A stretch of DNA of 64,000 nt from Candidatus Limnocylindrales bacterium (GTDB lineage Bacteria; Chloroflexota; Limnocylindria; Limnocylindrales; CSP1-4), in the NCBI GenBank assembly GCA_035699445.1, contig DASSPX010000132.1, forward strand, positions 299 to 64,298, written 5' to 3'. The translations under genes and the position numbers were made by a program. Positions 1-64,000 of this stretch are shown here, piece after piece; positions within the stretch are counted from its first letter, which is position 1; the number at the start of each line of letters is the position of its first letter. The notes under the pieces are model-generated. The model saw only the letters and a list, made by a program, of their open reading frames with translations. It searched no databases and had not been told where the DNA came from.

Positions 1-1
1 G

Positions 2-274
2 AGCACGTATGGCGGGTATTCCGCAGGTGGCGGGTATTCGGCCGGAGGCGACTATGGCAGCCGCGGTGGCGGCGGCTACGGCGGTGGCGGCGGTGGCGGC
101 TACGGCGGTGGCGGCGGCTACGGCGGGGGTGGCTTCGGCAACCCGCGTCCGCCCCGGGAGATGTTCACGGCGACCTGCTCGAACTGCGGCAACGAGGCTC
201 GTGTCCCGTTCCGCCCGACGAACGGCAAGCCCGTGTACTGCTCGGACTGCTTCCGGACGATGCGCGGCGCCTGA
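2..274 (+). CDS. 3' end of a gene running off the left edge: Gly/Tyr-rich low-complexity tail plus CxxC-x17-CxxC zinc ribbon (a tail type I recall on some DEAD-box RNA helicases)
   Basis: Frame 2 reads ...GGYGGGGGGGYGGGGGYGGGGFGNPRPPREMFTATCSNCGNEARVPFRPTNGKPVYCSDCFRTMRGA with stop TGA at 272-274. There are exactly 17 residues between the two CxxC pairs. The 9..572 ORF in the track is a different, Ala/Arg/Pro-rich frame. Confidence 0.6.
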   Translation, partial: STYGGYSAGGGYSAGGDYGSRGGGGYGGGGGGGYGGGGGYGGGGFGNPRPPREMFTATCSNCGNEARVPFRPTNGKPVYCSDCFRTMRGA

Positions 275-296
275 CGCCTCGCCTCGATACGGACCG

Positions 297-330
297 ACGA
301 CCCCGGCAGCGCGCCGGGGTCGTTTCGATT
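297..330. terminator. Hairpin between convergent genes (likely bidirectional terminator)
   Basis: ACGACCCCGG (297-306) pairs perfectly with CCGGGGTCGT (314-323). Loop is 7 nt, followed by TTCGATT. It lies between the + gene ending at 274 and plsY ending at 340. Confidence 0.5.
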
Positions 331-339
331 CCAGCCCCG

Positions 340-1002
340 TCAGCCCGCGGGGTCGTCGCGGGCGAGCAGCTCCAGGTCGAACTTGCGCTCCGTGCCACGG
401 ATCAGCCGCTCGATGTTGTCCGCGTGGGCGAGCCACACGAGGGCCGCCCCGACCGTCGCGTACACCGGGTACTCCCAGGGCACCGTCCCGTTCGCCGCCA
501 GCCACCAGATCCCCACGACGAGCACCATCGCGGCCGACCCGAGCAGCGATCCCAGCGACACGTAGCGCGTGATCGCGATCACGGCGACGAATACCGGCGC
601 GGCGATCGCCACGGCGAGCGGCTGGATGATGAGCATCGTCCCCACGCCGGTACCCACCCCGCGCCCGCCCTTGAACCCCACGAACATCGACCGGGATGCC
701 CCGACCACGGCCGCGATCCCGCAGGCCACCTCCACCGCGGCCTCGCCGGTCAGGAGCCGGGCGGCGAGCACGGGCAGCGCGCCCTTCAGGACGTCCCCGG
801 TCACGACCAGCAGCGCGAGCTTCCTGCCCAGCGCACGGAGGGCGTTCGTGCCGCCCGTGCGACCGCTGCCGATCGTCCGCGGATCGGGCCCGCCCGACCA
901 CCGCGCGACGATGACGCCGAACGGGATCGACCCCACGACGTACGCCGCGACGACGAGCGCGGCGGCCAAAGCGGCGAAGCTCCAGTCCACGCTCGCGGGC
1001 AC
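340..1002 (-). CDS. plsY: Glycerol-3-phosphate acyltransferase PlsY
   Basis: 220 aa, multi-TM. N-terminus YVVGSIPFGVIVAR and motifs GSGRTGGTNALRALG and FKGGRGVGT are typical of PlsY. GTG start. Confidence 0.9.
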   Translation of the reverse strand: MPASVDWSFAALAAALVVAAYVVGSIPFGVIVARWSGGPDPRTIGSGRTGGTNALRALGRKLALLVVTGDVLKGALPVLAARLLTGEAAVEVACGIAAVVGASRSMFVGFKGGRGVGTGVGTMLIIQPLAVAIAAPVFVAVIAITRYVSLGSLLGSAAMVLVVGIWWLAANGTVPWEYPVYATVGAALVWLAHADNIERLIRGTERKFDLELLARDDPAG

Positions 1003-1017
1003 CTCCAGCGGATGGCG

Positions 1018-1023
1018 AGTCTA
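1018..1023 (-). promoter_or_regulatory. Candidate -10 box TAGACT for plsY
   Basis: The minus strand reads TAGACT about 15 nt upstream of the plsY GTG. The same hexamer recurs just upstream of lipA, the deaminase gene, the DUF1611 gene and tRNA-Arg. Confidence 0.3.
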
Positions 1024-1153
1024 CCCCCCTGTGCGGCCCGCGTAGCCGGCGACGGGCCGGGGTACGATGGACTTCCTGATGTCCTCCGCGCGGCGGCGCG
1101 ACCGCCATCGAATGCGTGTCCGGCCCCGCATCCCCAACGAGGCTCCCTGACCC

Positions 1154-2596
1154 ATGGCCGTCGGTTCGTCCAACGACTTCGATCTCGTCGTGCTCGGTGC
1201 GGGCACGGGTGGCTACAGCGCGGCGTTCCGCGCGGCCCAGCTCGGCCTGAAGGTCGCGCTCGTGGACGAGGACCGGATCGGCGGCACGTGCCTGCACCGG
1301 GGCTGCATCCCGACCAAGGCGCTGCTCGAGTCCGCGGGCTACGTCGCGCGCCTCCGGGAGGCGAAGGACTTCGGCGTCGAGCTGGCCGGCGAGTTCACGA
1401 TCGACTACGCGCAGATGGGCGCCCGCCGCGACCGGGTCGTGACCCGGATGTGGAAGGGGCTCGGCAGCCTGGTCACGAAGAACAAGGTGACGTGGGTCGA
1501 GGGGCGTGGCCGGCTCGACGGCGGCACGCGTGTCCGGGTCAGCCAGCGCGGTGAGGACGGCACGCCGGGCGGCGGCGGCGAGCGGATCCTCCAGGCCACG
1601 GACGTCATCCTCGCGACCGGCTCGCGCGTGAAGAGCCTGCCGGGTCTCGAGGTCGACGGGCGGCGCGTCGTCACCTCGGACGAGATCCTCAGGCTGGACC
1701 GCGTCCCCGAGAGCCTGATCGTCGTCGGCGCGGGCGCCGTCGGCTGCGAGTTCGCGAGCCTGTTCCACGACCTGGGCACGAAGGTGACCCTGCTCGAGTA
1801 CCTGCCCTCGATCCTGCCCGCCGAGGACCGCGATGCGAGCAAGGAGGTCGAGCGGTCGTTCAGCCGGCGCGGCATCACCGTGATGACCAGCGCGCGGTTC
1901 GACCCCGCGTCCGTGACCGCTTCGGACAGGGACGTGTGCCTCATGGTCGGACCGGAGGGCAGGGAGCCGCAGGAGCTGCGCGCCGAGATGCTGCTCGTGG
2001 CGACCGGTCGCGCGCCGAACGTCGAGGACGTGGGTCTCGACACGACGAAGGCGGAGCTGGAGCGGGGCTTCGTGAAGGTCGACGGGCGGATGCGGACCCG
2101 CGAGCCGCACCTGTACGCGATCGGCGACGTGATCGGCGGGCTCATGCTCGCGCACACGGCCGCGCATGAGGGCCTGACGGCGGCGCACGCGATCGCCGGC
2201 GACGCGGACGTCCACGGCGTGGACTACGTCCTCCAGCCGCGGGCGACGTACTGCCGACCGGAGGTCGCCTCGATCGGCCTCACCGAGCAGCAGTGCGAGG
2301 AGCGCGGTCTCAAGGTGAAGATCGGCAAGGTGCCCTTCCAGGCGGTGGCGAAGGCGCTCATCGGCGGCGAGTACGAGGGCTTCGCGAAGGTGATCGCGAA
2401 CGCGGAGACGGACGACACGCTCGGCATCCACCTCGTCGGGCCGCATGCGACCGACCTGATCGCGGAGGCGTCGGTGGCGCTGGAGCTCCAGGCGACGCCC
2501 TGGGAGATCGGCGGGGCGACCCACCCGCACCCCACGCTGTCCGAGATCCTCGGCGAGGCCGCGATGGCGGTCGACAAGCGCTCGATCAACTTCTGA
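1154..2596 (+). CDS. lpd: Dihydrolipoyl dehydrogenase (E3)
   Basis: 480 aa. FAD motif VVLGAGTGGY, redox-active disulfide GGTCLHRGCIPTK, C-terminal HPHPTLSE interface motif. Confidence 0.95.
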   Translation: MAVGSSNDFDLVVLGAGTGGYSAAFRAAQLGLKVALVDEDRIGGTCLHRGCIPTKALLESAGYVARLREAKDFGVELAGEFTIDYAQMGARRDRVVTRMWKGLGSLVTKNKVTWVEGRGRLDGGTRVRVSQRGEDGTPGGGGERILQATDVILATGSRVKSLPGLEVDGRRVVTSDEILRLDRVPESLIVVGAGAVGCEFASLFHDLGTKVTLLEYLPSILPAEDRDASKEVERSFSRRGITVMTSARFDPASVTASDRDVCLMVGPEGREPQELRAEMLLVATGRAPNVEDVGLDTTKAELERGFVKVDGRMRTREPHLYAIGDVIGGLMLAHTAAHEGLTAAHAIAGDADVHGVDYVLQPRATYCRPEVASIGLTEQQCEERGLKVKIGKVPFQAVAKALIGGEYEGFAKVIANAETDDTLGIHLVGPHATDLIAEASVALELQATPWEIGGATHPHPTLSEILGEAAMAVDKRSINF

Positions 2597-3690
2597 TGAC
2601 CGTGACCGAGCGGACCGGCGGCTCCGGTGGCCTCGGCGCGTCGGTCGGACTGTCCGATGCGCAGCTCGTGGAGATGTACCGGCTCGTGGCGCTCGCTCGG
2701 GCCGTCGACGAGCGGATGTGGATCCTGAACCGCGCGGGCCGGATCCCGTTCGTGATCTCGGGCCAGGGCCACGAGGGAGCGCAGGTGGGGATCGCGAGCG
2801 CGCTGACGCCCCACCACGACTGGATCGCGCCCTTCTACCGCTCCATCGCGACCTGTCTCGCGTTCGGCATGAGCGCCCGCGACATCATGACCGCCCAGTA
2901 CGCGACCGCGAACGATCCGTCGAGCGGCGGGCGCCAGATGCCCGGCCACTACGGGTCGCGCGAGCACAACCTCGTATCGGTCTCGTCGCCGGTCGCCACG
3001 CAGCTGCTCCACGCGGTGGGCATCGCGCTGGCGGCGAAGATCCGCCGCACCGGCCAGGTGGCGATGACGATCATGGGCGAGGGGAGCAGCAACCAGGGCG
3101 ACGTCCACGAGGGCCTGAACTTCGCGGCGATCCACCGGCTGCCGTTCATCTTCGTGGTCGAGAACAACGGGTACGCGATCAGCGTGCCGGCGTCGAAGGA
3201 GCTCTCGGTCGAGGACGTAGCCGTCCGCGCAGCCGGGTACGGGATGCCGGGCGTGGTGGTGGACGGGACGGACGTGCTGGCCTGCTATGCGGCGGCGCGC
3301 GACGCGGTGGAGCGGGCACGTCGGGGCGACGGGCCGACCCTCATCGAGGCGAAGGTCACCCGGCTCACCGCCCACAGCTCGGACGACCAGCAGACGAAGT
3401 ACCGCTCCGAGGAGGAGCTGGCAGCGGGGCGGGCGAACGACCCGCTGCCGAAGTTCCGGGAGCAGCTCGTGGGCGCGGGCGTGCTCACGCCGGAGATCGA
3501 GGAGCGACTGACGGCCGAGATCTCGGCCGCGGTGGACGATGCCACGAAGTTCGCCGAGGCCGAGCCGGACCCGGATCCATCGACCGCGATGCGCTGGGTC
3601 TACGCCGAGGACTGGCCGGGGGAGACGCCGCCGCCGTGGGGATTCGGCGAGCCGGGCGTGGGCAGGGCCGGCGGGAGCGGGGCGCACTGA
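2596..3690 (+). CDS. 2-oxoacid dehydrogenase E1 component, alpha subunit (TPP-dependent; branched-chain or pyruvate type)
   Basis: Internal ATG at 2596 overlaps the lpd stop (TGATG). MTVTERTGG...; motifs GQGHEGAQVG and GEGSSNQGDVHEGLNFAA. The track ORF 2293..3690 carries a spurious N-terminal extension. Confidence 0.9.
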   Translation: MTVTERTGGSGGLGASVGLSDAQLVEMYRLVALARAVDERMWILNRAGRIPFVISGQGHEGAQVGIASALTPHHDWIAPFYRSIATCLAFGMSARDIMTAQYATANDPSSGGRQMPGHYGSREHNLVSVSSPVATQLLHAVGIALAAKIRRTGQVAMTIMGEGSSNQGDVHEGLNFAAIHRLPFIFVVENNGYAISVPASKELSVEDVAVRAAGYGMPGVVVDGTDVLACYAAARDAVERARRGDGPTLIEAKVTRLTAHSSDDQQTKYRSEEELAAGRANDPLPKFREQLVGAGVLTPEIEERLTAEISAAVDDATKFAEAEPDPDPSTAMRWVYAEDWPGETPPPWGFGEPGVGRAGGSGAH

Positions 3691-4673
3691 TGGCCACGAA
3701 GACGTTCATCGAGGCGATCCGCGAAGGGCTCGCGGAGGAGATGCGCCGCGACGAGTCGGTGATCGTCCTGGGCGAGGACGTGGGGAAGAAAGGCGGCGTG
3801 TTCCTCGCCACGGACGGGTTGTGGGCGGAGTTCGGCGACGACCGAGTCATCGACACTCCGCTCACCGAGTCGATGATCATCGGCACCTCGATCGGCGCTG
3901 CCGTGAACGGGCTGCGGCCGGTCGCGGAGATCCAGTTCGCGGACTTCATCCACCCCGCGTTCAACCAGCTCGTGTCCGAGGCGGCGCGGATGCGCTACCG
4001 CTCGAACAACGGCTACGGCGTGCCGATGGTTGTCCGGGCGCCGTACGGCGGTGGCGTGCACGGCGCGCTCTACCACTCGCAGTCGGTGGAGGCGTTCTTC
4101 ACGCACGTGCCAGGGCTGAAGGTCGTCGTCCCGTCGACGCCGCATGACGCGAAGGGGCTCCTCAAGACGGCGATCCGCGACGAGGACCCGGTGCTGTTCT
4201 TCGAGCACAAGAAGATGTACCGCTCGGTGCGCGGCAACGTGCCCGACGCGGACTACACGGTGCCGCTCGGCTCGGCGCAAGTGACCCACCCGGGGTCGCG
4301 CGTCACGGTGGTTGCGTACGGGCTCATGGCGCATTACGCGCTCGAGGCGGCCGACCGCGTGGCGGACGAGGGGATCAGCGTCGAGGTCGTGGATGTCCGC
4401 ACCCTGCGGCCACTCGACAAGGTCACGATCCTCGATTCGGTCCGCAAGACGGGCAAGTGCCTGGTCGCGTACGAGGACAACCGGTTCGGCGGCTACGGCG
4501 CGGAGATCTGCGCGATCGTCGCCGAGGAGGCGTTCGACTTCCTCGACGGGCCGGTGAGCCGGGTGGCGGGGCCCGACGTGCCGGGCGTGCCGTACAACCA
4601 CGTGCTCGAGGACTGGTTCATGGTCAGCCCGGAGAAGATCGCGGACGGGATCCGGCGGCTCGCCGCGTACTGA
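3690..4673 (+). CDS. 2-oxoacid dehydrogenase E1 component, beta subunit
   Basis: ATG at 3690 overlaps the E1alpha stop by 1 nt. MATKTFIEAIREGLAEEMRRDESVIVLGEDVG... is a transketolase-like pyrimidine-binding and C-terminal domain pattern. Confidence 0.9.
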   Translation: MATKTFIEAIREGLAEEMRRDESVIVLGEDVGKKGGVFLATDGLWAEFGDDRVIDTPLTESMIIGTSIGAAVNGLRPVAEIQFADFIHPAFNQLVSEAARMRYRSNNGYGVPMVVRAPYGGGVHGALYHSQSVEAFFTHVPGLKVVVPSTPHDAKGLLKTAIRDEDPVLFFEHKKMYRSVRGNVPDADYTVPLGSAQVTHPGSRVTVVAYGLMAHYALEAADRVADEGISVEVVDVRTLRPLDKVTILDSVRKTGKCLVAYEDNRFGGYGAEICAIVAEEAFDFLDGPVSRVAGPDVPGVPYNHVLEDWFMVSPEKIADGIRRLAAY

Positions 4674-4880
4674 CGGGTGGCCGGCGCGTACGTCGGCGGT
4701 GCGCGGACGGCCGGGTGCTGCGGATTGCACGCACGGGCGCGTAGGCGGTGCGGGCCGCGCGCGAAGGGTACGCGCCGGCCCGGCCGTCGCGGTCCTGCGC
4801 GGAATGGGCGACACTAGGGGGCCGGACGACCACCAACCGGCCGGTGCCGCCAGCGCCGAGCCCTGCCTGGAGGTACGAGC

Positions 4881-6461
4881 GTGGCGAAGGTGACGATGCC
4901 CCAGCTCGGCGAGAGCGTGGCCGAGGGGACCATCGGTCGCTGGCTGAAGCAGCCCGGTGACACCGTTGCCCAGTACGAGCCCCTGCTCGAGGTCATCACC
5001 GACAAGGTCAACGCCGAGGTCCCGTCGCCGTTCGCCGGCGTGCTGAAGGAGATCCTCGTCGAGGAGGGGGCGACGGTCCCCAACAACGCGGAGATCGCGA
5101 TCATCGAGACCGCGGACGAAGCGGGCGCCGACGCGCCGCCTCCGGTGGCGCTCGAGAAGGAGGCGGCGCCGTCCGAGGTGGACGGCTCGTCGGGCGTCGA
5201 GCCCCGCCAGCCCGCCGTGGCAGCACACGGTCCGGCCGGGTCGGACGAGCGGCCCGCGGCCGAGGCTCCGGCAACGCCCGCCACGCCCGCAACGTCCGCA
5301 CCGTCCTCGGCACCCGCCGCCGAGCGCCCGGCCGCGATGGCGGCCGCGGCCGCACCCACTGTCTCCGCTCCGGACTCGAATGGCCGCGGCGCTGCACAGC
5401 CGGGCGACCCGAACGCGCGCATGACGCCCGCCGTGCGCCGGCTGCTCCGCGAGCACGGGCTCACCGCCGCGCAGATCGTCGGCACCGGTGGCGGCGGCCG
5501 GATCACCCGCGAGGACGTGACCGACTTCGTCGAGGCCCAGCGCACCGGCAAGCCGGTCGGCGCCCAGCAGCCCGCGGGGGCAGCGGGTGCTACGTCGACG
5601 GCCGCCCCGGCAGCCGCGACCCCCGCCCCGGCAGCCGCCACCCCCAGTGCCACGGTCCCGCCCGCTGCGGCGCCCGCGCCCGCTCAGCCCGCGACACCCG
5701 CCCCGGCGCCCGCGCCGGCGACCACGGCTGCGGCCGTGCTGTTCCCAGCCGGAGCCGACGAGGTCCTGCTGCCGATGACCCAGATGCGCAAGGGCATCGC
5801 GGCGCAGATGACCCGCGCGCTCCAGGTCCCTCACGCATACGTGCACATGGAGGTCGACGCGACGAACCTCGTCCGCCTGCGCGAGACGGCGAGGAAGGAC
5901 TTCCAGGCCAAGGAGGGGGTGAGCCTCAGCTACGTCCCCCTCGTGATCAAGGCAATCGTCGAGGCGCTCAAGAACCACCCGGCATTCAACGCCCACTGGA
6001 CGGACCAGGGGATCCTCGCGAAGCGGCGGATCAACATGGGCGTGGCGGTCGCCGTGGACGACGGCCTCCTCGTCCCGGTCGTCCGGGACGTCGACGCGCT
6101 GAGTGTCGCGGGCATCAACCGCGCGATCGCCGACGTCGCGGCGCGCGCTCGCGCCGGCAGGCTGCGGATCGACGACTTCGGCGGCGGGACGTTCACGATC
6201 GACAACACCGGCTGGTTCGGGTCGAACCTGACGATGCCGATCATCAACGTCCCCGAGGTCGCCATCCTCACGATGGAGGCGATCACGAAGCGGCCCGTCG
6301 TGCGCGAAACACCCGACGGTGACGTCATCGCCATCCGCCCGATCATGAACATGGTGCTCGCGATCGACCATCGCGCGAACGACGGCGCCCAGGCCGCGGC
6401 CTTCCTCAAGGAGATCAAGGCCTGGCTGGAGAACGTGCCGGCCGACCTGCCCCTCTGGTAA
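4881..6461 (+). CDS. Dihydrolipoamide acyltransferase (E2)
   Basis: Lipoyl domain (EVITDKVNAEV), Ala/Pro linkers, E3-binding domain (MTPAVRRLLREHGL...GTGGGGRITREDV), catalytic DHRANDG motif. GGAGG sits 7 nt before the GTG start. Confidence 0.95.
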   Translation: MAKVTMPQLGESVAEGTIGRWLKQPGDTVAQYEPLLEVITDKVNAEVPSPFAGVLKEILVEEGATVPNNAEIAIIETADEAGADAPPPVALEKEAAPSEVDGSSGVEPRQPAVAAHGPAGSDERPAAEAPATPATPATSAPSSAPAAERPAAMAAAAAPTVSAPDSNGRGAAQPGDPNARMTPAVRRLLREHGLTAAQIVGTGGGGRITREDVTDFVEAQRTGKPVGAQQPAGAAGATSTAAPAAATPAPAAATPSATVPPAAAPAPAQPATPAPAPAPATTAAAVLFPAGADEVLLPMTQMRKGIAAQMTRALQVPHAYVHMEVDATNLVRLRETARKDFQAKEGVSLSYVPLVIKAIVEALKNHPAFNAHWTDQGILAKRRINMGVAVAVDDGLLVPVVRDVDALSVAGINRAIADVAARARAGRLRIDDFGGGTFTIDNTGWFGSNLTMPIINVPEVAILTMEAITKRPVVRETPDGDVIAIRPIMNMVLAIDHRANDGAQAAAFLKEIKAWLENVPADLPLW

Positions 6462-6495
6462 CGGAGGGCATCGACGGCGTACCGTCAGCGCCGCC

Positions 6496-7119
6496 ATGAC
6501 CGACCAGGCCCCGCCGACCGACACCGGGATCCCGCGTCCGCCGCGCCCGTCCATCGAGGAGCGTGCCCGGCGACGCTCGGAGCTGGACGCGGCCGACCGG
6601 GACCGGTACGAGAGCCTCCTGCGTCACCTGCGTGCCGGGCAGGAGATCGCGATCCAGCCGCCACGAGGCTGGCGGGACCGGCTCGAGGCCCTCGACTGGC
6701 ACCCGATCGCCGGCCGCCTGCTCCTCGCGATCGCCATCGCCGTCGCGCTCTATCTGCTGCTCACCGCGGTCACCGGCTGGCTCCGGGACGGGCGAGTGGA
6801 CACGTGGTCCGGTCCGGACGGGACCGTCCAGTCCGGCCAGCGTCTCGAGGGATGCCCCGGGCTCGCCCGGCTGAACGACGCCGTCCTTCCGAACTGGATC
6901 CGGTACCGCGGCGATGTCTTCCAGCTGACCGAGGTCGGGCTGCCGATGGGCGAATCGAACATCGGCACCTCCTACGTCCCGACGCCCTACGCGCTGGGCG
7001 ACCTGCGGCTGTTCGAGGTTCGCGTCCAGGGGCTCGGGCCGATGGGGTCCCGGTTGATCGTCCGCAACGGCGAGGCGCCCGCAGGGCAGCTGTACCGCCG
7101 GCTCGACAGCTGCAGCTAG
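6496..7119 (+). CDS. Hypothetical single-pass membrane protein
   Basis: 207 aa with high GC3. One clear TM helix (LLLAIAIAVALYLLLTAVTGWL). Located between E2 and lipA. No family recognised. Confidence 0.55.
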   Translation: MTDQAPPTDTGIPRPPRPSIEERARRRSELDAADRDRYESLLRHLRAGQEIAIQPPRGWRDRLEALDWHPIAGRLLLAIAIAVALYLLLTAVTGWLRDGRVDTWSGPDGTVQSGQRLEGCPGLARLNDAVLPNWIRYRGDVFQLTEVGLPMGESNIGTSYVPTPYALGDLRLFEVRVQGLGPMGSRLIVRNGEAPAGQLYRRLDSCS

Positions 7120-7171
7120 GGCCGCAAGCACGTCCGCGGTCCGCCGGCCCGCTCTCCGGCGCACCCGCGCG

Positions 7172-7177
7172 TAGACT
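7172..7177 (+). promoter_or_regulatory. Candidate -10 box TAGACT giving a leaderless lipA mRNA
   Basis: TAGACT ends 7 nt before the lipA ATG at 7185. No Shine-Dalgarno fits in between. Confidence 0.35.
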
Positions 7178-7184
7178 CCGGCCC

Positions 7185-8222
7185 ATGGCGCGCGAGCTCC
7201 CGATGTTCGAACCGGCTGCCGGCGGTCACGCCGCGCATCACCCCACCGATCCCCAGGCCATCAGCATCGCGATGGGCGGCGCGCCGACGCCGCTTCGCCG
7301 CCACCCGGACTGGATCCGGGCGCGGATGCCGAGCGGGGACAACTACCACGACCTCAAGCGGCTGCTCGCGGGGCTCAACCTGAACACGGTGTGCGAGGAG
7401 GCGCGCTGCCCGAACATCGGCGAGTGCTGGGATCAGCGCACGGCGACGGTGATGATCCTGGGTGACACCTGCACCCGGGCGTGCGGCTTCTGCGCGGTGA
7501 AGACCGGCCGCCCCACCTGGTTCGACGACGACGAGCCCCGCCGGGTCGCCGAAGCACTCAGCCATCTCGCGCTCGACCACGTCGTGATCACCTCGGTCGC
7601 GCGCGACGACCTCCCCGACGGCGGGGCGGGCGCGTTCGCGGCCACGATCCGGGAGCTCCGCGCACGCCGGCCGGGCATGGGCGTGGAGGTGCTGATCCCG
7701 GACTTCAACGGGGAGGAGGCGCCGCTGCGCACGGTCATGGAGGCCGGCCCGGACATCCTGAACCACAACCTCGAGACCGTGAAGCGCCTCCAGAAGCCGG
7801 TCCGCAAGCGCGCGCGCTGGGATCGGACGCTGGGCGTGCTCGAGCGCGCGCGCCGGTATGCGGCCGAGTACGGCCACGCCGTTCACACGAAGAGCTCGCT
7901 CATGGTGGGGCTGGGCGAGACGCGCGACGAGCTGACCGAGGCGTTCGTCGCGCTGCGCGAGGTCGAGTGCGACATCCTGACGATCGGCCAGTACCTCCGC
8001 CCCACCGAGCGCCATCTCCCGCTCGTCCGCTACTACCACCCGGACGAGTTCGCGGACATGAAGGCCGAGGCGCTCGCGCTCGGCTTCCGGCACGTGGAAT
8101 CGGGGCCGCTCGTGCGGTCCTCGTACCACGCCCGCGACCAGGTTCCGGGCGCCGTCGGCAGCGCCCGCCGTCAGGCGGCCGTCGACGCGACCGGGCGGGT
8201 GGTGCCCGGCCCCGCCGCGTAG
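7185..8222 (+). CDS. lipA: Lipoyl synthase
   Basis: CEEARCPNIGEC auxiliary cluster motif and radical-SAM CTRACGFCAV. The track ORF 6804..8222 has a spurious N-terminal extension. Confidence 0.95.
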   Translation: MARELPMFEPAAGGHAAHHPTDPQAISIAMGGAPTPLRRHPDWIRARMPSGDNYHDLKRLLAGLNLNTVCEEARCPNIGECWDQRTATVMILGDTCTRACGFCAVKTGRPTWFDDDEPRRVAEALSHLALDHVVITSVARDDLPDGGAGAFAATIRELRARRPGMGVEVLIPDFNGEEAPLRTVMEAGPDILNHNLETVKRLQKPVRKRARWDRTLGVLERARRYAAEYGHAVHTKSSLMVGLGETRDELTEAFVALREVECDILTIGQYLRPTERHLPLVRYYHPDEFADMKAEALALGFRHVESGPLVRSSYHARDQVPGAVGSARRQAAVDATGRVVPGPAA

Positions 8223-8291
8223 GGGTTCGACCAGGTAGGGGGAGCTGCGGGCCGCCGTCCCGGGCACGCCTGAACATGGCGCAACCCGGGC

Positions 8292-8306
8292 GTGCGACAA
8301 TCGGCC
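8292..8306 (+). promoter_or_regulatory. Candidate extended -10 promoter (TGcGACAAT) inside a 15-nt motif repeated at 11796
   Basis: GTGCGACAATCGGCC here versus GTGTGACAATCGGCC at 11796-11810 (14/15 identical). The TGn-GACAAT layout resembles an extended -10. Confidence 0.35.
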
Positions 8307-8360
8307 GCTCGGGCATGGAAGTTGGGGGGTGCGGTCTTGGGCTCCGTGGAGGACCACCGG

Positions 8361-10070
8361 ATGGCAGCGGGCTGGCGCCGGCACGCCACGCCCCGTCGGG
8401 TCGCCGGCGGCGCGACCGGCATCGCCGTGCTGGCGATGGTCGCGGCGGCCGTCGCGCTGCCGCTCGGACCGCTCGGTCCGTCCCCTTCGGGCGCTACGGC
8501 TGCTCCGGCCGCATCAGGGGGCCCCGTGCCGTCGGCGGTGTCCTCGGTCGCTGCCGACACTCCGTTGCTCCATCCCGTTCGGGTGGCCACCGGCATCCGC
8601 TACCGGGACGGCTGGGGGATCCGGGCCCTCACCATCGCCGACGACAGCCCGCCGGCCACCGCCGAGAGCCCGGCCATGCTCCAGGAGTTCTGGACGATGA
8701 TCCCGTGGCTGGACGCCGCCGGCGTTGCCGACGAGGGGCCGGTCACCACCCTTCCGGGTCCGCTGACGTTCCAGACCGGTGACAGGCCGGTGCTCGCCAT
8801 CGGGATCACGAGCCCGGACCGGAAGGTCCCGCTCGACGCGCGCGTCTGGCGCGTCGAGGGCGGCGACCTTCCCCAGCGGATCGTGCCCAAGGTGATGGCG
8901 GCCGAGCCCGGCCGCACGATCTGGCTGCCGACCACGCCACAGGGCGAGACGCTCTCCGCCTGGCCGCCGGGGCTCTACCGGATCGACCTGATCGTGGCCC
9001 GCCGGATCGTGCGCGTCAGCCTCCGGGTGCCGGGTGTGGAGGAGACCGAGCGTCGCGTCGGCAGCGAGCCGGCGCCCGATCCGCGCCTCGCCACGATGCC
9101 GGACGAGGACATCATCAAGGGACTCGAGCAGAAGCTGGTCAACGAGTCGTTCACCGGCTTCGTCGTCACCGGTGGCGAGGTCAACCCGCTGCCCCGTGCG
9201 ACCGACCGGGCACGGGACGAGCTGACGTCGTGGCTCGATCCGGTGCTGCCCGGCCGGGGGCGAGGCTTTGCCGAGCGGGCGCGGTTCGGCTCGATCGTCG
9301 TGGGCACGTCCGCGACGGCGATCGGCTGGATCCTCCCCGCCGGCGCCGAGGCCCTCCAGACCGACCTGTGGATGCTCGCGCCGCGCGAGGAGGAGCTCCG
9401 CGTCCAGACGACCGCGCTGCGGGTGGCCCGGGGCTCGAGCTTCGCCGACGCCGTACTCGTTCGGCCCGTCGCCGGGGCGCGCTGGCCGGCGGCGGTCTAC
9501 CGGCTGGAGGCATCCTGGCAGGAACACGGCGGCGGCGTTGCCTACGCCTCGTGGCACGTGGACCTCACGCCCGCCATCGTCGAGGTGCCCGGCGGCTCGC
9601 AGGCGGACCTCGCCCGCGTCTGGCGCGAAAAGGAGGCGTCGCTCACCGCGTCGGCGGAGTTCGATCCGGTGATCTACGACACCGTGCCGCTGCTCGACTC
9701 CGGCGACGCCGAATCCGGACTCTCGGCGTCGAAGCCCGGCGAGGCATGCGCGGACCGGCGCCTGATCAGCCCCGAAGGCGGCCCGCTGGGCATCCGCGGC
9801 CTCGACGGCGAGAACATCTCGACGTTCCAGGTGTATCGCGTGTTCGACGGCGGGACGCGCATCCCGATCGCGTCCGGCCTCGTCCCGGATGCGGCGCCGG
9901 ACCTCGCGCTCGTCATGACGCCGGTTCAGGGCTGGCAGCCCGGCGCCTACCGGATCGTGCTCCGGTTTGCCGGCGGCCTCCATGCTCGACCGGCGATGAC
10001 GTTCCTCGTCTGCGCCGGGGTCATCGACGGCGAGCGGCTGGTGTTCGATCCGGCCACGACGTCCGGCTGA
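8361..10070 (+). CDS. Membrane-anchored protein of unknown family, paralogue 1 (three WxPGxYR-ending modules)
   Basis: ATG at 8361 is preceded by GGAGGA at 7-nt spacing. N-terminal anchor GIAVLAMVAAAVALPL. Colinear with the next gene. High GC3. Confidence 0.75.
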   Translation: MAAGWRRHATPRRVAGGATGIAVLAMVAAAVALPLGPLGPSPSGATAAPAASGGPVPSAVSSVAADTPLLHPVRVATGIRYRDGWGIRALTIADDSPPATAESPAMLQEFWTMIPWLDAAGVADEGPVTTLPGPLTFQTGDRPVLAIGITSPDRKVPLDARVWRVEGGDLPQRIVPKVMAAEPGRTIWLPTTPQGETLSAWPPGLYRIDLIVARRIVRVSLRVPGVEETERRVGSEPAPDPRLATMPDEDIIKGLEQKLVNESFTGFVVTGGEVNPLPRATDRARDELTSWLDPVLPGRGRGFAERARFGSIVVGTSATAIGWILPAGAEALQTDLWMLAPREEELRVQTTALRVARGSSFADAVLVRPVAGARWPAAVYRLEASWQEHGGGVAYASWHVDLTPAIVEVPGGSQADLARVWREKEASLTASAEFDPVIYDTVPLLDSGDAESGLSASKPGEACADRRLISPEGGPLGIRGLDGENISTFQVYRVFDGGTRIPIASGLVPDAAPDLALVMTPVQGWQPGAYRIVLRFAGGLHARPAMTFLVCAGVIDGERLVFDPATTSG

Positions 10071-10118
10071 GCGGCAGCCCCGGACGTCCTCGGCTGGCGC
10101 GCGATCGATCCGCCGGCG

Positions 10119-11801
10119 ATGGGTAGCGAGGAGCTCCTCGTCCAGGCCGTGCGGGTCCGCGGGCACGCAGGCTCGTCACGCCGGGCGAGGGGAGCGGTGG
10201 CGGCGACGGCGGGTGTCCTCGTCCTGCTGATCGCGAAGCCATGGGCGACACCCACCGCGCCGGTCCCGGTTCCCGCAACGGGGCCGACCCCCGCCGCACG
10301 TCCGACAGCGACGACCGGCTCGCTCGCCCCGATCGCCGTGTCGCCCGCGGCCGCCCGACCGAGCCCCGCGGCCGTGGCGGCGGCGATCCGCCCGCACATG
10401 GCCTGGGGCGTCCGGGTGCTCGTGCCCGCCGACCCGACGGGTGCCCTTCCGTCCCGGGAACTGCGCGAGGTCTGGACGCCGGCCACCGGCCCGGACGTCC
10501 CCATGGACCGGCAGGCCTGGCGCCCCGGCGGTCGCGGCGTGCTCGAGCTCGTGACCGGCGATCGACCCGTGGTCGGCCTCGGCCTGACGGGCCCCGACCT
10601 CGACGTCCCGCTCGCGACCCGCATCTGGCGGCTCGTGCCGGGCGCCGTCCCGGAGCTCACCGTGCCGGAATCGGTGCCGGCCGATCCCGGGCGTCCGATC
10701 TGGCTTGCGCGCGACGGCGCCGGGTCGCGCCTCGACCGCTGGCGGCCTGGGACCTACCGGATCGACGTGCTCGACGGCGTCGCGATCCGCCGCCTCGTCA
10801 TCCGCATCCCCGGTGCCATCGCGGACGACGGAGCGCGGCCCCTGCTCCCCGGTGAGCCGGACGAGGTCGCGCTCGGGATGCTCGGGGCCGCCGGCGCCGG
10901 TCGGACGGGCGCGGCGCTGCTCCACGACGGCGGCGCCACGGCGCTGCCGACGGCCACCAGCCGACCGGCGGACGAACTCACGAGCTGGATCGACCCGGCC
11001 GATCCGGAAGCTCGCTGGCTCCGACCGACGCGGATCGTCGCGGCCGCCCCGACGGCGATCGCGTGGTTGCCGGAGCCGCAGGCGACCATCCTCGGCGCAC
11101 GGGTCGACATGCTGGCGCCGATCGAGCGTCGGTTCACCCTCGTTGACGATCGGGTTCACATGGGCGGGGCGACCCCGCGCGAGGTCGTCCTCCTGCGCTG
11201 GGCGACCGGCCGTGCGTGGCCGCACGGCGTGTACCGCGTCCAGGCATCGTGGGTCCGTGCCGATGGAAGCGTGGGCCGGGTCGCCTGGCACCTCGACCTC
11301 GTGCCGGCGCGAGACCGGCCGTTGGGCAACGCGCTGGCCCGGCTCGCCCGGGGCTGGATCCGCGACCCGGAGAGCGTCGCCGAGCGCGTCCTCGGTCCCG
11401 CCGACGTGTTCGATGGGGGAGCCCTGGCCCGACCCGCCGACGCGTGCGGTCGACGGCGGCTTCTCGAGGCGTCGACGACCGGACTCGGGCTAACGGGACT
11501 CGGCGAGCGGCGCGTCGATCAGGTGACCGTGGCCCGCCTGTTCGAGAACGGCTACCGGATCCCGTTGCGAGCGGGTCTCGTGCCCCGCGCGGCGGAGGGG
11601 CTTGCCATCGTTGCGTCCCCGGGAGCCGGCTGGGAGCCCGGGGCCTACAGGATCAACGTGCGCTTCGCCGAGCCCGACGCGCAGGGACTTCGCTCGGTCA
11701 CCTTCCTCGCCTGCGTCGGGGCCGGGGACCTCGACGCCACGGGCGACGGGCTGCGGTTCGATCCGACGACGACGGTGTTCATCCGGGCGCCCGGCGTGTG
11801 A
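10119..11801 (+). CDS. Membrane-anchored protein of unknown family, paralogue 2
   Basis: 560 aa. Anchor AVAATAGVLVLLIA, then a Pro/Ala linker. Shares blocks DELTSWIDP, WPHGVYRVQASW...WHLDL and GWEPGAYRINVRF...TFLACVG with paralogue 1. Start codon uncertain. Confidence 0.75.
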   Translation: MGSEELLVQAVRVRGHAGSSRRARGAVAATAGVLVLLIAKPWATPTAPVPVPATGPTPAARPTATTGSLAPIAVSPAAARPSPAAVAAAIRPHMAWGVRVLVPADPTGALPSRELREVWTPATGPDVPMDRQAWRPGGRGVLELVTGDRPVVGLGLTGPDLDVPLATRIWRLVPGAVPELTVPESVPADPGRPIWLARDGAGSRLDRWRPGTYRIDVLDGVAIRRLVIRIPGAIADDGARPLLPGEPDEVALGMLGAAGAGRTGAALLHDGGATALPTATSRPADELTSWIDPADPEARWLRPTRIVAAAPTAIAWLPEPQATILGARVDMLAPIERRFTLVDDRVHMGGATPREVVLLRWATGRAWPHGVYRVQASWVRADGSVGRVAWHLDLVPARDRPLGNALARLARGWIRDPESVAERVLGPADVFDGGALARPADACGRRRLLEASTTGLGLTGLGERRVDQVTVARLFENGYRIPLRAGLVPRAAEGLAIVASPGAGWEPGAYRINVRFAEPDAQGLRSVTFLACVGAGDLDATGDGLRFDPTTTVFIRAPGV

Positions 11802-11810
11802 CAATCGGCC
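11796..11810 (+). promoter_or_regulatory. Second copy of the GTGnGACAATCGGCC motif (candidate extended -10)
   Basis: GTGTGACAATCGGCC overlaps the stop codon of paralogue 2 (TGA 11799-11801) and precedes the next small ORF. Confidence 0.3.
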
Positions 11811-11898
11811 CGCGCGATGGGGGCCATGCGCGGTGTCGGCGACCCGCCCGCGGCCTGCACACTGCGGTGGGGCTCCCGGCCTGCAGCGAGGTGTCGAC

Positions 11899-12363
11899 AT
11901 GACCGCCGATGCGACGACCCTCCCGTCCCGACTGCCGGGCGCCGAGCGGAGCAGCCGAACCTCACGGACGCTCGCGCTCGCGGCCCTGACGCAGTACCGG
12001 GCCCTCCACCACCGACTGGGGGCGCTCGACCCCGAGGCGGCCGACGACCGCGCCTTCGCCTCGGGTGAGCGCTGGCTGCTCGTCTGGGCGGGGGCCCAGG
12101 AATGGGTCGTCGGCGAGGATGCCGCGACCCGCATCGACCGCCTGATCGAGGAGATTCGCGATCTCGAACCGCCGGTCGGCACGGAGTGGCTGACCGCGTT
12201 CCCGCGCGCCGTCGCCGCTGCGCTCGACCGGCGCACCGGCGACACCGCGAGCGGCCAGCGCCGGCGGTTCGCGGATCGGACCGCCCGGCCCACGCCACGC
12301 GCCGGCCGTGACGACGCCGACACCGACGCAACGCACGTCCCGACGGGGGCCGGCTCCCGCTAG
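11899..12363 (+). CDS. Hypothetical protein
   Basis: 154 aa from ATG 11899 (alternative in-frame GTG at 11833). GC3 is high in this frame. Sequence MTADATTLPSRL...WLLVWAGAQEWVVGEDAATRIDRLIEEIRDLEPP has non-shadow composition. No family recognised. Confidence 0.45.
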   Translation: MTADATTLPSRLPGAERSSRTSRTLALAALTQYRALHHRLGALDPEAADDRAFASGERWLLVWAGAQEWVVGEDAATRIDRLIEEIRDLEPPVGTEWLTAFPRAVAAALDRRTGDTASGQRRRFADRTARPTPRAGRDDADTDATHVPTGAGSR

Positions 12364-12366
12364 ACT
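12361..12366 (+). promoter_or_regulatory. Candidate -10 box TAGACT for the deaminase gene (near-leaderless)
   Basis: TAGACT ends 9 nt before the ATG at 12376. Confidence 0.3.
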
Positions 12367-12375
12367 CGGGCGAGG

Positions 12376-13428
12376 ATGGCCCAGCTCTCCCGGAAGGTTC
12401 CCCTCGCCGAGCTGCACTGTCACCTCGGCGCGGCGGTCACCCCGGCAATCATGTGGAGCATCGCCCACGCCCAGGGGATCAAGCTCCCCACGCGGGACTA
12501 CTGGGAGTTCCGGGACCTGATCACGGTCCACCCCCGCCGCCCGAAGAGCTTCGACGGCTACCTCCAGCTGTTCCACTGGACCGAGCTCATCCAGTCCAGC
12601 CCGATCGCGATCGAGCGCGCCGTCTACGAGGTGGTCGGCGGGGCGTACCGAAAGAACAACGTCACGACCATGGAGCTCCGCTTCAACCCGATGAAGCGGA
12701 ACCGGGGTGGCGAGCAGGATCTCGACCACATCATCGCGGCCGCCGTGCGCGGGATGGACCGCGCCACGCTTGAGTACCCGGTGAAGCCCGGCCTGATCTT
12801 CTGCCTCGACCGCGCGTTCCCGTACGAGCTGAACGAGATCATCGCCGAGAAGGCGATCGCCTGGCGGGACCGAGGCGTAGTGGGCGTCGACATCGCAGGC
12901 CCCGAATCGGCCACCTTCCGGGTCGCGGACTACCGCCGGCTGTTCCGGCGTGCGCGGCAGTTCGGGCTGGGGATCACGGTGCACACGGGCGAGGCCGGCC
13001 CCGTCGACGAGGTTGCGCGGGTCATCGAGCTGCTCGAGCCGGACCGGATCGGGCACGGGGTGAAGAGCGCGTACGACCCGCGCGCGATGGAGATGCTTGC
13101 CGAGCGCGGGATCGTGCTCGAGATCTGTCCCACCTCCAATCTGAACACCGGGGTGGTGTCGGGCTGGGACGAGATGCGCTGGATCCTCGACCAGTTCCGG
13201 CGAAACGGCGTCCGGTTCACGATCAGCACCGACGGGCCGGAGATGCTGAAGACGTACATCCGCGACGAGCTCGCGACGCTTGGGCGGCTGGGCATCCTGT
13301 CGCTCGAGGAACAGCAGCAGGTCGCCGCGACGTCGCTGGCTGCTTCGTTCGTCCCGAACGTGTCCGAGGTGCCGCTGCCGCGCCGTCAGCCCGCGCCGCG
13401 CGACGTCGTCGAGCGCGAGGAGGCCTGA
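12376..13428 (+). CDS. Adenosine/adenine deaminase-family amidohydrolase
   Basis: 350 aa. N-terminal metal motif ELHCHLG; TVHTGE; HGV; C-terminal ISTDGPEM where canonical adenosine deaminases have (S/T)DDP. Confidence 0.8.
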   Translation: MAQLSRKVPLAELHCHLGAAVTPAIMWSIAHAQGIKLPTRDYWEFRDLITVHPRRPKSFDGYLQLFHWTELIQSSPIAIERAVYEVVGGAYRKNNVTTMELRFNPMKRNRGGEQDLDHIIAAAVRGMDRATLEYPVKPGLIFCLDRAFPYELNEIIAEKAIAWRDRGVVGVDIAGPESATFRVADYRRLFRRARQFGLGITVHTGEAGPVDEVARVIELLEPDRIGHGVKSAYDPRAMEMLAERGIVLEICPTSNLNTGVVSGWDEMRWILDQFRRNGVRFTISTDGPEMLKTYIRDELATLGRLGILSLEEQQQVAATSLAASFVPNVSEVPLPRRQPAPRDVVEREEA

Positions 13429-13432
13429 GGCC

Positions 13433-13774
13433 TCACGCCTTCCGGGGCGGCTCCTCGAACGAGACCCCGCACCGCGGACAGCGTGGGGGCAGGGAGCGAC
13501 GGAACAGCAGTGGACGGGCGCCGCAGCGCGGACACCGCCCGGTCATCCACAGGTAGCCCACGACGCCGACGAGGACGACGGCGACCCCGACGAGCGGGAC
13601 CCACTCGTCGCCCGCACCGAAGCCGAGCGCGGTTCCGCCGATCCCGAGGGCGGCGAACACGACGAGCCACAGCATCGAGCGTGCGGTGCGGTCAGCAGCC
13701 GTTGCGATGGTCGCCCATTCGCCACGGCTGAGGAGCGGCGCCGAACCGGCGGAGTCAGGCCCGTCGCTGGTCAC
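13433..13774 (-). CDS. Small membrane protein with C-terminal zinc ribbon
   Basis: 113 aa. Two hydrophobic helices (MLWLVVFAALGIGGTALGFGA; WVPLVGVAVVLVGVVGYLWM), then CPRCG-x13-CPRCG. Confidence 0.6.
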   Translation of the reverse strand: MTSDGPDSAGSAPLLSRGEWATIATAADRTARSMLWLVVFAALGIGGTALGFGAGDEWVPLVGVAVVLVGVVGYLWMTGRCPRCGARPLLFRRSLPPRCPRCGVSFEEPPRKA

Positions 13775-13896
13775 GATCCGGGAACGCTACCAGCCGCACG
13801 GCTCGCCGTCGGTGTCCGGCCGTCTGCTGCGCTTCGAGCGCACGTCGGTCGCCGGCGATCGGTCAAACCGTTCCGCATCGGACGAGCATCGCGCGG

Positions 13897-13905
13897 TGCT
13901 AGCCT
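13897..13905 (+). promoter_or_regulatory. Candidate extended -10 (TGcTAGCCT) giving a leaderless acyl-CoA dehydrogenase mRNA
   Basis: TGCTAGCCT ends 8 nt before the ATG at 13914. No SD. Confidence 0.35.
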
Positions 13906-13913
13906 CGGTGTCG

Positions 13914-15074
13914 ATGGACCTCGACCTCGCGCCCGAGCACATCCTCCTCCGCGACACCGTTCGCGAGTTCATGACCGAGGAAGTGGCGCCACTCGTCGAC
14001 GAGCACGAGCGCGCCCGCCGCTTCCCCTCCGAGGTCGTCGCGCGCCTGGGCGCGATGGGCTGGCTGGGCATCCCCGTCCCCGAGCGATGGGGCGGCGCCG
14101 GGATGGACACGCTGTCCTACGCGATTGCCGTGGAGGAGATCGGGCGCGTCTGGGGGTCGCTGGGCCTGATCGTCGCGGCGCACACGAGCCTCGGCTGCGG
14201 GCCGCTCCTGCTCGCCGGCACTGACGAGCAGAAGGAGCGCTTCCTCGCGCCGATGGCGAGCGGCCGCGTCCTCGGGGCGTACGGGCTCACCGAGCCGGGC
14301 GCCGGCAGCGACGCCGGCGGCACGCGAACGACCGCGCGGCTCGACGAGTCGGACGGCTGCTGGGCGATCGACGGCGGCAAGCGGTTCATCACCAATGCGG
14401 GCCAGGCCGGCACGTACATCGTCACCGCCCGGACCGGGACGACCGACAAGGGCGACGCGGAGATCTCCGCGTTCATCGTCCCCGCCGAGACGCCCGGCTT
14501 CTCCGTCGGTCGCCTCGAGGAGAAGATGGGCCTCCACGCGAGCGCGACCGGCGAGCTGCGGTTCGACGGCGCGCGCGTTCCCGCGGAGAACCTCCTGGGC
14601 GCCCGCGGCGACGGGTTCCGGACCTTCCTGAAGATCCTCGACGGCGGCCGGATCTCGATCGGCGCGCTTGCGCTCGGACTCGCGCAGGCCGCCCTCGACG
14701 CGGCGATCCCGTACGCGCAGACGCGCGAGCAGTTCGGCCGGCCGATCGGCAGCTTCCAGGGTGTGGCGTTCATGATCGCGGACATGGCGACCGAGATCGA
14801 GGCGGCCCGGGCGCTCGTGTACCGCGCCGCATGGCTCAAGGACCAGGGCCGCGACTACGCGCTCGCGGCGGCCCAGGCGAAGCTGTTCGCGTCCGAGGTA
14901 TCGAGCCGCGTGACGAACGCCGCGATCCAGGTCCACGGCGGGTACGGCTACGTCGAGGAGTACAAGGTCGAGCGGTTCCTGCGCGACGCGAAGCTGACCG
15001 AGATCGGGGAGGGGACCAGCCAGGTGCAGCGGCTGGTGATCGCGCGCCGGATCCTCCGCCTGCGGGTGGTCTGA
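13914..15074 (+). CDS. Acyl-CoA dehydrogenase
   Basis: 386 aa. MDLDLAPEHILLRDTVREF..., LTEPGAGSDAGG, C-terminal GGYGYVEEYKVERFLRDAKLTEIGEGTSQVQRLVIAR. Confidence 0.95.
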   Translation: MDLDLAPEHILLRDTVREFMTEEVAPLVDEHERARRFPSEVVARLGAMGWLGIPVPERWGGAGMDTLSYAIAVEEIGRVWGSLGLIVAAHTSLGCGPLLLAGTDEQKERFLAPMASGRVLGAYGLTEPGAGSDAGGTRTTARLDESDGCWAIDGGKRFITNAGQAGTYIVTARTGTTDKGDAEISAFIVPAETPGFSVGRLEEKMGLHASATGELRFDGARVPAENLLGARGDGFRTFLKILDGGRISIGALALGLAQAALDAAIPYAQTREQFGRPIGSFQGVAFMIADMATEIEAARALVYRAAWLKDQGRDYALAAAQAKLFASEVSSRVTNAAIQVHGGYGYVEEYKVERFLRDAKLTEIGEGTSQVQRLVIARRILRLRVV

Positions 15075-15150
15075 GCCCGTCGCGGCCTCGTTGACCGCCA
15101 CGTGGTCATCCCGGGCTGATCGGGACTCCAGCCGGCCCTGCTCCGACCCC

Positions 15151-15633
15151 TCAGCCGCCGGTTCCGGCCGCCGCCTCGAGCACGTCGCGGAGGGCCGCCT
15201 CGAACTCCGGCGCCCAGGGACCCTGCGACGCGATCACGTACGGCGACTGCTCGATCTGCTCGAACGCGTCCGGATTGTCCACGAACGCGGCCGCGCACGG
15301 CCCGATCTCGGCGCGGTGCCGCTCGAACGCGTCACGGTTGCGGAAGATGTAGAGGTAGAGCGTGGCGGGCGCCGTCTGGTCGAGCCCGGTCGCGTCGAAG
15401 CGGATCGCGGTCGGGATGAGGTCGGGGTCGTCGCACCCGGCATCGCCCGACACGTAGTCCGCGACCCGGATGCCGGCGGCGTTCAGGCGACCCGCGAGGC
15501 CCGGGAAGTCGGTGGGCGTGGCCGGCGGCGCCGTCATCGTGATCGCCCCGCACGCGGCGACGACCCAGCCCAGCGCGATCGCTCCTGCCGCCCGCCCGCC
15601 GCGCGAGGCGACGGTACGAAGGTCCGGAGGCAC
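15151..15633 (-). CDS. Putative lipoprotein, unknown function
   Basis: 160 aa. Signal peptide with lipobox-like VVAACG. Non-shadow composition (YLYIFRNRDAFERHRAEIGPC...). Confidence 0.7.
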   Translation of the reverse strand: MPPDLRTVASRGGRAAGAIALGWVVAACGAITMTAPPATPTDFPGLAGRLNAAGIRVADYVSGDAGCDDPDLIPTAIRFDATGLDQTAPATLYLYIFRNRDAFERHRAEIGPCAAAFVDNPDAFEQIEQSPYVIASQGPWAPEFEAALRDVLEAAAGTGG

Positions 15634-15664
15634 GCCGGGAGGCTAGCAGGGGCGCGCCGATGAC

Positions 15665-18319
15665 GTGCAACGCCTATCCTCGCTCGGCGTCTCACGAGCA
15701 CGGACACGGGCGGAGACGAACTGGAGGGGCGCTGTGGGACGCACGAGGCTGCGCGGGCTGCGAGGTGCGCTGCTCCTCGGGCTGACGCTGTCGCTCGCGA
15801 TGGCCCCGGTGGTCTCATCGGCCCATGCGACGCGCGATCCCTCGACGGGGAAGGCCGCGCGCGACCTGCACCCGGAGCTCCAGGCCGGGCTGTCCGCGCT
15901 CGCCGACCACCGTGGCGGGCTTCCCGCCGGCGTCCGCGGCCGGGACACGGCGTCCGGGCCGGAGGTGGCGATTCACGTGCGCGTGGACGGGAGCTCGCGC
16001 GAGGTCGGCGCCGCGATCGAGGCGCTCGGCGGCGAGCCGCGGCTGGCGTCGGCGACCGCGGTGGAGGCATACCTGCCGGTCGACCGGCTGGGTGCGCTGG
16101 CCCAGATTCCGGGTGTGGAGTCGGTGTGGCCTATCCTCCCGCGGGCATCGGCCGCGTACGTGTCGCCGGGCGTCGCGCTTCACGGTGCGACCGCGTGGCA
16201 CCAGGCCGGCTATGACGGCAGCGGCGTCCGGCTCGGCGTCATCGATGGGGGGTTCGCCGGGCTGGGTGGGCTCGTGGGCATCGAGGTGCCGGCCACGATC
16301 GTGGCCCGCTGCTACACGTCGATCGGACAGTTCACCTCGAACCTGGCCGATTGCGCCAACGAGGCCGAGACCCACGGCACCGCGGTGGTTGAGACGATCG
16401 CCGACATGGCCCCGGGGGCCACGATCTACGTCGTCGATCCGGCGACGCCGCTCGAGGAGATCCAGGCCGTTGACTGGCTGATCTCGAACGGCGTCCGGAT
16501 CATCAACGCGTCCTACGGGTCGGGCTACCTGTTCGAGGGCCCGGGCGACGGCACGAGCCCGTTCGCCGACTCCAGCTACGCGGTCCTTAACCGGGCCGTG
16601 GCGGGCGGCGCGCTGTGGGTCAACGCAGCCGGCAACACGGGCGATTCGGGATGGACCGGGTCGTACGCCGATGCCGACGGCGATCGGTGGCTGGAGTTCG
16701 CTCCCGGTGACGAATTCGCGGGCTTCGAGCTGACCCAGTCGGGCACGGTGACCGTTGGGCTCCGGTGGGCAGATTCGTGGGGCAGTCCCACGACGGACTA
16801 CGACCTCTATCTGTACGAGGAAGGAGGGACGACCGCGGTCGAGCTCTCGGACGCCGGTCAGAGCGGCGTCGGCTACCCGATGGAGCTGTTGACAGCGTCG
16901 CTCGCGCCGGGTCGGTACGAGATCGGGATCGACCACTACGCGGGCCCACCGAGCTCGCGAGCACAGCTGCTCGTGTACGGCCTCGAGGACGCCCTCGAGC
17001 ACCACGTGACTGCGGGAACGCTGGCCGCACCCGCTGATTCGAGCAACCCCGGCATGCTCTCGATCGGGGCCGTCCGCTACAGCACGCCGGACGTGATCGA
17101 GCCGTACAGCTCGCGCGGCCCGACCATCGACGGTCGGATCAAGCCGGATCTCGTCGCAGCAGACTGCGCCGCCACGTCGCTCCAACCGCGATTCTGTGGC
17201 ACGAGCCAGGCCACGCCGTACGTGGTCGGTGCCGCTGCACTCCTCCTGCATGCCGACGCAACGCTCTCGGCGACGGCCCTCGCACAGCGGCTGCGAGCGC
17301 TTACGACCTCGCTTGGGTCGCCCGTACCGAACCCGACCTTCGGCTGGGGTCGCCTTGCCCTCGGAACGGCCCCGGGGTCGGTGCCGGTCGCGCTCGAGTT
17401 CCTCGACGTACCGTCCTACGAGGTGGCCGGTCGGGCGTTCACGATCAGCCCGGCCGTGCGCGTCACCGACGCGAGCGGCCGCACGGCCGCCAGCGGGCCC
17501 GGGGCCACGCTCGCCGTCACGCTCTCGACGGCAGGCGGAGAGCTGCTTTGCCCCGCCGGGCTGACCCAGCCGGCCGTCGGCGGCGTCGCGGTGTTCGCCG
17601 ACTGCATGGTGGCGACCGGCGGATCGATCGCGCTCACGGCGAGCGCGACCGGCCTCCCGAGCGTCGCGACCGCGTTCCCCGTGGCCCCCGCCGGGGCGCC
17701 GGCGGCGGGCCTGACGCTCACGGCCGGATCCGCGCTTCTCGCCCAACCCGGCAGCGTGTCGGTGTCGGCGCAGCTGATCCTCCCGGTCGGGAGCACCGAT
17801 CCCATCGCCGGACGGTCGGTCGAGATCCAGCGATCCTTCGATGGGCGCAGCTGGGCGACGCTGTCGACCCTCACCACTGACGCGTCGGGCATGGCGACGA
17901 CCTCGATCGCCGCCGACCGGTCTGCTCGCTACCGCGCGGTCGATCGTGGCAGCCTCACGCTCGCGAGCGGAGCCAGCCCTGCCGTCGTGGTCGCCGTGCG
18001 CCAGACGGTCGTCCTCCGGCCGACGGCGAGCTCGGTGCGCATCGTCCGTGCCGGCACGAGCACGAGCCTCCGTGCGACGGTCCGGCCGCTGCCGCCGCCG
18101 GGCGTCGCGGCGCGGGTCTCGTTCGCGATCCATCGGCGCGTCGACGGCACCTGGCGGCTCGCAACCCGCCGGACGGTGACCGCGGACGCGTCGGGCGTGG
18201 CCACGCTCGCGTGGCGATGGGGCACGCGGGGCAGCTGGTACGTGCGAGCGACGGCCCTCGCCACGAGCAGCAACGCCGCCTCGGTGCCCAGCCGGATCGA
18301 GCGCTACGACGTGCGATAG
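15665..18319 (+). CDS. Secreted subtilisin-like (S8) serine protease with C-terminal repeat/Ig-like region
   Basis: Asp GVIDGGF, His ETHGTAVVE, Ser GTSQATPYVVGAAALL. Signal peptide LLLGLTLSLAMAPVVSSAHA. The true start may be the in-frame GTG at 15734. Confidence 0.9.
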   Translation: MQRLSSLGVSRARTRAETNWRGAVGRTRLRGLRGALLLGLTLSLAMAPVVSSAHATRDPSTGKAARDLHPELQAGLSALADHRGGLPAGVRGRDTASGPEVAIHVRVDGSSREVGAAIEALGGEPRLASATAVEAYLPVDRLGALAQIPGVESVWPILPRASAAYVSPGVALHGATAWHQAGYDGSGVRLGVIDGGFAGLGGLVGIEVPATIVARCYTSIGQFTSNLADCANEAETHGTAVVETIADMAPGATIYVVDPATPLEEIQAVDWLISNGVRIINASYGSGYLFEGPGDGTSPFADSSYAVLNRAVAGGALWVNAAGNTGDSGWTGSYADADGDRWLEFAPGDEFAGFELTQSGTVTVGLRWADSWGSPTTDYDLYLYEEGGTTAVELSDAGQSGVGYPMELLTASLAPGRYEIGIDHYAGPPSSRAQLLVYGLEDALEHHVTAGTLAAPADSSNPGMLSIGAVRYSTPDVIEPYSSRGPTIDGRIKPDLVAADCAATSLQPRFCGTSQATPYVVGAAALLLHADATLSATALAQRLRALTTSLGSPVPNPTFGWGRLALGTAPGSVPVALEFLDVPSYEVAGRAFTISPAVRVTDASGRTAASGPGATLAVTLSTAGGELLCPAGLTQPAVGGVAVFADCMVATGGSIALTASATGLPSVATAFPVAPAGAPAAGLTLTAGSALLAQPGSVSVSAQLILPVGSTDPIAGRSVEIQRSFDGRSWATLSTLTTDASGMATTSIAADRSARYRAVDRGSLTLASGASPAVVVAVRQTVVLRPTASSVRIVRAGTSTSLRATVRPLPPPGVAARVSFAIHRRVDGTWRLATRRTVTADASGVATLAWRWGTRGSWYVRATALATSSNAASVPSRIERYDVR

Positions 18320-18327
18320 GCCCCCGA

Positions 18328-21288
18328 CTACCGGCCGGCGCGGCGCTTCGCCTCGCGGAGCCGGGTGAGGGTGTCCTCGCCGCGGTCGTCGATCTTCGGT
18401 GCCGGCGGCGCCGGGGTTTGGGTCGCGGCCGGGGATGGCTCGGCGGTCGACGCCGGCGGCGTCGTCGGTGGTGCGGGCGGCGCCGCGTTCGTCCTCGCGC
18501 CCCCGGCCGCCGCTCCGGCGCGGTCCAAGTCCGGCGCCGCCTCCGCGCTCACGCGCAGCATCGCGCTCCGGGCCGCCGACGATCCTGCGCGCTCGCGCGC
18601 GGCCATCAAACCGGACACCTCGGCCGGTCGCGCCGCGACGCGCCGCCCGCCGGCCCGGTCCCCGACCCACCGCCGCGCGTCCGCGAGCTCCCGCCGGCCG
18701 AGCGACACCCGCCGCAGCGCGACGTCGAGCGGCCACAGGAGCAGCGCGACGACGAGCAGGAGCGGCCACAGGGCGGTGAGGCTGCGGGTCGCCGCGAGGT
18801 CCCGCACCCAGACCTCCTCGGGCAGCTCGAGGGCGGAGCCGCCCGTCGCGGCACGGATCGCGCCCAGCAGCGGCTCGTTCGCGCCCAGCATCCGGTACTC
18901 GGCGGGCGTCGGCGCCACGAGCCCGACGGTGCGCCCGAGCGGCGCGGTGCCCGGCCGGGCCTGGTTGACCCGCACGGCGTAGGCGCCGGACGGCAGCTCG
19001 CCCAGCGGCACCTCGTAGACGCCCGGCGCGATCTGCGGCAGCGCGACGTCCACCGGCTCGAGGTCCGGCCCGACGACCGTCGCCCGGGTGGCGTAGAAGT
19101 CACGCGGCGAGCCGTCGGCCGCCACGCTCTCGACGCGCAGGGTCGTCTCGCCCCCGCGGGTCACGAAGGACGCCTCGATCCCGCCCGTCTCCTCGCCCGG
19201 GAACGTCCACGCCACCAGCTGCGACGCGAACCGCGTGAAGCCCTCCCAGCCGATCCAGTTGCGGGCCCAGCGGCCGGTCGTGTCCGACGTCCAGGCCACC
19301 GCCCGTCCCAGGCCGTACTGCCACTGCGCGAGGAGCGGATCGTCGCGCGCCGTGACGAGCACGGTCTGCGCGGCGGACTTGGCGGTCGTGCCGTTGTAGC
19401 CCAGCAGCCGCGGCAACCCGTCCTCGAGGCCCCGGAGGATGGGCGAGGAGCCGGTCAGGATCGGGAAGAACGGCTCCTCGACGATCTGCTGCCCCGAGAC
19501 CTGCTGCGTCTCCTTGAGGAAGATGTCGGGGATCGAGGCGGGGTTCGCCGCGTCGTAGAAGCGGCCGCCGCCCTGGCGCGCGAGGTTCTCGAGGAACGGG
19601 TTCGAGCCGCCGCCGGCGCCCACCGTGGACAGCGTGATCCCGGCCGTCTTCATGCGGCCCAGGATCTCCTCGTACGCGCCCGACGACGACCAGCCGTCCG
19701 TGAGCAGGATGATGTGCCGTCGGGTCGCGCGCGCGCCCTCGAGCGACTGCACCGCCTGATCCAGACCCGCGAAGATGTTCGTGTTGCCCACGGGCTGGAT
19801 GCCGGCGATCGCGCCCTGGATCTCGTCGAGGCCGCCGAGCGGGGCGGTGTTGATCACCCAGTGCGCCGATTCGTCGAACGCCACCACCCCGAACTCGTCG
19901 TTCGCGGTGAGGGCAGCCGCGGCGCGCAGGATCGCCTCCTTGCCGATGTCGACCTTGCGCGTGCCGGCGATGCCCGTGCCGCCGCCCGCACCGCCGTCGA
20001 ACGTGTTGCAGTGGCAGGCGTCCATCGAGCCGGACTTGTCGATCACGACCACGAGCGCGACCTCAGGCTGCTTCTCGCGGTCCTTGACGCCCATGTCGAC
20101 CGGCAGCGTCTCCTCCAGCGGGCTGTTCGCGTAGCCGCCGGCGCCGTACGCCCGCGGGCCGCCGATCGCGACCAGCCCGCGCCCCAGGTCGCGGACGTAC
20201 ACCTGGAGCGCCTCCATCGTGTTCGCCGGCAGCCGGGTGCGCGGCACGTCGACGAGAACGATGGCGTCGTAGTCGGCGAGCCCGGCGAGATCCGAGGGCA
20301 GCCCCTCGGGGACGATCGAGTCGACCTGCTGCCCCTCGGTCTGGAGTGCGGTCACGAGCTCCGCCGCGGCCTCCGTGTCGCCCGCGACGACGAGCACCTT
20401 GGGCTCGCCCTTCACGATCGTGTGGGCGTCTGCGCGGTCGTTCTGGTTGAACGTGTCCCGGCCGGCCTCGACCACCACCCGGAACGTGTGGAAGCCCGCC
20501 TCGGACGGCTCGAACCGGAACACGACCCGGGTCGTGCCGGCCTCCAGGGTGACGGGCTGCGTGGACGCCAGCGTCCCGTCGACGAACAGCCGTACGGTGG
20601 CCGGCTGGTCCACGGTGGACCGGATCTCGGCGCCGAGCTCGAGCTCCTCGCCCAGCCTGGCCGTCGAGGGCGCCGCGAGCCGCTCCACGAGCACCTCGTC
20701 CCCGCCGTCGAGCCCCACCAGCCGGGTCTCGACCTGGATGCCCCGCGCCGCCGCGAGCGCGGCCTCGGTCTGGCCGGCGCCGGTCGTGTCGTTGCCGTCG
20801 GTGAGCAGGACGATCCGCTTCTGCGCGTCGTCCGGGAACAGCGCCGCGGCAAGGCGGAGCGCCGCGCCGATGTCGGTCGCGTCGCGGACGGGCGTGGACG
20901 CGATCCGCGGGATCTCGTCGAGGTCCTGGGGCAGGTGCTCGACGAGCGCGTCCCGCCCGAACGCGACGATCCCGGCGACGTCGCCGCCGGGCATCTCCTC
21001 GAGTGCGTCGCGTACGAAGCCGAGGGCCTCCGCGCGACCAGGCTCGCCCACCGAATCGGAGAGGTCCATCACGAACACGACCGCAAGGCGATCCACCGGC
21101 AGGACGAGCTGGAGGCCGGCGAGTGCCGCAATGAGCGCGGTCAGCAGGAGCGCCCGGACGGCGAGCGCGGCCCGACGCCGGCCCGTGCCCATGCGTCGCC
21201 GGGAGCCCGCATGGAGCAGGACCACGAAGCCGAGCGCGATCGGGAGCAGGATCAGCCAGAGCGGGGTCTCGAAGGCGAGCCCGGGCAC
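18328..21288 (-). CDS. BatA-N double-TM protein with two vWA domains and a glutamine-amidotransferase-like domain; C-terminal TM
   Basis: 986 aa. N-terminus FETPLWLILLPIALGFVVLL. MIDAS-like motifs VMDLSDSVG and VIDKSGSMD. Block VLVVAGD...YDAIVLVDV...GGGLVAIGG. C-terminal helix LWPLLLVVALLLWPL. Confidence 0.9.
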   Translation of the reverse strand: MPGLAFETPLWLILLPIALGFVVLLHAGSRRRMGTGRRRAALAVRALLLTALIAALAGLQLVLPVDRLAVVFVMDLSDSVGEPGRAEALGFVRDALEEMPGGDVAGIVAFGRDALVEHLPQDLDEIPRIASTPVRDATDIGAALRLAAALFPDDAQKRIVLLTDGNDTTGAGQTEAALAAARGIQVETRLVGLDGGDEVLVERLAAPSTARLGEELELGAEIRSTVDQPATVRLFVDGTLASTQPVTLEAGTTRVVFRFEPSEAGFHTFRVVVEAGRDTFNQNDRADAHTIVKGEPKVLVVAGDTEAAAELVTALQTEGQQVDSIVPEGLPSDLAGLADYDAIVLVDVPRTRLPANTMEALQVYVRDLGRGLVAIGGPRAYGAGGYANSPLEETLPVDMGVKDREKQPEVALVVVIDKSGSMDACHCNTFDGGAGGGTGIAGTRKVDIGKEAILRAAAALTANDEFGVVAFDESAHWVINTAPLGGLDEIQGAIAGIQPVGNTNIFAGLDQAVQSLEGARATRRHIILLTDGWSSSGAYEEILGRMKTAGITLSTVGAGGGSNPFLENLARQGGGRFYDAANPASIPDIFLKETQQVSGQQIVEEPFFPILTGSSPILRGLEDGLPRLLGYNGTTAKSAAQTVLVTARDDPLLAQWQYGLGRAVAWTSDTTGRWARNWIGWEGFTRFASQLVAWTFPGEETGGIEASFVTRGGETTLRVESVAADGSPRDFYATRATVVGPDLEPVDVALPQIAPGVYEVPLGELPSGAYAVRVNQARPGTAPLGRTVGLVAPTPAEYRMLGANEPLLGAIRAATGGSALELPEEVWVRDLAATRSLTALWPLLLVVALLLWPLDVALRRVSLGRRELADARRWVGDRAGGRRVAARPAEVSGLMAARERAGSSAARSAMLRVSAEAAPDLDRAGAAAGGARTNAAPPAPPTTPPASTAEPSPAATQTPAPPAPKIDDRGEDTLTRLREAKRRAGR

Positions 21289-21289
21289 G

Positions 21290-23356
21290 CTAGGGGATCC
21301 TCCGGGCCGCTCGATCGCCGCCCAGCCGGGCCGTCAGCAGCCGCCGCAGCCGGACGAGGGTGTCCCGCTCGTACACCGCCCACTCGAGTGCCAGGAAGGC
21401 GAGGATCGCGAGCACGATCGGCACCCAAAGCTCGTCGCGGGCCGCGGGGCGGGCTTCGGCGGACGGCCCGCCCGGCGGTGCCGATGCTCCGGCCGACGGA
21501 CGGGGCTCGCCGAGCCGCTCGATCGCCGCGGGGGCGCCGGGGGCGATGCGGGATTCGTCCACGTCCAGCAGGTCGACCGCGAACCGGACGGGACCGTCCG
21601 CCGGCGCCGGCACCTCGGAGGCGGCAGGGGTCGCGGCCGGCGACGCCGACGGCGAGCCGCTCGCGCCGGGTGGCTCCTCGTAGACCGGCGTCACCGTGTA
21701 GACGCCGAGCAGGTCGGTGCGCGAGAACGTGACCACCGGCGCGCCGCCCGCCGCGCCGACGAGCTCGTCGACCGAGCCGTCCGGGCGCGTGACCTGGACG
21801 GCACGTGCGCCGGCCGGGATCGCGAGCGTCACCGGCGAGCCCGGGTCGATCGCGTCGACCGGCGTCGCCGATCCGCCCAGCAGCTCGCCTGTCAGGTTCG
21901 CCATCAGCACCGGGAACGCGACCTGGAGCGGCAGGTCGGACCGCCTCGGCTCGAACGCGAGGACCGCCGCGGGGAGCCCCTCGTGGACGCCCGCGTAGAG
22001 GAGGGGGGCGCCGCGCGGACCCGGGATCACGGCCCGCGCCCAGGACGGCAGCGCGAGCCTGCGCGCCTCGGCGATGTGCGTGGTGGACAGGTCGACGTAG
22101 CGCAGGATCGGCTCCTCGGGGTCCAGGCTGCCGATGCCCGGGTTCGTGAACAGGCCGCTCACGTCGGCGAGCGGCGAGTCCCGCGGTGGCGCGATGAGCA
22201 GCACCGGCTTCGCCGGCAGCTCGTCGGGCACGAAGCCCTCGAAGATCACGAGCTCGAACGCCTCGAGCCCGGTGAGCGTGTCCCAGTCGTCGGGGTCCCG
22301 GCCGTACAGCTCGGTGTTCGGGAGGTACGACAGCGCGGTCTCGAGGTACGGATCGCCCTCCGAGACGAGGAGGATCTGCTTGAGCTCCGTGGGCGGGACC
22401 ACGGCCCAGGCGCGGTCGTCGACGGCGAGCGCGTCGGGGGCCACGGTCGAACCGGGCTCGGACGACATCAGCCGGACCTCGACGACCGTCGCCGGCGTGT
22501 CCGCGTCGTCGATGTCGTCCACGACCACGTCGCTGCGCGCCTGCGGGTCGAGCAGCAGGTCGCGCGCTTCGCGCAGGACGCCGTCCACGTGGATCTCGAT
22601 CCGGCGCGTGGCGGGCTCGACGTCGAGGTTGGCGACCGAGACGAACACCGAGTGCGTCAGGCCGGACGGCGAGGCGCGCACGGCGAGCGCGACGATCGCC
22701 TGGTTGCCGGGGTCGCGCCCCACCGACAGCACCCGGACCGGCGCGTCGAGCCGCCCTGTGGGCGGCGTCGCGAGCGCGCCGTCGGTCGCCACGAGGATCT
22801 CGGCGTCACCCGAGCGGGCCGCGAGCGCCGACGCCAGCCGCAGTGCGTCGCCCAGGTCGCCCGCCGCGGACGTCGGCTCGATCGAGGCGATCGCCGCCCG
22901 CACGCGCGCGAGATCATCGGTGCCGTTGGCCACGACGCGCGCGGTCCGCCCGGCCGCGATCACGCTCACCTTGCCGCCTGCCGGGAGGTCGCGGAGCGCG
23001 TCCGACGCGAGCCGCTTCGCCTCCTCGAGCCGCGACGGCAGGACGTCGGTCGCCTGCATCGAGGCGGACGTGTCCACGACGAGCACGAGGTCCCGGGCGA
23101 GGCCCGCGGGACGCTCGAGGAACGGCCGCGCCGCGAGGAGCGCGAGCAGGACGACGAGCAGGAGCTGGAGCAGCAGGAGCAGGCTGCGGCGCAGCTTCTG
23201 CCATGGCGCGTTCGCCTCGAGGTCGGCGACGAGGCGCTGCCACAGGAGCGTCGAGGGCACGACCGCCTCGTCCCGCCGCAGCTTCAGCAGGTAGAACGCG
23301 AGGACGAGCGGGACGAACAGCAGCCCGGCGAGGGCAAGCGGGGTGACGAACGGCAC
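21290..23356 (-). CDS. BatA-N double-TM / vWA-domain membrane protein
   Basis: GTG start at 23356, 11 nt after the DUF58 stop. VPFVTPLALAGLLFVPLVLAFYLLKLRR, MIDAS VVDTSASM, C-terminal TM WVPIVLAILAFLALEW. The track ORF start at 23491 would overlap DUF58. Confidence 0.85.
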   Translation of the reverse strand: MPFVTPLALAGLLFVPLVLAFYLLKLRRDEAVVPSTLLWQRLVADLEANAPWQKLRRSLLLLLQLLLVVLLALLAARPFLERPAGLARDLVLVVDTSASMQATDVLPSRLEEAKRLASDALRDLPAGGKVSVIAAGRTARVVANGTDDLARVRAAIASIEPTSAAGDLGDALRLASALAARSGDAEILVATDGALATPPTGRLDAPVRVLSVGRDPGNQAIVALAVRASPSGLTHSVFVSVANLDVEPATRRIEIHVDGVLREARDLLLDPQARSDVVVDDIDDADTPATVVEVRLMSSEPGSTVAPDALAVDDRAWAVVPPTELKQILLVSEGDPYLETALSYLPNTELYGRDPDDWDTLTGLEAFELVIFEGFVPDELPAKPVLLIAPPRDSPLADVSGLFTNPGIGSLDPEEPILRYVDLSTTHIAEARRLALPSWARAVIPGPRGAPLLYAGVHEGLPAAVLAFEPRRSDLPLQVAFPVLMANLTGELLGGSATPVDAIDPGSPVTLAIPAGARAVQVTRPDGSVDELVGAAGGAPVVTFSRTDLLGVYTVTPVYEEPPGASGSPSASPAATPAASEVPAPADGPVRFAVDLLDVDESRIAPGAPAAIERLGEPRPSAGASAPPGGPSAEARPAARDELWVPIVLAILAFLALEWAVYERDTLVRLRRLLTARLGGDRAARRIP

Positions 23357-23367
23357 CGCCGGCGCCC

Positions 23368-24309
23368 TTAGCCGATCACCTGGCGGCGCCGCAGCTCGGC
23401 GAACACGAGGTCGGCGAGCGGCAGGTCCGAGGAGACGGGCACGTACGACGCGCGACGCTTGCGGGCGAGATCGGCGAACGAGCGCTGCCACGCTGCCAGG
23501 CGCTCGCGGTACTCGTCGAGGGCGGCGAGGTCGATCGTCACGTCCACGCCCTCGCCCGATTCGATGTCGACCAGCCGCAGATCGCCCTCGAGGCGCGGGT
23601 CCAGCTCGTCGGGCGACAGGACGTGGAGGACGATCAGCTCGGATCCGGTCGCGGCGAGCTCCCGGATCACGCGGTCCGCGTCGGGGTCCAGGAGGTCCGA
23701 GATCAGAACGACGACGCCGCGCCCGGTGACCATCGCGGCGGCATGACGGGCGGCGGCGACGAGATCCGTCTCGCTCTCGGCCGGCCGGATCGAGGACAGG
23801 TGCGACAGGAGCCGGAACACGCGCCCGGAGCCGCGCAGCGCCGGCTGGCGCCGGGCCTGCCGGCCGGCCAGCGCGGCGACCACCACCCGGTCCTCCTGGG
23901 CGAGCCCGATGTACCCGAGGGCCGCCGCCGCCCGCTTCGCGAACAGGAGCTTCTCCGGACGACCGAAGGCCATCGACGGGCTGGCATCGATGAGGAACGT
24001 CGCGGTGACGTCCTCCTCCTCGACGAACAGCTTCACGAACAGGCGCTCGAGCCGGGCGAACACGTTCCAGTCGAGCTGACGCAGGTCGTCGCCCAGGGTG
24101 TAGTCCCGGTAGTCGGCGAACTCGACCGACTGGCCCCGCTTCACGCTCCGCCGCCCGCCCTTCAGCCCGCCCCGCACAGGCTGCCTCATCAGCACCTGCA
24201 GCCGCTCGAGCTGGCGCAGGAATGCCTCGTCGAAGACGGTCGGGTCGAGGTCGTTGGGCAGGAACGCAGGCCGGCCTGAACCCTCGACCGCGGCGGCCGA
24301 TTCGGTCAT
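23368..24309 (-). CDS. DUF58 domain protein (MoxR-associated)
   Basis: 313 aa. Signature SVEFADYRDYTLGDDLRQLDWNVFAR followed by a vWA-like FLIDASPSM. Confidence 0.9.
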   Translation of the reverse strand: MTESAAAVEGSGRPAFLPNDLDPTVFDEAFLRQLERLQVLMRQPVRGGLKGGRRSVKRGQSVEFADYRDYTLGDDLRQLDWNVFARLERLFVKLFVEEEDVTATFLIDASPSMAFGRPEKLLFAKRAAAALGYIGLAQEDRVVVAALAGRQARRQPALRGSGRVFRLLSHLSSIRPAESETDLVAAARHAAAMVTGRGVVVLISDLLDPDADRVIRELAATGSELIVLHVLSPDELDPRLEGDLRLVDIESGEGVDVTIDLAALDEYRERLAAWQRSFADLARKRRASYVPVSSDLPLADLVFAELRRRQVIG

Positions 24310-24315
24310 CGGACC

Positions 24316-25326
24316 CTACTCCACGCTCGGCGGCGCGACCTCGTCGAGGATCGTGCGGATCACGGCCTCGGCGGTGATGCCCTCCGCCTCGCCCTCGAAG
24401 TTCAGGATCACGCGGTGCCGCAGCGCCGCCAGCGCAGCGGCGCGGATGTCGTCGATCGCGACGTTGAACCGGCCGTCGAGGAGTGCCAGGATCTTGCCCG
24501 CCGTCACGAGCGCCTGCGCGCCCCGCGGCGAGCCGCCGTAGCGCACGTACTGGCGCACGAGGCCCGGGGCCCGCGGGCTCTCGGGGTGGGTCGCCGCCAG
24601 CACCGAGACGGCGTACGCCGTCACGTGCGGCGCGATCGGGACCGCGCGTGCGAGGCGCTGCATCGCGACGATCTCCGCCGCGTTCGTCACCTTGGACGTC
24701 GTAGGAGCGTCCGATCCGGTCGTCCGCTCGAGGATCCCGATGAGGTCCTCCTCGCTCGGGAACGGGACCATGACCTTGAGCAGGAACCGGTCGAGCTGCG
24801 CCTCGGGCAGCGGGTACGTGCCCTCCATCTCGAGCGGGTTCTGGGTCGCGAGCACGAAGAACGGCGGGTCCAACGGGTAGCGGTTGCGGGCGACGGTGAC
24901 CTGGTGCTCCTGCATCGCCTCGAGGAGCGAGCTCTGGGTCTTCGGGGTGGCGCGGTTGATCTCGTCGGCGAGGACGAGGTTGGCGAAGATCGGCCCCGGC
25001 TGGAACCGGAACACGCGGCTGCCGCCCTCCTCGACGAGGATGTTCGTGCCGGTGATGTCCGCGGGCATGAGGTCGGGGGTGAACTGGATCCGGTTGAACG
25101 ATGCGTCCATCACGTCGGCGATCGTCCGGACGAGCATCGTCTTGCCCAGCCCGGGCACGCCCTCGAGGAGCACGTGGCTGTTGGCGAGCAGGCCGACGAG
25201 CGTGAGCCGGACGAGCTCCGACTGACCGACGATGACCCGGCCCACCTCGCGCTCGATGGCGTGAGCCCGTTCGGCGAACGTGTCGGGCGTGAGCGTCTCG
25301 GGCGCGGAAGCGGTGGTCGTGTCCAT
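24316..25326 (-). CDS. MoxR-family AAA+ ATPase
   Basis: ATG 25326 is preceded by GGAGG. Walker A GVPGLGKT, Walker B LVLADEINRATPKTQSSLLEAMQE, and ATQNPLEMEGTYPLPEAQLDRF. Confidence 0.95.
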   Translation of the reverse strand: MDTTTASAPETLTPDTFAERAHAIEREVGRVIVGQSELVRLTLVGLLANSHVLLEGVPGLGKTMLVRTIADVMDASFNRIQFTPDLMPADITGTNILVEEGGSRVFRFQPGPIFANLVLADEINRATPKTQSSLLEAMQEHQVTVARNRYPLDPPFFVLATQNPLEMEGTYPLPEAQLDRFLLKVMVPFPSEEDLIGILERTTGSDAPTTSKVTNAAEIVAMQRLARAVPIAPHVTAYAVSVLAATHPESPRAPGLVRQYVRYGGSPRGAQALVTAGKILALLDGRFNVAIDDIRAAALAALRHRVILNFEGEAEGITAEAVIRTILDEVAPPSVE

Positions 25327-25366
25327 GGTTCCTCCGGACTGCCGGCGTGACGGGACGAGACGGGTC

Positions 25367-27256
25367 TCAGCGCGTCGGGTCGAGCGAGCTGAAGTAATCG
25401 CGGACGTAGTCCTTGATCGAGAGCGGCACGTACGAGCGGTCCAGCGTCGTCTGCGCGAACCGCTCGAAGTCGCCGAAGACCTGCTGGTACGGGACATACG
25501 AGCCGTTGTTCGAGCCCTGGCCGACGTTGCCGCCCTGTTGGGTCTGGCCGTCGCCGCCCGTGCCCGCGACGTAGCTCGGATCACCGGGCCGGCCGAGCCG
25601 GTCGAACGGCGCGAACACCGAGCCGAGCTCCGGGCCCACGTCGGCGGGACGGTTGCCGTTGACAGGTCCGGTCGGTCGTCCGCCGGCGGACGAGCCCGTG
25701 CCGAGGTGCTGAGCGTTCGAGCCGCCGCCACCGAGGGATCCGCCGCCCTGGCCCTGGCCCTGACCTTGCCCCTGGCCCTGACCCTGGCCCTGGCCCTGAC
25801 CTTGCCCCTGGCCTTGGCCCTGACCCTGGCCCTGGCCCTGACCCTGACCTTGCCCCTGGCCCTGGCCCTGACCCTGGCCCTGGCCCTGACCCTGGCCCTG
25901 GCCCTGACCCTGACCCTGGCCCTGCCCTTGTTGGCCCCGACCCTGACCCCCGCCCTGCTGGCCGTTCTGGTTGCCGGCCGTCTGCTGGCCGCCGGCGTTC
26001 GCGAGGTTCCGGCGTGCGTCCTGGAGCTGCGACGCCGCGCGGCTCAGGTCGCGACCTGTCCGCACCTGCCCCGCCGCACCGCGCAGCGCCTCGCCAGCGC
26101 GACCGAGCGCCTGCTGCGCCCCCTCCGTGTCGCCCGCGGCAAGGGCCTGGGCGGCCTCGCGGAGCGCCGTTCCCGCGGCACCGCTCGCCTGACCGACGGT
26201 GGCCTGCTGCTCGGCGAGCTCACGCGCGAGCTCCCGTCGCTCGGCATCGGTCATCTCGTCGAGTCGTTCGCCGAGTGCCTCGAGATCCTCGGCGGCCTCG
26301 TTCGGGTCGCCGTCCGGGTTCGCCTCGTTGTTGCCCGTCGCCGTGCGCGACAGCGACCGGGACGCGGAAGCCAGCGCGGCCGCCCGCTGCTCGTTGGAGG
26401 GGTCGATCTCCGCCCGGACCTCGCCCTCGATCGAGCTGATCCGTGCGAGATTGGCGTCGAGCTCGCCCGGCCGCTCCCGGAGGCGCTCCGCCAGCTCGCG
26501 GAGCTCGCGTGCCAGCCGGGTCTGGGGATCGTCCGGATCGACGCCGCGCCCCTCGAGCTCCTCCGCGATCTCGTCGATCCGCTCCGCGGTGCGCTCGGAT
26601 TCCTCGCGGATCTGGCGCTCGCGGGCGATGACCGCGTCCTGGGGGTTGGGCAGCAGCACGGCCGGAACGAGGAGCACGCCGGCGACGAATGTCGCGAGCG
26701 CGGGCCGCCCGGCGAACCGCGGGCGGAAGACGTCCGGGCGGAGCGTGGCGAGCGCCGAGAGGGCATCGCGCCGCTGGCGTGCGATGAACCGCGCCTCCGG
26801 ATCGCCTCCGTCCTCGCCCCCCGGCCGTCCAGCGAACGCGAGCGCGGACGCGAGGCGGTCGCCGGTGCCGCCCTCGGCGTCGAGCGCGAGGGCGGTCTCG
26901 CCCAGGGTCGGTCGGGCGCGAACAACGGCCAGCAGCAGGATCGCGAGGCCCGCCACCGGGATGGTCGCCGCAACGAGCGCGGCCTGCTCGATCGGGAACA
27001 GGCGGGCCGCGACGGCCACGCCCAGCACGACAAGCACGACGGCGGCGCCGACGAGCCACGCCCTCCGGACCGCGCGCCGGAGCCAGAGCCGGCGCCGGTG
27101 CGGGGCGAGCGCGGCCCGGAGCGAGATGAGCGCCGGGTCGAGCGGCCCCTGGACGACCGTCGCCGGATCGGCGGGGACGTACACCGCGCGGTGGCCGCCG
27201 GGCTCGGCGGCCCGAGATCGACGGCGAAGGCGGGCGAGGATCGATGGACGGCTCAT
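25367..27256 (-). CDS. Membrane protein with coiled-coil and Gly-Gln low-complexity region (resembles the DUF4175 / alpha-proteobacterial low-complexity family as I recall it)
   Basis: 629 aa. The ATG at 27256 overlaps the permease stop (ATGA). Two to three N-terminal TM helices, Glu/Arg/Ala-rich helical region, about 30 consecutive GQ dipeptides, conserved-looking C-terminus SYVPLSIKDYVRDYFSSLDP. Confidence 0.8.
   Translation of the reverse strand: MSRPSILARLRRRSRAAEPGGHRAVYVPADPATVVQGPLDPALISLRAALAPHRRRLWLRRAVRRAWLVGAAVVLVVLGVAVAARLFPIEQAALVAATIPVAGLAILLLAVVRARPTLGETALALDAEGGTGDRLASALAFAGRPGGEDGGDPEARFIARQRRDALSALATLRPDVFRPRFAGRPALATFVAGVLLVPAVLLPNPQDAVIARERQIREESERTAERIDEIAEELEGRGVDPDDPQTRLARELRELAERLRERPGELDANLARISSIEGEVRAEIDPSNEQRAAALASASRSLSRTATGNNEANPDGDPNEAAEDLEALGERLDEMTDAERRELARELAEQQATVGQASGAAGTALREAAQALAAGDTEGAQQALGRAGEALRGAAGQVRTGRDLSRAASQLQDARRNLANAGGQQTAGNQNGQQGGGQGRGQQGQGQGQGQGQGQGQGQGQGQGQGQGQGQGQGQGQGQGQGQGQGQGQGQGQGQGQGQGQGQGGGSLGGGGSNAQHLGTGSSAGGRPTGPVNGNRPADVGPELGSVFAPFDRLGRPGDPSYVAGTGGDGQTQQGGNVGQGSNNGSYVPYQQVFGDFERFAQTTLDRSYVPLSIKDYVRDYFSSLDPTR
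25748..25930 (-). repeat. In-frame hexanucleotide tandem repeat (GGN-CAR)n encoding (Gly-Gln)~30
   Basis: The plus strand shows uninterrupted CTG/TTG-NCC hexamers (ccctggccctgaccttgcccctgg...). In the minus frame this is GQGQGQ... Confidence 0.9.
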
Positions 27257-28338
27257 GCGGGGCTCCCGGTGGCTCGGCGACGGCGGCGTGGCAGCCCGAG
27301 GCGCCAGCGCCTGGTCGGCGTCACCAGCTGGACGGACAGGACGATCAGGACGAGCGAGACGATGACCCAGGCGGCCATGCTCCGCGGCCAGTACGAATCG
27401 CGCTGGACGCCGAACTGCTGCGGCTCCGCGATCCCGATGCCGGGCTCGATCGGCCGGTCGAGCGCGACCAGCTGGCGGTCCGTGACCGCGCCGATGATCC
27501 CGCAGTACGTGCCAAAGCCGGTCTCCGTGCCGCAGATGACGTCCGCCTGGGCGACGAACGGGTTGAGGTAGAGGAGGGCCTCCGGCGGGCGCCGCCGGAG
27601 GGAGTCGAGGAAGGACTCGTCGCGCGCGAAGCCGGGCTGCACCTGCCAGCCGGTCATCACGCTCCAGAACACGAACACGAACGTCGCGCCGCCGGTGACC
27701 CCCAGCATCGTCACGAAGTTGAGGACCGTGGCCGCCTGCGTCCGCTTCACGAGCGCCGAGAAGAACAGCCCGATCGAGCCGAACCCGATGGCGGTCAGCA
27801 CGAGCACGAGGTAGCCGCGGACGACGTCCTCCGGGCCCACGCCGCCGAACGTGAACACGAGCGCAGTGATCGGGATCGACGCGAGGATGAGCAGGAAGAC
27901 CCACGTGAGCGCGGATACGAGCTTGCCGAGCACGATCGCGAGCGAGCTGATCGGCGTGGTCGCCAGCAGGTCGAGGGTCTGCTTCTCGCGCTCGAGGCTG
28001 ATCGAACCGGCCGTCGAGGCCGGCGCGAGCACGAGCACGATCAGCGTCTGGAGCATGAGGATCGCGATGAACAGCTCGCGGCCGATCTGCGCGGAGGCGA
28101 AGAATGCGCTGCCGAAGCCGGCGCCGGTCGTGCGCTCCTGGAGGGCCTCCATCATCCACGTGAAGCCGGCGAGCAGCAGCAGATGGATCGTGAGGATCAC
28201 GAACGCCCGGCGGCCGCGCATCCGGCCGCGCAGCTCCTTGGTCATCACCGCGGCGATGCCGGTGCCCACGTCGCGCAGCGCGGCGAGGGGGCGGCGCCGG
28301 GGGCGGCCCGGCGCGACCGCCATGGGCTCGGCGGTCAC
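27253..28338 (-). CDS. ABC-2 type transporter permease
   Basis: 361 aa, multi-TM, with the ABC-2/NosY-GldF-like block ISLEREKQTLDLLATTPIS. The GTG start overlaps the ATPase stop (GTGA). An alternative ATG is at 28323. Confidence 0.85.
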   Translation of the reverse strand: MTAEPMAVAPGRPRRRPLAALRDVGTGIAAVMTKELRGRMRGRRAFVILTIHLLLLAGFTWMMEALQERTTGAGFGSAFFASAQIGRELFIAILMLQTLIVLVLAPASTAGSISLEREKQTLDLLATTPISSLAIVLGKLVSALTWVFLLILASIPITALVFTFGGVGPEDVVRGYLVLVLTAIGFGSIGLFFSALVKRTQAATVLNFVTMLGVTGGATFVFVFWSVMTGWQVQPGFARDESFLDSLRRRPPEALLYLNPFVAQADVICGTETGFGTYCGIIGAVTDRQLVALDRPIEPGIGIAEPQQFGVQRDSYWPRSMAAWVIVSLVLIVLSVQLVTPTRRWRLGLPRRRRRATGSPA

Positions 28339-29309
28339 GCCGCCGCCTCCGATCCGGTGCGGGCGGCGTCATCGGGCGCCGTCACCTGCAGGAACAGCTC
28401 CTCGAGGTCGGACGCGGCCCGGGCGAACGTGACGACCCGCAGCCCGTGGGCGATCGCCGCCGCGAGCAGCGCCGCCGACGCCTCGTCGTCGCCCCGGAAT
28501 CCGAGCTCGATCGTGCCGTCCTCGAGGATGTCGGCGGCAGCCACGTCCGGCTGACTCGCGAACCAGTCGCGAGCCGCCACGAGGTCGTCTCCCTCCGCGA
28601 GCACCCGAACGCGGAGGACCGCGCCGACTCGCAGGCGCCGCTCGATGTCCGCGACCCGTCCATGGGCGAGCACCTGGCCGCGATCGATGATCGCCACCGA
28701 GGTGCACAGTTCCTCGAGCTCGGGGAGGATGTGCGAGCTCACGAGGATCGTCTTACCCAGCGCGCGCAGCTCGCGCAGCAGCTCCCGCAGCTCGACGCGG
28801 GCCCGCGGGTCGAGGCCCGACGCCGGTTCGTCGAGGAGGAGCACGGCCGGGTCGTGGACGAGCGTATGGGCGAGGCATAGTCTCTGCTGCATGCCGCGGG
28901 AGAGCCCCTGGACGTAGGCGTCGCGCTTGGCGCCCAGGTCCACGAGCTCGAGCAGGTCGCCGATCATCCGACGTCGCTTCGCGGCAGGGATGCCGTAACA
29001 GCGGGCGAAGAAGTCCAGGTATTCCCAGACCTTCATGTCGTCGTAGACCCCGAAGCTGTCCGGCATGAACCCGAGGACGCGCCGGACCTCGTTCGGGTTT
29101 CGGCGGACGCTGGCGCCGGCGATCTCCGCGTCGCCGCCGTCGGGAACGAGGAGCGTGGCAAGGATCCGGAGCGTCGTCGTCTTGCCCGCGCCGTTCGGAC
29201 CGACCAGCCCGAAGATCTCGCCGGCGGGCACGTCAAGGTCGAGTCCGGCGACCGCGAGGGTCCGGTCGTAGCGCTTCACGAGGCCGGTGGCGCTCACGAT
29301 CCCGCTCAT
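28335..29309 (-). CDS. ABC transporter ATP-binding protein (ABC-2 subfamily)
   Basis: Walker A GPNGAGKTT, signature LSRGMQQR, Walker B LLLDEPASGLD, H-loop SSHIL. Confidence 0.95.
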   Translation of the reverse strand: MSGIVSATGLVKRYDRTLAVAGLDLDVPAGEIFGLVGPNGAGKTTTLRILATLLVPDGGDAEIAGASVRRNPNEVRRVLGFMPDSFGVYDDMKVWEYLDFFARCYGIPAAKRRRMIGDLLELVDLGAKRDAYVQGLSRGMQQRLCLAHTLVHDPAVLLLDEPASGLDPRARVELRELLRELRALGKTILVSSHILPELEELCTSVAIIDRGQVLAHGRVADIERRLRVGAVLRVRVLAEGDDLVAARDWFASQPDVAAADILEDGTIELGFRGDDEASAALLAAAIAHGLRVVTFARAASDLEELFLQVTAPDDAARTGSEAAA

Positions 29310-31789
29310 GCGACCGCGCCCTCGATCTGCAGGCCGAAGCCGAAGCCGATCACATCGTTGCCCTCGTTCACGAACCGCACGTCCACCTCGCCCGTCGCCG
29401 GGTCCACCCAGCGGTCGGGATCGGGCAGCTCGTAGGCGCGCCCCTGGTCAAGGGGCTGGAAGCGCACCCACTCGCCGGTGTCCACGTCGCGCACCTCGAG
29501 GCGCGGCAGGAACCCGATGCCCGGCGGCGGCTCGACCTCGCAGTCGTCGCCCTCGCATGGCGGGGCCGGCTCGAGGCGCGGCAGGGCGTCCGCGATGAAC
29601 CCGAGATCGCCGCCGAAGTTCATGCCCACCACGACGCGGCTGGGGTCGAACGTGCCCTGGAACGGGATCGGCCGATAGGCGAGGTGAGCCCGGCCCGGCC
29701 CGAACGCCATCGACCACGGGTCCTTCGAGAACTGGACCGCGTCGATCTCGATCACCGAGCTGCGCAGGAGGTCGGACCGGAACACGGTCTCGCCCCGGAA
29801 CGAGATGGGCAGGGGCACGTGGTACAGGACGTTCGCCACGCGTCGCGTCCGCTGCTCCACGACGTCGAACGGCATCACCGGATCCGTGCCCCACGCGAGC
29901 AGGACCGCGCTGTCGTTGTTGAGTTGCGTCTGGATCGCGAACGTCGGGTCGTACGTGAGCTGCTCGATGATCCCCCGCCGGACGAGCCGGCGCTGCGCCT
30001 CCTCGTCGAGGCTGCCGTTGGGGTTGTTGAACACGAGCTGTCCCACGACCCGCTCCACGAGGCTGGGCTGCGCGAGCGGATTTGTGACGAGGGGCAGGTT
30101 GACCGACTGCTGGGCGCCCGGCGCGAGATCGGGCAGCACGACCGCCGACGCCCCGAGCACGACCGCCGGGTTATCCAGCGTGCGATCGGATTCGTTGCGC
30201 ACCGCCCCCACGAGGCGGCCGTCCTCGACCCGGAGGTCGGCCTCGATGACGGGGCCCGTCGTGGGCGCCTCGGCGCGCACGGTGCGCAGCGAGCCGAAGC
30301 CGATCTGGAGGTTGCGGACGCGTGCAGGATCGCCCTGGAGCACGTCGAGCGGCCCGGCGGTGTCGCCACCGAAGAAGTCGCCGCTCACGGGTGCCGAGAG
30401 GAGCGCGCCGCCGGGGACCTCGATCTGGTACGTGGCGCGTGAGGGCGAGAACAGCCCGAGGTAGGACTGGGCGACGGCGTCGGACGTGCCGGGGGCCCCA
30501 CGCACGATGGCCACCTCGTGGACGATGAGATCCGAGCCGCGCAGGACGGACCCGAACCCGAACGCACCGACGGTGAACACGACGATCAGGGCCGGGATCG
30601 TCACCCACGCCCACTCGCGCCGGTCGAGCCAGCGCAGCACGAGGTAGTTCACCGGCCCGACGAGGATGATGTAGCCGAGCAGGAGCACGAGCAGCCCGCC
30701 GATCGGCGGCAGGGCGAGGCTGGGCAGGTTCTGCACTGCGCTCACCAGGCTGCCGTCCTCGGACAGGGCCGGGGTGGCGCTGCCGCCACGCGGCGGCAGG
30801 AAGCGCCGCCACAGGTCCCCGGCGAGCTCGTCGCTGCCCGCGATCCACGCGGACGCAGGGTCGAACCCGAGGAGTGTGACCGACCCCGAGCCGAACGGCG
30901 TCTCCGCCGCCACGACGCGGTCGCCGGAGGTCGCGAGCGGCCGCCCCCGCGCCAGCTCGCCAGCCATCGCGGGCACGGGCGTGGCGTCGTCGGGGATCGT
31001 GCCCAGGAGCGTCGAGAGGACGGCCGGGTCGACGTCGATCGTCCCGGTCGGCCGGTAGGGGAGGATCTCGTCGGGGAGCGCGGCCACGGCGTCGATGCCG
31101 GTCGTGCCGCCCGCGATCACGAGCCGGCCGCCCGCGGCGATCCAGCCGCGCATGGCGGCCAGCTGGGCGCCGGAGAGCGTGCCGCTGTCGACGTCCTGCC
31201 AGACCAGCCGGTCCAGCGTGGACCACGCCTCGACGCGCTCGGGAAGATCGTCCACGCTCAGCGGCACGATGACGGGCGCGCGGCCGTTCGGGTCGGGGAG
31301 GAGGTCGAGGTCGGCGACGATCCGCGCCGCGTCCTCGGCGAGGATGCCGACCACGAGCTGCGACGGCTCGTGGAGTGCGATCGCGACGTCCACGGTCTCG
31401 ATCGCCTCGTCGCCGGCGACGAGCGCGACCTCCGCGGTCTGCCCGAACGCCGGCGGTTGCCCGTACAGGAGGATCGTCTTGCGTGATCCGGTCGGCAGGT
31501 CGACGGCGGTGCCGAAGCGCGTCCGGCCGGTGGCCCCGCCGGCCAGCCGGAGCTCGCCGGTGATGGGCGGTCCGTCGTTCGCCACGTCTACCGCGACCGC
31601 CATCCAGGAACCGCTCCGGCCGTGTCCCTCGAGGAGTACCCGGCCGCTCATCGTCAGCCCCTCGACGGCCGCGACGGGCGCGGTGAGCGGGCCGAGGACG
31701 GCGAGCGCGACGATCGCGAGCAGCGCCGCGCGCGCGTATGCGTCGGGTCGGCGGCCGGTCGATCGGGCGAACCGCGGCTGACGGACCAC
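29306..31789 (-). CDS. Large signal-anchored membrane protein, unknown family (first gene of the operon)
   Basis: 827 aa. GTG start preceded by ACGGAG. Signal-like ALLAIVALAVLGPLTAPVAA. Central TM cluster (IGGLLVLLLGYIILVGPVNYLVLRWL; WVTIPALIVVFTVGAFGFG). Its stop overlaps the ATPase ATG (ATGA). Confidence 0.8.
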   Translation of the reverse strand: MVRQPRFARSTGRRPDAYARAALLAIVALAVLGPLTAPVAAVEGLTMSGRVLLEGHGRSGSWMAVAVDVANDGPPITGELRLAGGATGRTRFGTAVDLPTGSRKTILLYGQPPAFGQTAEVALVAGDEAIETVDVAIALHEPSQLVVGILAEDAARIVADLDLLPDPNGRAPVIVPLSVDDLPERVEAWSTLDRLVWQDVDSGTLSGAQLAAMRGWIAAGGRLVIAGGTTGIDAVAALPDEILPYRPTGTIDVDPAVLSTLLGTIPDDATPVPAMAGELARGRPLATSGDRVVAAETPFGSGSVTLLGFDPASAWIAGSDELAGDLWRRFLPPRGGSATPALSEDGSLVSAVQNLPSLALPPIGGLLVLLLGYIILVGPVNYLVLRWLDRREWAWVTIPALIVVFTVGAFGFGSVLRGSDLIVHEVAIVRGAPGTSDAVAQSYLGLFSPSRATYQIEVPGGALLSAPVSGDFFGGDTAGPLDVLQGDPARVRNLQIGFGSLRTVRAEAPTTGPVIEADLRVEDGRLVGAVRNESDRTLDNPAVVLGASAVVLPDLAPGAQQSVNLPLVTNPLAQPSLVERVVGQLVFNNPNGSLDEEAQRRLVRRGIIEQLTYDPTFAIQTQLNNDSAVLLAWGTDPVMPFDVVEQRTRRVANVLYHVPLPISFRGETVFRSDLLRSSVIEIDAVQFSKDPWSMAFGPGRAHLAYRPIPFQGTFDPSRVVVGMNFGGDLGFIADALPRLEPAPPCEGDDCEVEPPPGIGFLPRLEVRDVDTGEWVRFQPLDQGRAYELPDPDRWVDPATGEVDVRFVNEGNDVIGFGFGLQIEGAVA

Positions 31790-31935
31790 TGGGACTCCGT
31801 GTGCGAGGTGAGGCGCCGGAACGACGTGATGCCCGGACGAAAAGTTGCAGCGCGAGGTGCTCTGCCCCTGCCGCCGACCCCGGGCGGCCCTCGGCGTGCC
31901 CCGGCGTGACGGCCGAGGGCGCGGCGTCCGGGCCT

Positions 31936-31945
31936 ATCGTACGAT
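31936..31945. promoter_or_regulatory. Perfect 10-bp palindrome ATCGTACGAT in the divergent promoter region (reads TACGAT on both strands)
   Basis: Seen directly at 31936-31945 between the operon start (31789, minus) and DUF1015 (32030, plus). A TACGAT hexamer also lies upstream of lpd at 1063-1068. Confidence 0.3.
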
Positions 31946-32029
31946 GCGCCCGATTCCCGGCCCGTTCCCCGGGCCGGCGTGCCCGCCCTTCCGCCGAGCC
32001 CAACCCTTCGGCGTCGCATCGAGGACTGC

Positions 32030-33352
32030 GTGCCCGACATTCGCCCGTTCCGTGCGCTCCGGTACGACCCGGAGACCGTCGGTGCGCTGGACGCCGTCGT
32101 CGCGCCGCCGTACGACGTGATCGACGCCGATCTCGCGCGGCGCCTGCTGGACCGGCACCCCAGGAACGTGGTCCGGGTCGACCTGCCGCTCGAGGCGGCC
32201 GGCGAGGATGCCGACGAGCGGTACCGGCGTGCGGCGCGCACGTTCGCCACGTGGCGTTCGGACGGCACGCTGCGCAAGGATCCCCGCCCGAGCGTGTACG
32301 TCTACGAGCAGACGTACCGGGTCCCGGGCTCCGACCAGGAGCGGACGCAGCGCGGCTTCTTCGCCCGCCTGCGTCTCGAGCCGCTCGAGCCGGGATCGGG
32401 GGTGCTGCCGCACGAGCGCACGATGACCGGTCCGAAGGAGGATCGCTACCGGCTCCTCCGGGCCACCGGCGCGAACACGAGCGCGGTCGCGGCGCTGTTC
32501 GAGGATGCCGGGGCGGTCGGTGCGCGGGTCCTCGCGGAGACAGCCGGCCATGCGCCGGCGGTCGCCGTCGTCGACGATGACGGTGTGACGCATCGCCTGT
32601 GGCTCCTGCCCGCCGCCGGTGCGGACGCACCGTCGGGCGCCGCGGAGGCGCTGATCGCCGCGGCCTCAGCGGGCCCCGTGGTCATTGCCGACGGGCACCA
32701 TCGCTACGAGACCGCGCTGCGCTACCGCGACGAGCGCAGGATGACCCGCTCGTGCGAGGAGGACCCGGCGTTCGACTACGTGCTCGCCCTGCTGCTCCCT
32801 GCTGACGAGGCGCTCACCGTGTTGCCCACGCACCGGGTGGTGCGGGGGCTGGGCGACGCGGGCGTGGAGAGGCTGGTCGCCTCGCTCGACACGGTGTTCC
32901 AGGTGGAACCGGCGGCCGCCGAGGAGCTCGTGGCGCGGTTCGCGGCCGTCGACGCGCCGGGCGGGCGCGGACGGTTCGGCCTGCTCACACGCCGCGGTGC
33001 GTACGCGCTCCGCTGGCGACCGGACGCGCTCGCGGATGCCCTCCCCCCGGGCAGCGACGCGCTCCGCGGGCTGGACGTCATCCGGCTCGGTGCGGCGCTC
33101 CAGGCGCTGGCCGGCATCGATGCCGCCGCAGTCAGTGCCGGCGATCGGGTTGGCTACACGAAGTCCGCCGCGGAGGCCGCCCGGGCGGTTGCGAGCGGCA
33201 CGGAGGGCGGCGACGTCGCGTTCCTCCTCGAGCCCACGCCGGTGTCCGCCGTCCTGGCGGTCGCGCACGCCGGCGAGGCGATGCCGCAGAAGTCGACGTA
33301 CTTCTATCCCAAGGCGCTGACCGGCCTCGTGCTCAACCCCCACGAGTGGTAA
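32030..33352 (+). CDS. DUF1015 domain protein
   Basis: GTG at 32030. VPDIRPFRALRYDP...VVAPPYDVID...LPHERTMTGPKEDR...ADGHHRYETAL are characteristic DUF1015 blocks. Confidence 0.85.
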   Translation: MPDIRPFRALRYDPETVGALDAVVAPPYDVIDADLARRLLDRHPRNVVRVDLPLEAAGEDADERYRRAARTFATWRSDGTLRKDPRPSVYVYEQTYRVPGSDQERTQRGFFARLRLEPLEPGSGVLPHERTMTGPKEDRYRLLRATGANTSAVAALFEDAGAVGARVLAETAGHAPAVAVVDDDGVTHRLWLLPAAGADAPSGAAEALIAAASAGPVVIADGHHRYETALRYRDERRMTRSCEEDPAFDYVLALLLPADEALTVLPTHRVVRGLGDAGVERLVASLDTVFQVEPAAAEELVARFAAVDAPGGRGRFGLLTRRGAYALRWRPDALADALPPGSDALRGLDVIRLGAALQALAGIDAAAVSAGDRVGYTKSAAEAARAVASGTEGGDVAFLLEPTPVSAVLAVAHAGEAMPQKSTYFYPKALTGLVLNPHEW

Positions 33353-33373
33353 GTCCGTGACCCTGCGCCGTCG

Positions 33374-34228
33374 GTGGCCTCGATGATCGGCCGGCCGTTC
33401 CTCACCACCCGCCCCGTCCGCAAGGACGAGTACGAGCTGTCCGATCGCGGGCTGTACGTCGAGGCGTGGCTGCCCGAGCGCCGGTCGCGGCGGCGACCGC
33501 TGCTGTTCGTCCATGGCGAGTTGAGCGGTTCCTGGCTGTGGGAGCGGTACCTCCATCACTTCGCCGCCCGCGGCTGGGAAGGCCACGCCCTCAACCTGCG
33601 CAACCACTTCTGGTCGCAGACCGAGGACCCCGCGTTGCTTTCGTTCGAGAGCTACGTGGAGGACGTCGTCGCGGCGATCGAGCGGCTGGGGGCGGGCACG
33701 GTCGTGATCGGCCACGGCATGGGCGGCCTGCTCGCCCTCAAGGCGATGGAGCGCGTGCCCGTCGGCGGCTACGTCCTGATCGCGCCCGCGTCGCCACGCG
33801 ACATTCGAGAGCCGGCGCGCCCGTACGAGGTGCGTGAGGTGCCCGACGTGTATGGCCGATCGGTCCTCGGGTGGGACACCCTGCCGGAGAAGCTCCAGCG
33901 CGACCATCCCGATCTCACGCTCCCCGACGTCCTCCGGATCCAGCATCTCCTGGGCCAGAAGCCGCGCGAGTCGGGCGCCGCGCGACGGCAGATGCTGACG
34001 GGGGTCCGCGTCGATCGCGGCGCCCTCCCGGACGTGCCGGGCCTGGTGATCGCGGGCGGGCTCGACCGGTACGTGCCGGTGGGGGAGACGGAGCGACTCG
34101 CCGAGTGGCTGGGCGCCGAGTTCGAGCCGTTCGGGGCGCACTCGCACTTCGGCCTGATCGCCGGCGAGGAGAGCTACGAGCAGGTCGCGGAGACCGTCCG
34201 CGCGTTCCTCGACACCCACCGGCTGTAG
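33374..34228 (+). CDS. Alpha/beta-fold hydrolase-like protein with Gly at the nucleophile position
   Basis: 284 aa. LLFVHGELSGSW, nucleophile elbow VIGHGMGGLLA (expected GHSMGG), later GGLDRYVP and GAHSHFGL (Asp/His positions retained). Confidence 0.8.
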   Translation: MASMIGRPFLTTRPVRKDEYELSDRGLYVEAWLPERRSRRRPLLFVHGELSGSWLWERYLHHFAARGWEGHALNLRNHFWSQTEDPALLSFESYVEDVVAAIERLGAGTVVIGHGMGGLLALKAMERVPVGGYVLIAPASPRDIREPARPYEVREVPDVYGRSVLGWDTLPEKLQRDHPDLTLPDVLRIQHLLGQKPRESGAARRQMLTGVRVDRGALPDVPGLVIAGGLDRYVPVGETERLAEWLGAEFEPFGAHSHFGLIAGEESYEQVAETVRAFLDTHRL

Positions 34229-34308
34229 GACGCCGGCGGGGGAGGGGGCCGGTTGCAGCCTCGCGAAGCCCTTTGGTACCCTACGCGACCGGTCACACGA
34301 CCCTTCGT

Positions 34309-34385
34309 GCCGCATTCGTCTAGAGGCCTAGGACACCGCCCTCTCAAGGCGGAGATCACCGGTTCGAATCCGGTATGCGGTACCA
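34309..34385 (+). tRNA. tRNA-Glu (anticodon CUC)
   Basis: Cloverleaf read by eye. Acceptor GCCGCAT/ATGCGGT (G1-U72), D arm GTCT..GGAC, anticodon stem CCGCC/GGCGG with loop CT-CTC-AA (anticodon 34343-34345), T arm ACCGG-TTCGAAT-CCGGT. CCA is encoded. Confidence 0.9.
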
Positions 34386-34399
34386 ACTTCGCCAGTATC

Positions 34400-34434
34400 G
34401 GCCCGATCCACGCCCGGATCGGGCCTCTCCTTGT
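34400..34434 (+). terminator. Terminator hairpin after tRNA-Glu
   Basis: GGCCCGATCC (34400-34409) pairs with GGATCGGGCC (34416-34425). Loop is 6 nt, followed by TCTCCTTGT. Confidence 0.5.
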
Positions 34435-34546
34435 CCGGCGAGGGGCTTCTGGGCCCGTATCGCCGCGTGCCGCTCGCAACGTGGGCCTCCACGCGCCCGT
34501 CACCGCCGCACCACATGTCGGCGAGAAGGGTGCGGGCCGGGCTCTC

Positions 34547-34636
34547 ATTGATGTACTTCGGCCGCGTCATTTCGAGCAGGCCCTCGACGCCGTGGGTGCG
34601 GCCGTAGCCGCTGCTCTTGACACCGCCCCACGGCGC
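34547..34636 (-). pseudogene. Relic of the C-terminus of an aldehyde dehydrogenase (about 30 codons)
   Basis: The minus frame reads APWGGVKSSGYGRTHGVEGLLEMTRPKYIN. This matches the conserved ALDH C-terminal block (PFGG-K-SG-GRE-G..GL..Y...K). No upstream ALDH body exists: the cyclase gene starts at 34690 on the other strand. Confidence 0.45.
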
Positions 34637-34674
34637 GTCGGGTTTCCGATTCGGGGTTGGCGACCGCGCGGTCG

Positions 34675-34680
34675 TAAGAT
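34675..34680 (+). promoter_or_regulatory. Candidate -10 box TAAGAT for the cyclase gene (near-leaderless)
   Basis: TAAGAT ends 9 nt before the GTG at 34690. Confidence 0.25.
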
Positions 34681-34689
34681 GGTCGCCCG

Positions 34690-36573
34690 GTGAGCGCCCA
34701 GTCCCCGCCCCAGACGTGCCCTCGCTGCGAGGCATCCGTGTCGGCGGACGCGCGCTTCTGCGCGAACTGCGGCCAGGCACTGACAGGGATCCCGGAAGCC
34801 GACGACACCGTGCAGGCCCGCCTCCGGGCGTCGGCGCCTGCGCCACTCGTCGACCGGATGCGTTCAGCGCGGATGACCGGCGAGCGCAAACCCATGACGG
34901 CGCTGTTCGCCGACGTGGTCGGCTCGACCACCCTCGCCGAGCAGATGGACCCCGAGGACTGGACGGCCATCATCAACGAGGCGTTCGACCTCATGTCGCG
35001 CGCCGTCTTCCGCTATGAGGGCACGATCGCGCAGCTCCAGGGCGATGCGATGCTTGCCTTCTTCGGCGCACCGGTGGCGCACGAGGACGATCCCGAACGC
35101 GCCGTGTTCGCGGCGCTGGACATGCTCGCTGCGACCGACGAATTCGCCCGCCAGCTCAAGGCGACCCACGGCATCGACTTTCGGATCCGGGCCGGCGTCA
35201 ACACCGGCCCGGTCATGGTCGGCAACGTCGGCTCTGACCTGCGCTACGAGTACACGGCCCTCGGCGACGCGGTCAACGTCGCGGCACGGATGCAGACCGC
35301 GGCACAGCCGGGAACGATCCTGATCACGGAGGCCACCCGCCGCCTGACCGGGGACACGTTCGAGCTCGAGGACCTCGGTGCGATCGAAGTCAAGGGCAAG
35401 GCCGATCCGGTCCATGCGTTCCGGGTCATCGGGCGCAAGGCCGCCGCGGCCGCGCGGCGCGGGCTCGTGGCGGTCGGGCTCGACAGCCCGATGGTCGGCC
35501 GCGACGAGCCGCTCAGGCAGCTCGAGGCCCTGTTCGAGGTCGTCCGCACCCGTCGAGGGCGGGTGGCGTTCCTGGTGGGCGAGCCGGGGATCGGCAAGAG
35601 CCGACTTGTCGCCGAGCTGCGCGCCCGGCTGGCGCCGGCAGATCGGGGCGCCGAGGGGCGCGTGCCGGCGGCGGCCACCCAGGATGCGCTCGTGACGTGG
35701 GTCGAGGGTCGTTGCGTCTCATACGGCCGCAACCTCCCGTATCACCTGCTGATCGATGTCGTCCGGTCGCTGCTCAACCTCCCGTTCGTGGCATCCGAGG
35801 CAGAGACCCGGGCAACGCTCGACCGCGAGCTGGCGTCCCTCCTGGGCGACCGCGAGTGGATCGCCGACACGGCGCCCTATCTCGCCCACCTCCTCGCCCT
35901 GCCCCTCCGTCCCGACGAGGCCGAGCGAGCGAACCTCGAGGGTGCGACGATCCAGGGCCGGTACGTCGCGGCCGCGCACCGTCTGCTGCGGGCACTCGCT
36001 GCGCGCGGGCCGGTCGTCCTGGTCTGCGAGGATCTCCACTGGGCCGATCCCGCCTCGATCGAGGTCGTCCGGCAGCTTCTGCCGCTCACCTCGCAGCTCC
36101 CGATCCTGTTCCTGGCGGCCCTGCGAGCCGACACCGACTCGGCAGGCTGGCCGCTGATCGGCCATGCACGCGAGCTGTTCGGTGATGCGCTCGTCGAGCT
36201 TCGGCTCGAGCCGCTGTCGGAGGCGGAGAGCCGGGCGCTGGTCGCCAACCTCCTGGAGATCGAGTCGCTGCCCGGCCACGTGCGCGGTCTCATCCTGTCC
36301 CGCGCGGAAGGCAACCCGTTCTTCGTGGAGGAGGTCGTCCGCATGCTGATCGAGCGGGGTGTCATCGTCGCTCGCGGTGATCAGTGGGTTGCCACCGGCG
36401 ACATCGACACGGTCGAGATCCCGGAGACGCTGCACGGCCTGCTCCTGGCCCGCATCGACCAGCTGCCTGTCTCGGCCAAGCGAAGTCTCCGTGTCGCCGC
36501 CGTGATCGGGCGGCAGTTCCCGCTGCGCGTGCTCGACCGCGTCCTCAGCGCAACCGAAGCGGCCCCCGAATGA
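34690..36573 (+). CDS. Zinc-ribbon / class III adenylate-guanylate cyclase / AAA (STAND-type) ATPase protein, N-terminal part of a split gene
   Basis: CPRCEASVSADARFCANCG; cyclase core RKPMTALFADVVGSTTL...QLQGDAMLAFFGAP...RAGVNTGPVMVGNVG...YTALGDAVNVAARM; Walker A GEPGIGKSRL. Ends AAPE-stop at 36571-36573. Confidence 0.85.
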   Translation: MSAQSPPQTCPRCEASVSADARFCANCGQALTGIPEADDTVQARLRASAPAPLVDRMRSARMTGERKPMTALFADVVGSTTLAEQMDPEDWTAIINEAFDLMSRAVFRYEGTIAQLQGDAMLAFFGAPVAHEDDPERAVFAALDMLAATDEFARQLKATHGIDFRIRAGVNTGPVMVGNVGSDLRYEYTALGDAVNVAARMQTAAQPGTILITEATRRLTGDTFELEDLGAIEVKGKADPVHAFRVIGRKAAAAARRGLVAVGLDSPMVGRDEPLRQLEALFEVVRTRRGRVAFLVGEPGIGKSRLVAELRARLAPADRGAEGRVPAAATQDALVTWVEGRCVSYGRNLPYHLLIDVVRSLLNLPFVASEAETRATLDRELASLLGDREWIADTAPYLAHLLALPLRPDEAERANLEGATIQGRYVAAAHRLLRALAARGPVVLVCEDLHWADPASIEVVRQLLPLTSQLPILFLAALRADTDSAGWPLIGHARELFGDALVELRLEPLSEAESRALVANLLEIESLPGHVRGLILSRAEGNPFFVEEVVRMLIERGVIVARGDQWVATGDIDTVEIPETLHGLLLARIDQLPVSAKRSLRVAAVIGRQFPLRVLDRVLSATEAAPE

Positions 36574-38132
36574 GCGAGCCGACGAGCGAGCCGCGGCTCG
36601 GAATCGACACCTCGAACCTCGACGCGCCGAGCGCGACGCAGATCGACACGCTCGAGGCCAAGGGGTTGGTCCGGCTGGCCGCGGTCCAGCCCGAGCTCGA
36701 GTACCTGTTCCGGCACTGGCTCGTGCAGGACGCGGCCTACGGCTCCCTGCTCAAGCAGGAGCGACGCGACCTGCACGCCCGGGTGGGTGAGGTGCTCGAG
36801 GACCTCTACCCGGAGCGGCGGGCGGAGCTCGCCGCGGTCCTGGCGATGCATTTCGAGGTTGCCGGGGAGACCGCGAAGGCCATCGAGTACCACCTTGCCG
36901 CGGGGGACTACGGCATCCAGCGCAACGCCTTCGCAGAGGCCTTCTCCGCGTTCGACCGAGCGGCCGCGCTGCTGCCGCCGCCCTCCGTCTCCGATACCGA
37001 AGCCACGCGGCATCGCCGGGTGAGGATCCTGCTCGGTCGCGCCGAGGCGGGCTACAGCTTCCGGCCGCCCGCCGACACGCTGTCCGAACTCGAGGCGATC
37101 GCCCCGGACGCTGCGCAGCTCTCGGAGCGCGAGCTGGAAGCGCGCGTCCACACCCTGATCGCTCTCGGCCGGCTGCTGGAAGGCGATTCCCCGTCCGACC
37201 CCGCCGTCCGCCGATCGCTTGACCGTATCGCCGAGATCGGCGACCGGATTGGCGACGCGTCGTTGCGGGCCCTGCCACTCGCCCTGGTCGGCATGAACGA
37301 CGTCTTCGCGGGCTCGATCCGGAACGGCGTGGCGACGCTGGAGGAGGCGGTCCCACTGCTGGATCAGCGACACGACTCGATCGGCGCGGCGTTCACCCGA
37401 GGGGCGCTGGCGATCGGACTCGCGCGTCTCGGCGAGTTCGCCAGGGCCGAGGAGGCCGTGCGTCGAGCCAACGAGATCGCCGAGAGTGGTGACCTGATCG
37501 CCAAGCTCGATGCGCTCATCGCCGAGTCGCTGGTCCGCTCGGAGAAGGGGGAGCTCGACGCGGCCGTGCCCCTTGCCCAGACGTGCGTGACCAAGTCGGA
37601 GGAGTCGGGCGCAACCGCATGCATCCTGGCCAGCTCCTGGATCCTCGGCGACGCCTACCACCGACAGGGCAGGTTCGCGGAGGCACGCGACGCGCTCCAG
37701 CGCGGGACGCAGATCTCGCAGGTCGTCGAGCGCAAGGTGTGGCGGCCGACCCTGCAGGCATGGCTGGGCGCGACGGCCGTCGCGCTGGGAGGACCCGGGA
37801 GCACCGACTGGGATGAGGCGCTGGCCACGGCGCGCTCGATCCACAACCGTCACGGTGAGGCCGGCATCCTCGCGAAGCGCGGAGAGGCAACGGCCGCTCG
37901 GGGCGAGATCGAGGCGGCACTTGCGGACTTCGAGGCAGCCTCGTCCATCCTCGAGGAGGAAGGCGCACGGCCCGCGCTCGCGCGCGTGCTCCGCGGGTGG
38001 GGCGGCGTGCTCCACGCCGTGGGGCGGTCGAGCGAGGCCTCGCCGATCCTGCGCCGGGCCCACGCCCTGTTCGAGGAGCTCGGCCTCGATGCCGAGGCTG
38101 CAGCGGTCGAGGCGGTGCTGGCTTCGTTCTGA
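36570..38132 (+). CDS. Winged-helix-like plus TPR C-terminal part of the same cyclase/STAND architecture (separate ORF, -1 frame)
   Basis: The ATG at 36570 overlaps the upstream stop (ATGA). LEAKGLVRLAAVQPELEYLFRHWLVQDAAYGSLL is followed by TPR-like repeats. In single-chain homologues as I recall them, this follows the ATPase directly. Confidence 0.75.
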   Translation: MSEPTSEPRLGIDTSNLDAPSATQIDTLEAKGLVRLAAVQPELEYLFRHWLVQDAAYGSLLKQERRDLHARVGEVLEDLYPERRAELAAVLAMHFEVAGETAKAIEYHLAAGDYGIQRNAFAEAFSAFDRAAALLPPPSVSDTEATRHRRVRILLGRAEAGYSFRPPADTLSELEAIAPDAAQLSERELEARVHTLIALGRLLEGDSPSDPAVRRSLDRIAEIGDRIGDASLRALPLALVGMNDVFAGSIRNGVATLEEAVPLLDQRHDSIGAAFTRGALAIGLARLGEFARAEEAVRRANEIAESGDLIAKLDALIAESLVRSEKGELDAAVPLAQTCVTKSEESGATACILASSWILGDAYHRQGRFAEARDALQRGTQISQVVERKVWRPTLQAWLGATAVALGGPGSTDWDEALATARSIHNRHGEAGILAKRGEATAARGEIEAALADFEAASSILEEEGARPALARVLRGWGGVLHAVGRSSEASPILRRAHALFEELGLDAEAAAVEAVLASF

Positions 38133-38240
38133 GCCCGGCGGAGGATGACCGCCGCCACCTCGATGCCCATCACGCTCGCGCACGAGCACGAACCCTGGCG
38201 GCGCCGCACCGGCTGAGCAGACACGGGGGTCCAGAGCTGG

Positions 38241-40094
38241 ATGACCATCTCGTTCGCCACTCGACTCGCCGACATCCGGGGGCGTCTGGATCAGCCCGAT
38301 GGCACGGGTCTGCGACTCCAGCGCCTCCATCTCCTGGACGGCATCACGGACGAGATGGAGGAGCACGTCGATTCGGCGTCCGATCCGGAGCGACCGATCG
38401 AGGATCCATCGCTCGTCGAGGAGCTCGAGCGGATGGTGGACTTCCTGGGCGGACCGTGGGTCGGCACGGCTCCCGAGGCGCAGGGCCGGCGCGTGCGCCT
38501 GGTCGAGCTGCTGCGTCGGGCAGACCGTGGCCGCCTTCCGCTGCGGGCGTTCGATCCAGCGGATGCCTTCGGCGCGGACATGCAGACGATGCTCGCCACC
38601 GATGCCGAGCTGCGCGAGACACTCGGCCGGCTGTTCCCCCTGGCCGCCCGGGCAACGGCTGTCGCGCCGTCCGCGCGCTGGGTCGCGGACGCCCGCGCCG
38701 CATTGCCGCCCGGTGATCCCGGGACCGACCGGGCGACGGCCGCGATCCAGCGGACCCTCGCGGCCCTCGTCCGGGCCGACATCGTCAGCCGCCCGGACCT
38801 TCTCGTCGGCGGCGTGCGGCTGATCAACCAGCGACTCGCGCGCGGCCTGCTGTGGCTCGCGGCCGTGGTCCTGCCGGCACCGGCCGGGCTCCTGGGCGCG
38901 GTCGGGCTCCGCATGGGCACGTCCGGCCGCAGGGACGCCGTCGTCCGTGACACCGCCCTCGCCAACACGTGCGCGGCGCTCCTGGGAGCGTCGAGTGATC
39001 CTGCCGCGCCCGCCGCGCTCGGGTCCATGCGCGTCCGGGTCACGAACCGCAACGTCCTCAAGCAGGTCGACCGGGCGCTCGACGAGGTGGCAGCCCGGTC
39101 GGGGATGTCGGTCGAGGACGTGGTCGAGCTCGCGCTGCCGACCTTCGACCTCGACGAGCATCGCCGGGTCGAGGTCCCGGTGGGCGACGCCCGTGCCGTG
39201 ATCGAGGTCGTGGATGACGGCGAGGTGCGATCGCACTGGCTGCTGCCGGACGGGGCCCGTGCGGCAGTGCCGCCGGCCGAGCTCGCGGCAGCGGAACCGG
39301 GCGCGGTGGCGGCGGTCGCGACGCTCGTGAGGGAGATCGAGACCACTGTCGTCGAGGAGCGGCGCCGGATGGAGGACAGGCTGGCCTCCACGCGTGCCTG
39401 GCCCGAGTCGACGTGGCGCGCCCGCTTCTACCACCATCCCATCGGCGGCCTGTTCGGGCGCCGGCTCATCTGGACCGTGAGCTCGCCCGGGGGACCCGAC
39501 GAGGCGGCGATGGCGGCCTCCAACGGGTGGCAGGGACTCGACGGACAGCGGTCCGCCGGTGGGTCCGGCACGCTCGTTCGGCTCTGGCACCCCGTCGATG
39601 CGGATCCCGCGGACGTCATGGCATGGCAGGGCCAGCTCGTGACGGCCACGGTGCAGCAGCCCGTTCGCCAGGTCGATCGCGAGCGATTCCGGCCGCTCGA
39701 GGCAGATCTCGGGCTCGCCGCGGATCGGCGGTTCGCCGGGCGCGTCGTCGACCACGGCAAGCTGCGCGCCATCCTGCGGCAGCGCGGCTGGGCGACGCCG
39801 TTCGTCGGTTCGTGGGACCAGGGCGAGGAGGCGACGGCGTGGCGGGCGTTCGACGACGGGCTCCGGGCCGAGCTGCACTATCAGGCGGTCGAGCGACTCG
39901 CCACGGGGGAGCGGCACGAGCGGGTCCGCCTCGTCGCCGTGCGGTTCGTCCATGCCCCGGCGGCGGCACCCGCCGCGCCGGCAGCGACAGCGATCCCGGT
40001 CCGGCTCGAGGACGTGCCGCCCCGGGTCTTCTCGGAGGCGATCCGCGACGTCAGCCTCGTCGTCACCGTGGCCGAGGGTGGCTCGACGGCCTGA
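38241..40094 (+). CDS. DUF4132 domain protein (MolR-like C-terminal domain)
   Basis: 617 aa. C-terminal block VRLWHPVDADPADVMAWQGQLVTATVQQPVRQVDRERF resembles the DUF4132 core. The N-terminal part is unassigned. Confidence 0.7.
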   Translation: MTISFATRLADIRGRLDQPDGTGLRLQRLHLLDGITDEMEEHVDSASDPERPIEDPSLVEELERMVDFLGGPWVGTAPEAQGRRVRLVELLRRADRGRLPLRAFDPADAFGADMQTMLATDAELRETLGRLFPLAARATAVAPSARWVADARAALPPGDPGTDRATAAIQRTLAALVRADIVSRPDLLVGGVRLINQRLARGLLWLAAVVLPAPAGLLGAVGLRMGTSGRRDAVVRDTALANTCAALLGASSDPAAPAALGSMRVRVTNRNVLKQVDRALDEVAARSGMSVEDVVELALPTFDLDEHRRVEVPVGDARAVIEVVDDGEVRSHWLLPDGARAAVPPAELAAAEPGAVAAVATLVREIETTVVEERRRMEDRLASTRAWPESTWRARFYHHPIGGLFGRRLIWTVSSPGGPDEAAMAASNGWQGLDGQRSAGGSGTLVRLWHPVDADPADVMAWQGQLVTATVQQPVRQVDRERFRPLEADLGLAADRRFAGRVVDHGKLRAILRQRGWATPFVGSWDQGEEATAWRAFDDGLRAELHYQAVERLATGERHERVRLVAVRFVHAPAAAPAAPAATAIPVRLEDVPPRVFSEAIRDVSLVVTVAEGGSTA

Positions 40095-40178
40095 GGCGTC
40101 GTCGCGCATGGAGCTGCGCCCACGGTACGAGAGGCGATCCTGGGGCCATCCGAGGCGTGCCCTGCTGACAGTTGACGC

Positions 40179-40868
40179 GTGGGGCACCATCGGCGTGTGG
40201 CGACACCCCGACGTCGGTCCTGCTGCGACGACGATCTGGCGCGCCTGGGTTACGACGGGCTCAACGCCGGCTCCGACCTCCAGCGCTGGCATGAAGGGCG
40301 GCTCTTCCAGCCGACACGGGAGCTCATCGAGATCATCCAGCGCCACGGTGTCGAGGGAGCGCGACTGCTCGATATCGGTGCCGGCGTCGGCGCGGTTCAC
40401 GTGGCACTGCTCGAGTCAGGCGCCGCGGCCGCAGTCGACGTTGACGCCTCGCGCGAGTTCCTGGCGACTGCCCGGGCAGAGGCCGAGCGCCGCGGCCTGC
40501 AGGGGCGGATTGAGTATCGGTACGGTGACGTCGTGGAGCTTGCCGATGAGCTGCCGCCAGCCGACATCGTCACGCTCGACTCGGTGATCTGCTGCAATCC
40601 GCTCCTCGAGCCGCTGCTCGCAGCCGCGACGCGCGGGAGGCCCCGTCTGGTCGGCATCACCTACCCGCGTGACGCGTGGTGGATGCGCGCCTACATGCGG
40701 CTCTACAACCTGGTACACGCGGTCCGGCGCAGCCCATCGCGCTACTTCGTCCACCGGCACGCGGACCTCGAGCGATGGATGACGGCAGCGAGGTACCGGA
40801 ACGTCCACGAAGGCGGGATCCCCGCGTGGCGGGTCGTCCTGTATCAGCGCGTGGCCCAGGCAGCATGA
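40179..40868 (+). CDS. Class I SAM-dependent methyltransferase
   Basis: 229 aa. N-terminal CC motif, then motif I RLLDIGAGVGAVHVALL and DVVTLDSVICC. Confidence 0.8.
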   Translation: MGHHRRVATPRRRSCCDDDLARLGYDGLNAGSDLQRWHEGRLFQPTRELIEIIQRHGVEGARLLDIGAGVGAVHVALLESGAAAAVDVDASREFLATARAEAERRGLQGRIEYRYGDVVELADELPPADIVTLDSVICCNPLLEPLLAAATRGRPRLVGITYPRDAWWMRAYMRLYNLVHAVRRSPSRYFVHRHADLERWMTAARYRNVHEGGIPAWRVVLYQRVAQAA

Positions 40869-41010
40869 CGACCTACCGCCTCGCCACATCGGCGGAGGCC
40901 GGCGGCAGGACCAGCGAGGGCTGACGAGCGACGCGGGCGGTCGGCCGTGCCGCTCAGGCAGCCGCCCGCGTGCGCGCCATGCACCAGTGGTCGCCTTGGC
41001 CGGACCAGCC

Positions 41011-41025
41011 GTGCACCCGGTGCAC
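41011..41025. promoter_or_regulatory. Operator-like dyad GTGCAC-N3-GTGCAC (site 1)
   Basis: GTGCACCCGGTGCAC read directly. It lies in the 407-bp non-coding gap upstream of the DUF1611 gene. Confidence 0.35.
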
Positions 41026-41111
41026 ATCCTGCCCCTGGAGGGCGCTCGCACGCCCGCTCCGGAATCCGATGCGCGCCACGCACACGTTCTGTCGCTTCGA
41101 CCGGACAGGTG

Positions 41112-41126
41112 GTGCACCATGTGCAC
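41112..41126. promoter_or_regulatory. Operator-like dyad GTGCAC-N3-GTGCAC (site 2)
   Basis: GTGCACCATGTGCAC read directly, 101 bp downstream of site 1. Confidence 0.35.
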
Positions 41127-41239
41127 GGCCGACGGCCGGACGAGCCGGTCGGGTCCGCACGCGGCGTTCGCTATCCTTGCTCGCACCTCGCGCCTTCCCC
41201 CACGCCCCCGGACCGCGCCCCGGGGGCGTTCTTCCTGTC

Positions 41240-41245
41240 TAGACT
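41240..41245 (+). promoter_or_regulatory. Candidate -10 box TAGACT for the DUF1611-epimerase operon
   Basis: TAGACT lies 30 nt upstream of the ATG at 41276, with GGGGAGG as SD in between. Confidence 0.3.
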
Positions 41246-41275
41246 CCGCCGGGGGGCCGCGACAGGGGAGGTTCC

Positions 41276-42430
41276 ATGCGCCCATCCGCCGAGCGCCGGC
41301 TGGTCATCCTCGCCGAGGGCAACTTCGGCTTCCACCACGGCAAGACGGCGATGGGCGTCATCCGCTACGGGCGCGACGACATCGTCGCGGTCATCGACTC
41401 GACCCAGGCCGGCCGCAACGTCCGGGAGTGGCTGGGCGACTCGGGGCGCTTCGACATCCCGATCGTGGCCTCGATCGACGATGCGCTCGGGTTCGTGCCC
41501 CGGGCGAACGGGCTGCTCATCGGGATCGCTCCCACGGGCGGGAAGCTCCCCGATGACTGGCGGGCGGCGATCCTGACCGCGATCCGCGCCGGCCTCGACA
41601 TCCACTCGGGACTGCACACGTTTCTTGCGGACGATCCGGAGTTCGCCGAGGCGGCTGCTCGCGCGGGCGTGCGGCTGATCGACTACCGGCGCCCGCCGGA
41701 TCGCTTCGAGACCGCCGTCGGCCGGAAGCACCGTCCCGGGTCGCGAGTGATCCTCACCGTGGGCACGGACTGCGCGATCGGCAAGATGTCGGTTGCCCTG
41801 GAGCTGCGCCGGGCCGCGCTCGCCGCGGGCCGGTCGGCGAGCTTCGTCGCCACCGGCCAGACGGGGATGATGATCGAGGGCTGGGGCGTGGCCGTGGATC
41901 GGCTGATCAGCGACTTCGCCCAGGGCACGGTCGAGTGGCTGGTCGAGCAGGGCGAGGCGCGCGGCGACTGGGTGATCGTCGAGGGGCAGGGCTCGCTCGA
42001 TCACCCGGCGTACTCGTCGGTGACGCTCGCCCTGATCCACGGCGCGACGCCGCATGCGATGGTGCTCGTCCACAAGCCCGGCCTCGTGGAGCACGACTTC
42101 GATCACCTGCCCGACGCCTCGTTCCCGATCGCGTCACTGCCTCCCTTCATCGACCTGCACGAGCGCATCGCCGGCACCGTCGCACCATCACGGGTGGTTG
42201 CCGTGGCGCTCAACACGTCGCTCATCCCCGACGAGGCCGCGGCCCGCCGCGTGATCGAGGCGACGGCGGCCGAGACCGGCCTGCCCACCGACGACCCGGT
42301 GCGCTTCGGTGGCGACCGCCTGTGGGCGCAGATCGAGACACGCGTGGAGGCGCTGCCCTGGGTCCCGCCGGCGCCCGCCAGCGGGCCCGGCGAGGCCCGC
42401 ACCGAAGCCGGCGCCGAGGCACGCGCGTGA
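41276..42430 (+). CDS. DUF1611 family protein (DgcN-like putative D-glutamate N-acetyltransferase)
   Basis: 384 aa. RLVILAEGNFGFHHGKTAMGVIRY...VGTDCAIGKMSVALEL...VEGQGSLDHPAYSSVTLALIHGATP is the DUF1611 pattern. Confidence 0.85.
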   Translation: MRPSAERRLVILAEGNFGFHHGKTAMGVIRYGRDDIVAVIDSTQAGRNVREWLGDSGRFDIPIVASIDDALGFVPRANGLLIGIAPTGGKLPDDWRAAILTAIRAGLDIHSGLHTFLADDPEFAEAAARAGVRLIDYRRPPDRFETAVGRKHRPGSRVILTVGTDCAIGKMSVALELRRAALAAGRSASFVATGQTGMMIEGWGVAVDRLISDFAQGTVEWLVEQGEARGDWVIVEGQGSLDHPAYSSVTLALIHGATPHAMVLVHKPGLVEHDFDHLPDASFPIASLPPFIDLHERIAGTVAPSRVVAVALNTSLIPDEAAARRVIEATAAETGLPTDDPVRFGGDRLWAQIETRVEALPWVPPAPASGPGEARTEAGAEARA

Positions 42431-43503
42431 CGTTCACGCTTCGCGAGGAGGTCCTCGTCCTGCCGCTTCGGGACCCCTTCCGGATCGCCCGGGCGTCCCA
42501 CGGCACGGGCGCGACGTCCACGACGGTCATCGTGGAGCTTCGCGACGAGGCCGACGGGCCGGCGGGGCCGGTGGGCATCGGGGAGGGGTTTCCGGACCGC
42601 TACTACGGCGAGACGCCGTCCACGATGGCGGCCGTCCTGCCCTTCCTGGTCGAGGCGATCGGGCCCGTCGCCGCGGGCCTGCGTGGCGACGCCGACACCG
42701 CGCGCGCCGCGCTCGAGGAAGCCGACGGCCTGATGCGCGCCGCGATCAGCCACCATGGTGCCGCGAAGTGCGCCGTGGACATCGCGCTCCACGACCTCGT
42801 CGGCAAGCGGCTGGGCCTGCCGATCCGCGAGCTGCTGGGCGTGTCGGGGCCGATCCCGCCCACCGATTTCACGCTGGGCATCGACGAGCCCGCGGTCGTG
42901 GCCGAGCGCGCCCGCCGGGCCGGCGACTTCCCGGCGCTGAAGATCAAGGTCGGCGGGGCGGCGGACATGGCAACGCTCGAGGCGGTCCGCGCCGTCTATG
43001 GCGGTCCGCTCCGGGTGGACGCGAACACCGGCTGGTCGCTCGACGACGCCCGCGCCCTGCTGCCGGCTCTCACCCGCCTCGGCGTCGAGCTGATCGAGCA
43101 GCCGTTTCCTGCCCGCCGTCTCGATCTCCTGCGAACGCTCCAGGCCGAGTCGCCGCTGCCCATCGTGGCCGACGAGAGCGCGGTGACGATCGACGATCTC
43201 GACGCGCTCGCCGGTGTCGTCGACGGCGTGAACGTGAAGCTCGCGAAGTGCGGCGGCGTCGGGCCGGCGTTCCGGATGCTCACGCGGGCACGCGAGCTCG
43301 GGTTCCGGACGTTTCTCGGCTGCATGGAGGAGACGTCGGTGGGGATCGCCGCGTCGGCGGCCGTCGCCTCACTCGCCGAGTGGGTCGATCTCGACGGCAA
43401 CCTCCTCCTGGCGGACGATCCGTACGCCGGGCTCACCCTCGGCGAGGACAAGCGGTGGGCGCTCGCGGACGCGCCCGGGCTCGGCATCCACCGCGCACGC
43501 TGA
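42427..43503 (+). CDS. Enolase-superfamily dipeptide epimerase-like protein (DgcA-like)
   Basis: The GTG at 42427 overlaps the upstream stop (GTGA). AKCAVDIALHDLVGKRLG, KIKVG, RVDANTGW, IEQPF, IVADES, VNVKLAKCGG are L-Ala-D/L-Glu epimerase-type motifs. Confidence 0.9.
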   Translation: MTFTLREEVLVLPLRDPFRIARASHGTGATSTTVIVELRDEADGPAGPVGIGEGFPDRYYGETPSTMAAVLPFLVEAIGPVAAGLRGDADTARAALEEADGLMRAAISHHGAAKCAVDIALHDLVGKRLGLPIRELLGVSGPIPPTDFTLGIDEPAVVAERARRAGDFPALKIKVGGAADMATLEAVRAVYGGPLRVDANTGWSLDDARALLPALTRLGVELIEQPFPARRLDLLRTLQAESPLPIVADESAVTIDDLDALAGVVDGVNVKLAKCGGVGPAFRMLTRARELGFRTFLGCMEETSVGIAASAAVASLAEWVDLDGNLLLADDPYAGLTLGEDKRWALADAPGLGIHRAR

Positions 43504-43704
43504 CCGCCCCGACGCCGACGCGGACCTTGTCCACACGATGACCCCGGACTGTGGACGAACTGGGACGGCGGTTGGTGCAAAAGTCACTTCCGCGGCGTCG
43601 CGCGGCTGCCTACGATGTCCGCCTGCCCGGTCGCCGCATCGCCTGGGAGGGGTTTCGGCACCGGGGGTACACCGCCCAAACCGCACGCATCGACCCTTGG
43701 TGCC

Positions 43705-43741
43705 CGACCGGACTCCGCCGCCCGTCCCTGGCGGCCGGTCG
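43705..43741 (+). other. Stable two-tier hairpin with a C-rich loop in a long 5' untranslated region
   Basis: CGACCGG-ACT-CCGCC-GCCCGTCCCT-GGCGG-CCGGTCG. Both tiers are perfectly complementary. Confidence 0.4.
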
Positions 43742-43797
43742 TCGTCTTCGCCCCCGGTCGTGGGTGCCCGTGAGGCCGAGAGGAGGGATCGCAATCG

Positions 43798-44211
43798 ATG
43801 GACCGCGCCCAACCCGCCGCGCCATCCACGCCATCACCCGATGCGGAGGACTTCGTCCGGTTCTGCTACCGCCGCCGCCGCGTGGGGTGGCCGGAGCTGT
43901 ATGACGAGATGTGCCACGTGGCGACCCGCGGCGCATTCCGGGGCATGGGCCACGCGGAGCTGGCGGAGCTTGGGATCGGGTTCAGCCTGTTCGACACCCG
44001 GCAGCTCGCGGACCTGGTGACGCGCGTCGTGGCAGAGGAGCAGGCCGAGCGCGCGCGGCTGCGCGCCGGCATCCGCCTCGTTCGCCCGGCCGAGTCGGCG
44101 CCCGAACCGACGGCCGTGCCGGTGTCCCGGGTACCCGCGCCGCCCGCCGCCCCCGCCGAGGAGCCCTCGGCCACGCCACCGCTCGTGCTCGCGGTCTCCG
44201 CGGGCGCCTGA
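43798..44211 (+). CDS. Hypothetical protein
   Basis: 137 aa. GGAGGGA lies 9 nt upstream. N-terminal globular part (DFVRFCYRRRRVGWPELYDEMCHVATRGAFRGMGHAELAELG), then an Ala/Pro tail. Confidence 0.6.
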   Translation: MDRAQPAAPSTPSPDAEDFVRFCYRRRRVGWPELYDEMCHVATRGAFRGMGHAELAELGIGFSLFDTRQLADLVTRVVAEEQAERARLRAGIRLVRPAESAPEPTAVPVSRVPAPPAAPAEEPSATPPLVLAVSAGA

Positions 44212-44244
44212 CGCCCTCGTCGCGCGGGTATCCGCGCACACGGA

Positions 44245-44274
44245 GAACCCCCGCCGGGATCCCGGCGGGGGTTC
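44245..44274. terminator. Perfect 30-nt palindrome between convergent genes (bidirectional terminator)
   Basis: GAACCCCCGCCGGGA|TCCCGGCGGGGGTTC. Confidence 0.6.
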
Positions 44275-44302
44275 ATCGTTCGGCGCGGCGGAGACGGACG
44301 AC

Positions 44303-44533
44303 CTACTCGTCCCGGATCTTGCGCCTCGCCATCTCGCCCTCGATCTGGCGCTCGGCCTCGACATAGCGGTCGATTCGCTCGCGGAGCTCGTTCGCCTCGG
44401 GCGTGTACAGGTGCACCTGCTGCTGGAGGATGTAGGACAGCCGCCGGCTGGTCATCCGGACGTGGTCCAGGTTCTTCATCAGCACGAGCGGGTCCATCGC
44501 GGCGAGGTCGGCCGGGTGGTACATCTGCTTCAT
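44303..44533 (-). CDS. Small helical hypothetical protein downstream of pspA
   Basis: 76 aa with noticeably lower GC and non-shadow composition (MKQMYHPADLAAMDPLVLMKNLDHVRMTSRRLSYILQQQVHLYTPEANELRERIDRYVEAERQIEGEM). Confidence 0.6.
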   Translation of the reverse strand: MKQMYHPADLAAMDPLVLMKNLDHVRMTSRRLSYILQQQVHLYTPEANELRERIDRYVEAERQIEGEMARRKIRDE

Positions 44534-44573
44534 CGCGCGAGATGCTACCGGAACGCCCGACCCCGCCGGATGG

Positions 44574-45329
44574 TCAGCCCTGACCCGACGGGAGCGACGC
44601 CGTCTGCGGCGCGGACACCCGCGGCGAGCCCTTGAGCTCGGCCAGCCGGGCCTCGACTTCGAGCTCCTCCTCGGCGGTCTCGAGCTGGGCGAACTGGTCC
44701 TCGAGCGACGACGCCCCGACCTCCTCCATGCCTCGTGCCCGGGCCTCGATTCGCCGGATGCGCTCCTCGAAGCGGTTCAGCTCCGACGTCGGGTCGAGCA
44801 CGGACACGTTCGAGAGCGTCTCCTGCACCTGGACCTGCGCCTGCGCCATCTTCGCCCGCGCCACGAGCTCGTCGCGCTTCTGGACGAGCTCCTCGCGCTT
44901 GACGCGCAGCTTGTTCAGCCCGTCCTTGAGCCGATCGGCGAGCTCGGTCTGCGCGGCAACCTGGGTGCCGAGCGCCTTCGCCTGCTCCTCGTACGACAGC
45001 TCGCGCTTGATCGCGATCCGGGCGAGCTGATCGAACCGGTCGGCCTCGGCGGCCTGCTGCGCCCGGAGCGCGTCCGCGCGATCCGACGCGGCCTGCGCCT
45101 TCGAGCGCCACTCGGCCGCCGCCTCGGCGGCTTCACGCGCGTCGTCCTCGAGCAGCCGCAGATTGCCGACCGTCTGGGCGACCGCCTCCTCGGCGTCGGC
45201 GATGTTGTTCGTGAAGTCCCGGATCATCTGGTCGAGCATCTTTTCCGGGTCCTCGGCGCTGTCAAGCAGCGCGTTGATGTTCGCCCGGATGAGCTGGCCC
45301 ATCCGGCCGAGGATCGAGCTCTGTGCCAT
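44574..45329 (-). CDS. pspA: PspA/IM30 family protein
   Basis: ATG 45329 is preceded by GGAGGA. MAQSSILGRMGQLIRANINALLDSAEDPEKMLDQMIRD plus a long coiled coil. Confidence 0.9.
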   Translation of the reverse strand: MAQSSILGRMGQLIRANINALLDSAEDPEKMLDQMIRDFTNNIADAEEAVAQTVGNLRLLEDDAREAAEAAAEWRSKAQAASDRADALRAQQAAEADRFDQLARIAIKRELSYEEQAKALGTQVAAQTELADRLKDGLNKLRVKREELVQKRDELVARAKMAQAQVQVQETLSNVSVLDPTSELNRFEERIRRIEARARGMEEVGASSLEDQFAQLETAEEELEVEARLAELKGSPRVSAPQTASLPSGQG

Positions 45330-45404
45330 CGCCTGGTCCTCCGCTTGTCCTTGCCTCGTCCATGGTCGGGTCACCCGGCGACGCCGTCGACCCCCGATGT
45401 GTCG

Positions 45405-47564
45405 CTACCAGCGACCGCCGCGGGCATGGCCTCCGCCACCACCGAACCCGCCGAAGCCCCCGAAGCTGCCGCCGCGGCCATGACCGCCGCCTCCGCCGAA
45501 CGGTCCGGGCGGCAGCCCGAAGCCCCCGGACGAGCCGCCCGACGGGATCGTCGGGTTGCCCCAGGTCGAGCCGCCCCAGCCGGATCCGCGCCCGCCCCCC
45601 GACAGGATCCCGCCGATGATCCCGCCCAGGATCGCGCCGGCGAGATCGCCGCCCGACGTGGCGTACGGTCCGTGGCGGGGACCGCGCCGGGCATCCCAGC
45701 CGCCGAACTGCTGGGCGGCGAGACGGTACGCCTCGTCCGCGAGCATCTCCGCGCGCTTCGCCGCGGTGAGCGCGGCCCGGGGGTCGCGGTCGGCGAGCGC
45801 CTCGGCCTCGGCCAGGTGGCGCTCGGCTTCTGCGGCACGGGTCCGCGCGCGCTCGCCCACGCCATGCCGGCGGGTGGTGATGTAGTCGGTCGCCTGATCC
45901 ACGCGCGTCCGGGTCGCTGCGAGCTTCGCCTGCAGGGTGGCCGCCAGCCGGCGCTCGGCATCCTCCGCCTTCTGGACCCCGGCCAGCACGTCGTCGATCG
46001 ACTGGTCCGCGGCCTCCGCCTTCGCCAGCGCGCCGAGGGGATCGGCGTCGCCGGCGGCCGCTGCCCGCCGGGCGTCGCCGAGCAGCCGCTCCGCGATCGC
46101 CAGGCGATCGGGCAGACCCGGGTCCGTCGCTCGAAGGTCCTCGTCGAAGATCGCCCGCCTGGCGGTCGCCACGTCGGTCTCGACCTCGGCGAGCAGCGCC
46201 TCGACGCGCTGGCGGGCGGTCTCGACGTCGCCGGCGAGCCGCTCGACCGCGGCGATCAGCTCGCCCGCGCGCGCGACGCCTTCCTCGGCCCGCCGGACGG
46301 CGACGGCAGCCGCTCGCGCGTCGCTCCGGTCGACCGAGGCAAGCCCCCGCTCGGCCTCCGCCCGGCTGCCCTCGAGCGCCTTGCGCGCCTCGACGAGGTT
46401 GCCGCTCACCGGTCGCACGACGTCCGGCGCGTACGCGTGCGACAGCCGCGCCAGCGTCCCCTCCGTGGCGTCCAGGCGTTGCCGCAGCTCCTCGATCCGA
46501 GGACCGAGCGCGCGCAGCTGCTCGGGTGCGGTCCGCTCCAGGTCGCGCAGCCGGTCCAGCTCGGCGAGCTGCTCGTCGATGAGCCGTCCGGCGGCAGCGG
46601 TGCGCTCGACGATCTGGGCGAGCATCGTGCGCCGCTGGGCGGGTGTCTCGGGCTCACGGTCGTCGAGCTGCTGGCGGATCGCGAACGCGGCCCTGGCGTG
46701 ACCGGTCGCCTCGAGGATCGCCGTTCGGAACCGCGCGGCCTCGTCGGCGCCCCACTGCGCCTCCGCGAAGCCCAGCTCGTGCTCCGCGTCCCGCAGCCGC
46801 TCGTCGAGCGCGAGCAGCGCGGCGTTCGCCTCGCGCGCGAGGCGGTCGTGCTCCGCCCGATCGGCACGCTCCACCTGGCGCCGCGTCAGCACGCTGCGCA
46901 GCACGAGGAACGCGCCCGCGCCGAGGACGACGACCGCGAGGATGGGAGTGAGATCGAGACCGCCCCGGTCCGACCCGTCCGGGCCGCCGTCGGTGCCGCC
47001 ACCCGGCGCCCCGCCGTCATCGGGTCCCTCGGGCAGGCCGGGGTCCGCCGTCGGTGGGGTGGACTCGGCCGCTGCCGCCACCCCCTCCGCGGCGGCGGTC
47101 GCCGCGCCGCCCCAGTCGCCCTCGACGAGGCGCGGCTCGACCAGGTCGCCGAGGATCGCGTCGATCTCCGCATCGGTCACGCCCGCCAGGCCGTCGGCGA
47201 CCCACAGGGCGTACGTCCGGTCCTCCTCCGCGACCATGAGCAGCGCATCGTTCGTGCCCAGGCCGTTCTCGGCCGCCGTCTCGGTCGCGAACTCGACCGG
47301 ATCCTCGATGCCGGTGGTGAGGACGAAGACCGCCCACAGCTGGACGCCGTCCTCCGCGGCGATGGACGCGAGCTTTGCCTCCAGGCGCTCCTCGGCGGCG
47401 GCGTCGAACAGGTCGGCCACGTCGGTCACGACGTCGTCGAGCTCCGGCAGCGAGTTCTGGGCGCCCGCGGTGCCGACGAACATGGCGAGTGCGAGCGCCG
47501 CGGCCGGGACGGCCCGCCGCGCGCGCCGGGCGATCGGGGATGGCGCCAGCGATCGGATGGACAT
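45405..47564 (-). CDS. TPM-domain (TLP18.3/Psb32/MOLO-1-like) membrane protein with coiled-coil and Gly-rich tail
   Basis: 719 aa. Signal peptide, TPM-like block VTDVADLFDAAAEERLEAKLASIAAEDGVQLWAVFV...DALLMVAEEDR, TM LTPILAVVVLGAGAFLVL, long helical region, C-terminal GGFGGFGGGGGH. Confidence 0.8.
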   Translation of the reverse strand: MSIRSLAPSPIARRARRAVPAAALALAMFVGTAGAQNSLPELDDVVTDVADLFDAAAEERLEAKLASIAAEDGVQLWAVFVLTTGIEDPVEFATETAAENGLGTNDALLMVAEEDRTYALWVADGLAGVTDAEIDAILGDLVEPRLVEGDWGGAATAAAEGVAAAAESTPPTADPGLPEGPDDGGAPGGGTDGGPDGSDRGGLDLTPILAVVVLGAGAFLVLRSVLTRRQVERADRAEHDRLAREANAALLALDERLRDAEHELGFAEAQWGADEAARFRTAILEATGHARAAFAIRQQLDDREPETPAQRRTMLAQIVERTAAAGRLIDEQLAELDRLRDLERTAPEQLRALGPRIEELRQRLDATEGTLARLSHAYAPDVVRPVSGNLVEARKALEGSRAEAERGLASVDRSDARAAAVAVRRAEEGVARAGELIAAVERLAGDVETARQRVEALLAEVETDVATARRAIFDEDLRATDPGLPDRLAIAERLLGDARRAAAAGDADPLGALAKAEAADQSIDDVLAGVQKAEDAERRLAATLQAKLAATRTRVDQATDYITTRRHGVGERARTRAAEAERHLAEAEALADRDPRAALTAAKRAEMLADEAYRLAAQQFGGWDARRGPRHGPYATSGGDLAGAILGGIIGGILSGGGRGSGWGGSTWGNPTIPSGGSSGGFGLPPGPFGGGGGHGRGGSFGGFGGFGGGGGHARGGRW

Positions 47565-47683
47565 GGGACGACCCCATCCTACCGGCGGCCGGGGTTCGTG
47601 CCCGGTGCCGGATGGCCCGATCGGGCATCACGCCGAGGCTGCACCTCGCCCGGACCCGGACGGTTCGTGCGCCGGGGTCGAGC

Positions 47684-49099
47684 TCAGATCGCGCGCAGCC
47701 GCCTCGGTGGCCAGATCCAGTCGATCTCGACGGCGGCCCCGGCGAGCGCCCGGCGCCGTCCCGTTTCGGACGCGCCGAGGACGAGGATCGCGTCGGTCTT
47801 CGTCGCACGCCCGGCCTCGTCGCCCCACAGCCGGGTCATCTTCCGGTGTGCGACAACGTCGTCGCGGGCAACCCCGGCGAGGCGGTACCCGGCGGGCAGC
47901 GCGGCCTGCTCCCAGACCCGCTCCGCGAGCCCGGTGCCGTGCCGGATTCGCTTGCCCCGATCGGTCTCCACGTCGCCGATGACGAGCACGACCACGGCGT
48001 CGTCGGTGAGGATCCGTCGCAGGTCGGCGAGGACCTCGGCGAGGAAGGCGAGGTATGGCTCGCGGTGGTGCGCGTCGTCGAGCGCCGCGTCGATTGCCCG
48101 CGCGTCGAACCCCAGGAACCACGTCCGGAGCCAGTTGTAGTAGCCGTACTTCACGACCCGCAGGTACGGCGGGCTCGTGACGACGAGCCGGGCGCGATCG
48201 GGCAGCGCGCGATCGCGCAGCGCGGCCCGGATCCGGGCGGACGCATCGCGCGCGTCGCCCAGCAGCGCGACACCGCTCCCCGACGGTGGCGGCTGGCGGA
48301 ACAGGCGATCCAGCTTCGCCGCCAGGCCGGCGAACAGGTCGCGCTCGGGGCTGGCAAACGCGGTCCGGCGAGCGAACTCGCGCACGTAGCGCGGTGCCAT
48401 GGAGAACGTGTTCGGCATGAGCGGGGAGAGGTAGCTCGCGGACTTGCCGTGGAGGATGCCGGTGATCGCAGCAGCGAGGAACCGGTCGGTGCGGTCGTCG
48501 AGGTCGAGTGAGGACCGGACGGCGAGCAGCTGACCGAGCGTGCGGGGATGGAACGCGAGCGCGACCTCGCGGGGGAGCGGCTCGCCCGGGTCGCCGCCGG
48601 AGGCCGACGCGCCGGAGGCCGACGCGCCGGATCCGCGCAGCGGCACGAGCACCCCAGGATCGGCCTCCGCCGCAGCGGCCAGGGCCGTCCAGGTCGCCGC
48701 GTCGGCGGACCAGGCGAGCTGCAGGCGGGTCAGCCGCGCCGTCGCGGCCGCGCGGGTGGGCGGATCCACCTTCGCCGCGGTCAGCAGGTGCGCGAATGGG
48801 TTGAGGTCGTTCCCGACGCCGATCCGGCCCTCGGCGGCGGCCTGGAGGGGCGTCGTCCCGCGACCCGAGAACGGATCCAGGACGATGTCGCCCGGCCGGC
48901 TGTAGCGGGCGATGAACGCGTGCGCGAGCGCGGCCGGAAAGCTCGCGAGATACGAGCACATCGGGTGGAAGCTGTGGCCCCATAGCCGCGGCTGGGCCTT
49001 CCATTCCGGGGCAATCGCGATCCCGGGCAGGCTGACGGGCAGCTCGAGCGCGAGCTGCGCCGACGCCGACGTCCCCCGTCGCTGGCTCGGACCGGCCAT
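47684..49099 (-). CDS. Putative DNA (N4-cytosine/N6-adenine type) methyltransferase, no adjacent restriction gene
   Basis: AdoMet motif DIVLDPFSGRGTTPLQAA lies near the N-terminus and catalytic motif VVTSPPY about 250 aa later. Start is either ATG 49099 or the track start 49165. Confidence 0.75.
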   Translation of the reverse strand: MAGPSQRRGTSASAQLALELPVSLPGIAIAPEWKAQPRLWGHSFHPMCSYLASFPAALAHAFIARYSRPGDIVLDPFSGRGTTPLQAAAEGRIGVGNDLNPFAHLLTAAKVDPPTRAAATARLTRLQLAWSADAATWTALAAAAEADPGVLVPLRGSGASASGASASGGDPGEPLPREVALAFHPRTLGQLLAVRSSLDLDDRTDRFLAAAITGILHGKSASYLSPLMPNTFSMAPRYVREFARRTAFASPERDLFAGLAAKLDRLFRQPPPSGSGVALLGDARDASARIRAALRDRALPDRARLVVTSPPYLRVVKYGYYNWLRTWFLGFDARAIDAALDDAHHREPYLAFLAEVLADLRRILTDDAVVVLVIGDVETDRGKRIRHGTGLAERVWEQAALPAGYRLAGVARDDVVAHRKMTRLWGDEAGRATKTDAILVLGASETGRRRALAGAAVEIDWIWPPRRLRAI

Positions 49100-49394
49100 G
49101 CGGTTGGTGGCCTCCCTCGGTCTCCGCGAACTCCCGGCTCCGCGGGGCGCGGCAGCGTAGCACACCCCATCGGGCCCGCGACCGCCGTTCGGACCCGCAG
49201 GATGTGACCGAAGGACTGGGCGGATGGCGGCGGGGGGAGTAGGCTACCGACCCAGAGTCCGAGGCACGCGGAACCCCGGGCAGCCGGGGCCCCGTCCCCT
49301 CCAACCGCGTCTGACGCGAAGGGACATCCCGGACTCGACGGCGCCCGCCGCGCGGCGATCGCTCCTGCGGCGGGCCGTTCCATGTCCGGACCCG

Positions 49395-50141
49395 TCAGAC
49401 GGGCGGCTCGACCTCGTGCGGCTCGCCGATCTCGGAGAACCGGTACGTGATGTCCATGAACATCGGGACCGTGCGACCGGAGGCCAGCGTCGCGGTGCCG
49501 TCCAGCTGGTAGCGGGCCTCGACCGGCGTGCCGACGCCGTCGACGTAGACGTCGAACGTCTGGGCGCGCACGTGGATGTCCTCCACCTCGGCGCTCAGCG
49601 AGCGCGGGTCCAGCACGTCGACGTTCGCCAGCTGGAGATGGTGGACGGTGGCGCCCGCCCTGCGCACCGTGCCCCGGTATCGCACGTCCTCGGCGGCGAG
49701 GAGCTCGGCCATCGGATCGAAGTCCTCCTCCAGCTCGGTCCGCTCGACGCTCGTCCACGCGCCGTGGTCGATGCGGACCCAGGCCGTGTCGTCCACGACA
49801 ACGAGGTCCATCCGGAGCGTGAACAGGTTGAAGTCGAGGCTCATCGACATCTCCGCGTCGTCACCGGACGCGTCGATCGCCCCGTCGATGTGCCCATCCA
49901 CGGGCCGCACCGAGAGCCGGCCCTCGATGTCGAGGTGGTACGTGCGCGCCTCGTCCTCCGCGAACGCCCGCAGGCCGTCCATGAGCGCCGTGGGGTCGAC
50001 GGCGGGGCTCACGCTCGGTGATGGGGTCGCCGGAGTGGGGGTGGTCGCGGCGGGCGTCGCCGCCGGCGCGGGCGAACAGGCGGTGAGCGCGAGGGCCAGC
50101 GCGAGCGAGCCGGCGGCGACCGTCCGGAGGCGTCTGGCCAT
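49395..50141 (-). CDS. Putative lipoprotein
   Basis: ATG 50141. MARRLRTVAAGSLALALALTACS lipobox plus a Pro/Thr/Ala linker, about 248 aa. The track ORF 49395..50825 is over-extended. Confidence 0.7.
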   Translation of the reverse strand: MARRLRTVAAGSLALALALTACSPAPAATPAATTPTPATPSPSVSPAVDPTALMDGLRAFAEDEARTYHLDIEGRLSVRPVDGHIDGAIDASGDDAEMSMSLDFNLFTLRMDLVVVDDTAWVRIDHGAWTSVERTELEEDFDPMAELLAAEDVRYRGTVRRAGATVHHLQLANVDVLDPRSLSAEVEDIHVRAQTFDVYVDGVGTPVEARYQLDGTATLASGRTVPMFMDITYRFSEIGEPHEVEPPV

Positions 50142-50289
50142 ACGGCGCACTGTAGGGTCCGGGCCGGTGGGCGCCATCGCGCGATGGTCCCACGCCCGAT
50201 TCGGGACGCCGGTCCCGCGCGTGCCGGGACGGTCCTGATCGATCGTGATAGCCGGGCGGGACGAATCACGCCCGAAGGAGGGTCGAGTG

Positions 50290-50835
50290 ATGGGCCTGGC
50301 GGCTGGTGCGGCCGGCGTGCTGTTCGGGATCTCGATCGGGGCGCTCGCGGCGTTCTTCGCAACCCGGAACGAGCGCTTCGACCGCGTCTCGGAGTGGGCG
50401 TTCGTTGCCTTTGCCGTCGCCGCGATCCTCACGATGCTCACGGTGGGGCCGCTGCTGGCGGGCGGCGTGCCCGCGACGGCGCTGACCGCGATCGGCGTGA
50501 CCGGCGTCGCGGTCATCGGTGTCGGCGAGCTGGCGGTGGCACTCCGGCTCGTGGACTTCCGGCGCGTCTCCGCGGTGATCACGGCCGGCTTCCTCGCGTT
50601 CCTCGCCTGGGTCGGCGGCGTGTCGCTGCTCCTCATCGACTCGGTCCAGCTGGCGACTCTCGGCTGGCTCGGGCTGGCCGCCATCGCCGTCGGCACCGCC
50701 CTCGTCGGGCTCATTCTCGCCACACCCGGCGTGCTCACGGGGGCGGCGGAGCCCGACCCGCGCCTGATGACCGCGTTCTTCGTGCCGATGGCGGGCATCG
50801 TCGTCTGGCTGATCTGGCTGGGCACGGCGCTCTGA
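50290..50835 (+). CDS. Integral membrane protein, unknown function
   Basis: GAAGGAGG precedes the ATG at 50290. About six hydrophobic helices (GVLFGISIGALAAFFA..., WAFVAFAVAAILTML...). Confidence 0.65.
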   Translation: MGLAAGAAGVLFGISIGALAAFFATRNERFDRVSEWAFVAFAVAAILTMLTVGPLLAGGVPATALTAIGVTGVAVIGVGELAVALRLVDFRRVSAVITAGFLAFLAWVGGVSLLLIDSVQLATLGWLGLAAIAVGTALVGLILATPGVLTGAAEPDPRLMTAFFVPMAGIVVWLIWLGTAL

Positions 50836-50868
50836 CGGCCGGTCCCGGGCGCGACGGCCCCCGGAAGG

Positions 50869-51657
50869 TCAGTGGAGGATCTGGGCCAGGAACCGTCGCG
50901 TCCGCTCCTGCTCGGGCGCCTCGAAGATGCGGTGCGGCGGGCCCTCCTCCACGATCGCCCCGTGGTCCATGAACACCATCCGGTTGGCCACCGCGCGCGC
51001 GAACCCCATCTCGTGCGTCACGCACAGCATCGTCATGCCCGAGCCCGCCAGCTCGTGCATCACGTCGAGGACCTCCTTGATCATCTCGGGGTCCAGGGCG
51101 GACGTCGGCTCGTCGAACAGCATGATCTTCGGCTGCATGGCAAGCGCACGCGCGATCGCCACCCGCTGCTGCTGCCCGCCCGACAGCTGCGCGGGGTACT
51201 TGTGCGCCTGCTCGGGGATTCCCACCCGCTCGAGCAGCTCCATCGCGACCTCGTCCGCCTGCGGTCGGGTCCAGCCCCGGACGTGACGCGGCGCCAGGGT
51301 GATGTTCTCGAGCGCCGTGAGGTGCGGGAACAGGTTGAACTGCTGGAACACCATCCCGATCTCCCGCCGGACCGCGGCGATGTTGCGGACGTCATCGGTG
51401 AGCTCGATCCCGTCCACGACGATCGTGCCGCGCTGGTGCTTCTCGAGCCGGTTGATCGTCCGGATGAGCGTCGACTTTCCGGAGCCCGACGCACCGAAGA
51501 TCACGACCACCTCGCCGGCTCGGACGTCGAGGTCGATCCCGCGCAGCACGTGCAGCTGCCCGAACCACTTGTGGACGTCGCGGCAGGTGATGATCGGGGC
51601 GGCATCGGGAGCGTCCGGCGGGTCGTCCCGCCCCGGAACAGGCGGCACCTGCGTCAT
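50869..51657 (-). CDS. Polar amino-acid ABC transporter ATP-binding protein (AapP/GlnQ-like)
   Basis: [40 protein letters not shown]. The ATG overlaps the permease stop (ATGA). Confidence 0.95.
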
Positions 51658-52853
51658 CGCGTTCCCACCCCGAGGCTGGCCTCCAGCCGGTAGCTCGCGC
51701 TCGAGAGCGCGGCGCAGAGCACGAAGAACACGGCGGCCACGAACACGTACACCTCCAGCTGCGCACCGAACCAGTCCGGCTGGGCGAGCACCGCGCGCCC
51801 GATGCCCAGCAGCTCGAGCAGCCCGACGATCACCACCAGCGTCGTGTCCTTGAGCAGGCTGATGAACAGCCCGACGTTGGCAGGGATGACCGCCCGAAGG
51901 GCCTGGGGGAGGACGATCAGCCGCGTCGTCTGGATCGACCCGAGGCCGAGTGCGTGGGCGGCCTCGATCTGGCCGCTCGGGATCGCCTGCAGGCCGCCGC
52001 GCACGTTCTCCGCGACGTATGCCGCGGAGAACAGCGTGATGCCGCCGATCGCGCGCGCGAGCCGGTCGATCCGGACGTCGCCGGGCAGGAACAGCGGCAG
52101 CAGCAGGTCGGCCATGAAGATGACCGTGATCAGGGGCACGCCGCGGATGAGCTCGATGTAGGCCGTCGACAGCAGGCGGATCGCGGGCAGCGAGCTCCGC
52201 CGGCCGAGCGCGAGGACCACGCCGAACGGGAACGACAGCACGATCCCGAAGGTCGCAATCAGGAACGTGAGCATGAGACCGCCCCAGAAGTTCGTGCCCA
52301 CGATCGGCAGCGGCAGCCCCGGCAGCCCGTAGAGCAGGACGAGGACGATCGGCGCCGAGGCGAGCCATGCCCAGCCGAGGACGCGGTTGCCGACGGGCAG
52401 CCGCGGCCCGGCAGCGAACGCCGCGATCGCGATCACGGCCACCGCGAGGAGCGCGACGACGACGCCCGGGCCCATGCCGGAGACTGCCGCAAGGCCGGCG
52501 AGCAGCAGGACGAAGGCGACGAGCGCCGATCCGAGTGTGCGAACGGCGCCGCCATGGCGGCCCGCCGAGACGCCGAGCAGCAGCCCGACCAGCACGAGGG
52601 AGAGCCAGATCCGCCACGCCTGGTCGAACGGATACTGGCCCACCAGGAACAGGCGCAGGTTGGAGGTGATCACTCCCCAGCGGGCGTCCGTGGTCGCCCA
52701 CGCGGCGATCCGCACGGTGACCCATGCGAGGAGCACCCCGACGACGATCGTCAGGACGGCGTCGTACCAGGTCGCGAACAGGTTGCGGCGGGCCCACGCG
52801 GCGGGCCCGAGCCGCGTCGACGGCGGCGGGAGCGTGTCGTGAATCACCGTCAC
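51654..52853 (-). CDS. Amino-acid ABC transporter permease (AapM-like)
   Basis: 399 aa, multi-TM. N-terminus [14 protein letters not shown] and the His/Glu/Gln-type permease core [13 protein letters not shown]. Confidence 0.9.
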
Positions 52854-52854
52854 G

Positions 52855-54156
52855 TCAGCGCTCCATGACCTGGACGTGCCGGTTGTACAGGTTGAGCAGC
52901 CCGGACGTGACCAGGCTGATCGCCAGGTACGTCCCCATCACGAGCGCCACGACCGACACCGGCTGGCCTGTCTGGCTCGCGATCGTGGCGCTCACGTTGA
53001 ACAGGTCCGGGTAGCCGATCGCGATCGCGAGGCTCGAGTTCTTCGCCAGGTTGAGGTACTGGCTCGTCATCGGCGGGACGATCACCCGAAGCGCCTGCGG
53101 CAGGACGACCAGCCGCAGCGTGTGGCCCTCGGACAGGCCCAGGGCGCGGGCGGCCTCGACCTGGCCCCGCCGGACCGCGAGGATGCCGCCCCGCACGATC
53201 TCGCCGATGAACGCCGCCGTGTACAGCACGAGGCCCACGAGCAGCGCCGTGAACTCGGGCGAGAGAGCCATCCCGCCCACGAAGTTGAACCGCTGCGGGA
53301 GGGGCAGGTCGAGCAGGATCGGTCGCCGCTCCAGCGCGACCCAGCCGATGGCGACGATGGCGATCGCGACCAGGGCGCCGGCCGTGCCGAGCCGCCGCAC
53401 CGGGCGACCGCGCGCCTCCCGCCGGCGGGCGACGGCGCGTACAGCGAGCGCAACGATCAGGGCGACCAGGACGAGACCGAGCCACGGCACGAGCGTCGGC
53501 GACGGGGTCGGGGCCGGCAGGAACAGGCCGCGCTGGGACAGGTAGATCGAGCCCGGCAGCGCGATCGCCTGCGACACGGCGGGGAGCTGGAGCAGCACCG
53601 CGAAGTAGAGGAGGAACAGCTGCACGAGCAGCGGCGTGTTCCGTATCACCTCGACGTACGCGCCGGCCAGCTGGCGAACGAGCCAGTTCGACGACAGACG
53701 CGCGATCCCGACGAACAGCCCGAGCACGGTCGCGAGCACGATCCCGGAGACGCTCACGAACAGCGTGTTCAGCAGGCCGGCCAGGAATGCGCGGCCGTAC
53801 GTGTCGGTGGGCTGATAGTCGATCGGCGTCTCCGCGATCTCGAACCCGGCGGTCGCGTTCAGGAAGCCCAGGTTGAGCGTCATGCCCCGCTCGGACATCG
53901 CGCCGAGGAGGTTCCGGACGAGGAACCCGACGAGCAGCGCGACGCCGAGGACGACCGCGAGCTGGGTCGCGATGCCCAGCACGCGGGCGTCCCGCCACGG
54001 CGGCACGCCGCGATGCCCGGCGGGCGCAGGCGGCGTCACGGTGCGTGGGAACGACGAGCCGGATGGCGGGGGCGGCCCGCGGCCGTCACCGGACGGGGGC
54101 GCCGCCGGGGTGCCTACCGGTACGGCGGGGCGTACAGGAGCCCGCCGTCCGTCCAC
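52855..54156 (-). CDS. Amino-acid ABC transporter permease (AapQ-like)
   Basis: Multi-TM with core YVEVIRNTPLLVQLFLLYF. Start uncertain: the track start 54156 overlaps the binding-protein gene by 43 nt; an in-frame GTG at 54039 is an alternative. Confidence 0.85.
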   Translation of the reverse strand: MDGRRAPVRPAVPVGTPAAPPSGDGRGPPPPSGSSFPRTVTPPAPAGHRGVPPWRDARVLGIATQLAVVLGVALLVGFLVRNLLGAMSERGMTLNLGFLNATAGFEIAETPIDYQPTDTYGRAFLAGLLNTLFVSVSGIVLATVLGLFVGIARLSSNWLVRQLAGAYVEVIRNTPLLVQLFLLYFAVLLQLPAVSQAIALPGSIYLSQRGLFLPAPTPSPTLVPWLGLVLVALIVALAVRAVARRREARGRPVRRLGTAGALVAIAIVAIGWVALERRPILLDLPLPQRFNFVGGMALSPEFTALLVGLVLYTAAFIGEIVRGGILAVRRGQVEAARALGLSEGHTLRLVVLPQALRVIVPPMTSQYLNLAKNSSLAIAIGYPDLFNVSATIASQTGQPVSVVALVMGTYLAISLVTSGLLNLYNRHVQVMER

Positions 54157-55253
54157 AGCTGGTTGAGCCCGCGATCGAGCGCGAACGGCGTGTCCGGACC
54201 GAGGTTCCGGTCGTAGATCTCACCGTAGTTGCCGACCGCCGAGATGACGTCGACCACCCAGTCGTTGCTGAGGCCAAGCGTGGCGCCCAGCTCGCCCTCG
54301 GCGCCCAGCAGCCGGCGCACGACCGGGTTCTGGCTGGCGCTCGCCTCCTGCTGCACGTTCGCCGAGGTCAGGCCGAGCTCCTCCGCCTCGATCGTGGCGA
54401 AGACCGTCCACTTCACGACGTTGAACCACTGGTCGTCTCCCAGCGGGGCCACCGGTCCCAGCGGCTCCTTCGACATCACCACGTCGAGGATGACGTGGTC
54501 GTCGGGGTTCGCGAACGTCGTCCGGCGGGCGACCAGCTGTGAGCGGTCGCTCGTCACGGCGTCGCAGCGGCCCTGCTCGTAGGCCTGGTAGGTCGCGTCG
54601 ATCTCCGAGAACACGAGCGGCTCGAACTGGACGCCGAGCGCGCGCATCTGGTCGGTGAGGTTCAGCTCCGTCGTGGTGCCCGACTGGACGCAGATCGTGG
54701 CGCCGCCGAGGTCCTCGAGGCGCTGGGCGCCCGTCTCGGCGGTGACCATCATGCCCTGACCGTCATAGAAGGTCGTCGGCGCGAACAGGCCCCACGTCGT
54801 GTCGCGGGTGACGGTCCACGTCGTGTTGCGGATGAGGACGTCGATCTCGCCCGCCTGGAGGGCCGGCCCGCGCTGGTCCGCGGTCAGCGGCCGGAACTCG
54901 ACCGCATCGGCATCGCCGAGCGCCGCTGCCGCGATCGCGCGACAGAAGTCCACGTCGAAGCCCGAGAACTGGCCGGAGCCCTCGTCGAGGACGCTGAAGC
55001 CGGGCAGACCGCCGTTGACGCCGCAGACCAGCTGCCCGCGACCCTGGACGGCAGCCAGCCTACCGCCTGCGACGGGCGGTGCCGGGGTTGCCGCAGCCGA
55101 CTCGGCGGGCGATTCGGCGGCCGACGGCGATGCGATCGCCGACGGGCTGGCCGAGCCCGCTGGCGGGGCCGACGGGGGTGTGGTCGTCTCGCACGCTGCG
55201 AGGACGAGCGCGGTCAGCGCAAGGCCGACACGCACGACCAGGGAACGAGCCAC
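54114..55253 (-). CDS. Amino-acid ABC transporter substrate-binding lipoprotein (AapJ-like)
   Basis: GTG 55253 is preceded by GGAGGAGG. Signal ARSLVVRVGLALTALVLAAC. Family-3 SBP blocks GQLVCGVNGGLPGFS and GFDVDFCRAIAAA. Confidence 0.9.
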   Translation of the reverse strand: MARSLVVRVGLALTALVLAACETTTPPSAPPAGSASPSAIASPSAAESPAESAAATPAPPVAGGRLAAVQGRGQLVCGVNGGLPGFSVLDEGSGQFSGFDVDFCRAIAAAALGDADAVEFRPLTADQRGPALQAGEIDVLIRNTTWTVTRDTTWGLFAPTTFYDGQGMMVTAETGAQRLEDLGGATICVQSGTTTELNLTDQMRALGVQFEPLVFSEIDATYQAYEQGRCDAVTSDRSQLVARRTTFANPDDHVILDVVMSKEPLGPVAPLGDDQWFNVVKWTVFATIEAEELGLTSANVQQEASASQNPVVRRLLGAEGELGATLGLSNDWVVDVISAVGNYGEIYDRNLGPDTPFALDRGLNQLWTDGGLLYAPPYR

Positions 55254-55417
55254 GGCGCCTCCTCCATGACTTCTCGCCCGGGACGTGGCGAGGAAACCCC
55301 GTCGCATCCGGGCACGTTCCGCGACCTTAGCAGCGGTCATCGCCCCGTTATGACGCTGCAATGGAGCTTGGCCCGATCGCAAGGAGATGCTGCGGCCATG
55401 GCGACACGTGAGCCGGA

Positions 55418-55948
55418 TCAGCGCACCGAGCCGTCCAGCCGGCGCGCGAGCTCGCCCACCCGCCCGCCGCCCGGCGGCGCCGCCGGGTAGCGGCGCAGGA
55501 CGTCCCGGACGACGGGAGAGGCGAGAGCTGCCGATTGCGAGATCCGGTCCGCGCCGGCCGCGCGACCGTCACCCGCGACGAGCTCGAACGCCCGGGCCGC
55601 GTGCGCGGCCGCGCCGAGAATGTGGGCGACCTGCGTCGCCTTCGCCAGCGGGTGGAGGAATGCCGCCCCGGCCGCCGCGCTGGCCGCACGGGCTGCCTCG
55701 CTCGCCGCTGCCTGCCCCGCCTCGCGAGCCTCCCGGGCTGCCTGGAGCGCCGCCCACGCCCCATCGCGCAGGGCTTTCGTTCGCCGGCCGCCACCCGCGA
55801 ACGCCTCCGCCACTTCGATCGCCCTGCGCGGCCGGTCGTCGGCGAATCGCTCGCGCTCGTAGATCTCCAGGGCCGGCCGGGCGCACGCGGCCGCGAAGCC
55901 GGCGATGGCGCGAAGCTCGGCGAGGCTCAACTCGACGGTAAGGGCCAT
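55418..55948 (-). CDS. Hypothetical Ala-rich helical protein
   Basis: 176 aa from ATG 55948. MALTVELSLAELRAIAGFAAACARPALEIYERERFADDRPRRAIEVAEAFAGGGRRTKALRD... looks like a real all-alpha protein. Family not named with confidence. Confidence 0.55.
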   Translation of the reverse strand: MALTVELSLAELRAIAGFAAACARPALEIYERERFADDRPRRAIEVAEAFAGGGRRTKALRDGAWAALQAAREAREAGQAAASEAARAASAAAGAAFLHPLAKATQVAHILGAAAHAARAFELVAGDGRAAGADRISQSAALASPVVRDVLRRYPAAPPGGGRVGELARRLDGSVR

Positions 55949-56016
55949 GCGGCGATCATCCCCCATCGAGGCTCGCGCACCGGCCAAGCGCCGGCAGTCC
56001 AGCCGCCCCGACCCCG

Positions 56017-56022
56017 TAGACT
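56017..56022 (+). promoter_or_regulatory. Candidate -10 box TAGACT for tRNA-Arg
   Basis: TAGACT lies 14 nt upstream of the mature tRNA 5' end. Confidence 0.3.
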
Positions 56023-56035
56023 GAGCTGCCGCCTC

Positions 56036-56112
56036 GCCCCCGTAGCTCAGTGGACCAGAGCAGCCGCCTTCTAAGCGGGAGGTCGCAGGTTCGAATCCTG
56101 CCGGGGGCGCCA
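56036..56112 (+). tRNA. tRNA-Arg (anticodon UCU)
   Basis: Acceptor GCCCCCG/CGGGGGC, D arm GCTC..GAGC, anticodon loop CT-TCT-AA (56070-56072), T arm GCAGG-TTCGAAT-CCTGC, discriminator G. CCA is encoded. Confidence 0.9.
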
Positions 56113-56284
56113 TTCGCCTGCCGGTGTCGCACTGCACCAATCTGGTACTCCCGGCAGGACGAGAGTACGGCTTGGCGCGTGCCACATCCAACCTCGACAC
56201 TCCGCCCAGAACAGGGCCGGACCTCACCTCGCGTGCCCCGACCGGGACGGAGCGGCCCCTGATACAGCAGAGGCGAATCGATCG

Positions 56285-56479
56285 ATGGCATCCATGGCCG
56301 TCAATGACCTGGGACCGATGCTCACCGCCTCCGAGGTCGCCGAGATGCTCCACCTGCACGTCAACACGGTGAAGCGGCTCGGGGACCGCGGCGAGCTTCC
56401 TTTCTACCGCGTGTGCAAGCGCGGCGACCGCCGCTTCCGGCTCGAGGACGTGATGGCGTTCCTCACCCGGAACCGCTAG
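56285..56479 (+). CDS. Excisionase/MerR-type helix-turn-helix DNA-binding protein
   Basis: 64 aa. MLTASEVAEMLHLHVNTVKRLGDRGELPFYRVCKRGDRRFRLEDVMAFL fits the Xis-family HTH pattern (LT..E.A..L.V...TV.RL...GELP..RV......R....DV..FL). Confidence 0.75.
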   Translation: MASMAVNDLGPMLTASEVAEMLHLHVNTVKRLGDRGELPFYRVCKRGDRRFRLEDVMAFLTRNR

Positions 56480-56536
56480 CCGCTCCCTTCCGCTGCCAGC
56501 CATTCACCCGGGCACCGTCCGGGTCTCGGGTTCTCC

Positions 56537-56570
56537 GCACAACGCCCGCCGGCCCAGGCGGGCGTTGTGC
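56537..56570 (+). terminator. Strong hairpin after the Xis-like gene
   Basis: GCACAACGCCCGCC (56537-56550) pairs perfectly with GGCGGGCGTTGTGC (56557-56570). Loop is 6 nt. Confidence 0.55.
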
Positions 56571-56630
56571 GTTGCCGAAGCCGGCATCGGAGGGGGCGCG
56601 CCGCCCGCCGACCTGAGGGCCGCCGACCTT

Positions 56631-56880
56631 GCGCCACGTACGCCCCCGGTGCGTCACAACGGGTCCGCACCTGCGCCGTCGCGCCACGTACGCGCCCGGT
56701 GCGTGATACCGGACAGCAGCCGCTCCTCTCGCACCGTGTAGGCGTCGGCTGCGTGGTCGGTGCAACAGGGCGCCCGCCCGCGCGCCTTCCACGCGTGTGG
56801 CGCGTACCCGGGGCGACACCGCGTCGGGCGTGCCGGTTGTACGCGCCCGATGCGTGCTCCAGCACGCCGGATCCCCCGCC
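56631..56880. repeat. Degenerate tandem array, five units phased at 50-51 bp, plus a related sixth element at about 56900-56917
   Basis: Unit cores: 56631 GCGCCACGTACGCCCCCGGTGCGTC and 56681 GCGCCACGTACGCGCCCGGTGCGTG (24/25 identical). Weaker copies at 56731 (GCACCGTGTAGGCGTCGGCTGCGTG), 56782 and 56832 (GCCGGTTGTACGCGCCCGATGCGTG). A period of 50 is not a multiple of 3. Confidence 0.7.
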
Positions 56881-56946
56881 AACGACACACGCCGCGAGGG
56901 GACGCACTCGGTGCGTGCCCGGTGCGGAGGGTCGGTTCCGCGCCCG

Positions 56947-58251
56947 CTAACCCCCCGCGAGCGCCCGTTCGAAGATCCCGAGCGCCTCCTCGACCTCCGG
57001 GACCGTCACGTTCAGCGGCGGGATCCAGCGCACCACCTGGTGCTGGATCCCAGCCGTCAGGATGAGCAACCCCGCGTCGACGCACCGCTTCGCGACCGCC
57101 TCGGCGAGCGCCCCGTCCGGTTCCCGGGTGGCGCGGTCCTTCACGAACTCCACGCCGATCATCAGGCCCGGCCCTCGGACGTCGCCGATCGCAGGGTGCT
57201 CGGCCATCAGCTCCCGCAGGCCGCCGGTCAGCTCGGCGCCGCGCGCGGCCGCGTTCTCCACCAGCCGCTCGTCGCGGATCGTCTCGAGCACCGCCACCCC
57301 CGCGGCGCACGCCACCGGGTTGCCGCCGTACGTCGACCCGTGCGCGCCGCGGCCCCACCGCTCGTGCACCTCGCGCCGGGCGACGATCGCCGACAGGGGC
57401 AGGCCGTTGGCGACGGCCTTCGCAACCGCCACGACGTCCGGCACGACGCCCGCGTGCTCGAACGCCCACATCTTCCCCGTCCGGCCGTAGCCGCACTGGA
57501 CCTCGTCGAAGATGAGCAGGATCCCGTGCGCGTCGCAGCGCTCGCGCAGTCCGCGCAGGAACGCCGCGGGAGCGGGGTAGTAGCCTCCCTCGCCCTGCAC
57601 CGGCTCGATGAGGATCGCCGCGGTCGCCGACGGGGCGACCGTGGTCGCGAACAGCTCGTCGAGCGCGGCGAGGCACTGCTCGACCGCGCGCTCCTCGTCG
57701 CCCCCGAAGTCCCGGTAGACGGCGGGGAACGGGGCCAGGTACACGCCGGGCATGAGCGGCTCGTATCCCAGCCGGTAGTTCAGGTTCGAGCTGGTGACGC
57801 TTGCCGCCCCGATGGTCCGGCCGTGGAATGCGCCCCGGAAGGCGATGACTGCCGGGCGGCCGGTGACCCGCCGGGCGAGCTTGAGCGCGCCGTCGATGGC
57901 CTCCGAGCCGGAGTTGAGGAAGATCACCGTGTCCAGCGGCGCGGGAAACGTCTCCGCGAGCATCACGCTCAGCCGGGCGGTCGACTCGGCGATCCCGAAC
58001 GCGTGGACCGGCCCCATCAGGCGGTCGACCTGCTCGTGCACCGCAGCGAGGACGCGCGGGTGGGCATGCCCGAGCGCGGTGACCGCGATCCCGTTCGCGA
58101 AGTCGAGGTACGCCCTGCCGGAGGTGTCGTACAGGCGGTGACCCTCGCCGTGGCTCCAGCTCTTCTCCATGTACCGGCCCAGGACCGGGGACATCGCCGG
58201 CCGCGAGAGCGCGATGAGGTCGAGGGCGTCGGTCTGTTCGGTCGTGGCCAT
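56947..58251 (-). CDS. Class III (GabT/ornithine-type) PLP-dependent aminotransferase
   Basis: ATG 58251. LNSGSEAIDGALKLAR, LIFDEVQCGYGRTGKMWAFEH, VAVAKAVANGLPL (PLP lysine), GSTYGGNP. Confidence 0.9.
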   Translation of the reverse strand: MATTEQTDALDLIALSRPAMSPVLGRYMEKSWSHGEGHRLYDTSGRAYLDFANGIAVTALGHAHPRVLAAVHEQVDRLMGPVHAFGIAESTARLSVMLAETFPAPLDTVIFLNSGSEAIDGALKLARRVTGRPAVIAFRGAFHGRTIGAASVTSSNLNYRLGYEPLMPGVYLAPFPAVYRDFGGDEERAVEQCLAALDELFATTVAPSATAAILIEPVQGEGGYYPAPAAFLRGLRERCDAHGILLIFDEVQCGYGRTGKMWAFEHAGVVPDVVAVAKAVANGLPLSAIVARREVHERWGRGAHGSTYGGNPVACAAGVAVLETIRDERLVENAAARGAELTGGLRELMAEHPAIGDVRGPGLMIGVEFVKDRATREPDGALAEAVAKRCVDAGLLILTAGIQHQVVRWIPPLNVTVPEVEEALGIFERALAGG

Positions 58252-58329
58252 CGCGCCGGAGTGTATCGGCGGCGCACCCGGCTCCAGCCGCCGCGGCGCG
58301 GATCCGCGCGGCCCTGCCCGTCCACGACC

Positions 58330-58338
58330 TGCCACAAT
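58330..58338 (+). promoter_or_regulatory. Candidate extended -10 (TGcCACAAT) giving a leaderless mRNA
   Basis: TGCCACAAT ends exactly 7 nt before the ATG at 58346. No SD. Confidence 0.4.
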
Positions 58339-58345
58339 CCGCCCG

Positions 58346-59548
58346 ATGGTCGACTTCACGCTCACCGACGAGCAGCGGCTCGTCCGCGACGCCGCCCGGG
58401 CCTTCGCCGAGGCGGAGATCCTGCCCCACATCCGCGACTGGGACACCGGTGACGGCTACCCGCGCGACATCCTCGACCGGCTGGCCGAGCAGGGGTTCCT
58501 CGGCGCGCCGCTCCCCGAGCGCTACGGCGGCGGGGGCATGGACTACGTCAGCTTCGCGCTCCTGTGCGAGGAGCTCGAGCGCGCCGACACGTCGTTCCGG
58601 GTGATCCAGAGCGTGCACGTCGGGCTGAACTCGCTCGCGCTGCTCCAGTGGGCCACCGAGGACCAGCGCCAGCGCTGGCTGGTGCCGCAGGCGACCGGCC
58701 GGAAGATCGCCACGTTCGGCCTCACGGAGCCCGGCGTGGGCACGGACGCCGGCAACCTGCAGACGACCGCCCGTCGAGATGGCGACAGCTACGTGCTCAA
58801 CGGCAGCAAGATCTGGATCTCGCTCGCGGACGTCGCGGACCACTTCCTCGTGTTCGCGACGATCGACCGGTCGAGGAAGCACAAGGGCATCACCGCGTTC
58901 ATGCTCGAGCGAGGCATGCCCGGGCTGACGACAGGCACCCTCCACGGCAAGCTCGGCATCCGGGCGGGCAACACCGGGCTCATCAACCTCGACGACGTGC
59001 GGGTGCCGATCGAGCACCGGATCGGTGAGGAGGGGGAGGGGTTCCTGGTCGCGATGAGCGCCATCGACCAGGGGCGGTTCACGGTCGCGGCGGGCGCGGT
59101 CGGGCTCGCCCAGGCATGCCTCGACGCGAGCGTGAAGTACGCGCGCGAGCGGCAGACGTTCGGCGAGGAGATCGGGCGCCACCAGCTCGTGAAGGAGCTG
59201 ATCGCGAACATGGTCCGCGGCATCGAGGCCGGGCGGCTCCTCGTGTGGCGCGCCGCCGCGCTGAAGAACCGCGGACTGCGGAACACGCGCGAGACGAGCC
59301 TCGCGAAGTGGCACGCCACCGAGCACAGCGTCCAGTGCGCACTCGACGCGATCCAGATCCACGGCGCGAACGGCTACTCGAACGAGTTCCCGGTCGAGCG
59401 CTACCTGCGCAACTCGAAGGCGGCCGTGATCTACGAGGGCACGAGCCAGCTCCACACGCTCATCCAGGCCGACTACGCACTCGGCTACCGCGACGACCGG
59501 CCGCTCCGCTGCGAGCCCTGGCCGGCGGACGGCTTCGAGCGCGGCTGA
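58346..59548 (+). CDS. Acyl-CoA dehydrogenase (glutaryl-CoA dehydrogenase-like)
   Basis: 400 aa. MVDFTLTDEQRLVRDAARAF..., GLTEPGVGTDAGN, IHGANGYSNEFPVERYLRNSKAAVIYEGTSQLHTLI. Confidence 0.9.
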   Translation: MVDFTLTDEQRLVRDAARAFAEAEILPHIRDWDTGDGYPRDILDRLAEQGFLGAPLPERYGGGGMDYVSFALLCEELERADTSFRVIQSVHVGLNSLALLQWATEDQRQRWLVPQATGRKIATFGLTEPGVGTDAGNLQTTARRDGDSYVLNGSKIWISLADVADHFLVFATIDRSRKHKGITAFMLERGMPGLTTGTLHGKLGIRAGNTGLINLDDVRVPIEHRIGEEGEGFLVAMSAIDQGRFTVAAGAVGLAQACLDASVKYARERQTFGEEIGRHQLVKELIANMVRGIEAGRLLVWRAAALKNRGLRNTRETSLAKWHATEHSVQCALDAIQIHGANGYSNEFPVERYLRNSKAAVIYEGTSQLHTLIQADYALGYRDDRPLRCEPWPADGFERG

Positions 59549-59584
59549 TCCCGCGCCGCCCGGCGCCCCCGCGCCGACGCGTCA

Positions 59585-60583
59585 TCAGGACGAGGGCGCC
59601 CGCTCCGGGTGAGTCACGGACGCCGGTCGCGGGCCGGCGACCCGCTCGCGGGCCGGGGCAGCCGCCGGCTGAGGCGCGGGCAGCCGGCCGCGGGCCCTGA
59701 CGATGAGCGCCACCGCGACCACGATCACCGCCGCCGCCACGACCGTCCGGGGCGTGATCGGCTCGGCGAGGAACAGGGCGCCGAGGATCACCGCCACGAT
59801 CGGGTTCACGTACGTGTACGTGGACACGCGCGACAGCGGGGCGTGGCGGATGAGCCACGCGTAGGTCGTGTAGCCGACCAGGCTGCCGATGAGCGCGAGG
59901 TACGCGAAGGCGATGAGGGACCGCGCCGAGACGGTCGCCGGGTCGAACGTCGCCGCCTCGCCGTTCACGAGGGCGACGACGGCCGCGACGAGACCACCGC
60001 CGATCATCTGGTACGCCGTCGCGAGCAGCGGCGGGTTGGGAAGTGACGCTCGACGGGCGGAGTAGAGGGAGCCGAGCGACCAGCCGATCGGCGCGATGAC
60101 GATTGCAGCCAGCCCGAAGGGATCGAGCGACCCGGTCCCGCCCGTGGGCCAGGCGAGGATGGCCACGCCCAGGATGCCGATGACGATGCCGAGGATGACG
60201 GTGCGCGGCAGGCGATCGCCGAGGAGCGCCCGGCCGAACACGGCGAGCCAGGCGGGCATCAACGCGACGAGCACCGCCGCGATCCCCGACGGCACCGTCT
60301 GCTCGCCGACGCCGACGAGCGCGTTCCCCACCGCGACGAGGCCGGTGCCGACGATCAGGCTGTCCACCAGCTGGCGTCGCGTCGGGCGGGCGATCGCGCC
60401 ACGCTCCCGGACGAACACGATCGCGGCCAGCAGCACGCCCGCGGCGAGGAACCGGATCGCGACCATGACATACGGCGGGATCGTCTCGATCACGACCGCG
60501 ATGCCGAGGTACGTCGTGCCCCAGACGATGTAGAGCGTGATCATCCCCGCCCAGATGGCGAGGGAGCTGGGGCCGGGACGCAT
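59585..60583 (-). CDS. EamA/DMT-family transporter
   Basis: 332 aa, 10-TM pattern. LYIVWGTTYLGIAV. AAGGAG precedes the ATG. Confidence 0.9.
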   Translation of the reverse strand: MRPGPSSLAIWAGMITLYIVWGTTYLGIAVVIETIPPYVMVAIRFLAAGVLLAAIVFVRERGAIARPTRRQLVDSLIVGTGLVAVGNALVGVGEQTVPSGIAAVLVALMPAWLAVFGRALLGDRLPRTVILGIVIGILGVAILAWPTGGTGSLDPFGLAAIVIAPIGWSLGSLYSARRASLPNPPLLATAYQMIGGGLVAAVVALVNGEAATFDPATVSARSLIAFAYLALIGSLVGYTTYAWLIRHAPLSRVSTYTYVNPIVAVILGALFLAEPITPRTVVAAAVIVVAVALIVRARGRLPAPQPAAAPARERVAGPRPASVTHPERAPSS

Positions 60584-60603
60584 AGGAGCTCCTTGGATCA
60601 GTC

Positions 60604-60658
60604 GGCTAGGCCAAGTTTGCCCGATGGTACCGGACGATGCGCTAGCTGGCTAGGCCAA
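60604..60658. repeat. Two copies of GGCTAGGCCAA, 44 bp apart, in the relatively AT-rich EamA upstream region
   Basis: Exact 11-mers at 60604-60614 and 60648-60658. Confidence 0.5.
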
Positions 60659-60712
60659 ATCCGCGGAAATTGGCCGGATTCGAGCCGTGACGGGTGCGGC
60701 GGGTGCGCCGGG

Positions 60713-61522
60713 TCAGGCGGCAAGGGCGAGGGCTGTCGGCCGGCACACCTTGCACGGCCGGTAGCCCGATGCCAGCGCGTCGGCGAGCGACCGGAACGGC
60801 CGCCGATGCTTCGCCAGCATCCGTCGCCCGGTGCGGCACGTCGGCCAGCACACGATCCGGGTCGTGGCTGATCCGACGAGTCGCTCGCCGCGACGGGCAG
60901 CCGCCTCGAGCGCGCCCGGGTCGAGGCCCTCGGCGGCGAGGATCGTGCGCTTGTTCTCCGGCCCGCCCAGCGAGTACTGGCCGATCGTGCCGTCGGTGCG
61001 GACGACCCGGTGACAGGGAACGATCAGCGGCACCGGGTTGTGCCCCAGGGCCGTCCCGACCGCCCGGACGGCCTTCGGCCGGCCGATCTCCGCCGCGACC
61101 CAGCCGTACGGCCGGACCTCGCCGCGTGGGATCTCGAGCGCCTTGAGCCAGACCGCCTGCTCGAACTCGGTGTGGCCGCGCAGGTCGAGCGGAACCCTCG
61201 CGCGGCGGTCGCCTGCCAGCCGGCGCTCGATGGCCAGCCGCAGCGCATCGGGCAGGGCACCGGGGCCGGCCGGCCGGCCGGTGCGGGCGGCATGCCGGGC
61301 GGCGAACGCCTCGGCCGACGGCGCCGCCTCCACGGCAGCCACGCCACGCCCGTTCCAGGCGACCCACAGCCGGCCGATCGGCGACTCGATGGCCGCGAAC
61401 TGGTCGTGGAGCCCGACCTCGACGAGCACGCGCTCGGCGAGCCCGGCCGGCGCCGGGGCGCGGAGCCGTGCCAGCGCGCCGGGCCGGTCGTCGGTGAGCG
61501 AGGCGAGGATGGAGGGGGTCAT
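60713..61522 (-). CDS. Methylated-DNA-protein-cysteine methyltransferase (MGMT/Ogt) fused to a C-terminal Ada-type zinc-binding domain
   Basis: The ATG at 61522 overlaps the sigma-factor stop (ATGA). MGMT N-domain ESPIGRLWVAWNGRGV. Active site NPVPLIVPCHRVV. C-terminus TTRIVCWPTCRTG...FRSLADALASGYRPCKVCRP matches the Ada N-terminal Zn (Cys4) domain pattern. Confidence 0.85.
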   Translation of the reverse strand: MTPSILASLTDDRPGALARLRAPAPAGLAERVLVEVGLHDQFAAIESPIGRLWVAWNGRGVAAVEAAPSAEAFAARHAARTGRPAGPGALPDALRLAIERRLAGDRRARVPLDLRGHTEFEQAVWLKALEIPRGEVRPYGWVAAEIGRPKAVRAVGTALGHNPVPLIVPCHRVVRTDGTIGQYSLGGPENKRTILAAEGLDPGALEAAARRGERLVGSATTRIVCWPTCRTGRRMLAKHRRPFRSLADALASGYRPCKVCRPTALALAA

Positions 61523-62097
61523 GCGATGCGCTCCTCGAGCTCCGCGGCGCTGAGCGCCGTCCGGAGCATCGCCAGGCCACGGTGGACCTGGGCCTTGATG
61601 GTTCCCTCGGGGCGGCCGAGCACCTCGACGAGCTCGGCGTACGACAGCTCGTCGACATGCCGGAGGACGACCGGCAGCCGGTACCGCTCGGGCAGTGCCA
61701 GGACCGCGCGTGCAAGCCGGTCCTGCTCGGTCCGCCGCGCCGCGAGCGCGTGCGGATCCGTGCCCGGGCCGGCCGCGGGCTCGCGACCGGTCTCGACGAG
61801 CGGCTCGAGCGGCTTCGGCTCGATCCGCCGGCCGCGCAGCCGGTTGCGGCTCAGGTTCGCGACGATCGTCGCCAGCCAGCCGCGTACCTGGAGGGCCTGG
61901 ATTCGATCCGGCTCGTACCGCTCGAGGGCCCGATAGGCTCGCACGAGGGCGTCCTGCGCGACCTCCTCGGCCTCGCGCGGATCGCCCAGCATCCGGAGCG
62001 CGATCGCGTAGCAGCGATCGAGATGACCCCGCACCAGCGCCTCGAACGAGCCGTCGAGATCGTGGGCGAGCCGTCGCGCGAGTTCCGTGTCGTCCAT
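61519..62097 (-). CDS. ECF-type sigma-70 family sigma factor
   Basis: ATG 62097, 192 aa. Region 2 EEVAQDALVRAYRAL...RGWLATIVANLSRNRLR. Region 4 LSYAELVEVLGRPEGTIKAQVHRGLAMLR. Confidence 0.85.
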   Translation of the reverse strand: MDDTELARRLAHDLDGSFEALVRGHLDRCYAIALRMLGDPREAEEVAQDALVRAYRALERYEPDRIQALQVRGWLATIVANLSRNRLRGRRIEPKPLEPLVETGREPAAGPGTDPHALAARRTEQDRLARAVLALPERYRLPVVLRHVDELSYAELVEVLGRPEGTIKAQVHRGLAMLRTALSAAELEERIA

Positions 62098-62219
62098 CAA
62101 CCGGGGAACACCTTCCGGCTGCCGACCGTTGCATCGCCTCCCGGTCGTCGCCGCGGTGCCACCGTAGCGCACCCGGGCAAGGGTCCCGGCATCCCGATCG
62201 GCGCATGTACGATCGCGAC

Positions 62220-63230
62220 ATGTCGGTGGACGAGCGGTTCGAGGATCTCGTCGCGTCGCTGGGCGGCTTCTACCGGACCTGGTTCATCCACGTCGGGCTC
62301 GAGACCGGCCTCCTGCGGGCGCTCGACGACGCGGGCGACGCGGGCCTCACGGTCGACGAGCTGGCCGCCCGGACGGGAACCGATGGACGCGTCGTCGGGG
62401 AGTGGGCCTGGGGCGCGGAGGCGCACGGGCTCGTGGAGCGGGACGACGGCCGGTTGCGGCGGATCGCCGAGCTCGCCCCGGTGCTCCTCGAGCCGGATCG
62501 TCCCGAATACCTCGGCGGCCAGTTCGAGCTGGCGGCGATCGCGAGCCTCGATTACGCGGGTCTCGCCGACTTCGTGCGCACCGGCCGCCCGATCGAGGCG
62601 CGGCCGGACCGCTACCGCCGGGCGATCGAGCGCCTGACCGTCCAGGACATCGCGGTGTTCTTCAGCGAGGTCCTGGCGGCGCTCCCGCAGCTCGTGGCCG
62701 ACCTTCGGCCGGGCTCGCGGATCCTCGACGTCCACTGCGGTGGAGGCCGCTGGCTGATCGCCATGGCCCGTCGCTTCCCGGGCACGGAGCTGACGGGCGT
62801 GGAGTTCGAGGCGGACTCCGTGGAGCGGGCCCGGAGCAACGTCGCCGAGGCGGGCCTGACCGACCGGATCACGATCGAGCACCGCGAGCCGACGCAGATC
62901 GAGCCCTCCGGTTCGATCGACCTGGCCTACTTCCAGTACGCGCTCCACCAGCTCCCGGACGCGCCGGCGGCGCTGCGCAGCGCCTGGGGGGCGCTGCGCC
63001 CGGGTGGCCGCCTGATCGTGCTCGACTGGTACCTGCCCACCGACCCGGAGGCGTTCCGCTCACGCCACGGCGAGCTGATCGCCGGCGTGCACCTCGACGA
63101 GCTCTACGGCGGAATGGGTCTGGTGACCGAGCAGGAAGCGGCGGGCTGGTTCGATGTGGCCGGGATCGGCGAGCGTGCGGTGATCGACCTGCCGTCGGGC
63201 GCGACCGCGATCGTCGCCGAGCGCGTCTGA
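62220..63230 (+). CDS. SAM-dependent methyltransferase with N-terminal winged-helix (O-methyltransferase-like architecture)
   Basis: MSVDERFEDLVASLGGFY...LTVDELAARTG..., motif I ILDVHCGGGRW, post-I LTGVEFEADSV. An alternative ATG is at 62205. Confidence 0.8.
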   Translation: MSVDERFEDLVASLGGFYRTWFIHVGLETGLLRALDDAGDAGLTVDELAARTGTDGRVVGEWAWGAEAHGLVERDDGRLRRIAELAPVLLEPDRPEYLGGQFELAAIASLDYAGLADFVRTGRPIEARPDRYRRAIERLTVQDIAVFFSEVLAALPQLVADLRPGSRILDVHCGGGRWLIAMARRFPGTELTGVEFEADSVERARSNVAEAGLTDRITIEHREPTQIEPSGSIDLAYFQYALHQLPDAPAALRSAWGALRPGGRLIVLDWYLPTDPEAFRSRHGELIAGVHLDELYGGMGLVTEQEAAGWFDVAGIGERAVIDLPSGATAIVAERV

Positions 63231-63241
63231 CCCGACCGGCG

Positions 63242-63673
63242 TCAGCCGACCTCGACCGTCCCCTTCATGTTCGGGTGGAGGGCGCAGTGGTAGGCGTACG
63301 TCCCGGGCGCGTTGAAGCGGAGGGTGCCCGCCTCGCCCCGGCCGAACTGGCCGGTGTCGCATGAGCCATCGTCGAGGGTCACGGTGTGCGGCGCGGAGTC
63401 GGCGTTCGTCCAGGTGATCGCGTCACCCACGGACGCGGTCACCGGATCGGGCGAGAACGCGAACTCGGCCGCCTGGGCCTGGACGGTGCCGGCCTCCTCG
63501 ACGACCTCGCATGCCGCGCCGCCTGCGCCCTCGGACGCCGGGGGCGCCTCGCTGGCCGGCGCCTGGCTTGCCGGGGCTTCGCTGACCGGAGCAGCCGTGG
63601 CGCCGGTGCCGCCGCAGGCCGCGAGCGCGAGCGTGAGCATGACGCCGACTGCGGCGGTGGTGAGCGTTCGCAT
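63242..63673 (-). CDS. Cupredoxin (amicyanin/pseudoazurin-like blue copper) lipoprotein
   Basis: ATG 63673 is preceded by GGAGG. Lipobox LTLALAACG. Type-1 Cu ligands: APHTV...YHCALHPNM. Confidence 0.85.
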   Translation of the reverse strand: MRTLTTAAVGVMLTLALAACGGTGATAAPVSEAPASQAPASEAPPASEGAGGAACEVVEEAGTVQAQAAEFAFSPDPVTASVGDAITWTNADSAPHTVTLDDGSCDTGQFGRGEAGTLRFNAPGTYAYHCALHPNMKGTVEVG

Positions 63674-63847
63674 TGGCGAAACCTCCTGTGGGACGGCCCC
63701 GGGCCGATCTCGCAGCGGTCGCCGGGTTCGCTTCGAGTCGTCGCGATCCCGACCGCGTCCGTGGGCGCCATGGTGCGCCGTGCGTTCGTGCGACCATACG
63801 CCGCGCGTCGGACCGGTGGTTTTTGGGCCGGCGGCTGGAGTGTCCGG

Positions 63848-64000
63848 GTGTCCACGTCGATCGAGCTTCCCATCGCCGTCGTCCGCGCCCTCGAGCGGCA
63901 CGAGACCCAGGCGCACGCGATCGGCGGGCGCGAGCTGGTCGATCAGGGCGACGCGCTCGTCCTCATCGACCCGGCCGATCCCGACCCGTTCTGGAACCGC
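63848..64000 (+). CDS. 5' end of a gene running off the right edge (possibly GNAT-like; unassigned)
   Basis: GTG 63848 follows GGAG. Reads VSTSIELPIAVVRALERHETQAHAIGGRELVDQGDALVLIDPADPDPFWNR with high GC3. Too short to classify. Confidence 0.3.
   Translation, partial: MSTSIELPIAVVRALERHETQAHAIGGRELVDQGDALVLIDPADPDPFWNR

Follow-up and report, generated by a model that had tools for sequence, protein, structure and literature searches.

The convergent intergenic region between a small regulator gene and an aminotransferase gene of a Candidatus Limnocylindrales bacterium contains six short dyads in regular phase (Table 1). They probably belong to an extragenic palindromic repeat that is dispersed in the family of this bacterium within the Ca. 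Limnocylindrales (Chloroflexota), forms a cluster at this locus and resembles REP/BIME elements. In the window, i.e., the 64,000-nt stretch of DNA analyzed here, the cluster lies between the end of a class-III aminotransferase gene and that of a conserved regulator gene with a BldC-like product, and related arrays are found at unrelated loci in other genera of the family.

Table 1. Features in and around the repeat cluster (positions refer to the window; R1, covariance model of the dyad; n/18, agreement with the consensus core)
Feature	Position	Strand	Basis
tRNA-Arg (anticodon TCT), neighbour outside the repeat element	56036..56112	+	ARAGORN; Rfam tRNA 68.5 bits
8-bp hairpin, CCTGCCGG (56118-56125)...CCGGCAGG (56151-56158)	56118..56158		read from sequence; overlaps inverted repeat I10
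Conserved upstream element of HTH gene, TGGTACT...N17...AGTACGGCTTGG	56143..56175	+	conserved in relatives
64-aa stand-alone winged-HTH gene (HTH_17/excisionase family, BldC-like)	56285..56479	+	Pfam PF12728, E 1.7e-13
Terminator-like perfect 15-bp stem, 6-nt loop	56536..56571		inverted repeat I7, 100 % complementary
Repeat cluster, six 50-nt-phased units, dyad TACGC-N7-GCGT(G/C), unrelated spacers	56624..56930	+	repeat search, motif matching
Unit 1, core GTACGCCCCCGGTGCGTC	56638..56655	+	16/18; R1 25.1 bits
Unit 2, core GTACGCGCCCGGTGCGTG (= consensus), within GCGCCACGTACGCGCCCGGTGCGTG	56688..56705	+	18/18; R1 29.7 bits
Unit 3, core GTAGGCGTCGGCTGCGTG	56738..56755	+	14/18; R1 26.1 bits
Unit 4, core GTACGCGCCACACGCGTG, inverted	56790..56807	-	14/18; inverted repeat I5; R1 29.1 bits on minus strand
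Unit 5, core GTACGCGCCCGATGCGTG	56839..56856	+	17/18; R1 24.6 bits
Unit 6, GGACGCACTCGGTGCGTG, perfect dyad ACGCAC-TCG-GTGCGT	56900..56917 of 56900..56928	+	15/18; R1 26.0 bits
Half-copy GTGCGTGCCCGGTGCGGA overlapping unit 6	56911-56928		
Class-III aminotransferase gene, convergent with HTH gene	56947..58251	-	Pfam PF00202, E 1e-118; NCBIfam aspartate aminotransferase family

Structure of the repeat cluster

The first-pass annotation had described an unusually long convergent intergenic region (467 bp) with five units phased at 50–51 bp and a related element 61 bp further on. The length of the region is confirmed, with the aminotransferase gene ending at 56947, and the description as an undescribed, non-coding and phased repeat locus holds. 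The regular spacing is likewise real, whereas one of the five units (unit 4) turned out to be an inverted copy; the related element is unit 6 with its perfect dyad. Units 1 and 2, earlier credited with 24/25 common nucleotides, share 23/24 nt in the core.

The six dyads (17–18 nt each) are separated by centre-to-centre gaps of 50, 50, 51–52, 49–50 and 61 nt. Agreement of four gaps within 3 nt has a probability of ~1e-4 under random placement (post hoc test). With up to three mismatches, the 18-mer occurs four times in the 64-kb window compared with 0.57 copies expected, and 4/4 of these copies are located inside the cluster. A 39-nt block of units 1 and 2 aligns at 82 % (D4); beyond it, the 50-nt units cannot be aligned, and the agreement per column between direct copies declines once the core is left (an identity of 0.32 is expected by chance for this composition). 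As judged from such comparisons, the cores of the cluster are conserved far better than its spacers. Tandem Repeats Finder, proposed earlier as a check, did not detect the array, as similarity is confined to the cores and the spacers are unrelated.

The spacer shows no codon-position GC signal and is therefore non-coding. None of five spurious ORFs across the spacer had a Pfam match, and Rfam recognized only the tRNA, with no match in the repeat cluster. A link to GTGCAC-N3-GTGCAC dyads at 41011/41112 was not supported, since the count of this motif is at chance level.

The neighbouring tRNA-Arg and regulator genes

In the initial reading of the locus, positions 56113–56946 were considered as the scar of an integrative element which had entered the tRNA-Arg gene and left behind an excisionase gene and arm-type sites. 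Several of the underlying observations stand. The tRNA-Arg gene is present, an ORF of the HTH_17/excisionase family is located directly 3' of it and is followed by a strong hairpin (a perfect 15-bp inverted repeat), and the GC content near the HTH gene is lower, though only modestly so (0.68 vs 0.72–0.79). The reported absence of an integrase from the window is also correct and extends to the contig, the only two tyrosine recombinases found (PF00589) being encoded on other contigs (C105 and C69). However, a search of the whole source genome (80 % complete) with the tRNA-Arg plus 23 nt downstream retrieved only other full-length tRNA genes (71–81 % identity) and no second copy of the tRNA-Arg 3' end. 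The supposed echo of the tRNA end immediately downstream of the gene (CCTGCCGG) is instead one arm of a hairpin with CCGGCAGG. This 8-bp hairpin follows the tRNA and precedes the conserved element upstream of the HTH gene.

Orthologues of the 64-aa HTH protein are encoded in 23/24 genera of the family (78–94 % identical) and in 15/15 sampled genomes of the sister order (73–80 % identical), with an invariant recognition helix across both. From this distribution, the gene is a core gene of the class and not the Xis of a mobile element, for which it had been taken. Its HTH_17 domain comprises residues 12–64, a dimerisation coiled coil being absent. The AlphaFold model (pLDDT 76) finds its best PDB matches in BldC (6AMA/6AMK, TM 0.72–0.91), and RacA is also among the fold matches. 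Like BldC of Streptomyces (6AMA, 6AMK; PMC5859096), the protein is a stand-alone, coiled-coil-free winged HTH of 64–68 aa encoded by a chromosomal core gene; the sequences are 37–39 % identical and a conserved Arg occupies the position of Arg30 in BldC. By contrast, Lys36 of BldC is replaced by Glu, the host belongs to the Chloroflexota rather than the Actinomycetota, and the score against the NCBIfam BldC model NF033787 (29.4 bits) is below the cut-off of 77.

Upstream of the HTH orthologue, a block GGTAC..AAAGTACGGCTTG is present in 18/18 oriented relatives, and the corresponding element at 56143..56175 is probably the promoter region of the HTH gene. GC-rich hairpins follow the HTH gene in relatives at the same position as in the source genome, where the inverted repeat at 56536..56571 would represent the terminator-like hairpin of this gene. 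The convergent arrangement of HTH and aminotransferase genes is kept in most relatives, with spacers of 10–190 bp vs 467 bp in the source genome, and holds with or without the tRNA; in one other genus (G018), tRNA-Arg(TCT) is likewise located upstream of the HTH gene. Other ORFs near the locus encode a solute-binding protein, a hypothetical protein and an acyl-CoA dehydrogenase, and only the HTH–aminotransferase spacer is expanded in the source genome. The aminotransferase ORF is open to 58446, homology supporting a start near 58251. The tRNA/HTH/aminotransferase backbone is conserved core DNA, and tRNA-Arg and HTH gene are bystanders of the repeat cluster.

On present evidence, an integrative-element scar is thus refuted, and by a condition which the first-pass annotation itself had named. 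The HTH gene has its own conserved upstream element and its linkage to the aminotransferase gene is independent of the tRNA, while the repeat is a dispersed intergenic one without link to tRNA or HTH gene, which also removes the proposal of arm-type sites for an adjacent Xis. A connection to the HTH_17 paralogue on contig C58 was discarded as well, since the paralogue forms the N-terminal part of a GAF-GGDEF protein of 970 aa, whose coding region also contains the blast match nearby.

Occurrence of the dyad in related genomes

The family dyad TACGC-N7-GCGT(A/G) is present at unrelated intergenic loci in other genera. Searching 200 family genomes with the 18-mer yielded 14 matches vs 5 for the control, and a gapped two-unit pattern gave 21 matches vs 8 in 400 genomes. 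The latter pattern revealed 50-nt arrays in G002, G016, G121, G560 (two loci), G637, G624, G695 and G546, and core and period recur together at unrelated loci in no fewer than eight genera. Arrays in relatives usually comprise 2–6 copies with a period of 50 nt, spacings of 61 and ~104 nt also occurring. Covariance model R1 (E ≤ 0.003) matched in 27/150 family genomes with up to 10 sites per genome; G016, G121 and G126 (fragmented MAGs) have 9–10 strong matches each, and R1 matches inside genes look like chance. In 4/5 genomes, again fragmented MAGs, the dyad pattern was 2–8 times more frequent than the control, G159 being the exception, and the richest genomes contain ~10–25 dyad copies. The source genome, a fragmented MAG as well, harbours one 6-unit cluster and 2–3 non-coding singletons, among them C8:3559-3588 and C14:39361-39390. 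Like the arrays of relatives, its cluster and its singletons reside in DNA without codon-position GC signal and are extragenic. Scanning GTDB representatives and JGI metagenomes for exact 20-mers, too strict an approach to catch the repeat family, returned 7 isolated chance matches and no homology.

Where arrays occur, they have been inserted or expanded in a lineage-specific manner, within spacers that are short otherwise. In G121, the array fills a 305-nt spacer, the orthologous spacer having 14–50 nt in four congeners, from which the array is missing. Blastn of the whole source spacer against 200 family genomes retrieved short GC-rich noise only and no homologue, and no dyads are present in the HTH–aminotransferase spacer of relatives. 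Metagenome contigs encoding the closest HTH proteins (95–97 % identical) are only 81–87 % identical in the DNA of the HTH gene and have short, dyad-free spacers. The comparison with related genomes advised by the first-pass annotation accordingly shows a conserved gene order with a lineage-specific repeat array in the spacer. Within the family, phased arrays turn up only sporadically; in the sister order, which retains the HTH gene, none was found and no enrichment was seen. Presence and absence at these sites suggest that the repeat is mobile.

Absence of the array from the HTH–aminotransferase locus of all relatives would also agree with a functionless remnant of a local 50-bp tandem duplication, unrelated to anything elsewhere, as would the young arrays of G016, G002 and G560, which are plain tandem duplicates with identical spacers. 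Such an origin is very improbable, considering the recurrence of core and period at unrelated loci and the far better preservation of the cores relative to the spacers in the source genome. The cluster of the latter, which is the sole genome of its genus, is probably old and decayed, its spacers being randomised while cores and period survive.

The flanks of arrays in other genomes consist of unrelated housekeeping genes. An arginine regulon, conceivable from the tRNA-Arg, the C8 copy after argH and the ArgD-like aminotransferase, was rejected on account of these unrelated neighbours.

Among 106 de-duplicated sites, neighbour distances of 50 nt (21 times), 49/51 nt, 60–61 nt (6 times) and 101–106 nt (10 times) were observed, forming a ladder of ~10.7-nt steps (40, 50, 61, 72, 104, 115 nt and so on). 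The five dyad pairs TACGC/GCGT(A/G) are invariant or nearly so at these sites, and the inner RCC-N-GGY is 56–66 % Watson–Crick paired. True covariation in the dyad is weak: at pair 10-16, AT (33), GT (29), GC (21) and AC (14) are near independence, and a hairpin constraint is for this reason not demonstrated.

These pairing data bear on the possibility that the units act as RNA, either as a string of hairpins in the 3' UTR of the HTH or aminotransferase mRNA (stabiliser or terminator) or as a small RNA with repeated hairpins. Each dyad is able to form a 5–8-bp stem, both spacers studied closely are convergent 3' regions, and REPs elsewhere are located for the most part behind genes and regarded as transcribed (PMC3733652). 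On the plus strand, G-T pairs are frequent, but the strand asymmetry of G-T vs A-C mismatches was not counted as evidence, since the model used for orienting the sites was trained on G-T-containing seeds. A function as RNA is nevertheless unlikely. The folding energy of the repeat region does not differ from that of shuffled sequences on either strand (z -0.15 and -0.38), the degenerate units 3 and 5 keep sequence rather than pairing, and A-C mismatches are common at the nearly independent pair 10-16. Moreover, scanning for promoters and terminators gave no candidate site, Rfam contains nothing that matches the repeat region, and some arrays are located upstream of genes, e.g., before uvrC in G560.

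Known repeat systems and possible recognition of the dyad

REP elements of enterobacteria and Pseudomonas, their clusters (BIMEs, REPINs) and the GTAG-/CGTC-tagged repeats (Di Nocera et al. 2013, PMC3733652) share with the Limnocylindrales dyad the format of short (17–21 nt) imperfect palindromes with a family consensus. They are likewise extragenic, found chiefly behind genes and in convergent spacers, single or in regularly spaced clusters, and lineage-specifically present or absent at orthologous sites; some super-families (CGTC type) also lack a dedicated transposase. Differences concern the copy number, which at tens of copies at most rather than hundreds is low for a REP family, and the arrangement, the units being mostly direct with a fixed 50-nt period, as opposed to the alternating REPs with defined linkers in E. 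coli BIMEs. Furthermore, the conserved tag of four nucleotides cannot clearly be read as GTAG at the 5' end, the dyad instead being frequently followed by GTAG or GG. RAYT/Y1 transposase (PF01797) genes were not found in G002, G016, G121, G560, G637 and the source genome (80–89 % complete), and a full match to the classical REP/RAYT system was rejected for want of a Y1 transposase.

Tandem units of ~50 nt that are scattered over a few dozen intergenic sites in a high-GC genome, in arrays growing by unit duplication, are also known from the MIRU-type minisatellites of Mycobacterium tuberculosis (units of ~46–100 bp, including 51–53-bp ones). MIRU units, however, are conserved over their full length and often contain small ORFs coupled to flanking genes, whereas the Limnocylindrales loci share only a 17–22-nt dyad and are non-coding. 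In neisserial intergenic mosaic elements, a conserved short inverted-repeat core (dRS3, target of a phage integrase) similarly alternates with variable RS segments (50–150 bp, several defined classes) in intergenic arrays; the Limnocylindrales dyad differs by its fixed period and by having no linked recombinase. A CRISPR array was dismissed because of the wrong geometry: the period amounts to only 50 nt, the repeats are degenerate, one is inverted, and the "spacers" of young arrays are identical. A search for Cas1 was negative.

In the REP/BIME-like repeat preferred here, the unit spans ~50 nt and contains the 17-nt dyad TACGC-(R)CC-N-GG(Y)-GCGT(A/G), behind which a tail evolves rapidly. Units may reach a site and then multiply by tandem duplication, and the core may be kept by selection or copy correction, because something presumably recognises the dyad. 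Most likely, this would be a dimeric DNA-binding or DNA-processing protein, because distances from dyad to dyad are quantised, with steps of ~10.7 nt. As the first-pass annotation supposed, the phasing of the dyads may reflect protein binding on DNA. One may go further and speculate that the dyads are docking sites for a dedicated protein on ~10.7-bp ladder arrays, the binder perhaps being the class-wide BldC/RacA-like 64-aa protein, but this must be regarded as doubtful.

More specifically, the dyads of the cluster could be phased candidate sites (arm-type or iteron-like) for the adjacent 64-aa winged-HTH protein, oligomerising like BldC on direct repeats or like RacA on GC-rich palindromes. 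The RacA site, TGACGCCGGCGTCA, is a GC-rich palindrome and RacA is among the fold matches; the upstream element of the HTH gene contains GTACGG and GGTAC and has GTAC in common with the core. The ~10.7-nt ladder and the BldC-like fold also fit, BldC binding cooperatively to arrays of repeats (PMC5859096). Nevertheless, this assignment is quite improbable. The recognition helix is invariant in family and sister order, yet the arrays are sporadic and not enriched in the latter, and in ~10 genomes with both positions known the dyads are located on contigs other than that of the HTH gene. In addition, relatives lack dyads in the HTH–aminotransferase spacer, and the BldC consensus AATTxxxx(C) with its 9-bp period is unlike the dyad core (PMC5859096). 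For the neighbouring HTH protein as binder of the dyads there is no supporting evidence.

With the small excisionase-family gene beside a tRNA recognized as encoding a BldC-like regulator that belongs to the core of an entire class of uncultured soil bacteria, a false lead is removed. What emerges is a defined repeat, TACGC-N7-GCGTR with a 50-nt period, for which no RAYT transposase, the enzyme accounting for REPs elsewhere, was found. If the spacing rule does not reflect a protein, the arrays could serve as strain markers and would call for caution in the prediction of operators or CRISPR-like loci. If it does, the arrays provide a tractable handle to find the binder, as a short piece of DNA can serve as bait and naturally occurring variants are plentiful. 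Should the dyads indeed be docking sites, they would represent a new nucleoprotein platform, or a non-RAYT spread of palindromic repeats, in Limnocylindrales.

The tRNA-Arg locus and its HTH gene

The window contig (C132) belongs to a MAG (G000; 2.84 Mb, 179 contigs, ~80 % complete, ~72 % GC) which is the sole genome of its genus; every genome compared is a fragmented MAG. Near-identical proteins carry source names that assign G000 to Candidatus Limnocylindrales (Chloroflexota). The tRNA-Arg, 64-aa HTH_17 ORF, hairpin and convergent gene listed in the first-pass annotation are all present at the locus.

Features of the tRNA-Arg/HTH locus and of the adjoining repeat cluster (window positions)
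Feature	Position	Strand	Remarks
tRNA-Arg(TCT)	56036-56112		
64-aa ORF	56285-56479		Pfam HTH_17 (E 1.7e-13); TIGR 'excise' domain
Perfect hairpin	56536-56571		15-bp stem, 6-nt loop
Core GTACGCGCCCGGTGCGTG	56638, 56688, 56738, 56839, 56900	plus	
Core GTACGCGCCCGGTGCGTG, inverted copy	56790-56807	minus	
Half-copy of core	56911		overlapping
Class-III aminotransferase gene	ends 56947	opposite to HTH gene	

These pieces had been interpreted as either the scar of an element integrated at tRNA-Arg, with the HTH gene as its excisionase ('Xis') and a weak hint of a duplicated tRNA 3' end, or an undescribed repeat locus. However, no second copy of the tRNA-Arg 3' end was found in the whole G000 genome, the supposed 'att echo' of the tRNA arm forms half of an 8-bp hairpin stem (56118-56125 pairing with 56151-56158), the only two tyrosine recombinases of G000 are encoded on other contigs, and the linkage of HTH gene and aminotransferase gene is conserved. 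An integration scar is therefore scarcely conceivable.

The HTH gene is a core gene, its product being 80–94 % identical with an invariant recognition region across 23 of 24 genera of the family, and 73–80 % identical in each of the 15 genomes sampled from a sister order; it is missing from the streamlined 1-Mb family of that order. In most relatives, the gene is followed by the same convergent aminotransferase gene at a gap of just 10–190 bp. The corresponding region of the window (467 nt) is thus unusually long, as had been noted. A tRNA-Arg precedes the HTH gene in only one other genus. The AlphaFold model of the 64-aa protein (pLDDT 76) matched best to BldC (TM 0.72–0.91, 37–39 % identity), followed by RacA and then a mycobacteriophage Xis; its sequence score lies below the curated BldC cut-off. 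Core-gene distribution, synteny, absence of an att copy and of a nearby integrase, and the BldC fold together identify the protein as a BldC-like small regulator rather than an excisionase left behind by a vanished element.

Upstream of the HTH gene there is always a conserved block, GGTAC...AAAGTACGGCTTG. In the window (56143-56284) it reads GGTAC..N17..AAAGTACGGCTTG and, as in all genera examined, is strongly conserved and followed by a conserved leader of ~110 nt (..GACACTCC..CCAGCAGCGAGCCGGAC..CAC..); Rfam provided no match for this block and leader. The region may comprise a promoter of unusual type together with its leader, or may serve in autoregulation. The only HTH_17-domain paralogue in G000 forms the N-terminus of a ~970-aa protein that also contains GAF repeats plus a GGDEF domain (C58:5323-8271). 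Paralogue matches in relatives reside in ~1000-aa open frames, and the HTH_17-GAF-GGDEF fusion appears, from these frames, to be kept.

In two further genera (L022, G010:C9; L029, G009:C4), the spacer between HTH gene and aminotransferase gene holds an insert of ~1.3 kb, which in G009 includes an XRE-type HTH gene; this convergent spacer may therefore be a recurrent landing site. At L032 (G012:C1), another short tandem repeat (GTCGCGTCCGCGG, ~4 copies, 15-16-nt period) follows the terminator hairpin of the HTH gene.

The repeat cluster in the 467-bp spacer

The spacer lacks a codon-position GC signal, the ORFs crossing it match no protein family, and Rfam yielded nothing. Its palindromic dyads follow each other at centre-to-centre gaps of 50, 50, 51-52, 49-50 and 61 nt. 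Hence the proposed phased array is real, non-coding and spaced by ~50 nt; one copy is inverted and the last gap deviates. With ≤3 mismatches, the 18-mer occurs four times in the window (0.57 expected), each time inside this cluster. Units 1 and 2 share 23 of 24 core nucleotides. Likeness is confined to the cores: the 50-nt units are unalignable beyond a 39-nt block aligned at 82 % by repeat search, and per-column agreement of the direct copies declines beyond the core (chance identity 0.32 for this composition). Since only the cores are alike, Tandem Repeats Finder reported no array at the locus. The cluster is probably old; survival of cores and period with randomised tails implies an agent still recognising or correcting the cores. 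Young arrays (in G016, G002 and G560) consist of simply duplicated tandem units whose tails are identical, and array tails vary from locus to locus and from genus to genus.

A dispersed family of dyads

Dispersal of the 25-nt repeat had been named as counter-evidence to the integration reading; copies indeed exist elsewhere in G000 and at unrelated loci of other genera, and a functionless duplication private to G000 is very improbable. One further strong copy in G000 (C8:3568-3585; single non-coding dyad C8:3559-3588) lies in a convergent spacer flanked by a LuxR/MalT-type regulator gene and by argH, its sequence GCGCCGCGTACGCCCCCGGTGCG being identical to unit 1 in 22 of 23 nt. Neither blastn against 200 family genomes (no match to the array) nor exact 20-mer scans of public collections (chance matches only) revealed relatives. 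The degenerate 18-mer (1 mismatch) gave 14 matches in 200 genomes, compared with 5 when the reversed control was used; of the 14, three lie in non-coding DNA with extended similarity. Among these three is the array of G121:C2 (cores at 368, 418, 468 and 529), which repeats the gaps of 50, 50 and 61 nt seen in G000. A two-unit gapped pattern retrieved same-period arrays from G002, G016, G560 (two loci), G637, G624, G695 and G546 among 400 family genomes, and was not enriched in other families of the class (4 matches vs ~10 for the control). With a covariance model trained on 32 units, 27 of the 150 family genomes searched showed matches at E≤0.003, these E-values being rough, with ≤10 sites per genome. 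In G000 the model revealed a further non-coding singleton (C14:39361-39390).

The G121 array occupies a 305-nt convergent spacer, while the same gene pair is 14-50 nt apart and dyad-free in four congeners; the long G000 spacer parallels this probable insertion. The arrays are flanked by genes of unrelated kinds (among them dnaK, tyrS, rho, uvrC, acs, ligD and aminotransferases), which argues against a regulon. The neighbouring HTH protein is an improbable binder of the dyads.

The 106 de-duplicated sites yield the consensus C-W-N-G-TACGC-R-C-C-N-G-G-Y-GCGT-R-G, with GTAG or GGCGG frequently following. Five dyad base pairs are invariant or nearly so, and the inner three are Watson-Crick in 56–66 % of sites. 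Pair 10-16 is near statistical independence, so covariation gives no proof of a hairpin constraint. Neighbouring dyads are separated by sharply quantised distances: 50 nt (21 cases), 49/51, 60-61 (6 cases) and 101-106 nt (10 cases). Distinct distances fit a ~10.7-nt ladder (Rayleigh R 0.62, P ~0.004 vs uniform; post hoc and from non-independent data), which hints at a DNA-helix constraint. Ladder values from 52 loci in ~35 genomes are 40, 50, 61, 72, 104, 115, 124, 147 and 158 nt, with a constant remainder of ~7.5 nt. An RNA role of the units is unlikely; their usual 3' location speaks for it, and folding energies no better than those of shuffles speak against it. The recognising agent may act on the DNA, for which the spacing ladder and the lack of covariation speak.

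Relation to REP elements and further arrays

The array is probably a cluster of dispersed, REP/BIME-like repeats: the dyad is short, palindromic and extragenic, has a family consensus, occurs singly or in regular clusters, and is variably present at orthologous sites. Unlike textbook REPs, it has low copy number, mostly directly oriented units and a unit fixed at 50 nt, and no RAYT transposase was detected in six dyad-carrying genomes, all incomplete.

At 41011-41126 the window has a pair of GTGCAC-N3-GTGCAC dyads at a distance of 101 nt, with GCGCCACGCAC, resembling the left flank of units 1-2, between them; GCAC-N3-GTGC occurs across the window at chance level. On C87 (5205-5518), six copies of the 17-nt palindrome-like GATGAGCG-N-GGCGCATC are spaced by ~60 nt with unrelated spacers, downstream of metK in a long stretch without codon-position GC signal. 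Four copies each of GGCATACCTCTCAGGCATSC, 71-100 nt apart and oppositely oriented between the two loci, are located at C176:1885-2130 and C92:3403-3716. One of these arrays occupies a convergent spacer ahead of ychF; its counterpart follows a gene for type-III glutamine synthetase. Given these two further array families in G000, phased palindrome arrays look general for the lineage.

Follow-up and report, generated by a model that had tools for sequence, protein, structure and literature searches.

The window analysed here, a 64,000-nucleotide stretch of a contig (DASSPX010000132.1) from a soil Chloroflexota bacterium (Candidatus Limnocylindrales), encodes an ECF sigma factor and, overlapping its gene, a suicide DNA repair protein that we propose to be a degenerate anti-sigma factor. 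This protein (MGMT-AdaZn, or the partner) joins an O6-alkylguanine transferase (MGMT) to an Ada-type zinc domain, and comparison with known family members shows both of its predicted acceptor sites to be complete (C170 of the transferase and C225 of the Zn(Cys)4 domain, respectively). Profile alignments further show that its N-terminal segment descends from a zinc anti-sigma (ZAS) domain, of which the last part is kept. We slightly favor a reading in which alkyl transfer would free the sigma factor, which would then re-make the consumed enzyme; we infer both the binding and the signal. The repair protein would thus probably also be a sensor of alkylation damage.

The sigma gene and its overlapping partner

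The features of the locus, with the evidence for each, are as follows.

62107..62133, minus strand: predicted autoregulatory ECF-type promoter (TGCAAC at 62133-62128, an 18-nt spacer, and GTT at 62109-62107)
61519..62097, minus strand: ECF sigma factor gene, 192 aa, with sigma2 and sigma4 regions only
61519..61522, minus strand: ATGA overlap of the sigma stop and the partner start, indicating translational coupling (read from the sequence)
60713..61522, minus strand: MGMT-AdaZn protein, 269 aa, in the position of an anti-sigma factor (translation, Pfam, AlphaFold, fold matches)
61403..61522, minus strand: N-terminal extension of the partner, residues 1-40, a homologue of the stretch from the end of helix III through helix IV in class I (ZAS) anti-sigma domains
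61193..61402, minus strand: MGMT N-terminal domain, residues 41-110 (sequence and fold match)
60926..61168, minus strand: MGMT catalytic/DNA-binding domain, residues 119-199 (PF01035, E 3e-30)
60737..60889, minus strand: C-terminal Ada-type Zn(Cys)4 domain, residues 212-262 (PF02805, E 1.5e-9)
59585..60583, minus strand: EamA-family transporter, the downstream neighbor (Pfam EamA)

The sigma factor matched Sigma70_r2 (E 6e-16) and Sigma70_r4_2 (E 5e-14) in Pfam, and NCBIfam assigned it at the general level of the sigma70-ECF superfamily only (81 bits against a cut-off of 42.9). The nearest solved structures were SigW (5WUQ, E 3e-21) and the M. tuberculosis factors SigE and SigH, all of which are under the control of ZAS anti-sigma factors. 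At the overlap the plus strand reads TCAT, that is ATGA on the minus strand, where the sigma stop (TGA, 61521-61519) interlocks with the partner start (ATG, 61522-61520). The first-pass annotation had described this gene pair and its ATGA overlap, and both genes were recovered on the minus strand at the coordinates listed above. The pair is shown to form one translationally coupled transcript from a predicted sigma-type promoter. No other candidate for a brake on the sigma factor is encoded near the pair.

The EamA transporter gene was kept in 73 of 81 close loci and was absent beyond the close family. A conserved palindrome-like motif lies in the spacer ahead of it, and a search for a terminator found none. 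The transporter probably has its own promoter or operator, and its membership of the unit is not firm.

Several lines of evidence agree on the transferase part of the partner, including the PCHRV motif that had been reported in the first-pass annotation. The N-terminal MGMT domain matched M. tuberculosis Ogt (4BHB) and E. coli C-Ada (1SFE) in sequence from residue 41-42 onward, and the catalytic domain scored well above the cut-offs of PF01035 (DNA_binding_1/MGMT, 104 bits against 27) and TIGR00589 (96.5 bits against 46.4). The PCHRV motif holds the acceptor C170, whose codon lies at 61013-61015. Among 22 diverse relatives, R153, N162, C170, H171, R172, and E198 were invariant and Y139 and Y183 were conserved in at least 90%. 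We take these eight residues to be the equivalents of R128, N137, C145, H146, R147, E172, Y114, and Y158 of human AGT, respectively. By this alignment the catalytic and DNA-contact set is complete, with the Arg finger, the Asn hinge, the Tyr, and the Glu of the Glu-His-water-Cys network all present. The AlphaFold model of the partner (pLDDT 89.6, pTM 0.83) has the two-domain MGMT fold, as judged by Foldseek matches to 1SFE (E 4e-12, TM 0.78) and 4WX9 (TM 0.77).

The C-terminal zinc domain was likewise as first described. It matched Ada_Zn_binding (PF02805) with 38 bits against a cut-off of 23 over profile positions 15-64 of 65, and C225, C229, C257, and C260, invariant in the 22 relatives, align to C38, C42, C69, and C72 of E. 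coli Ada (Cys-X3-Cys...Cys-X2-Cys). The alignment covers N-Ada residues 26-75 and includes the basic residues beside the ligands, and the modeled domain superposes on N-Ada (1U8B) over 51 columns with an rmsd of 1.9 A. The full N-Ada10 fold is not present, as the N-terminal helix and strand (Ada residues 1-25) are missing. No match to HTH_18 or HTH_AraC was found in the partner with Pfam, which bears out the earlier claim that the AraC-type HTH is absent. The domain order is, as had also been described, the reverse of that in Ada, and the NCBIfam Ada equivalog reached 111 bits, its cut-off being 345. This is the sole Ada_Zn domain found in the genome, which also encodes a plain housekeeping Ogt.

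Conservation of the pair and ancestry of the N-terminal segment

The adjacency survey called for in the first-pass annotation found the sigma gene directly upstream in 79 of 80 close loci, in all 33 cases where a gene bearing the N-terminal extension occurred in the sampled Chloroflexota genomes, and in all 20 sampled Actinomycetota loci, including those of the cultured Rubrobacter xylanophilus and R. indicoceani. The 4-nt overlap was present in 102 of about 131 sigma-linked loci and across two phyla. Nine MGMT-AdaZn paralogues without the N-terminal extension serve as a natural control, and none of them had a sigma gene upstream. The adjacency is far above chance. The pair was found in bacteria labelled as belonging to at least four phyla (Chloroflexota, Actinomycetota, Acidobacteriota, and Gemmatimonadota, the last represented by Longimicrobiales).

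The genes that follow the pair vary among lineages: AlkB in two loci (L086 and L087), and AlkA or a second MGMT-AdaZn in five (L092, L093, L111, L113, and L116). These downstream neighbors were assigned by targeted tblastn; longest-ORF picks were mostly spurious in this GC-rich DNA. Two divergent sigma genes (L113 and L140) were missed by tblastn and were found by reading ORFs together with an HMM. Apparent sigma-MGMT fusions (P0146, P0206, and P0266) were considered as Rosetta-stone evidence and rejected, since P0146 is plainly the product of a frameshift and reads through nonsense sequence that separates its two parts.

The pairing had been treated as new in the first-pass annotation but is already catalogued as the neighborhood of ECF122 (PMC8999054). 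This group of the Casas-Pastor et al. (2021) classification, as presented in that review, has the model sigma factor WP_057211282.1 from Cellulomonas sp. Root930, no canonical anti-sigma factor, and a conserved neighboring 6-O-methylguanine DNA methyltransferase with a proposed regulatory role, the mechanism being listed as unknown. Our pair shares the ECF sigma factor, the conserved MGMT neighbor, and the lack of a canonical anti-sigma factor with the group as described in that review, and it differs in coming from Chloroflexota (Limnocylindria) instead of Actinomycetota. The review text on ECF122 makes no mention of the Ada zinc domain, an anti-sigma remnant, or ZAS-bearing relatives (PMC8999054), and no experimental study of the sigma/MGMT-AdaZn pair came up in our literature searches.

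The partner does not have a canonical anti-sigma domain, as it lacks helices I-III and the HxxxCxxC motif. No Pfam match to zf-HC2 (PF13490) was found, and residues 1-40 contain no Cys and only one His (H39). What this extension does contain is a conserved motif, L17-x2-L20-x3-A24-P25-x2-L28-x3-V32-L33-x3-G37-L38-x-D40. Across 43 non-redundant sigma-linked proteins, residues 14-40 were as conserved as the MGMT N-domain (0.45 vs. 0.44). AlphaFold predicted residues 28-35 to be helical with high confidence, and residues 1-20 were modeled with low confidence.

The ancestry of this segment became apparent from relatives of about 300 aa that hold zf-HC2, MGMT, and Ada_Zn in one protein (P0153, P0155, P0189, and that of locus L111). 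C3, H29, C33, and C36 are invariant in these zf-HC2-bearing proteins, their N-terminal profile matched RsiW (5WUQ, E 7e-6), RslA (3HUG), and ChrR, and the gene of one of them comes directly after a sigma gene, with overlap. Residues ~10-39 of the partner align to the segment that follows the CxxC at the end of this N-terminal domain, and hhalign paired query columns 5-35 with template columns 47-76 at a probability of 89% (E 2e-6). The ZAS-bearing proteins are distant relatives of the window protein. Public annotation lists all the MGMT-AdaZn proteins of such pairs as plain methyltransferases, and the anti-sigma domain has been missed.

Promoter and predicted regulon

The conserved TGCAAC-N18-GTT element ahead of the sigma start indicates autoregulation. 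GCAAC was found at a fixed 36 nt ahead of the sigma start codon in 70 of 80 close loci, GTT at fixed spacing in 77 of 80, and variants with unchanged spacing (TGTAAC and TGAAAC) occurred in further Chloroflexota and in Actinomycetota. The conservation of this predicted promoter at a fixed position across two phyla suggests that the sigma factor transcribes its own operon. GTT stops 9 nt short of the sigma ATG, a distance that suggests a transcript with little or no leader. We also considered a reading on the opposite strand (GGAAC-N17-CGTT), directed toward a divergent methyltransferase gene, and rejected it on three grounds: the distance to the sigma start codon is fixed, the motif is present where the divergent gene is absent, and the TGAAAC variants make sense on the sigma strand only.

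In a PWM scan of the whole genome, which is 80% complete, the promoter site scored 22.0 bits and only one other strong site was found (17.6 bits). This second site precedes an AraC-family regulator and an MFS transporter, not a repair gene, and no orthologue of that regulator gene was found in 60 genomes of the class. The PWM and pattern scans found no further alkylation-repair gene in the predicted regulon of this genome, and AlkB was not found in the 80%-complete assembly. One genome among the relatives has the promoter motif ahead of an EamA transporter gene, and a scan of two Rubrobacter xylanophilus genomes found it ahead of the sigma operon and nothing else. No conserved upstream site was seen besides the -35 and -10 elements.

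A repair enzyme as a candidate anti-sigma factor

The first-pass annotation had suggested that MGMT-AdaZn stands in for an anti-sigma factor. This suggestion gained support from the ZAS-bearing relatives, the retained end of the anti-sigma domain, the co-occurrence of the extension with the sigma gene, and the predicted autoregulatory promoter, and it stands in part. In the mechanism that we propose, the partner would keep the sigma factor inactive in undamaged cells through the remnant helix and possibly further surfaces. Irreversible transfer of alkyl groups from O6-alkylguanine to C170, from methylphosphotriesters to C225, or both would change or destabilize the partner and release the sigma factor, which would then transcribe its own operon and so replace the single-use enzyme. 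Once the damage is cleared, fresh partner would silence the sigma factor again. The main output of such a module would be the repair protein itself; in other lineages AlkA, AlkB, or a second MGMT is encoded in the operon as well. For the strongest form of this proposal the arguments seem to us about evenly balanced. Each transfer to Cys170 or to the zinc-bound Cys225 would consume one inhibitor and free one sigma factor, so that lesions would be counted stoichiometrically and used enzyme re-made. The result would be an Ada-independent adaptive response, built from a fusion of ZAS, MGMT, and Ada zinc domains and with the anti-sigma domain pared to a single helix in this lineage.

The partner may instead be mere cargo of an autoregulated sigma factor whose activity is set elsewhere, through its transcription or by an unlinked regulator. 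It would then be a bifunctional repair enzyme for O6-alkylguanine and methylphosphotriesters, with an N-terminal segment that is vestigial or structural. Such a role would suit a protein without the canonical ASD core and ZAS motif and with helix 28-35 modeled at high confidence within the monomer; with both catalytic sites preserved, selection on the protein could be due to repair alone, and ECF122 has been filed as a group without an anti-sigma factor (PMC8999054). Some of these observations also speak against the anti-sigma reading, in that the confidently modeled helix may simply pack on the MGMT N-domain and not on sigma, and the literature places ECF122 among sigma factors that have no anti-sigma factor. 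The same holds for the regulon scan, in which the only other strong promoter match in the genome does not precede a repair gene, and for the failure to find AlkB. We nonetheless consider the cargo role rather unlikely. A positively autoregulated sigma factor needs a brake, for which no other candidate lies nearby, and two phyla have kept the 4-nt coupling. The N-terminal segment is conserved as much as the N-domain of the enzyme and occurs only with a sigma gene upstream, and a full ZAS domain is found at the same place in relatives.

We also considered two other roles for the partner. Methylated E. coli Ada activates transcription through contacts to region 4 of sigma70 and to the alpha C-terminal domain, and methylation of the zinc-bound Cys225 could confer DNA affinity on the partner, as it does on Ada, and let it aid sigma-RNA polymerase at the promoter as a positive regulator. 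The complete Ada zinc domain, with basic residues beside its ligands, and the non-specific helix-turn-helix of the MGMT domain are in keeping with this role. It is highly unlikely, however, for a protein that lacks a sequence-specific HTH, whose promoter shows no conserved site besides -35 and -10, and whose N-terminus descends from an inhibitory anti-sigma domain. Alternatively, soluble electrophiles or oxidants could attack the zinc-thiolate cluster directly (Ada-type here, plus ZAS in the long forms), and DNA lesions would not be the signal. Thiol-reactive compounds are known signals for ZAS factors such as RsrA, the long forms have two zinc-thiolate sites, and the xxAAC-N18-GTT geometry presumably resembles that of SigR/SigH-type promoters. 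Against this, the full MGMT catalytic set is conserved, with the Arg finger that contacts DNA invariant and the Tyr kept in at least 90% of the relatives, operons of other lineages repeatedly include AlkA and AlkB, and the pairing is kept in the short form although the ZAS cluster is lost, which together make direct thiol sensing decidedly improbable.

SigW of B. subtilis is the closest solved relative of the window sigma factor, and the N-terminal domain of the long forms has its nearest solved counterpart in RsiW, the partner of SigW. The order of sigma gene and partner, the overlap, and an autoregulated promoter are typical of class I ZAS pairs (SigW-RsiW, SigL-RslA, sigmaE-ChrR, and SigR-RsrA). 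RsiW is a membrane protein that is released by proteolysis, whereas the window partner is a cytoplasmic protein with a DNA repair enzyme as its sensor part. Unlike these ZAS factors, it has lost all but the end of the anti-sigma domain, and HxxxCxxC is absent.

Most of what is understood about the adaptive response to alkylation comes from one-component activators of the Ada type. E. coli Ada comprises N-Ada with its Zn(Cys)4 site, AraC-type HTHs, and the C-Ada MGMT; both of its suicide acceptor modules are complete in the partner (C170 in PCHRV and the four zinc Cys, respectively), in reversed order, without the AraC HTH, and without the first ~25 residues of N-Ada. The two systems likely share the logic of irreversible self-methylation as the signal, but here a dedicated ECF sigma factor is coupled to Ada's two methyl-acceptor modules, and the output would run through this sigma factor in place of direct DNA binding. 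If the proposal is correct, the partner would be the first anti-sigma factor with an enzymatic, irreversible DNA repair event as its signal, and it would give ECF122 a testable mechanism. Cultured Rubrobacter species carry the pair, which makes it accessible to bench experiments.

The sigma/MGMT-AdaZn operon

The first-pass annotation had described an ECF sigma factor gene whose stop overlaps the start of a gene for an O6-alkylguanine transferase (MGMT) with a C-terminal Ada-type zinc domain and without the AraC-type helix-turn-helix (HTH) of Ada, and all of this anatomy is borne out by the sequence and by Pfam. The two genes and the domains of the downstream protein (the partner) are:

62097 to 61519, minus strand: ECF sigma gene, 192 aa
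61522 to 60713, minus strand: partner (MGMT-AdaZn) gene, 269 aa
Partner residues 119-199: DNA_binding_1 (MGMT), Pfam E 3e-30, over the curated cut-off
Partner residues 212-262: Ada_Zn_binding, Pfam E 1.5e-9, over the curated cut-off

Plus-strand positions 61519-61522 are TCAT, which on the coding strand is ATGA, a tetranucleotide shared by the ATG that starts the partner gene and the TGA that ends the sigma gene. Pfam identified Sigma70_r2 and Sigma70_r4_2 in the sigma factor and no AraC-type HTH in the partner. The partner's C-terminal domain aligns with E. coli N-Ada residues 26-75, with C225, C229, C257 and C260 coinciding with Ada C38, C42, C69 and C72. An AlphaFold model of the partner made from 30 sequences (pLDDT 89.6, pTM 0.83) matches C-Ada (1SFE, TM 0.78), M. 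tuberculosis Ogt, and methylated N-Ada (1U8B; 51 columns, rmsd 1.9 A). The two methyl-acceptor sites are both intact, and they are invariant together with the Arg finger, Asn hinge, Tyr and Glu residues of MGMT.

The adjacency, on whose conservation the annotation's regulatory proposal depended, holds across genomes. The sigma gene lies immediately upstream of the partner in 79 of 80 close loci, the lone exception being truncated at a contig end, and in 20 of 20 Actinomycetota loci (19 detected by tblastn, the last by ORF reading and HMM). The latter were taken from the 33 of 301 sampled genomes of this phylum, that of genome G301, with a strong match. Of about 131 sigma-linked loci, 102 have the two genes overlapping by 4 nt. 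The nearest loci belong to MAGs labelled Candidatus Limnocylindrales/Limnocylindria or Chloroflexia, and the genome of the window is itself a MAG (2.84 Mb, ~80% complete). Exact-sequence look-up showed that Rubrobacter xylanophilus DSM 9941 carries the pair (WP_011563886.1), with R. indicoceani (WP_119068886.1), R. xylanophilus AA322, Acidimicrobiia MAGs, and Actinomycetota MAGs as other carriers. One actinomycetotal chromosome (G463, 3.48 Mb) carries a short repeat, TGCAACCC(G/A)CC...AACGA(C/T)CGGTT (e.g., 1036166-1036557), in 18 or more copies, some of them 183 nt apart.

According to a review (PMC8999054) that cites the ECF classification of Casas-Pastor et al. (2021), the sigmas of group ECF122 are placed among those without an anti-sigma factor, their conserved neighbours are 6-O-methylguanine DNA methyltransferases that are possible regulators of the sigmas, and the mechanism is given as unknown. 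Our literature searches found no experimental paper on a sigma/MGMT-AdaZn pair. The window pair is real, and is a further example of a catalogued but uncharacterised kind.

Anti-sigma ancestry of the N-terminal extension

Many full-length relatives of the partner, some of about 300 aa, turned up among the 1.84 billion representative proteins searched. Pfam places zf-HC2 (PF13490), the zinc anti-sigma (ZAS) motif, N-terminal to MGMT and Ada_Zn in the representatives P0153, P0155, and P0189, and an invariant Cys-...-His-x3-Cys-x2-Cys is found in 12 N-termini of this long form. Their profile matches the anti-sigma factors RsiW (5WUQ; E 7e-6, full length), RslA (3HUG), DdvA, and ChrR. Long forms are common: at E <= 1e-10, P0155, whose gene overlaps the ECF sigma gene ahead of it, matches 1,524 protein clusters. 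Many of these clusters have a precomputed PF13490 hit; Acidobacteriota, Longimicrobiales, and Chloroflexota are among their source labels, and all are annotated as methyltransferases and nothing more.

The ZAS motif is absent from the window partner because its first 40 residues have no Cys and a single His, His39. Residues ~10-39 align with the post-CxxC stretch of the long forms, which comprises the end of helix III and an 'AP-x2-L-x3-V' helix whose RsiW counterpart reads 'APADFTANVMAKL'. A profile of 27 short-form (window-like) N-termini matches the ZAS profile over its final 30 columns (probability 89%, E 2e-6). Among 43 sigma-linked proteins, non-redundant at 70% identity, conservation of residues 14-40 is 0.45 versus 0.44 for the MGMT N-domain, with L17, L20, A24, P25, L28, and D40 at 0.72-0.91. 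The AlphaFold model has a helix at residues 28-35 and low confidence at residues 1-20. By these alignments, the N-terminus of the window partner is what remains of an anti-sigma domain.

A full-length MGMT-AdaZn gene was found in about 50 of 301 sampled Chloroflexota genomes, and 40 of these loci, holding 43 such genes, were taken. Within this sample the extension-less genes serve as a natural control. A sigma gene lies directly upstream of all 33 genes that bear an N-terminal extension (short, ZAS-type, or a third, Cys-free long type) and of none of the nine extension-less genes (L111 copy 2, L112, L113 copy 2, L114, L116 copy 2, and L119-L122; one further locus ends at a contig edge), counts that are not independent trials since the lineages are mutually related. 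In loci L119/L120 (genomes G122 and G275) an extension-less MGMT-AdaZn gene comes first and an ECF sigma gene second, followed by one for a plain MGMT that carries a partial extension. There, too, an MGMT takes up the anti-sigma position, and the Ada Zn domain is on a separate protein.

Promoter, predicted regulon and regulatory readings

Of the 80 close loci, 70 have GCAAC precisely 36 nt ahead of the sigma start codon and 77 have GTT after an 18-nt spacer. The DNA around these elements is not conserved. The window copy is:

TGCAAC 62133-62128 and GTT 62109-62107, minus strand: predicted sigma promoter, a conserved motif at fixed spacing

The 9 nt left between the end of the GTT and the sigma ATG suggest a transcript with little or no leader. 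Other Chloroflexota and the Actinomycetota loci share this geometry, their upstream element being TGCAAC, TGTAAC, or TGAAAC, and some have a normal leader downstream. TGCAAC-N18-GTT resembles SigW-type (TGAAAC) and SigR/SigH-type (GGAAT-N18-GTT) promoters, and is the kind of element to be expected where an ECF sigma controls its own gene.

A PWM scan of the whole genome found only four sites of at least 11 bits: the sigma's own promoter (22.0 bits), a second strong site outside the window (17.6 bits; locus L153, contig C31:41925-42790), and two weak, intragenic ones. At L153 the site stops 3 nt short of the ATG of an AraC-family regulator gene (HTH_18), with an MFS transporter gene next in line; none of 60 genomes of the class has an orthologue of this regulator, which thus stays a predicted target. 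The motif precedes an EamA transporter in one relative, and the sigma operon and nothing else in two R. xylanophilus genomes. With so few sites across these genomes, the regulon looks very small, essentially the operon itself.

The sigma factor and its partner form a translationally coupled operon with a conserved sigma-type promoter ahead, and the partner, judged by its sequence, unites two suicide methyl-acceptor sites with an anti-sigma-domain remnant. We lean, by a modest measure, towards a loop in which the partner would bind and silence the sigma; alkyl groups from DNA lesions, once on the partner, would alter or destabilise it and free the sigma, which would re-make the used-up enzyme, and newly made partner would then silence the sigma again. 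Two main weaknesses attend this anti-sigma reading: the anti-sigma core is missing from the window partner, and the retained helix may just pack on the enzyme.

That the partner is mere cargo of an autoregulated sigma has a lesser but appreciable chance of being correct. We think it improbable that the partner is an Ada-like positive co-activator, and just as improbable that its signal is soluble electrophiles, sensed directly, instead of lesions in DNA. The comparative case for a repair protein as the sigma's regulator is good, and stops short of proof.

Alkylation-repair genes and other neighbours

The partner's Ada Zn domain is the sole one in its genome. A plain Ogt (PCHRV; locus L082, contig C64:9582-9845) adjoins a heavy-metal P-type ATPase gene, has neither an Ada Zn domain nor a sigma neighbour, and is likely a housekeeping alkyltransferase. 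AlkB was not found in this incomplete MAG. In other genomes the pair is followed by AlkB (L086/L087), by AlkA (L092, L093), or by a second MGMT-AdaZn and AlkA (L111, L113, and L116, all Chloroflexota). The last three are four-gene clusters of sigma, extension-bearing MGMT-AdaZn (ZAS type in L111), extension-less MGMT-AdaZn, and AlkA, and look like an ada regulon brought together in a single operon.

Conserved neighbours of the window family, in 73-76 of 81 loci, are instead a divergent SAM-dependent methyltransferase, which adjoins the sigma in 76 of 81 close loci and not outside the family, and an EamA transporter:

62220-63230, plus strand: divergent SAM-dependent methyltransferase (Methyltransf_25/31/23), beside the sigma gene
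60584-60712, minus strand: MGMT-stop-to-EamA-start spacer with a conserved operator-like motif, same spacer in L001-L091

The spacer motif is an imperfect palindrome, TTGG(A/C)C(C/T)A...(C)TA(T/G)(G/C)CCAA, beside a TACACT/TATGCT box; a duplicated 11-mer flagged by the first-pass annotation is two copies of its left half. No terminator was found between the MGMT-AdaZn and EamA genes, and EamA is probably transcribed from a regulated promoter of its own. The divergent methyltransferase transcript looks leaderless, and TGTACGAT ahead of its ATG resembles an extended -10 box. Beyond it, an ORF at 63242-63916 (minus strand), ending ...HCALHPNMKGTVEVG and having a signal or lipoprotein-like stretch at its N-terminus, encodes a putative small blue-copper (cupredoxin) protein.
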